Shown here one piece after another: positions 1-32,000 of a stretch of DNA of 32,000 nucleotides. Position numbers and translations under genes: made by a program. The notes beneath the pieces are model-generated. The model worked only from the letters and a program-made list of their open reading frames with translations, had not been told where the DNA came from and did not search any database. Source of the stretch: Candidatus Babelota bacterium (GTDB lineage: Bacteria; Babelota; Babeliae; Babelales; Vermiphilaceae); NCBI GenBank assembly GCA_039809905.1, contig JBDHVY010000001.1, forward strand, positions 1,170,001-1,202,000. The letters run 5' to 3'. Position 1 is the first letter of the stretch. Every line of letters begins with the position of its first letter.

Positions 1-56
1 TGTTCCCAGTGGGCAATCTGGTTTAAGGGTGGTTTTGTGTATTGATCTGTTTATTG

Positions 57-1157
57 TTAATTATTGTAAAGCATTCTCTTTATATTCATAATTTTTTCAA
101 CGTGATCATCAATTTCTTTTTCAGTGATGTGGTTATCTTCGAGAGTTTTTTTGATTAGGCAGATGGCTGCAGGCACATCAGTAGGACATAATAGAATATC
201 ATTTCCTGCAATAAGGGCTTGCAATTCAGCTTGTCCCTGCGAATAATTTTTTGTAATGCCACCCATATCAAGTGCATCAGTAATAATAAGACCATCAAAT
301 AGCAGTTCTTTTTGTAACACATTCGTGACAATGTTTTTTGATAGACTTGAAGGTATATTGTTTTCATTTTCAAGAGCAGGAACTTCAAGATGTGCAATCA
401 TGATGGCTGGAATATCTGCATTGATTAACGCTTTAAATGGCACTAATTCAACTGCATGCAATCTTTCTTTATCATGAGCAATAAGAGGTAAATCATAATG
501 TGAATCAACATCAGTATCACCATGTCCCGGAAAATGTTTTGCACAAGCAATAATGCCCATATCGTGTAATCCTTGTGCAAATGCAATAGCATGTTTTGTA
601 ACTATTTCTGGATTATCTCCAAACGCACGATCATTAATCACAGGATTATTTGGATTATTGTTAACATCTGCTACTGGTGCAAACACAATATTGACTCCTA
701 TTGTTTTTGCAATATTTCCAACTACTCTGCCAATATCATACGTGTATTTTTCATTATTAATTTCTCCTAGTTGTTCGTTACAAGGAAAGTGGATGAATTC
801 AGCAAAGCGACCAGCGCCAACTCTGCCGGGCTCCAAATCTTGGCCAACGAGCAATGGAATAGCTGATATACTTTGAAAGCGCAGTGTACGGTCTCTTTGT
901 TTTATGTAATCACTTTTTCCAAAAAAAATAATTCCACCGATGTGATATTCAGTGATAAGTTCTTCAATATATTCTTTATCCATGCGATACGGCTTTTTTT
1001 GCATGATTTCATGAGTAATTTCTTCATCTGCAAAAGCTGCAACCATAAATAATTGACCAATTTTTTGATCAAGAGTGAGATCACTTATATGAGGGATTTC
1101 AGAATAAATAAAAGTAAAGGAGCTGCAAAACATTATAAGAAAAAATCGCATATTCAT
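57..1157 (-). CDS. Exported glycoside hydrolase family 3 enzyme, NagZ-like beta-N-acetylhexosaminidase (single-domain GH3)
   Basis: 366-aa ORF with GH3 N-terminal-domain blocks KIGQLFMV, LLVGQDLEPGRV, FAPVADVNNNPNNPVINDRAFG, KHFPGHGDTDVDSH and IITDALDMGG. The hydrophobic N-terminus MRFFLIMFCSSFTFIYS suggests export. Confidence 0.85.
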   Translation of the reverse strand: MNMRFFLIMFCSSFTFIYSEIPHISDLTLDQKIGQLFMVAAFADEEITHEIMQKKPYRMDKEYIEELITEYHIGGIIFFGKSDYIKQRDRTLRFQSISAIPLLVGQDLEPGRVGAGRFAEFIHFPCNEQLGEINNEKYTYDIGRVVGNIAKTIGVNIVFAPVADVNNNPNNPVINDRAFGDNPEIVTKHAIAFAQGLHDMGIIACAKHFPGHGDTDVDSHYDLPLIAHDKERLHAVELVPFKALINADIPAIMIAHLEVPALENENNIPSSLSKNIVTNVLQKELLFDGLIITDALDMGGITKNYSQGQAELQALIAGNDILLCPTDVPAAICLIKKTLEDNHITEKEIDDHVEKIMNIKRMLYNN

Positions 1158-1248
1158 CAGATTTCCTTTTTTATTGAATTATGCTTTGTATGCTGTTGAG
1201 GTAATTAATGACCACATTAGCATAAAAGTTATGGAATCAATATAAAAT

Positions 1249-2109
1249 TTACATTTTCAGGTAATTGGGCATGTGCTGAATTATATAAAGTGCAGAAAGG
1301 GCTAATATATTTCCAGATGTTCTCAAAGAAGATCCCGTATAAAAATTTTTCCATCCATGTTGATTTATTGTTTTTAGAAAAACATCAAGTGGTCCTTGAT
1401 AATGTTTTTTTTCTATATCAGCATGCAATTTAGTTGCCATAACCCTCAACGGTTGTGTTGTTGCAGTCAGAAGGATTGAAGAAAAACAAGCGCTTGATGC
1501 AAAAGCTGCTGCACAGTTATCACAATAATGATTGATGTAATTTTTGATAAATGGCAATCCATTGGTATATGTTGTTGCAAATAGTATTGCTTGGAATGTT
1601 GTAGGGACTATGCCACGACTCAGGCTTTTATAGCGATGAGGAAAATTATTGATAATAGTGCGCACTGGTAATCCAGTATTTTGTTTATGGACTGCTAATA
1701 ATCCTGAAGCATTAGAAAAAGGAGCTGAAGACGCACCAGCAAGAATTGCTGCAAGAGTAGTTTTTTCGTTAGGATCTTTGTTGTTATCTGAGCACCCAAT
1801 GATGTTGTTTATTAATTTATATATAGCTGTTTGCAAAGCAATAACAGGAATATTGTTAGCAGCAAGAATAGTGTATCCTCTAAAGCAATGATGTATATTG
1901 TTCATTTTTATTTTTATTTCTAATCCTTGAGCTTTTTGTGATTGCGCATAATGGAATGGCATATAGAGAAATGTAGCGAGTAAACTACTTGTTCCACCAA
2001 TTAAGCCTGTTCGAGCGCAATCAGACATATTCTTCAATACCATCGATGATTCACTTGCATGCATATGTATTATGGTGCAGCAGAGTAAAAAGGTAACAAA
2101 TTTGTACAT
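1249..2109 (-). CDS. Mitochondrial carrier family (MCF/SLC25)-like six-helix membrane protein, divergent
   Basis: 286 aa, a typical MCF length. Three tandem ~90-aa repeats (about residues 31-103, 117-192, 199-280) each have a Gly/Ala/Ser-rich helix ending in Pro: LYMPFHYAQSQK, SSAPFSNASGLL, TTQPLRVMATKL. Each is followed by a [FY]xG helix: FRGYTILAANNIPVIALQTAIYKLI, LSRGIVPTTFQAILFATTYTNGLPFIK, WKNFYTGSSLRTSGNILALSALYII. The charged residues of the canonical Px[DE]xx[KR] signature are mostly missing, so the call rests on repeat architecture only. Confidence 0.55.
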   Translation of the reverse strand: MYKFVTFLLCCTIIHMHASESSMVLKNMSDCARTGLIGGTSSLLATFLYMPFHYAQSQKAQGLEIKIKMNNIHHCFRGYTILAANNIPVIALQTAIYKLINNIIGCSDNNKDPNEKTTLAAILAGASSAPFSNASGLLAVHKQNTGLPVRTIINNFPHRYKSLSRGIVPTTFQAILFATTYTNGLPFIKNYINHYCDNCAAAFASSACFSSILLTATTQPLRVMATKLHADIEKKHYQGPLDVFLKTINQHGWKNFYTGSSLRTSGNILALSALYIIQHMPNYLKM

Positions 2110-2142
2110 GATTTCCCCTTGTGATTGATAAAAAATTGCCCT

Positions 2143-2168
2143 AAAAAAAGGCCCTCTGATGAGGGCCT
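2143..2168 (-). terminator. Rho-independent terminator downstream of the GH1 gene 2183..3568
   Basis: 8-bp G+C-rich stem aggccctc / gagggcct with loop tgat. On the minus strand it is followed by a run of 7 T (plus-strand aaaaaaa at 2143-2149). Confidence 0.7.
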
Positions 2169-2182
2169 TAAGTAATTAATGA

Positions 2183-3568
2183 TTATTTCTTTTTTATTGT
2201 AGTCAGATATGGCGATGCGCCACTTTTTAATGTGCGTTGTTTGGTAGCCTGATCAACAGAAAAAAGACCAAATTGTGTATCATAACTTCCCCATGAAAAA
2301 CCATCTAAAAAGCTATAGTAATAATATCCTTCTACATTGTGACCTTCTGTCTTTGCTTTATGTAAGGCGTAAAGATGGCGTTTAATGAATAAATCTCTCA
2401 TGCTTTCATCATGGGTAGCGATACCATTTTGCGTAATAATCATGGGAATATGCAATTTTTTTGCGATTTTTTCTGATATTTCTTTGATTGCTAAATATAA
2501 TCCTTCAGGATATACCGTCATACTAGGAACATCAGTTGGCATTTCACTCGGGTTGCCTATATGATTGAAAATATTTTTAATATATCCATGACTATGATAA
2601 TTGATACCAATAAAATCAAGAGATTTTGGAGCAAATGCATTAGTATGATTGATCCACGCTCCTTTTTTGCCGGGGAAAGGTATTCTTAGTGCGAATATAC
2701 CGCTCGTGAAAAAATTATAAAATGAATAATTTGTGAGAATGTTGGCAACATAACAACTTGCTCTATCCCAAAAATGCCATGGTTCAAGAATGTGCACATG
2801 TTTGATAATGCCGATTCTGCTTGTGTTTCCATGCGGAGCAGCTTTAATTGCTTGATATACACGCACATGTGCTTCGAGTTCATTTTTAAGCACTGTTGCA
2901 GCACGGTTAAGACTACGAATTCCTGGAGGAGTGCTACCAAGAAGATAACCTAGTACGGCATAATTTTCTGGAGCCCAGAACGTGATCCAACGATTTATTT
3001 TGGTGCCTAATACTGCATACACTTTTAGGCAATACCGTTCAAATAATTGAATATTTTTTTCATATTCAAATCCACCTAAATAACCCCACCACAAAGGATC
3101 ACAATAATCTTTTAATATCACGGTAATTTCAATATTATTTTCGACTAATTCATTACAGAGATTTTTATATTGTTCTAATACTGCTTCATCAAAAATACCC
3201 TGTTCAGGTTCTATTCTGCTCCAATCAAGAGAAAAACAATACGTTGAAATACCCATTTCTTTCATCAATTGAACATCTTTTTTATAATTTTCTAAAAGTG
3301 ATGCATTGTTGTCAGAAGATGATCGTGTGAACGTTTGACCTTGCTTGTTTGTTTGATTTGCCCAAGCATACCAAGTACTTGTTTTTGAATAACCTTCCGT
3401 TTCATAGGAAAGGGTAGTTACACCCCACGAAAAAGATGCCGGAAATGAAAGAGCATTAATATTAATATCTTGCCATTTCCAATACGTAGTTGGTAAAAGA
3501 GAAAAATGAAATAAAGTCAAAATTATACTATAGAATAGTGCGGTGCGTTTCATGTGATGCCTTTGCAT
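2183..3568 (-). CDS. Exported GH1-fold protein (beta-glucosidase family) with Gln at the nucleophile position; possibly non-catalytic
   Basis: 461-aa ORF. It has GH1 blocks FSWGVTTLSYETEG (N-terminal signature), YCFSLDWSRIEP, WITFWAPENY (the NEP region) and MIITQNGIAT, where the usual I-T-E-N-G reads I-T-Q-N-G (CAA codon at 2431..2429). There is a hydrophobic leader. The second Met (MKRTALF, ATG at 3553) has a better-placed AAAGG and may be the true start. Confidence 0.85.
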   Translation of the reverse strand: MQRHHMKRTALFYSIILTLFHFSLLPTTYWKWQDININALSFPASFSWGVTTLSYETEGYSKTSTWYAWANQTNKQGQTFTRSSSDNNASLLENYKKDVQLMKEMGISTYCFSLDWSRIEPEQGIFDEAVLEQYKNLCNELVENNIEITVILKDYCDPLWWGYLGGFEYEKNIQLFERYCLKVYAVLGTKINRWITFWAPENYAVLGYLLGSTPPGIRSLNRAATVLKNELEAHVRVYQAIKAAPHGNTSRIGIIKHVHILEPWHFWDRASCYVANILTNYSFYNFFTSGIFALRIPFPGKKGAWINHTNAFAPKSLDFIGINYHSHGYIKNIFNHIGNPSEMPTDVPSMTVYPEGLYLAIKEISEKIAKKLHIPMIITQNGIATHDESMRDLFIKRHLYALHKAKTEGHNVEGYYYYSFLDGFSWGSYDTQFGLFSVDQATKQRTLKSGASPYLTTIKKK

Positions 3569-3624
3569 TAGAAATATCTTGATACACCGTATAGTATAAT
3601 TTATTTTTTATAATTTAGAATTTT

Positions 3625-5202
3625 TTAATATCCAATCAGTGGCTTAGGCATTTGTGCTTCATATTCTTGCTGCGTGAATGTTGGTTTAATACCATAGTAT
3701 CCTCTGATAAAATCGCGATAACCTTTCGAACTCGGTTTTAAAGTACGTTTCAGGTAATTAGGTGAAGATGTATCAAAATTAACATGGAAAAAACCATAAT
3801 TACGGGTTCCAAATGCGTGAGGAAATGCAGTACTTGGCCATTCATAACTATCATGAGATGACCATGGCAAATAACCAATAACAGGATAACCTTTGCTCAA
3901 TAATTGCCTGATATTTTCTAATGCACGATTAAAGAATCGTTTTCTTTTTTCTTCTCCCTGAGGAGTATTGGCTGTTGCAATACCATTTTCCGTGATGATA
4001 ATTGGTATGTTAAGTGGTTGTGCAAGAGTATCATTGATTACTTTGACAGCTCGCTCCAGGCCTTCTGGATAATCACGATATCGTGGGTTTTCTGTCATGT
4101 ATTCAGGATTTTTTTCTTCTTGAGGTTTTGTTAAAAACATATTCATATTTGAGTAAAAATTAAGACCAATCCAATCAAGGGATTCTGGAGCGGATGCATT
4201 AATTACCGAAGCTATTTCTTTTGGACCAATAGATAAATGTGCTCTACCTGTGCTGAAAAAATCAAAAAAGAGCTTATTTTGTAATGTATCTGCTACGGTA
4301 GTAATCAATCCAGAGACAGGAGATAGATAATAGTGAGTTTTATTGCCGTAGGATCTATCAAAGAGTATCAAATTTTTTATAATACCAATTTGAGGATTTG
4401 GCAGATGTGTATTTTCTTTATATAAACTTTTTATTGTTTTGTATGCAGCAACGTGTGCTTCAAGCATGTGAGCAAGCACTTTTTGAGTGAGAACTTTATC
4501 TTTTTTGCCCGGAGTATTTTCGCCTTCTTGATATGCTTTAATTGCGTATGCTTCAGGAGCATTAAATGTTGCCCAATATGTAATATCTTTCTGTAAATTT
4601 TTATACATTTCTTCTGCAAAACGAACAAAATAGATATTGTTATTTTGATTTTCAAAACCACCTAATTTTGCAAACCATTTTGGGATGGTATAATGGTGAA
4701 GTACTACGATTGGCTCTATATTATTATTTTTTAATTGTTGGATAATTCTTTTATAATGTTCAATAGCTTCTCTGTTAAATTTTCCTCTTTTTTGTTCTAT
4801 TCGATCCCATGCAATAGTAAGGCGAAAACTGTTTATTCCTAATTCATTTTTCATTTGAGCAATATCAGTTGCATATTTGTGCCAAAAATCTATTGCATTG
4901 CCAGCAAGCGGCAATTTTTTTGAGCGATAAAAATCTGCTGTAGCATTATATTTATCCAAACCACCTTCAATTTGATAAGCAGAAGAAGACAATCCAAACA
5001 AAAACTCTTTTTGTGTTGGGTTTTGTTTATGCGCAATACTGCTTAGCCACGTTTCTTTGAATTTTTTTCCTAAATCATAAGAATTAATGGTAGGAGTTAC
5101 TTGTCCACTAACTTCATAGGTATCAGAATAATTTCTCATTGCTATCGCATTATGGGTACTAAGAAATAGTGATATTATTATGAGTTCTCTATTTTTTTTC
5201 AT
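3625..5202 (-). CDS. Exported glycoside hydrolase family 1 (beta-glucosidase-like) paralog
   Basis: 525-aa ORF with FLFGLSSSAYQIEGG, NSFRLTIAWDRIE, WATFNAPEAYA and IIITENGIAT. The leader is MKKNRELIIISLFLSTHNAIAM. Its ATG overlaps the stop of the upstream GH1 gene as ATGA (5199-5202), which implies co-transcription and translational coupling. Confidence 0.9.
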   Translation of the reverse strand: MKKNRELIIISLFLSTHNAIAMRNYSDTYEVSGQVTPTINSYDLGKKFKETWLSSIAHKQNPTQKEFLFGLSSSAYQIEGGLDKYNATADFYRSKKLPLAGNAIDFWHKYATDIAQMKNELGINSFRLTIAWDRIEQKRGKFNREAIEHYKRIIQQLKNNNIEPIVVLHHYTIPKWFAKLGGFENQNNNIYFVRFAEEMYKNLQKDITYWATFNAPEAYAIKAYQEGENTPGKKDKVLTQKVLAHMLEAHVAAYKTIKSLYKENTHLPNPQIGIIKNLILFDRSYGNKTHYYLSPVSGLITTVADTLQNKLFFDFFSTGRAHLSIGPKEIASVINASAPESLDWIGLNFYSNMNMFLTKPQEEKNPEYMTENPRYRDYPEGLERAVKVINDTLAQPLNIPIIITENGIATANTPQGEEKRKRFFNRALENIRQLLSKGYPVIGYLPWSSHDSYEWPSTAFPHAFGTRNYGFFHVNFDTSSPNYLKRTLKPSSKGYRDFIRGYYGIKPTFTQQEYEAQMPKPLIGY

Positions 5203-6836
5203 TGCTGTTCCTTGCTAAAATAATTTTGTATGAAATCGCGATAATATTCAGAGCCTTTTTTGAGTGTTCGAGGTAAATCATCTTGAGTAAAATCAACAGC
5301 AAACATACCGTATGGCCTATCGTATGGATTTTCTTGTATGAGAGAAGGCCATTCATAATTATCATGAGATGCCCATGGTGTATAGCCAATGATTGGATAA
5401 TCTTCTTCTATAAGTTTGCGAATAGTGTAAAGTGCACGTTGAAAAAAGCGAGTACGTCGAGCATTATTTTCTGTAGCAATGCCATTTTCTGTGATGATGA
5501 TAGGAATATTAAGTGGTTTTGCGATAGCATCATTAATAATTTTTACACCACGATAAATACCTTCCGGATAGTCACGATATCTTAAGTTTGCAGTTTGTCT
5601 ATCTTCATTGGTTTCTTGCTGTGGTTTTGTGCCTAACATTTCCATATTTGAATAAATATTAATACCAATCCAATCGAGTGTGTTGTAATAGCGATAATAG
5701 AGCAATGAAAGTATCATTTTGTTTTGAAATGCAGCACCAAAAGTGGTTGCAATTTTTGTTGAAAAAGCTTCTCTTTTTGTTGAAATTTTTTCCTGAGCAG
5801 GATCAAGCGGAACTATATTTTTTTGAATACCTATTTGTGGAACAGGAATATCTTTATTTTTGTACTGTTTATATAAAGCTTTGATTGCTTTGTATGATTC
5901 AGCATGAGCAGCGAGCATGTTATACATTACGTTTTCTGTTGTCAAAAGACTTTTTTTGGTTCCCGGAGGACCATCAAGAGTAAAATATCCTTTAAAAGCA
6001 TATCCTTCGATTGCATTGAATGTTGACCAATAGGTTACATCTGCATGCAATGCTTCATACATTTTTTTTGCAAAAGCAACAAAGTATTTGATATTTTTAT
6101 ATTTTTCAAACCCACCAATTTCTGCAAACCACTGTGGAATTGTATAGTGATGAAGTACTACAATAGGCTCAATATTGTTTTTTTTTAGCAGCCTAATGAT
6201 GTTTACATATTGATCGATTGCATCTTGGTTCCATAATGGCTTATTAGGATCATTCCATAATTCTGGTGCGAGTTGTATCCGATCCCATGCAATTGAAAGT
6301 CGGAAGCTATTAATACCAAGTTGTGCTTTCATTTGAGCGATATCTGTTCTATAGCGATTCCAAAAATCAATTGCTCTACCAGCTGGTTCAAATCCTTTTG
6401 CTTTATAAAAAATGGCATTGGCATTGTTGCTATCAAGGCCACCTTCATATTGATATGAAGATGATGAAGCTCCAAAAAGAAATTTTTCAGGATGATCTTT
6501 AAAACGAGCCATAATTGGATTTTTTTCTGCAGCTTTATTGATGGTTTCTTTAAATTTCCTAGCAGATTCTTTAGGGTCTATAATTGATTTTCTTTCATTA
6601 TAAAAATTTCCTAAATCCAAGGGCTTACCTGTTGCTTGCGAAGTGATAACGGCTTTTTGAAATTTAGTTTTCGATGGTTGTTCATTCTGTTGCGTAGTTG
6701 GTTGTGTAAAATTGGGCAGAAAACTTTTAAACCATTCGATTGAAAACATTGTCGGTTGTTCAGAAGCATATGTTGGATTATTTGGAAAGGATAATAAAAA
6801 AAAAGCTAATAAACTATTTTTTATAAACATACTCAT
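5199..6836 (-). CDS. Exported glycoside hydrolase family 1 (beta-glucosidase-like) paralog
   Basis: 545-aa ORF with FLFGASSSSYQYEGG, NSFRLSIAWDRIQ, WSTFNAIEGYA and IIITENGIAT. It has a hydrophobic leader and a ~110-aa N-terminal extension before the GH1 core. Confidence 0.9.
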   Translation of the reverse strand: MSMFIKNSLLAFFLLSFPNNPTYASEQPTMFSIEWFKSFLPNFTQPTTQQNEQPSKTKFQKAVITSQATGKPLDLGNFYNERKSIIDPKESARKFKETINKAAEKNPIMARFKDHPEKFLFGASSSSYQYEGGLDSNNANAIFYKAKGFEPAGRAIDFWNRYRTDIAQMKAQLGINSFRLSIAWDRIQLAPELWNDPNKPLWNQDAIDQYVNIIRLLKKNNIEPIVVLHHYTIPQWFAEIGGFEKYKNIKYFVAFAKKMYEALHADVTYWSTFNAIEGYAFKGYFTLDGPPGTKKSLLTTENVMYNMLAAHAESYKAIKALYKQYKNKDIPVPQIGIQKNIVPLDPAQEKISTKREAFSTKIATTFGAAFQNKMILSLLYYRYYNTLDWIGINIYSNMEMLGTKPQQETNEDRQTANLRYRDYPEGIYRGVKIINDAIAKPLNIPIIITENGIATENNARRTRFFQRALYTIRKLIEEDYPIIGYTPWASHDNYEWPSLIQENPYDRPYGMFAVDFTQDDLPRTLKKGSEYYRDFIQNYFSKEQQ

Positions 6837-6950
6837 CCCTTGAATTAGAACATAGCATGTTTTTAATATACAGTTTGAAAATATTGAAATTCAAGGATAT
6901 GGTCATTTTATATGAAAATTGTTAACATATCCCGATTTAAATCTTATCTC

Positions 6951-7047
6951 GCGTTCGGGAATACCCTTCAACAAGTTCAGGGCGAGCGCAGCGAGAAATG
7001 AACGCAGTGTTTACTGCTGAGCTTGTCGAAGTATCAGGGCGAGCGCG
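6951..7047. other. G+C-rich intergenic island with an internal direct repeat and stem
   Basis: cagggcgagcgc occurs twice (6979-6990 and 7035-7046). cttcaacaag (6966-6975) is complementary to cttgtcgaag (7022-7031) at 9 of 10 positions. A small hairpin gcagtgtttactgc lies between them. The segment stands out against the AT-rich flanks and has no ORF. Confidence 0.4.
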
Positions 7048-7115
7048 AAAAATATAAATAATAAATAAGGTCATTTTAGTGATTCATGCTATATATGAAA
7101 AGAGGTATTAATAGT

Positions 7116-7155
7116 AAAAAAGGATTCTGATCTAAAAATCAGAATCCTTTTTTTA
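7116..7155 (-). terminator. Bidirectional rho-independent terminator downstream of the GH1 gene 7169..8890
   Basis: 11-bp perfect stem aggattctgat / atcagaatcct with loop ctaaaa. It is flanked by aaaaa on the left and ttttttt on the right. Confidence 0.8.
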
Positions 7156-7168
7156 ATAGATATATATT

Positions 7169-8890
7169 TTACGCTTTTTTAAAAAATTGTTCGGCAAAGG
7201 AAGCATAATACTTAGAACCATCTTTGAGTGTTCTTTTCATATAATCAGGTGAATTTTTATCAAAGTTCACGGCAAAAAAACCGTAATTTTTTGAATCGAA
7301 TCCTTGTGGATTATCTTGTGTTGGCCATTCATAATTATTATGCGAAGTCCATGGCAAATACCCAATAACGGGATAACCATCTTTAATCAATTGTGTAATT
7401 GTCCACATAGCCCGTTGAAAATATCGCGTACGTTTTGCATCATCATTCGTTGCAATACCATTTTCAGTAATAATAATTGGTAGTGGTTTGCCATGGTTAT
7501 TTTTTAATTTGCCAAGAGGGAATGCGAGATTGTCAGCAATTATTTTTACTGCTCGCTCAAGACCTTCAGGATAATTTCGATAATTTAGGTTATCAGTGTA
7601 ACGCTCTTCATCAATTTCAATAAGTTTATTGCCCGTGACTTGTTCAAAGCCATTCATGAATCTATTTGAATATACGTTGACTCCAATCCAATCGAATGCT
7701 TTATGAGCATGTTTGTGTTCACGATATACATTCAGACCTTTAGCAGTTTTCATAAAATCCGCATCAGGAGTATACATGCAATATACGCCATTAACCAAGA
7801 AATCGAATGTTCCACCTGATTGTATATATGATCCCATTGCGCACCCCAGCGCTGTTTTAAGGTTGTTACTATCCCAATGAGGATCAATAAGTACAATATT
7901 AATCTGTGTGCCAATAGATGGCTGTTTTAAAAGAGGATTGTGTTTTTTGAGATTTTTATATTGACGTTGAATTGCCAGAGCGGTATCAACCAGTTCGTAA
8001 TACATGTTGGCAATGACGGTGTGAGTTTTTTGGATATTATTTTTTTCACCGGGTGTTCCATCACCAGTAAAGTATCCTTTAAATGCAGGGCCTTCTGGTG
8101 CATTGCACATAGATATAAGACAATTTCCTAATTCTTCTGCCAGCTCAGTATAAACTTTTAAGCAGAATTCTTGGAAATACGCCCCATTTTTTTGTAGTTC
8201 AAATCCACCCAGATCTTCAAACCATTGTGGTACATCATAATGATGAAAAACGATCATTGGTTTAATGCCATGAGCAATAAGTACGTTGATAACTTTTTTG
8301 TAGAATGCAATTGCATCCATATCAAATACACCCAGCTGTGGTTGAATTCTGTTCCATGCAAGTGATAAACGATATGCATTAATGTGTAATTCTTGAGCGA
8401 GTTGTTCTATATCAGTTTCGTAACGGTGATAAAAATCAATCGCATCACCAGCGATTTGTAATTGTGCCTTATCACGGTAAAAACGTGCAGCAGCAGATGT
8501 TTCATCAAGACCACCTTCAATCTGATACGCAGAAGATGATGCGCCGAGCAAAAATTCTTCTGGTTTGATATCAGTGCAAGGGTTATCTATGATCGCGTTA
8601 TATAAAGCTTCAACATCAATAAGAATATTTTCTGGAGTGGCAAAAACTCCTGGGCCATATAGTTGAGCTAATTTTTCTTCGATTAAGGTATGTTCTAAGC
8701 GTCCATTATTCCAAAAATGTTTTGCAATGGCGTTTGCCATTACTTTAGCGAATTTAGCGCGTTGCTTGGCATATATCTTGGCATTTTTGACTGATGCTGG
8801 TAGTTCAAATGCCTGAGTGCTTGGCAAAAGGGTGATTATACCCATTAATATTGTCGACTTAAAGGGCAAAAGTGCTTTTTTATACATCAT
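7169..8890 (-). CDS. Exported glycoside hydrolase family 1 (beta-glucosidase-like) paralog with a long N-terminal extension
   Basis: 573-aa ORF with FLLGASSSAYQIEGG, NAYRLSLAWNRIQP, ISMCNAPEGPA and IIITENGIAT, plus a hydrophobic leader. Confidence 0.9.
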   Translation of the reverse strand: MMYKKALLPFKSTILMGIITLLPSTQAFELPASVKNAKIYAKQRAKFAKVMANAIAKHFWNNGRLEHTLIEEKLAQLYGPGVFATPENILIDVEALYNAIIDNPCTDIKPEEFLLGASSSAYQIEGGLDETSAAARFYRDKAQLQIAGDAIDFYHRYETDIEQLAQELHINAYRLSLAWNRIQPQLGVFDMDAIAFYKKVINVLIAHGIKPMIVFHHYDVPQWFEDLGGFELQKNGAYFQEFCLKVYTELAEELGNCLISMCNAPEGPAFKGYFTGDGTPGEKNNIQKTHTVIANMYYELVDTALAIQRQYKNLKKHNPLLKQPSIGTQINIVLIDPHWDSNNLKTALGCAMGSYIQSGGTFDFLVNGVYCMYTPDADFMKTAKGLNVYREHKHAHKAFDWIGVNVYSNRFMNGFEQVTGNKLIEIDEERYTDNLNYRNYPEGLERAVKIIADNLAFPLGKLKNNHGKPLPIIITENGIATNDDAKRTRYFQRAMWTITQLIKDGYPVIGYLPWTSHNNYEWPTQDNPQGFDSKNYGFFAVNFDKNSPDYMKRTLKDGSKYYASFAEQFFKKA

Positions 8891-8986
8891 TAAGGAGCCT
8901 TTTTAGCTGGAACATTTGCTATTCTATCTGTATTTATAATATGCGAGAATAAAGCATCTGTCAAAAGGCTTTTTCCTTCACTGCTT

Positions 8987-9025
8987 GCCCTTTGTAGCTC
9001 GCAGAGGGTTGTAGGTTCAAAGGGC
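8987..9025. other. G+C-rich hairpin in the divergent promoter region between 7169..8890(-) and 9143..9715(+)
   Basis: 8-bp stem gccctttg (8987-8994) / caaagggc (9018-9025) enclosing 23 nt. Confidence 0.35.
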
Positions 9026-9142
9026 TTTCTTGGCGTAAGTGGCAATTCAATTGTGTGTCAATGATAAATTGAAATACTTATGAAATATTATATAATCGTC
9101 ATGTAGGTATATGTTTCCAATTATGATTTTTATAGGTTAATC

Positions 9143-9715
9143 ATGTATAGGATGTTTAAAGCTTGTATATTAGTGCTCGTTTCAATAAGCTCATCTCTCT
9201 GCTTTAGTATGCATGGTATGAACGCTATAGAAAGAGCACGTGACCATTTCGATCGTATGGCTGAATATTCACATAAAACTAAACTTTTGGAACATTCTTC
9301 TTTTACCGGAGAAAGCTTAAACTTTCAAAATAGATTTTTTACTTCGAAATATATGGAGTTGCCAGGAGATATTGCTTCTCACATTCTTCTTATAAGCAAA
9401 AATGTTTCGGTAGATCCAAGTGGTCTTGTCTTTGCATATCATGGTCATTATCGTAAACAAAGCAATGATCTTATACAGTCTTTTGCACATGCGTATCTAC
9501 AAAAAGCAGAGTTATATGATCGGCAATATCAAAAACTGTTTCTTAGGCCTGATAGCAGTGAACGTCTTTTGTCTTTAAACATAATGATGCATAATGACTT
9601 AGGTCTTCGTAATCTCGTATATGATGATATGGCCCCGGCATTCCATGCTAACCATTACCCAATAGTATTAGAGATCTATCAAAGATATTATAATACATCA
9701 CGACTTTATCAATAA
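9143..9715 (+). CDS. Hypothetical exported protein
   Basis: 190-aa ORF in an otherwise empty interval, followed by a terminator. The leader is MFKACILVLVSISSSLCFSM. I recognise no domain. Confidence 0.6.
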   Translation: MYRMFKACILVLVSISSSLCFSMHGMNAIERARDHFDRMAEYSHKTKLLEHSSFTGESLNFQNRFFTSKYMELPGDIASHILLISKNVSVDPSGLVFAYHGHYRKQSNDLIQSFAHAYLQKAELYDRQYQKLFLRPDSSERLLSLNIMMHNDLGLRNLVYDDMAPAFHANHYPIVLEIYQRYYNTSRLYQ

Positions 9716-9756
9716 TCACTTATTCCTAAACTGCAAATTTAGATAGCTGATAAAGT

Positions 9757-9789
9757 AAAAAACCTCCTAAAAAATTTAGGAGGTTTTTT
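9757..9789. terminator. Bidirectional terminator between convergent genes 9143..9715 and ychF
   Basis: 11-bp stem aacctcctaaa / tttaggaggtt with a 3-nt loop, A-run upstream and T-run downstream. Confidence 0.8.
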
Positions 9790-9807
9790 ACTTTAATTAC
9801 ATTAATT

Positions 9808-10914
9808 TTATACGTTAAACCGAATGTGCACAATATCACCATCTTGAACTAAATAACCTTGACCTTCGATGCGCATTTTTCCTGCTGTTTTGATAGCAGA
9901 TTCTGTTTTGTGCATCATAATATCATCATAACTAAACGTTTCTGAACAGATAAATCCGCGTTCTATATCAGAATGTATTTCTCCTGCTGCGCAGCGAATA
10001 GTAGTGCCTTTACGTATTGGCCATGCGTGAATTTCTTTTGGTCCACAGGTAAAGAATGTAATAAGACCAAGATTGTCATATGTTTTTTTGATAATTGCGT
10101 CTAATCCCGTTTGGACGATACCAAGAATGTTCATGAATTCATCGGCTTCAGCAGGTTCCATTTGGGTTAGTTCGTATTCAACTCGTGCACTAATTGGTAT
10201 AACAAGACTTTCTCCAAAATGGTCAACAAGCGCTTTATAGTGTTTATTATTGAGGTATTGTTTATTTTCAAGCTCGCCTTCGCCAATATTGGCAATCACT
10301 AAGAATTTTTTTGTGCTCAATAAAGAAATAGTTTTTGTATGTGCATTATTCACTAATTCTTTTGCTTTGTCGGCATTGCCATTTTCGAGAATTATGCGTA
10401 CAGCTTTAAGCAGTTCTAATTCTTCATGGAATGTTTTTTGCTCTGCTCCGGATAGTTTTCCTTTAAGTGATTTTTCTACTTTTGGAATTCTATTATCAAT
10501 TGATTCAATATCTTTGAGCATAAGCTCTGCCATAATTACTTCAAAATCATTAATAGGATCAACTTCTGTTGAGCGAATAATGTTTGGATCTTCAAAACAA
10601 CGCAATACGTGTAAAATAAGATCAACTTGGGCAATATTGCCTAAAAATTGGTTTCCTAATCCTTCTCCTGTTGCAGCACCTTTTACTAGTCCTGCAATAT
10701 CAACAAAGGTGACAGTGGAAGGAATTATTTTGCCAGAATTATATATTTTCTTGAGATTTTCAAGTCGTTCATCAGGAACTTCAGTTATTGCAATATGGGG
10801 ATCAATGGTACAGAATGGATAATTTTCCATCGGAATGCTTGATTTTGTTAGTGCATTAAACAAAGTTGACTTGCCAACATTGGGAAGTCCAACAAGTCCA
10901 GCTTTAATACTCAT
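9808..10914 (-). CDS. ychF: Ribosome-binding ATPase YchF (Obg-like GTPase/ATPase family)
   Basis: 368 aa. It has the P-loop GLVGLPNVGKSTLFNALT, FCTIDP, VDIAGLVKGA..GEGLGNQFL, the TGS-like C-terminus and the terminal motif QDGDIVHIRFNV. Confidence 0.95.
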   Translation of the reverse strand: MSIKAGLVGLPNVGKSTLFNALTKSSIPMENYPFCTIDPHIAITEVPDERLENLKKIYNSGKIIPSTVTFVDIAGLVKGAATGEGLGNQFLGNIAQVDLILHVLRCFEDPNIIRSTEVDPINDFEVIMAELMLKDIESIDNRIPKVEKSLKGKLSGAEQKTFHEELELLKAVRIILENGNADKAKELVNNAHTKTISLLSTKKFLVIANIGEGELENKQYLNNKHYKALVDHFGESLVIPISARVEYELTQMEPAEADEFMNILGIVQTGLDAIIKKTYDNLGLITFFTCGPKEIHAWPIRKGTTIRCAAGEIHSDIERGFICSETFSYDDIMMHKTESAIKTAGKMRIEGQGYLVQDGDIVHIRFNV

Positions 10915-11014
10915 GATAGTGCTTTCATATATGTCTTCAATACGGTCATTTATACTCTTTAGTGTGCGTTAAAAAGGCTTTTTAATCAATTATTCTTTAT
11001 TGACTACTTTTTTA

Positions 11015-11043
11015 TTGCACAAAAAAATATGGTGTGTTAATAA
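11015..11043 (+). promoter_or_regulatory. Candidate sigma70-type promoter for 11091..11381
   Basis: TTGCAC - 17 nt - TAATAA, about 45 nt upstream of a strong AAGGAGAGG Shine-Dalgarno site. Called from sequence pattern only. Confidence 0.3.
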
Positions 11044-11090
11044 TGGAATGGTAGTTTTTATATGTTTTCTATAAAAGGAGAGGTCTTCTT

Positions 11091-11381
11091 ATGGCGCACA
11101 AATCACCAGTGATGAAAATGCTCGGCTTGGCAACATGGGTAATTACAGCCCTTGTTTCGGTTAACGTATTGACAACAAATTATGGCTATGATGCTTTTGA
11201 CTGGTTAGTAAACATGATGCCAGGAGTAGCTATAGCGCTTGTATGGATTATTGGTCTTTCTGGTATTATTAGTTTGGTGATGTTTGTGCAATTCGCCTTT
11301 ATGTGCTGCCCTGGATGTGGATCATGTCCTTGTACTTGCAATTCTGGTATGAATAACATGAATAATATGCACAAAATGTAA
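11091..11381 (+). CDS. Small two-helix membrane protein with a Cys-rich C-terminal tail
   Basis: 96-aa ORF preceded by AAAAGGAGAGG 7 nt upstream. It has two hydrophobic helices and the tail FMCCPGCGSCPCTCNSGMNNMNNMHKM, and is followed by a terminator. Confidence 0.65.
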   Translation: MAHKSPVMKMLGLATWVITALVSVNVLTTNYGYDAFDWLVNMMPGVAIALVWIIGLSGIISLVMFVQFAFMCCPGCGSCPCTCNSGMNNMNNMHKM

Positions 11382-11408
11382 GTCTTTTCTTTTAAATAAT
11401 TTTTATAT

Positions 11409-11440
11409 AAAAAAAGCCCAGCTTATACTGGGCTTTTTTT
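11409..11440. terminator. Bidirectional terminator between convergent 11091..11381 and 11442..13100
   Basis: Stem agccca / tgggct with an 8-nt loop, flanked by an A-run and tttttttt. Confidence 0.75.
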
Positions 11441-11441
11441 A

Positions 11442-13100
11442 TTATGTTGTTTTTTTCCGCTCGACAGCATATTTTAATGTTTTAATAATTTTTGCTTGAT
11501 TAACACGTATGTTGAATTCAGCTTGTTCTAGAACTTTTCGAGCGTCTTCTGGTGATTCATAGTGAAAATGTTTTGTTTGGGCAAATCCATGATTAGTCTC
11601 ATAATCAAGATCAAATCCTGATAAATTGTATTCTGGGAATAATGATTTATTTTTTTCCCATAGTTCTTGATCGCTTATGCGTGGCATATAGATAACGATA
11701 GGAACATTCGGATCTTTTTTATTTTTGAAAACGCTGATAGTTTTGGTATTAATTTTTTCATAATTAATTTTGGGGAATGCAAGACTGTGTTTTTTTGCAT
11801 AAGCGGCTGCTTTTTTTAATTCGGTTCCTATCTCGCCAGCTGAAGCATCGAATACTATGATAACATCGGCTTTTCGTTCTTGAGAGAATCCAAGGATTGG
11901 TGGAAATGGAAGGTTAAAATTGGTTCCGGCATCAACAAATTTTTTAGTTTTGGATTTTTCTGTTGAATTCATTTTGTACATATAATTTGGTACTTTTGCA
12001 TAAAATTTAAGAGGGCGTGTACCTTCTGATGATTTGAGCATTTTCTCAATAAATTCTGAATGTCCTATTCTTTTTGCTGCTTCATGCTCAATGGTTTCTA
12101 TATTTGCACCAAAAGCAGATCCAAATGTTCCCAAATGATACGCTAAGTTCCTTTCAGGAGGATAGGTATCAAATTCCCCCATAACTGATTCTCCTTCTTC
12201 AAAAAATCGTCCATATGCCCATGACGGTATATAGGTTCCATCGATAGGGTTTCCTATTTCATGAGGAGTAAATTCATACCATATTTGATCTGAAACAATA
12301 TTTTCAGCACCATCAATTGCTACGTAAACGGGACAGGGGAGTTCTCCATGAGCAACCTTTTTTGCTTGATCTGATAAGTAAACGATATGTCTATCATCAC
12401 CAAAGCATTGCAAAAAATTGTTGCCTAATAAACTACCATATAAATCTACGGGAGTTTTTTTTTGTTTATGAATATCTTTTGCTCGAGCAATATCAAAGAT
12501 TAATAATTCTTCTTTGTCTGTAGGATTTATAAATGATTTTGATACGCAATTGATGATATATTTTTTGAGCTCTTGGCATGGCATACCACTAGACATCCAT
12601 GGTGCAACTGTCCACGTAGAACCAGAAAGCGCTGTCACATGAGTGATAGCATCAAGAATGCCTATGTTTTCTACGCCACATAGTGCTCCTGCGGTATATA
12701 ATGCTGCTCGGCATCCACCGCCACTATTGACCATAGCAACTTTTAATATCTGTTCGTTTTGTAATGGTTCGCCTACTATTTTCTCTAAACAGGCTTTATT
12801 AACAGCAAGCCGTTTTTGTAAACATTTTTTTTCGCCATCACTAATTTCTGGACCTTTTCTAACGGAAGCAGGTTTAAATTTATATTGATTATGAGTTATT
12901 GCTTTTGGTTCACCAGCTAGTGCATTGCCAAGTTCGGGTATAATAGTGCCAATAACGGTACCAAGTTCCTTTTTTGCAGTTTCAATATCTTTTTCAAAAT
13001 GGCGGATGTCTTTTTCGATGTTCTCTTTGAGATGATGCATACTGTGAGAATATGGACTAAAAAATATACATATAAGAATGGCTGAAAGCTGAATAAACAT
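11442..13100 (-). CDS. Exported cytosolic-phospholipase-A2-type (PLA2_B / lysophospholipase catalytic domain) lipase
   Basis: 552 aa. VNSGGGCRAALYTAGALCGVENIGILDAITHVTALSGSTW matches the cPLA2 oxyanion GGGxR block and the G-L-S-G-S-T-W nucleophile elbow. FVDAGTNFNLPFPPIL...ADVIIVFDASAG matches the catalytic-Asp D-A-G block. The leader is MFIQLSAILICIFFSPYSHSM. Confidence 0.8.
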   Translation of the reverse strand: MFIQLSAILICIFFSPYSHSMHHLKENIEKDIRHFEKDIETAKKELGTVIGTIIPELGNALAGEPKAITHNQYKFKPASVRKGPEISDGEKKCLQKRLAVNKACLEKIVGEPLQNEQILKVAMVNSGGGCRAALYTAGALCGVENIGILDAITHVTALSGSTWTVAPWMSSGMPCQELKKYIINCVSKSFINPTDKEELLIFDIARAKDIHKQKKTPVDLYGSLLGNNFLQCFGDDRHIVYLSDQAKKVAHGELPCPVYVAIDGAENIVSDQIWYEFTPHEIGNPIDGTYIPSWAYGRFFEEGESVMGEFDTYPPERNLAYHLGTFGSAFGANIETIEHEAAKRIGHSEFIEKMLKSSEGTRPLKFYAKVPNYMYKMNSTEKSKTKKFVDAGTNFNLPFPPILGFSQERKADVIIVFDASAGEIGTELKKAAAYAKKHSLAFPKINYEKINTKTISVFKNKKDPNVPIVIYMPRISDQELWEKNKSLFPEYNLSGFDLDYETNHGFAQTKHFHYESPEDARKVLEQAEFNIRVNQAKIIKTLKYAVERKKTT

Positions 13101-13256
13101 ACATTTTCCTTTTTTTGATAAATGTTATACCGATCATATAAATAAAGCTTATTTTTTTTCAAGAATTATCGCTTGGATAGCCGTTTTATTGACAAAAACG
13201 ATATTAATGTCAAGCTAATTATGTTGTAACAACTTGATCTTTTTAAGGATTTTTGC

Positions 13257-13982
13257 ATGTTTTATAAAAAAAGAATATTGGTGGGGTTGCTTGTTATTTT
13301 AAGTAGCTTTAATAGTGCATCCTATACTCAAGAAAAAATTGATAATAAAACGTATGTATTAAATAATGTTCGCTGGGTATTTTCAGAAATTCAAAACATG
13401 CCTTTACCTAAGGAATGGAAATTCTATTTCAAGAATAATGAGGCAAGAGTATTAGCTTTTATTGCTCGTGAGCTAGATGAGCAAGAGGAAAGAAGCAAAC
13501 AGCGTGAGAAAATGAAAGAGACAGGATCCCTTTTAAAAGAAATGCGATCAGAAATAAGTAGAACGGGTAAGGGATATTCATACGCCAAAGGTATTCATGA
13601 ATGCGAGCTCAATGCTTCTTGGCGAGGCTGTAGTCAAGAGTGTCATAAACTTGCAGAGTATTATAGAGAATACTTAGAATATTCTGCAGCTTTTCTTATT
13701 CAGGAAAAAATTCAATCTTTGGATAAGCAAAAGACTGCGCATCCAAATGATATAGAATTGACTGATTTTTTACAAAGAGAAAAAAAACAATTGGAAAAAA
13801 AATTAAAATCAATCTCTATCTACGACAGAAGTAAGCCAGGACAATCATATTATGAATCTCTTTCTGAAGAAAAAAAGAAAGATTTAACTCGTGCAATAGA
13901 AGAAATTACAAAAAAAGAAGAAAAGATTGATAATTATTCGAGTGAATTTTTATTAATGCACAATGTGTTTAAAAGAAAATAG
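13257..13982 (+). CDS. Hypothetical exported, charged/coiled-coil-rich protein
   Basis: 241-aa ORF with a leader (ILVGLLVILSSFNSASY), Lys/Glu-rich segments and a terminator downstream. I recognise no domain. Confidence 0.6.
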   Translation: MFYKKRILVGLLVILSSFNSASYTQEKIDNKTYVLNNVRWVFSEIQNMPLPKEWKFYFKNNEARVLAFIARELDEQEERSKQREKMKETGSLLKEMRSEISRTGKGYSYAKGIHECELNASWRGCSQECHKLAEYYREYLEYSAAFLIQEKIQSLDKQKTAHPNDIELTDFLQREKKQLEKKLKSISIYDRSKPGQSYYESLSEEKKKDLTRAIEEITKKEEKIDNYSSEFLLMHNVFKRK

Positions 13983-14003
13983 TTTTTATATAAAACATAA
14001 GAT

Positions 14004-14040
14004 AAAAAAGAAGGCTGTTATATAACAGCCTTCTTTTTTT
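14004..14040. terminator. Bidirectional terminator between convergent 13257..13982 and 14039..15496
   Basis: Perfect 24-nt palindrome gaaggctgttatataacagccttc flanked by aaaaaa and ttttttt. It abuts the stop codon of the minus-strand gene. Confidence 0.8.
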
Positions 14041-15496
14041 AGCTTTCACCATATTTTTGCAATAACATATTCCTGAATTTATTATCAGGATCATATGTTT
14101 TTTTTGTTTTCAAAAGATCATCAAATTGTGGATAGGCCTTGGTAAATTGTTTTTTTGTTGCGCACATAATGTAGGGAAGATAATAGGTACCATTATGTTT
14201 TAATGCTGCCTCAATAATTTTTTCTGTCCATCTACAAGATCGATTAATTGACCACCGATTATTGAAGATGTTAAGATACAATACAAATGCAAATGAATTG
14301 TGTGGAGCATAGGACATTGTTGAAGTTGTATCAGCAGGAACGTATCGGATAGATACATTCAATACATTTACCCAATTTTTTTTCAATATTTTGACAAGCT
14401 TTTTTGCAAATTTTTCTGCGTGTTCTATCGGAATAAAATATTCTTGTAGAGTCATTGTTGAAGGAAAATGCCAATCTATAGCTAACTGATTTACCGAATA
14501 ACTCATTTCGTTATTGCGCCATACGACAGTGGTAGGGGATTTTATTTTTTTGAATTTTTCGAACGGTGCGCGACTAACATGAGCAAGAGGTACTCGTCTG
14601 AGAAACATTTCCAATGATTTATTGACCATATAAAAAGGTGATGAAGGTTCTTGTAGGCGGGTTTCATCAGTAACTAATTTATCAGTTGTATGCCATGTGG
14701 TGGTAAAACATTGTTGATAACGTTTGGGTAATAAATCTGTATTATAAAAAATGGTTGATACATCAGGAGCTATTGTTGATTCAAAAATATCTTTAAAGTT
14801 ATTGATAGTGCATTCATGTATTGTACGTTCAAGAGGTCTGTTTTCAGTTAAGCTTATTGTTGCTTGAGTAATAATGCCCAATAATCCATATCCGCCGATG
14901 GCAGCTTTAAAAAGATCAGCATTTTCTGTTCTGCTTGCAGAAATAAGATCGCCATTTGCTAAAACTATTTGAATTGATTCAATACCATTAATAACTGATC
15001 CATAGCGTATATCGCGGCCATGTGCATTAATACTTATTGATCCACCAACACTAAAGTTGTTGTATGATTGCATTGCTTTTACTGATAAATTATGAGGATC
15101 AATATATTTTTGAACATCATACCAGGTAGCACCTGCTTGCACCGTAATGATCTTTTTGTCTTTATTGAATGCAATAACTTTATTAAGATGTGATGTATCA
15201 ATGGCAATACTGTTTGGATATCCAATTTGCCCACCTTGAGAATAACCAGCTCCTATAACAGAAATTGGTTGTGTGCTATTGCTTATGATTTTTTGTAATT
15301 CTGTAACTGATTTAGGAGAGATAATATTGTTAACGCGAATTGAGCTAATACCCAATTTATCGGTTATGAAAATATCAGAGGTAAAACCATAGGAAAAGAG
15401 CTTGCACGTGTTGCCAAAGATTAAAAATATTGATGATATTGTGATCGTAGATAGAATTAACATTCTATTTTTCATATTACTTCCAATTTCATACAA
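14039..15496 (-). CDS. Membrane-anchored FAD-linked oxidase (PCMH-type FAD-binding domain family)
   Basis: 485 aa with an N-terminal hydrophobic anchor. FAD_binding_4-type blocks are ISVIGAGYSQGGQ, VQAGATWYDV, VGGSISINAHG and GGYGLLGIITQATISL. The C-terminal YPQFDDLLKTKKTYDPDNKFRN is typical of this superfamily. The substrate is unknown. Confidence 0.75.
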   Translation of the reverse strand: MYEIGSNMKNRMLILSTITISSIFLIFGNTCKLFSYGFTSDIFITDKLGISSIRVNNIISPKSVTELQKIISNSTQPISVIGAGYSQGGQIGYPNSIAIDTSHLNKVIAFNKDKKIITVQAGATWYDVQKYIDPHNLSVKAMQSYNNFSVGGSISINAHGRDIRYGSVINGIESIQIVLANGDLISASRTENADLFKAAIGGYGLLGIITQATISLTENRPLERTIHECTINNFKDIFESTIAPDVSTIFYNTDLLPKRYQQCFTTTWHTTDKLVTDETRLQEPSSPFYMVNKSLEMFLRRVPLAHVSRAPFEKFKKIKSPTTVVWRNNEMSYSVNQLAIDWHFPSTMTLQEYFIPIEHAEKFAKKLVKILKKNWVNVLNVSIRYVPADTTSTMSYAPHNSFAFVLYLNIFNNRWSINRSCRWTEKIIEAALKHNGTYYLPYIMCATKKQFTKAYPQFDDLLKTKKTYDPDNKFRNMLLQKYGES

Positions 15497-15559
15497 TCTT
15501 TTTTAATTAACGTATCGCAAGTTGTACTTTTTTTGCAAGAATATGAAAGTTATCGATTT

Positions 15560-16846
15560 TCAAGTAAATGAGCGCCTTGATAATAGAGTTGTAAGAAGCA
15601 AAGATGTAATCAATAATCCGCTGGCAAGGGCGATGATATAGATACCATATCTTCCACTGAGTTTTGTAGAATTTTTTGATATTACAACATAGGCAGAAGT
15701 GGCGCCATGATTCAAGAGCAATTCTATTATTGGTTTTTTAATTTCTTGGCTAATATCACAATGGTTTAAGAAAGAAAGAGCTGTATATCCTTCGGCGTTA
15801 ATAGCATTTGGATTGGCGTCATGTTCTAATAATGATTGAACTGCGTATTGATTGGCATCTACATGAGATATCACACATAAGAGGGGCGTATCTTGCTTAT
15901 TGTTAATAACATTGGTTTTTGCGCCTTTGGAGAGTAAAAAATCTATTATAACGGCATTTTGCATTTTCGATGCGATATGAAGAGGCGTATCTCCTTTTTC
16001 ATCCCTAAGAGTTACAAGGTTTGGATTTTTTTCAAATAGTAGATTTGCTATCTCAATATGTTTGCAGGAAAAACCCTGGTTGTATATCTTATCTATGTGA
16101 TCCTCTTCAAGGCCATTATTATGATATTGTTCACGAGTTTTTAGTCTATGTTCGCATTCGCAAAGAGCATAAAAACAATTACTATTCATTTTTAGTGCTG
16201 CGCCATGATCTAACAATAGCTTTGTAAAATCTATGTTTTGGTATCGTATGCATTCTGCTAAACATTCGAATGTAATAAATTTTTTGTTAATTAAGCCTGT
16301 GCGAATTTTTTTATTTAATTCATTTTTATTTTTGAGTAATAACTCAACTATCTTGTATGCATCCGTATTTTTATTTCTTTTTTTACGTACAAAATCTTTC
16401 ATTAAATAAGTGAGTAAGTCTCCAGAGCTATTTCCACAACAGAATGATTCTTTTCTTTCAATTAAAAATTTAACTAAGTCATATTTTTGATGTATACATG
16501 CAAAGTAAACAGCAGGCAAGCAACTGTTCTCTCTGGTGCCTGCTTCGCGATAATCAAAACCTCTAACGGATAAAAAATTATTTATTATATCAACATTTCC
16601 TAAGCAACATAGGTCTTCGAGCAAGCCGTCTTTGCCTGGAAATTGATCGTTTCGTAAGAGTAGTTCTTTTATGTATGGTATATGAGATTCGTCACATTCT
16701 TTAGCCGATATAATTTTTTTTAGCCTTGAGAATTCTATCATGCTTTTTTCTTCATTGCTTAGCACTAAAGATTGAGATGATTCTATGCTGTAGGTTGATA
16801 GAGCAAATAAAAATATAGTAAAAAATAGAGAACAAAACTTTGTCAT
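15560..16846 (-). CDS. Ankyrin-repeat protein with N-terminal leader and C-terminal hydrophobic tail anchor
   Basis: 428 aa. ANK repeats include GDTPLHIASKMQNAVIIDFLLSKGAKTNVINNKQDTPL and EGYTALSFL...LLLNHGA. The last ~28 aa are GIYIIALASGLLITSLLLTTLLSRRSFT. It is collinear with its neighbour, sharing the QFPxKxGLLExLCCLG block. Confidence 0.85.
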   Translation of the reverse strand: MTKFCSLFFTIFLFALSTYSIESSQSLVLSNEEKSMIEFSRLKKIISAKECDESHIPYIKELLLRNDQFPGKDGLLEDLCCLGNVDIINNFLSVRGFDYREAGTRENSCLPAVYFACIHQKYDLVKFLIERKESFCCGNSSGDLLTYLMKDFVRKKRNKNTDAYKIVELLLKNKNELNKKIRTGLINKKFITFECLAECIRYQNIDFTKLLLDHGAALKMNSNCFYALCECEHRLKTREQYHNNGLEEDHIDKIYNQGFSCKHIEIANLLFEKNPNLVTLRDEKGDTPLHIASKMQNAVIIDFLLSKGAKTNVINNKQDTPLLCVISHVDANQYAVQSLLEHDANPNAINAEGYTALSFLNHCDISQEIKKPIIELLLNHGATSAYVVISKNSTKLSGRYGIYIIALASGLLITSLLLTTLLSRRSFT

Positions 16847-16851
16847 GGTAT

Positions 16852-32000: not shown

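Follow-up and report, generated by a model that had tools for sequence, protein, structure and literature searches.

A leader-bearing protein of the mitochondrial carrier fold, predicted to lack both salt-bridge gates, in a conserved glycosidase locus of a Dependentiae bacterium

Results

The carrier gene lies in a glycosidase locus conserved in six genomes

The window, that is, the whole 32,000-nt stretch of DNA analyzed, carries on its minus strand a gene for a protein of the mitochondrial carrier family (MCF/SLC25) amid genes for leader-bearing glycosidases (Table 1). The host is a Dependentiae (TM6) bacterium close to TM6 SOIL31, its YchF being 84% identical to that of candidate division TM6 bacterium SOIL31 with shared synteny. 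GC content is uniform at 33–35% over the whole window, in which DnaK, MiaA, SPOR, and ankyrin genes are also encoded, while an Rfam search gave no match and neither tRNA nor tmRNA was found. Ankyrin and eukaryote-like genes lie near the carrier gene. A replication origin at the strand switch at ~24–25 kb was considered and rejected, as DnaA-box matches did not exceed chance frequency and none fell in that region.

Table 1. Features of the carrier and glycosidase locus, with positions in the window
Feature	Position	Strand	Basis or remark
GH3, single-domain, NagZ/YbbD type (beta-N-acetylglucosaminidase), with leader	57..1157	minus	Pfam GH3 N-domain; directly downstream of the carrier gene
Carrier gene (MCF/SLC25-fold protein, 286 aa)	1249..2109	minus	ATG-to-stop ORF, Pfam, profile, AF2, Foldseek, dN/dS
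Leader MYKFVTFLLCCTIIHMHASES of the carrier, hydrophobic, Sec-signal-like, codons 1–21	2047..2109	minus	putative cleavage after HA|SES
Shine-Dalgarno-like AAGGGGA of the carrier gene	2114..2120	minus	4 nt upstream of the ATG, read from sequence
Hairpin, 9-bp stem with 6 G-C pairs, 4-nt loop, and T-run	2141..2169	minus	between pseudo-GH1 and carrier genes; terminator scan
GH1-fold pseudo-glycosidase with leader	2183..3568	minus	Pfam GH1; always immediately upstream of the carrier gene
GH1 paralogue with leader	3625..5202	minus	Pfam, motif alignment
GH1 paralogue with leader	5199..6836	minus	Pfam, motif alignment
GH1 paralogue with leader	7169..8890	minus	Pfam, motif alignment

Six independent genomes share the gene order YchF, one to three GH1, dead GH1, hairpin, carrier, and exported NagZ-type GH3, and their carriers are 42–59% identical to that of the window. 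The carrier is the sole membrane protein of the cluster and also its fastest-evolving gene, as the neighbors retain 64–87% identity. The first-pass annotation correctly placed it on the same strand as the GH3 and GH1 genes, both products of which start with hydrophobic leaders; such conserved co-location and co-orientation with glycoside hydrolase genes is as expected of a glycan-utilization cluster of glycosidases and a dedicated permease. A GGGGA element also precedes the orthologous ATG in three further loci (L001, L002, and L010).

Downstream of the carrier, the GH3 motif KHFPGHGDTDVDSH is conserved in the six loci, and the closest solved relatives of this protein are a cyanobacterial GH3, followed by the exported NagZ types YbbD and LpqI. 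The GH3 gene follows that of the carrier at a distance of −4 to 91 nt, no terminator intervenes, and the two genes overlap by 4 nt in one locus (L003). Upstream, the GH1-fold protein next to the carrier has ITQNG for ITENG and FWAPEN for FNEPNV in 6/6 genomes and, judged from these motifs, is catalytically dead, while its identity across genomes (76–87%) makes it almost as conserved as YchF. The three other GH1 paralogues keep the ITENG nucleophile and carry N-A-[PI]-E in place of the canonical acid/base N-E-P.

Folding of the spacer between the pseudo-GH1 and carrier genes gave a hairpin followed by T7–8 in each of the six loci; the five short spacers have folding energies of −16.7 to −19.7 kcal/mol, and the stem sequence differs in L005. 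The hairpin is an intrinsic terminator, an attenuator, or an mRNA-stabilizing element, and its conserved terminator-like form argues against simple co-transcription of the carrier with the GH1 genes.

The protein is a homologue of mitochondrial carriers with a predicted three-fold fold

PF00153 (Mito_carr) matched the window protein with 35.8 bits (gathering score 22.3; E=6.8e-9), and the same match was present in 17/17 orthogroup members retrieved. Searching the PDB with the family profile returned mitochondrial carriers only (E ~1e-7); phmmer with the single protein against the PDB gave a chance match only (E=1.7), and a search of NCBIfam with it gave no match. The dN/dS of the carrier gene, calculated against its closest relative, is 0.19, and the gene is thus under purifying selection.

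The AF2 model of the window protein from a 25-sequence alignment (pLDDT 79.9, pTM 0.77), which replaced a poor earlier one from 13 sequences (pLDDT 54), has helices at residues 21–60, 69–76, 79–104, 113–145, 149–154, 161–164, 167–195, 199–230, 240–251, 253–257, and 260–285. When this model was submitted to Foldseek, the top 14 matches were all carriers with TM scores of 0.57–0.75, UCP1 among them at 0.75, and the best matches also included carrier-fold subunits of the Tetrahymena complex IV (PDB 7w5z/8b6h). Model and structural matches together describe three tandem ~100-aa domains, each made of an odd transmembrane helix, a short matrix helix, and an even transmembrane helix, in a six-helix barrel with three-fold pseudo-symmetry. 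These results indicated that the window ORF encodes a true MCF/SLC25 homologue, the likeness of which to carriers is far beyond chance. An MCF/SLC25-like protein had been proposed in the first-pass annotation, which named the lack of both a Mito_carr match and a six-helix three-fold fold as the outcome that would count against it; both the match, above the curated threshold, and a carrier-fold model were found.

The symmetry is less evident in the sequence itself. Internal repeats of the window protein, compared with each other by hhalign, were not significant (E=0.015, 0.43, and 0.2), and of the single repeats the third was matched by Pfam (E=8e-7), the first only just (E=0.037), and the second not at all, while less divergent relatives have Pfam matches in all three. 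Therefore, the three-fold claim rests on the predicted structure and on the full-length alignment to these less divergent relatives. The motifs quoted earlier for the three odd helices are present as MPFHYAQSQK (residues 50–59), APFSNASGLL (129–138), and QPLRVMATKL (219–228). The [FY]-x-G block reported for every repeat holds for two of the three, as F76-R-G78 and Y257-T-G259, but the remaining repeat has Ser in place of F/Y (S164-R-G166).

The protein starts with a conserved Sec-like leader, and its helices are weakly hydrophobic

The leader consists of an M-Y-K n-region, an FVTFLLCCTII h-region, and H-M-H-A|S-E-S around the putative cleavage site, as delimited heuristically with the Hessa scale and the −1/−3 rule; by the same heuristics it has the marks of a signal sequence, namely a short polar n-region, an h-region of ~10–12 residues, and small residues before the cleavage site. 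The hydrophobic leader-like start described earlier is thus seen in the window protein and is also conserved in its orthologues, with the pattern MYK[FI]V.LLLCC...[AS]|[ST]E. It is intact in the 90%-identical L010 protein if translation is taken to start at the upstream ATG, which has a Shine-Dalgarno element. In the AF2 model this region has a pLDDT of <50 and lies outside the carrier fold. Among the top matches to the protein, 94 of the 147 near-full-length relatives have a leader-like segment. A lipoprotein reading of the 'LLCC' leader was rejected, as there is no conserved lipobox.

On the Hessa scale, all six carrier helices scored +2.5 to +7.7 kcal/mol, while the true transmembrane helices of HtpX from the same genomes scored −3.8 to +2.5 kcal/mol, so that Sec stop-transfer is not predicted for the carrier. 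Greater hydrophobicity of the leader-bearing members, as expected under Sec/YidC adaptation, was not observed; on the contrary, they were slightly less hydrophobic (7.7 kcal/mol for leader-bearing members outside the orthogroup vs. 7.0 kcal/mol for leaderless ones; Mann-Whitney p=0.001 for all leader-bearing vs. leaderless members), and hydrophobicity therefore cannot serve as an argument for insertion into the bacterium's own membrane. Lysine and arginine residues are distributed unevenly, as the matrix-side loops have 14 of them and the opposite side 3.

Both gates and the charged contact points are lost in the orthogroup

Carriers bear the signature Px[DE]xx[RK]xxxQ on H1, H3, and H5, which forms the matrix salt-bridge network with its Gln braces, and the motif [YF][DE]xx[RK] of the cytoplasmic network on H2, H4, and H6 (PMC12410006). 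The window protein keeps the signature prolines (P51, P130, and P220), but its charged pairs are replaced by H/Q, S/S, and R/A, so that 0/3 matrix salt bridges are possible, in line with the absence of Px[DE]xx[KR] charges stated in the first-pass annotation. No Gln brace was found either, position +9 being A, A, and H, while the wider family retains PxDxxK...Q on H5 only. The three sites of the cytoplasmic network read Y97-K98..N101, L185-P186..K189, and Q278-H279..N282, with no acidic residue at 3/3 sites; the register was set from the bovine AAC sequence and may be off by one residue on H6, where neither register gives a pair.

The central binding site of carriers is formed by contact points on H2, H4, and H6, with contact point III 'nearly always positively charged' (PMC12410006). 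In the window protein, contact points I, II, and III are N85-N86, Q173-A174 ([QR]-G in the orthogroup), and G266-N267, whereas its relatives have S/G-M, R-[DE], and R-[VI], respectively. According to the rule of Robinson and Kunji, R-[DE] at contact point II is reportedly typical of keto-acid carriers. Compared with these relatives, the charged contact points and the gates were lost specifically in the window orthogroup, which, as read from the alignment, has none of the matrix salt bridges, no cytoplasmic network, and no positive charge at contact point III. Polar residues of the predicted cavity are nevertheless invariant in the orthogroup, namely N85/N86, Q173 or R, G266-N267, R263, TTQP, and HKQNTG.

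Leader-bearing carrier homologues form a large family

MCFs in TM6 were mentioned once before, in 2015, for Babela massiliensis (PMC4378268). An exhaustive profile search for carrier homologues gave 1036 cluster representatives at E≤1e-3, and a profile of 40 leader-bearing relatives gave at least 13 proteins among the matches listed. The window orthogroup is monophyletic and nested in a much larger set of leader-bearing carrier homologues; those whose contigs were examined are bacterial, while the nearest leaderless relatives include protist proteins. Given these 1036 representatives and the many leaders, bacterial MCFs are less rare than the few examples stated earlier. The leader-bearing relatives on L007 and L008 each belong to some diderm bacterium with ankyrin genes, and one related carrier, P0052, sits inside a suf operon.

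Discussion

A sugar carrier in the bacterium's own inner membrane is tentatively favored

The explanation that we tentatively favor, while holding it somewhat less than evenly probable, is that the carrier resides in the bacterium's own inner membrane and passes a neutral sugar freed by the neighboring exported glycosidases. The carrier gene would have been captured from a protist host and then have gained a Sec-type leader, which would bring the N-terminus to the periplasmic side of the bacterial inner membrane. There the protein would sit in the mitochondrial orientation, with both termini periplasmic and the lysine/arginine-rich 'matrix' loops cytoplasmic. Stripping of the gates and of the cationic binding site would have ended anion exchange and would allow the downhill passage of a small neutral polar solute, for which the best candidate may be an amino sugar or hexose freed by the NagZ-like GH3 and the GH1 enzymes in the periplasm or a host compartment, with the invariant dead GH1 upstream as a possible sugar-binding partner.

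This explanation is supported by the six-genome synteny with the carrier as the sole membrane protein of the cluster, by the carrier–GH3 spacing of −4 to 91 nt without a terminator, and by the closeness of the GH3 to the exported NagZ enzymes YbbD and LpqI. A place in the bacterium's own membrane is further supported by the conserved, translated leader and by the charge bias, which fits an N-out topology, and a neutral solute by the specific loss of gates and charged contact points in the orthogroup; the location of P0052 inside the suf operon would suit a housekeeping importer. Bacillus subtilis offers a parallel, as ybbD/nagZ stands there in one operon with the MurNAc transporter. A beta-glucosidase is reported for all TM6 genomes, as is use of the glucose that it yields (PMC4776705), and the Babela MCFs were also read as nutrient importers by their authors (PMC4378268).

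However, the own-membrane explanation is weakened by the low hydrophobicity of the helices, for which Sec stop-transfer is not predicted, and, as to the sugar, by the hairpin between the GH1 genes and the carrier. Moreover, to our knowledge, no MCF works in a bacterial membrane or carries a sugar. Sec leaders in Dependentiae also mark presumed secreted effectors (PMC6561590), which likewise counts against it. On balance, the evidence leans toward repurposing in the bacterium's own membrane over an effector function. A more specific form, in which a former gated anion exchanger, now an own-membrane facilitator of a neutral sugar (GlcNAc or glucose), has acquired a Sec leader, uses the dead GH1 as its periplasmic sugar-binding partner, and belongs to a large, previously undescribed radiation of leader-bearing carriers serving nutrient import in Dependentiae, seems improbable.

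Alternative explanations

Possible but doubtful is that the protein is a secreted effector similar to LncP, which would pass through Sec, leave by the type II system or in outer-membrane vesicles, and be inserted by TOM/TIM22 into the mitochondrial inner membrane of the host, where an ungated carrier could leak metabolites or dissipate gradients to the parasite's benefit. A precedent is Legionella LncP, an MCF that is translocated and arrives in the mitochondrial inner membrane of the host (PMC3252375), and the carrier helices are weakly hydrophobic, no more so than those of eukaryotic relatives, moderate hydrophobicity being what lets other transmembrane effectors escape insertion into the bacterial inner membrane (PMC12981334). 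Signal peptides are encoded in 44% of the CDS of C. destructans, including those for most ankyrin proteins, and the host mitochondrion surrounds the bacterium (PMC6561590). The carrier also evolves faster than the neighboring genes, which would suit a host-interface protein, and has ankyrin and eukaryote-like genes nearby. However, the secretion machinery reported for TM6 comprises Sec and type II only (PMC4776705, PMC6561590). The effector explanation also leaves unexplained the invariant place between exported glycosidases, the 4-nt overlap with the NagZ-like gene, and the relative in the suf operon, and insertion into the bacterial membrane is just as compatible with the positive-inside charge bias. 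The substrates of type II systems are folded soluble proteins, and we know of no route by which a six-helix membrane protein could pass from the periplasm across the outer membrane, both of which further count against an effector.

With both gates lost, the protein might transport nothing any more. That it has kept the carrier fold but become a structural membrane anchor, a scaffold, or a factor similar to an insertase, which might hold the pseudo-GH1 or the glycosidases at the membrane, is rather unlikely; precedents would be MTCH2 and the carrier-fold subunits of the Tetrahymena complex IV. Such a role would agree with the disappearance of the matrix salt bridges, Gln braces, cytoplasmic network, and positive charge of contact point III, which is elsewhere 'nearly always positively charged' (PMC12410006). 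The best structural matches include the Tetrahymena complex IV subunits, which are built into a respiratory complex and are not free transporters, and the strong conservation of a dead enzyme, the GH1, hints that this locus may be more about binding than about catalysis. Against loss of transport, the invariant polar residues of the modeled cavity form a pattern that may be that of a remodeled binding site, and the dN/dS shows constraint.

The gene could be suspected of being a eukaryotic contaminant, the product of a chimeric assembly, or a pseudogene in decay, since MCFs are overwhelmingly eukaryotic and a single Pfam repeat is above threshold, but these possibilities and a recent transfer are effectively refuted by the same gene in the same bacterial neighborhood in six independent assemblies from different samples, the uniform GC, the bacterial Shine-Dalgarno element, and the intact reading frame under selection.

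Significance

Mitochondrial carriers are treated as a hallmark of the eukaryotic organelle, and the way they work is accounted for by a pair of salt-bridge gates together with a binding site that is charged. The locus described here presents a natural carrier under purifying selection that, by its sequence, is without both gates and the charged binding site, carries an export leader, and is fixed among sugar-hydrolase genes. The locus order in six genomes, the conserved leader in many relatives, and the loss of gates and contact point III in the orthogroup are new here, and together suggest that a eukaryotic fold has been put to new use in a TM6 parasite. If the function in the bacterial membrane is true, it would be the first adoption of the carrier fold as a bacterial transporter, would widen the chemistry of the fold, and would show re-targeting of a host-derived membrane protein after transfer; if the effector is true, it would show a route by which a Sec leader directs a multi-pass protein to the organelles of the host. 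In both cases the result matters for understanding how the Dependentiae, of which hardly any are cultured, feed on protists. The number of relatives with a leader also suggests that bacterial carriers are commoner than the currently cited 'handful'.

Comparison with known systems

LncP of Legionella pneumophila shares with the window protein the MCF fold, an intracellular bacterium infecting protists, and a presumed acquisition from eukaryotes (PMC3252375). However, LncP is gammaproteobacterial, has the three-fold carrier signature motif, transports ATP, and is delivered by the Dot/Icm type IV system (PMC3252375), whereas the window protein has a Sec-like leader, no salt-bridge networks, neutral contact points, and a glycosidase locus, in a phylum with no secretion machinery reported beyond Sec and type II (PMC4776705). 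The 'Transporter of mitochondrial carrier family' genes of Babela massiliensis are from the same phylum and encode the same fold, and were given one sentence and one table row, with leader, gate loss, synteny, and family size not described there (PMC4378268).

Among eukaryotic proteins, SLC25 members of the keto-acid class (oxoglutarate/malate carrier and UCP1) are the best profile and structure matches, and the wider family around the window protein bears their R-[DE] at contact point II; the orthogroup differs from them in the [QR]-G of contact point II, the G-N of contact point III, 0/3 matrix bridges, the missing cytoplasmic network, the leader, and the bacterial context. The MTCH2 insertase and the Tetrahymena complex IV subunits are alike in combining the carrier fold with degenerate signature motifs, but are proteins of eukaryotic organelles. 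Finally, ybbD/nagZ with murP of B. subtilis resembles the locus in that a gene for an exported NagZ-type GH3 stands beside a membrane transporter gene. The transporter there is a PTS permease and not of the carrier fold, and instead of amidase/etherase genes, the window locus has GH1 paralogues and a dead GH1.

Identity of the carrier homologue

By three independent tests, namely Pfam, a PDB profile search, and the predicted structure, the carrier ORF encodes a real homologue of the mitochondrial carrier family (MCF/SLC25), as the first-pass annotation had correctly proposed. In the profile search suggested there, the protein matched PF00153 with 35.8 bits (E=6.8e-9) against a curated cut-off of 22.3. 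A PDB-wide profile search with the carrier and its 12 closest relatives retrieved mitochondrial carriers exclusively (E ~1e-7), including the 2-oxoglutarate/malate carrier and ADP/ATP carriers. The AlphaFold2 model (pLDDT 79.9, pTM 0.77), built on 25 aligned sequences, comprised an unstructured leader followed by six long helices and three short matrix helices. In the structural comparison also suggested earlier, all 14 Foldseek matches to the PDB at E<1e-3 were carriers, with human UCP1 at the top (TM 0.75); a previous model of lower quality led to the same structural conclusion.

The three proline-containing motifs previously quoted were found in the ORF, while the [FY]xG block ascribed to every repeat is present as F-R-G in repeat 1 and Y-T-G in repeat 3 but reads S-R-G in repeat 2. 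Comparison of the carrier repeats with one another by hhalign did not detect the three-fold repeat (E=0.015, 0.43, and 0.2), and Pfam gave a clear match for repeat 3, a marginal one for repeat 1, and none for repeat 2. In P0052, a less divergent relative, all three repeats matched Pfam (119.7 bits in three stretches). As the repeats are faint in the carrier but clear in such relatives, the window protein is a strongly diverged member of a true carrier clade.

The hydrophobic leader-like N-terminus noticed from the sequence was borne out: residues 1-21 (MYKFVTFLLCCTIIHMHASES) open with a short polar stretch, followed by a hydrophobic core of 11 residues and a junction between HA and SES, a pattern conserved in the orthologues. 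The closest relative also encodes a leader with its own Shine-Dalgarno sequence, where the gene caller had picked a downstream start. Residues 1-21 are not part of the carrier fold, and model confidence there is low.

Features of the window and of related loci
Feature	Position	Strand	Remarks
GH3, single-domain, with hydrophobic leader	57..1157	minus	motif KHFPGHG-x4-D[ST]H, NagZ-type
Carrier gene	1249..2109	minus	ATG-to-stop ORF, 286 aa
Shine-Dalgarno-like AAGGGGA	4 nt upstream of carrier ATG	minus	sequence reading
Terminator-like hairpin and T-run	2141..2169	minus	between dead GH1 and carrier, ~30 nt upstream of carrier start codon
GH1-fold gene with leader (putatively dead GH1)	2183..3568	minus	directly upstream of carrier
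Dead GH1 orthologues	L001 6561-7937; L002 6549-7925; L003 8341-9711; L005 8569-9945; L006 149-1525
Three tandem GH1 paralogues	3625..5202; 5199..6836; 7169..8890	minus	leaders and N-terminal extensions
PLA2_B (cytosolic phospholipase A2 / lysophospholipase type)	11442..13100	minus	eukaryote-like; 55% identical to syntenic L005 gene
FAD oxidase with D-arabinono-1,4-lactone oxidase (ALO) C-terminal domain	14039..15496	minus	eukaryote-like
Two adjacent ankyrin-repeat proteins	15560..16846; 16852..18447	minus
P0052, leader-bearing carrier	L008 5748-6677		Fe-S locus: sufB, sufD, ankyrin, sufS, ankyrin, carrier, unknown, nifU

The carrier belongs to a conserved glycosidase locus

As stated in the first-pass annotation, the carrier is flanked by GH3 and GH1 genes on the same strand. 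Both neighbours have hydrophobic leaders at the start. The gene order YchF, one to three GH1 genes (the tandem paralogues, whose copy number varies by genome), a 456-461-aa GH1, carrier, and GH3 is common to six independent assemblies (the window and the loci L001, L002, L003/L004, L005, and L006 on other contigs), with a WD40 gene inserted ahead of GH3 in L006. Across genomes, identity to the window proteins is 84-87% for YchF, 76-87% for the adjoining GH1, 64-73% for GH3, and 42-59% for the carrier; set against the 64-87% of its neighbours, the carrier thus evolves faster than any other gene of the cluster. A dN/dS of 0.19 against a 90%-identical relative shows that it nevertheless remains under constraint.

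The closest solved relatives of the GH3, cyanobacterial GH3 aside, are the exported NagZ enzymes YbbD and LpqI. The carrier-to-GH3 spacing is -4 (a gene overlap, in one genome), 13, 30, 79, or 91 nt, and no hairpin with T-run was found in this spacer, so the tightest linkage of the carrier is to the NagZ-like gene. The hairpin and T-run between the dead GH1 and the carrier were kept in all six loci, with a stem of different sequence in L005. The space from it to the carrier start is too small for a separate promoter, and the role of the hairpin may be to attenuate read-through or to make the upstream transcript more stable.

In the GH1 adjoining the carrier, ITQNG stands for the nucleophile motif ITENG and FWAPEN for the acid/base motif FNEPNV in six of six genomes; both canonical catalytic glutamate positions are thus substituted. 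Judged from these motifs, the product, which carries a leader, is a conserved pseudo-glycosidase that may bind sugar. Its conservation nearly equals that of YchF. The tandem paralogues retain ITENG, and their acid/base site is N-A-[PI]-E instead of the GH1 N-E-P, also in orthologues, placing alanine at the canonical acid/base Glu and a Glu two residues downstream.

Gates and binding site are altered

Carriers have a matrix gate, Px[DE]xx[RK]xxxQ on helices H1, H3, and H5, a cytoplasmic gate, [YF][DE]xx[RK] on H2, H4, and H6, and a contact point III that is positive nearly always (PMC12410006). The whole subfamily, including leaderless members, has a canonical PxDxxK...Q solely on H5 and no cytoplasmic network. 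The glycosidase-linked orthogroup is without even the H5 motif, reading P-F-H-Y-A-Q on H1, P-F-S-N-A-S on H3, and P-L-R-V-M-A on H5, so the Px[DE]xx[RK] pairs are gone from all three helices, in agreement with the earlier claim that the salt-bridge charges are largely missing. Gln braces are absent as well, and no acidic residue occupies a cytoplasmic-network position.

Contact points were placed seven residues past the [FY]xG glycine. Relatives have R-[DE] on H4, the keto-acid type by the rule of Robinson and Kunji, and R on H6, while the orthogroup has N-[NS] on H2, [QR]-G on H4, and G-N on H6, changes that indicate the conversion of a cationic binding site into a neutral, polar one. Within the orthogroup the invariant positions hold polar residues, clustered in HY.QN, HKQNTG, TTQP, KLHAD, and RT.GN. 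Given the carrier fold and profile but the loss of three mechanistic motifs, the protein was classed as a carrier-fold homologue, not a canonical carrier.

Own membrane or effector

We tentatively favour a neutral-solute facilitator in the inner membrane of the bacterium itself. A cleavable leader would leave the N-terminus in the periplasm, which would be the mitochondrial orientation, and the charge bias is in line with this, K+R numbering 14 on the matrix-side loops vs. 3 on the other side. The carrier is the sole membrane protein among the exported glycosidases of the locus, its gene overlaps the exported NagZ-like gene in one genome, and the relative P0052 is placed in a housekeeping suf operon. 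A glycosidase gene beside a permease gene is a common bacterial design, which also speaks for this reading. Further, TM6 genomes were reported to depend on beta-glucosidase-derived glucose (PMC4776705).

A secreted effector is somewhat less likely; LncP, a Legionella carrier-type effector, is a precedent (PMC3252375). In C. destructans, a member of Dependentiae, 44% of proteins, including most ankyrin effectors, have signal peptides, and the bacterium replicates wrapped by a host mitochondrion (PMC6561590). Consistent with an effector, Hessa-scale scores of the carrier helices were +2.5 to +7.7 kcal/mol, vs. -3.8 to +2.5 for the true HtpX TM helices encoded in the same genomes, and overlapped the best windows of soluble proteins, so Sec stop-transfer is not predicted; the hydrophobicity of leader-bearing members does not exceed that of eukaryotic ones, and the carrier evolves faster than its neighbours. 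However, no known route would take a protein with six helices out of the periplasm and through the outer membrane, and an effector leaves the glycosidase linkage unexplained. Between 'repurposed' and 'effector-type', both offered by the first-pass annotation, the genomic context tilts to repurposed. A non-transport structural role is improbable, and an artefact is scarcely credible; a small share of the probability was given to no reading.

Host genome and other window genes

The host organism is a Dependentiae (TM6) bacterium, and cultured Dependentiae are obligate intracellular parasites of protists (PMC4378268, PMC6561590). The window carries the bacterial housekeeping genes YchF, DnaK, MiaA, and a SPOR-domain protein, and its GC content is uniform (31-38%). 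When prokaryotes were scanned at one genome per species, carrier relatives occurred in only two genomes, one being candidate division TM6 bacterium SOIL31, whose YchF is 84% identical to that of the window and which shares the gene order. The ankyrin-repeat pair is typical of the putative host-interaction factors of Dependentiae. Five ORFs of 127-435 aa had no Pfam match: 9143..9715 (+), 19625..20008 (+), 20817..21833 (-), 25400..26356 (+), and 26508..27815 (+).

The 1.5 kb at ~23900..25400, where coding passes from the minus strand (dnaK) to the plus strand and the AT skew flips sign, holds no credible ORF. It includes a GC-rich patch (~24.13-24.42 kb) and purine-rich low-complexity DNA (24.4-25.05 kb) with a ACATATATAT-type motif every 90-130 nt; a DnaA-box cluster, Rfam match, tRNA, or tmRNA was not found in this stretch.

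Wider family, origin, and comparison with known carriers

Searched exhaustively with HMMER, 1.84 billion cluster representatives yielded 1036 proteins with E<=1e-3, 172 of them with E<=1e-10; most have 260-310 aa and align at full length. A leader-like hydrophobic segment precedes helix 1 in 94 of 147 near-full-length sequences. Both leader-bearing members outside the orthogroup whose contigs were examined (n=2) lie in bacterial, diderm, ankyrin-rich settings: in L007, GroES/EL, PBP, BamA, and CysS surround the carrier gene, and in L008 the suf setting of P0052 might point to import of a mitoferrin-like or cysteine-related kind. Leaderless members include a Paulinella chromatophora protein, another EukProt entry, and a ciliate carrier, and the contig of P0178, a more distant homologue, is clearly eukaryotic. 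The closest leaderless relatives (P0047, P0096, and a block of ~31), among them the Paulinella chromatophora and EukProt proteins, share an unusual QPxxYxKN motif on helix 1 and a single canonical gate motif, on H5; this block looks like an uncharacterised protist carrier subfamily and may have been the donor. In the midpoint-rooted neighbour-joining tree, the glycosidase-linked orthogroup was monophyletic and nested among leader-bearing sequences, and most leaderless sequences formed one contiguous block. This suggests one or few transfers from protists, followed by leader gain and radiation, of which a neighbour-joining tree is no proof.

The literature search found no paper pairing 'Dependentiae' with 'mitochondrial carrier', nor, in the literature searched, a description of the leader, gate loss, conserved glycosidase locus, dead GH1, or family size; mention of Dependentiae carriers was confined to a single sentence and a table row on Babela (PMC4378268). 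Among bacterial carriers, LncP has been characterised by experiment, Lpg1137 was put in the fold by bioinformatics, and Pfam carrier members were noted in 'a handful' of Chlamydiales, Rickettsiales, and Legionellales (PMC5621508). The earlier statement that bacterial carriers are few holds for documented cases, but probably not for the family found here, in which leader-bearing sequences are the majority of near-full-length relatives and the leader-bearing contigs examined are bacterial.

Follow-up and report, generated by a model that had tools for sequence, protein, structure and literature searches.

To our knowledge, plant myrosinases and Klotho-type pseudoenzymes are essentially the only known cases in which a GH1 domain has naturally lost its acid/base residue. 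The classical QE-type myrosinases (MA1 of Sinapis alba, PDB entries 1MYR and 1E4M, and TGG1-6 of Arabidopsis) have the GH1 fold and keep the nucleophile Glu, with Gln, a non-carboxylate, at the acid/base position. According to work by Burmeister in 1997, myrosinase reportedly operates without an acid catalyst owing to its anionic good leaving group. GH1 acid/base mutants, such as the engineered E170G/A forms of Agrobacterium Abg and the thioglycoligases, act on activated leaving groups only and accumulate the glycosyl-enzyme; small anions or thiol acceptors can rescue them. In Klotho KL1/KL2 and inactive LPH-like domains, which are parts of eukaryotic multi-domain membrane proteins, one catalytic Glu has been lost, and Klotho acts as a binding module.

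Here we examine a GH1 array from a tiny intracellular bacterial parasite of the phylum Dependentiae (TM6). A reconstruction of TM6/Dependentiae metabolism concluded that all genomes encode a beta-glucosidase giving ATP from cellobiose (PMC4776705), and Yeoh et al. alone annotate these genes, as beta-glucosidase. We found no prior description of this subfamily, which lacks the acid/base residue, in the literature on Dependentiae/TM6 glycosidases, the GH1 acid/base residue or myrosinase.

Results

The window (the whole stretch of 32,000 nucleotides analyzed, from a Candidatus Babelota bacterium) carries four tandem GH1 paralogs, as the first-pass annotation had claimed, all of them on the minus strand: D (7169-8890, 573 aa), C (5199-6836, 545 aa), B (3625-5202, 525 aa) and the GH1-like A (2183-3568, 461 aa). 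All match PF00232 (E-values of 3.1e-61, 1.8e-59, 1.1e-62 and 1.9e-57, respectively) and score 195-212 bits, the gathering score being 22.6; the match covers about positions 4-450 of the 453 in the HMM for A, B and D, and falls into two stretches in C, the best of which spans HMM 4-243. Scores against the NCBIfam equivalog model TIGR03356 ('BGL') are 211.3 bits for A, 217.8 for B, 178.8 for C and 194.0 for D, under half the curated cut-off of 478.5. With canonical bacterial GH1 enzymes (Thermotoga BglA, Paenibacillus BglA/B), to which they are 21-27% identical, the array proteins have in common the fold, the I-T-E-N-G motif and the glycone residues Q, H, Y, W and E-W. Unlike those enzymes, however, they lack the N-E-P Glu, have lost the aglycone Trp residues (W122 to Y171, aglycone W to Y375) and are longer at the N-terminus by about 40-100 residues, with a signal-like segment in addition. 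Basic-plus-hydrophobic N-terminal segments, of which that of D is a putative example, occur in 79-87% of family members and suggest that these proteins are exported. The putative exported location speaks against glycoside phosphorylase activity, which we also considered.

The stop codon of C and the start codon of B overlap in an ATGA at 5199-5202 (cag caA TGA aaa on the minus strand); the overlap noted earlier is real, and from it we infer that the two genes are translationally coupled. An intrinsic-terminator-like hairpin (2148-2169, minus strand; 9 bp stem, 6 GC pairs, T-run) lies 14 bp past the stop of A and is the best terminator-like site within positions 1-9800. It suggests that D-C-B-A form a single transcription unit, apart from the downstream minus-strand genes for a mitochondrial-carrier-family protein (1249-2109; PF00153, E-value 6.8e-9) and a GH3 NagZ-like protein (57-1157; PF00933, E-value 4.2e-80). 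The latter has an N-terminal hydrophobic segment and scores 159 bits against the NCBIfam NagZ model, under its 207-bit cut-off. A consensus scan gave a sigma-70-like match (TTGACA-17-TATTAT, 11/12) at 8936-8964 on the minus strand, 46 bp upstream of the start of D, which is only suggestive of a promoter, such sites across the region being as frequent as expected from shuffling. No RNA elements were found when the window was scanned with Rfam and for tRNAs.

The motif peptides of the four paralogs (WITFWAPENYAVLGYLLGSTPPG, WATFNAPEAYAIKAYQEGENTPG, WSTFNAIEGYAFKGYFTLDGPPG and ISMCNAPEGPAFKGYFTGDGTPG) contain N214-A215-P216-E217 in B (4552-4563), N-A-I-E in C (6006-6017), C-N-A-P-E in D (NAPE codons at 8093-8104) and W-A-P-E in A (2966-2977). 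When aligned to canonical GH1, all four have Ala in the acid/base column, which is Glu in 81/81 canonical comparison sequences, and Glu two residues later (+2). A priori, a wrong register might produce such a pattern, as the canonical Glu and the NAPE Glu are two residues apart. However, a phmmer search of PDB chains placed watfnapeayaikayqegentpg without gaps on witfnepnvfavlgylsgvhppg of 6z1h, and the same query segment was also ungapped against the N-E-P stretch of 8puo. When the 81 canonical sequences were aligned by MAFFT and by HMM, the register was identical, free of gaps from W210 to G232 and anchored by T212 and N214 before the site and by Y224, P231 and G232 after it. It is because of these ungapped alignments and conserved anchors that we assign Ala to the acid/base column and Glu to +2. 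A register shift that would make the NAPE Glu the canonical one is ruled out; the profile alignment to PF00232 and GH1 leaves the NAPE Glu off the acid/base column, and the canonical spacing described in the first-pass annotation holds. No natural N-A-P-E was found among solved GH1 structures. The sole FNAP in the PDB belongs to 3ais, a wheat beta-glucosidase chain that is probably an engineered acid/base mutant, because its aligned stretch differs from that of its NEP counterpart 3aiu at the acid/base column only.

ITENG is the nucleophile motif of B (3982-3996, nucleophile E405), C (5481-5495) and D (7457-7471), bearing out the earlier count of three in four; A has ITQNG (2423-2437), with Gln in place of the nucleophile Glu. 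In A the -1 subsite is changed as well (Q to E, H to D, N to W and E454 to S).

Ala215 and Glu217 are invariant in 123/123 B/C/D-type homologs that are mutually only about 40-50% identical, and this pattern is, judged from these alignment columns, far beyond chance. The nucleophile Glu is present in every one of the 123, Tyr350 and all residues that make hydrogen bonds at -1 are also invariant, and the -1 pocket is kept (Q77, H170, Y350, W447, E454 and W455 in B numbering). A220 is invariant, K222 is found in 122/123, and R376, R384 and H450 are further invariant basic residues. The O2-binding Asn214 is replaced by Cys in 23/123 members, which might signal weakened catalysis.

A neighbor-joining tree placed the 228 sequences without an acid/base Glu in one clade that falls within a set of canonical NE[PV]x sisters; the tree is rough, and a single loss of the acid/base residue is apparent from it rather than proven. 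All family loci that bear a phylum label are from Dependentiae/TM6, and hundreds of homologs share the motif. Within the clade, a sister subgroup with N-S-P-[T/D/S/C/A] retains both nucleophile and -1 pocket, with the +2 carboxylate absent in most members. The A-type signature EDWAPEHQYSW is kept in orthologs up to 87% identical, and A-type proteins have Glu or Asp at +2 in 77 of 80 cases although their nucleophile is Gln.

The gene order YchF-D-C/B-A-carrier-GH3 recurs across other genomes. Orthologs of D (62-77% identical) were found at loci L003 and L005-L008 and those of C at L001-L005, L009 and L010; a carrier gene also follows the A-type gene at L003, L006 and L080, and a GH3 gene adjoins the GH1 genes at L003, L005, L006, L007, L008 and L010. 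Pseudogene decay is ruled out by the intact ORFs, by orthologs that are 62-78% identical in a kept order and by the invariant motif columns, which recur in the hundreds of same-motif homologs. Whether as misalignment or as drifting copies, then, a trivial origin of the pattern is extremely improbable. By its sequences, the array is part of a large, conserved and syntenic subfamily under purifying selection, and the view of a coherent group rather than random decay is upheld by some 230 related sequences lacking the acid/base Glu and by the synteny in other genomes.

It could also be argued that all four proteins are non-catalytic, Klotho-like carbohydrate binders for host or envelope glycans. 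All four have lost the acid/base residue and A the nucleophile too, the Cys found at Asn214 in some members and the low scores against the beta-glucosidase equivalog model would fit, and Klotho itself is a precedent for GH1 domains re-used in binding; our survey likewise contained multi-domain LPH-like sequences with degenerate domains (P0250 and P0332). However, a nucleophile would be superfluous in a pure binder, and B/C/D-type proteins, unlike Klotho and the LPH-like domains, keep both nucleophile and complete -1 pocket at about 40% identity. The A-type proteins, with most catalytic and -1-pocket columns altered, illustrate how a relaxed or re-purposed member of this clade appears. We therefore consider this explanation quite unlikely for the array as a whole.

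The first-pass annotation took Ala with a shifted Glu as the sign of a coherent subfamily. This missed a stronger correlate of the loss at +7, the position of Arg194 in myrosinase. Among 236 nucleophile-bearing GH1 domains without Glu or Gln in the acid/base column, 210 (89%) have Lys or Arg at +7, compared to 6 of 157 (4%) canonical domains, whereas Glu at +2 is found in 165/236 and 19/157, respectively. From these counts, Lys/Arg at +7 is a stronger correlate of acid/base loss than Glu at +2, in a correlation that comes almost wholly from one clade and is not phylogenetically independent. Independent cases of Lys or Arg at +7 are myrosinase and three [N/S]-Q-P...K sequences whose source organisms are unlabeled. 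The residue is Lys in B (K222, 4537-4539), C (K282, 5991-5993) and D (K271, 8078-8080) and Leu in A. In the nearest canonical sister group (Bacteroidota where labeled), with N-E-P-A...[E/D], it is Glu or Asp in 9/13. In GH1 crystal structures +7 is an aglycone-binding residue, as in myrosinase R194, ZmGlu1 F198, Sf-beta-gly E194 and human CBG M172 (PMC4013033). Asp282, tried as a clade-wide alternative acid, is Asp or Glu in all three subgroups but also in 26/81 canonical sequences, and is not distinctive.

AF2 models were made for A and B, and are read here for confidence and secondary structure rather than side-chain geometry. The model of B (pLDDT 81.7, pTM 0.85) has a strand at 209-214 and a helix from P216, and matches GH1 beta-glucosidases with a Foldseek TM of about 0.8; that of A (pLDDT 87.3, pTM 0.88) matches GH1 with a TM of 0.78-0.85. 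The (beta/alpha)8 barrel fold is supported for both, with TM values of 0.77-0.85 to solved GH1 structures.

Discussion

One reading under which the published metabolic model of TM6 would hold is a relocated catalyst, in which Glu217 swings into the space of Ala215 and serves as both general acid and base, so that B, C and D are ordinary beta-glucosidases acting on neutral O-glycosides such as cellobiose. The joint invariance of the two residues and a -1 pocket of the gluco/galactosidase type are compatible with this. In solved GH1 structures the +2 side chain is part of the lining of the active-site entrance (Glu165/Leu167 of ThBgl, corresponding to Trp168 of HiBG; PMC4802607), and in the model of B, A215 ends strand beta-4, with E217 on the next helical turn. 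Ordinary GH1 domains that have the +2 Glu alongside the canonical Glu (12%; e.g., NEVEGY in L019 and NEPE in L012) offer a stepwise path from NE-x-E to NA-x-E. However, the N-S-P sisters mostly lack the +2 carboxylate while keeping nucleophile and pocket, and the A-type proteins keep it equally well without a nucleophile, which points to a role for the +2 Glu/Asp there other than acid/base catalysis. Relocation would also leave the charge inversion at +7 and the extra invariant residues R376, R384 and H450 unexplained, and we hold it to be unlikely. The shifted Glu proposed earlier stands as a conserved feature of B/C/D-type proteins and is weakened as a general explanation of the loss.

The closest parallel to B, C and D appears to be classical myrosinase. 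Its N186-Q187...R194-G195-Y196 has the same spacing as A215...K222-[G/A]-Y224 of B, with the basic residue exactly at +7. The two differ in the replacement of the acid/base residue (Gln in myrosinase, Ala or Ser in the Dependentiae clade) and at +2 (Leu188 compared to an invariant Glu). The Dependentiae proteins, moreover, come from a bacterial parasite, have signal-like N-termini and are not specifically related in sequence to the plant myrosinase clade, and glucosinolates are not expected to be their substrate. B, C and D also resemble the engineered GH1 mutants, probably including 3ais, in having Ala at the acid/base column with the nucleophile intact; in contrast to these they are natural, ancient and under purifying selection, with E217, K222, G218, A220, R376 and H450 as candidate compensating residues.

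We therefore tentatively favor, at somewhat less than an even chance, the explanation that B, C and D are retaining glycosidases or transglycosidases for anionic or otherwise activated leaving groups, with a rebuilt aglycone side. In this scheme the acid/base Glu would have been lost, apparently once, in a Dependentiae (TM6) clade, after which the +1 side was remodeled. Because the nucleophile Glu and whole -1 pocket are kept, these three proteins would most likely still accept a sugar of the beta-gluco or galacto type and go on to a covalent glycosyl-enzyme. The leaving-group side would have shrunk, with Ala215, Gly/Ala218 and Ala220 now small, and the change to Lys at +7, mostly Glu or Asp in the nearest canonical relatives, would make the aglycone site more basic. 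A beta-glycoside with an anionic or otherwise activated leaving group would not require protonation, as in classical myrosinase, whose substrate has an anionic good leaving group and needs no acid catalyst (PMC6691170). Lys222 may bind such a leaving group, and Glu217, which became invariant on the first turn of helix alpha-4, would act at most as a general base or a water-positioning residue in the second step. Against this, a +2 Glu next to an anionic leaving group would be unfavorable in electrostatic terms unless protonated or paired. From the pattern of kept and altered residues we infer that B, C and D are competent in catalysis, what kind of substrate they would use and how Glu217 and Lys222 might take part, and altered chemistry or an altered substrate, as first suggested for the array, would follow from the same pattern.

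A alone resembles a pseudo-glycosidase, both catalytic Glu residues being gone and polar active-site residues replaced rather than merely lost. Because its nucleophile is Gln and its -1 site has been replaced, A cannot use the GH1 double-displacement mechanism. Conserved and well folded, it would instead be a non-canonical partner of the other three, either a binding protein or an enzyme of different chemistry.

More broadly, it is conceivable, if somewhat doubtful, that the Dependentiae harbor an unrecognized natural class of GH1 without the canonical acid/base residue, which has either migrated to +2 or given way to myrosinase-like enzymes or transglycosidases, with A as a partner. Candidate substrates for such a class would be host or envelope glycosyl phosphates, polyprenyl-phosphate sugars and sulfated or acyl glycosides. 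GH1 is among the best-understood glycosidase families, and a bacterial clade with Ala or Ser at the acid/base position, a kept nucleophile and a basic +7 residue would be a third independent solution, pointing to a new substrate class or a migrated catalyst. SOIL31 (L003) is one of the reconstructed TM6 genomes, and the GH1 genes recovered at its array locus are of the atypical kind; because of this, the cellobiose/beta-glucosidase inference for TM6 needs testing. If the novel class is real, the 'cellobiose-fermenting' view of TM6 would be wrong and the exported proteins would be host-interaction factors. The presence of at least five genes of this family in a parasite genome of 1.23 Mb, four of them in one conserved cluster and with signal-like N-termini, suggests a role at the host interface.

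The GH1 array and its putative expression signals

The four minus-strand genes D (7169-8890, 573 aa), C (5199-6836, 545 aa), B (3625-5202, 525 aa) and A (2183-3568, 461 aa) are intact ORFs, and the Pfam model Glyco_hydro_1 (PF00232) spans nearly all of each product (E-values of 1.9e-57 to 1.1e-62). Profile HMMs and fold, the latter from models of A and B, make all four members of GH1; C, D and A are 51%, 43% and 33% identical to B, respectively. An ATGA at 5199-5202 is common to the C stop codon and the B start codon, as the first-pass annotation had reported; the translational coupling it read from this overlap is presumed from the arrangement. The D-C gap measures 332 bp and the B-A gap 56 bp. 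In a consensus scan, the strongest sigma-70-like match precedes D by 46 bp (8964-8936, minus strand) and the top-scoring terminator-like hairpin of this stretch follows the A stop codon by 14 bp (2169-2148, minus strand), so D-C-B-A looks like a single transcription unit. A basic-plus-hydrophobic segment opens each of the four proteins and 79-87% of their homologues, and export is likely.

Loss of the acid/base residue

The claim that all four proteins have Ala at the acid/base column (A215, B numbering) was borne out by phmmer, MAFFT and HMM alignments. In phmmer searches of all PDB chains, the B segment running from WATFNAPE to NTPG fell ungapped on the 6z1h segment running from WITFNEP to HPPG, and also on the NEP segment of 8puo; a 29-residue peptide query returned the identical register. 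The MAFFT alignment (313 sequences, 81 canonical GH1 among them) and the HMM alignment have Glu in this column in 81/81 canonical sequences and Ala in all four window proteins, bracketed by the conserved anchors T212/N214 and Y224/P231/G232. With ungapped alignments anchored on both sides, a register shift that would put the Glu of NAPE on the canonical position finds no support. The defining N-E-P feature of GH1 is absent from A, B, C and D, and they score 179-218 bits against the curated beta-glucosidase equivalog, versus a cut-off of 478.5. Three of the four keep the nucleophile motif, as first proposed: B, C and D read ITENG, and A reads ITQNG.

Among PDB chains, F-N-A-P occurs only in 3ais, which is probably an engineered acid/base mutant, since over the aligned stretch the acid/base column is the sole difference from its NEP counterpart 3aiu. 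The canonical Asn-Glu pair is also missing from the first domain of a solved 994-residue two-domain GH1 'beta-glucosidase' (8in1_A), where I-D-D-P, within residues ~185-211, aligns to the N-E-P segment.

Distribution and ancestry

With B as the query against 5.8 billion proteins, 547 matches reached E <= 1e-10. The best 120 all carry [N/C]-A-[P/I/V/A]-E bar one (N-S-V-E), and the matches include B-like (NAPEAYAIK), C-like (NAIEGYAFK) and D-like (CNAPEGPAFK) groups. In a scan of species-representative genomes, the family-specific motif was confined to ten loci (L001-L010), two labelled TM6 or Dependentiae, two 'uncultured Pseudomonadota' and the remainder MAGs whose chromosomes measure 1.2-1.5 Mb. 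The Pseudomonadota label is taken to be wrong because gene order is conserved at those loci. All other scanned loci, at <= 31% identity, read N-E-x (Patescibacteria, Planctomycetota, Bacillota, Enterobacter and others), except for one with L-E-P (L048). The conserved order, YchF, D, C or B, A, a mitochondrial-carrier-family protein and a GH3 NagZ-like protein, is kept in TM6 SOIL31 (L003) and L006 and in part in L005, L007, L008 and L010, with syntenic orthologues 62-78% identical. Together with the shared motif, this agrees with the earlier view of a coherent subfamily, not random decay. The array gains and loses members between species: L006 (8700-9810) retains, after the D gene, 17 residues of a C-type C-terminus as the trace of a lost paralogue, and unrelated genes separate D from A in L007 (11390-12820) and L008 (11400-12710).

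A search with A, combined with alignment-based signatures, collected 74 A-type sequences (<= 87% identity to A) marked, in B numbering, by E77, D170, W214, [A/N/S/T]215, P216, [E/D]217, [H/Y]350, Q405, [Y/W]447, [S/A/T]454 and W455; other conserved polar residues replace the nucleophile and most other catalytic and -1-pocket columns. The AF2 model of A is confident (pLDDT 87.3) and GH1-like (TM 0.78-0.85). The window's own proteins lie on an NCBI contig of 1,228,744 bp, which outside the window encodes one more GH1-like paralogue, the fifth (P0190); this A-type variant has Lys at the nucleophile position and bears the signature TGWSPEYKYDW. A further 35 sequences, termed type E, some named Candidatus Dependentiae (e.g. 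BDC34534.1, strain Noda2021), retain Q, H, N, Y, the nucleophile E, and W, E, W. Their motif, N-S-P-[T/D/S/C/A], has Ser at the acid/base column and mostly no carboxylate at +2, counted from that column.

In a rough neighbor-joining (distance) tree of the collected sequences, all 228 without the acid/base Glu form one clade (B/C/D-type, plus type E together with A-type). It sits inside canonical sisters, P0237 (NEPT) and then a 12-member NEPA group, Bacteroidota wherever labelled, with NE[PV]x sequences of CPR and gammaproteobacteria beyond. Although a distance tree is no proof, this suggests that the Glu was lost once, ancestrally. When 1.84 billion representatives at 50% identity were searched with a profile, 12,243 matched (1,638 at E <= 1e-30), and the best 150 present the same picture with many motif variants (NSPE, NSPS, NNPS, NAPD, NGAE, NTFE and others). 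Three proteins from this search (P0342, P0345 and P0370) combine [N/S]-Q-P-[I/V], with Gln at the acid/base column, and Lys at +7; plant myrosinase likewise pairs Gln with a basic +7 residue, and the three may be independent myrosinase-like enzymes.

Correlates of the loss and a possible mechanism

Domains were counted over all collected sequences, and these clade-level statistics lack phylogenetic independence: where the nucleophile is kept without Glu or Gln at the acid/base column, 210/236 (89%) have K/R at +7 and 165/236 (70%) Glu at +2, versus 6/157 (4%) and 19/157 (12%) of canonical domains. In the A-type, which has lost the nucleophile, 3/80 have K/R at +7 and 77/80 Glu or Asp at +2. 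The +2 Glu, which had been described as conserved, is indeed invariant in the B/C/D subclade (123/123), but it is neither universal to the clade (most type E lack it) nor unique to it, nor is it linked to nucleophile presence. In these counts a basic residue at +7 is the more general signature of acid/base loss.

In solved GH1 structures, +7 is an aglycone-binding residue (myrosinase R194, maize Glu1 F198, Spodoptera E194, human CBG M172; PMC4013033, Table 4). The spacing of N186-Q187-...-R194-G195-Y196 in Sinapis myrosinase equals that of A215-...-K222-[G/A]223-Y224. In the closest canonical sisters the stretch is N-E-P-A-V-Y-V-V-[E/D]-G-Y, and 9/13 are acidic at +7, so the lineage appears to have lost one leaving-group-side carboxylate and inverted the charge of another. 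Small residues were gained at 215 (A/S), 218 (G/A/S) and 220 (A), where canonical enzymes have E, V/C/I and V/I/L; the aglycone Trp pair has become Tyr (Y171, Y375), and R376, R384, H450, N352 and N372 are additionally invariant in B/C/D.

As judged from the alignments, the nucleophile, its paired Tyr and the full gluco/galacto-type -1 pocket are strongly constrained in B, C and D; the +1 side is rebuilt toward small and basic residues, and the usual acid/base Glu is missing. That B, C and D are wholly non-catalytic is unlikely given their invariant nucleophile; for A such a role is plausible. We infer that B, C and D still form the glycosyl-enzyme via E405, on a glycoside whose anionic or activated leaving group needs no protonation and would be bound by Lys222. 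QE-type myrosinase follows the same logic (PMC6691170). In the AF2 model of B, Glu217 (+2) lies in the first turn of helix alpha-4, right after strand beta-4, and would be the best candidate base for deglycosylation. In myrosinase the catalytic base is ascorbate. The Glu217 position is that of an entrance-lining 'gatekeeper' residue (ThBgl Leu167, HiBG Trp168; PMC4802607). The main rival reading, which extends the shifted Glu of the first-pass annotation, is a full takeover of the acid/base role by Glu217 on ordinary substrates in B, C and D; this is possible, but we rate it lower because type E usually lacks a +2 carboxylate, the A-type conserves +2 Glu/Asp, and the charge at +7 is inverted. 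With a leaving group that needs no protonation, the closest likenesses in working mode would be myrosinase and engineered acid/base mutants, although the window proteins belong to neither.

Genomic neighbors and significance

The GH3 NagZ-like gene (57-1157, minus strand; N-terminal hydrophobic segment; 159 bits against the NagZ equivalog, below the cut-off of 207) adjoins GH1 genes in 6/10 Dependentiae loci, which may point to joint action of the two types of glycosidase. Between it and A lies the mitochondrial-carrier-family gene (1249-2109, minus strand; PF00153, E 6.8e-9), here in a bacterial genome and likewise placed in L003, L006 and L080. Upstream of YchF, and syntenic in L003-L008, a gene (11442-13100, minus strand; PF01735, E 7e-19) encodes a protein that has a cytosolic-PLA2/lysophospholipase domain of eukaryote type and is hydrophobic near its N-terminus. 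Two adjacent minus-strand genes (15560-16846 and 16852-18447) encode ankyrin-repeat proteins bearing hydrophobic segments at both ends, as is typical of intracellular symbiont effectors. The carrier, PLA2-like and ankyrin-repeat genes are in keeping with the genome of an intracellular member of Dependentiae. A further neighbor, an FAD oxidase of the sugar-1,4-lactone oxidase/DprE1 superfamily (14039-15496, minus strand; TIGR01678 E 7e-31, DprE1 model E 5e-25, all below cut-offs) has a 74%-identical orthologue near the GH1 cluster of SOIL31 (L003, 892-2304). Its location is curious because ascorbate-type lactones are the catalytic base of acid/base-less myrosinase, and the substrate of DprE1 is a polyprenyl-phospho-beta-sugar; a functional tie to the GH1 proteins is purely speculative.

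Yeoh et al. 2016 (PMC4776705) credited all of seven TM6 genomes, SOIL31 among them, with a beta-glucosidase that serves cellobiose catabolism; the GH1 genes recovered from SOIL31 are D-, C- and A-type. In a full-text literature search, only that paper touched these genes and no description of the missing acid/base was found, and as far as we found this GH1 variant has not previously been described. The observation is real and robust: these proteins are a coherent GH1 variant, found so far in Dependentiae.
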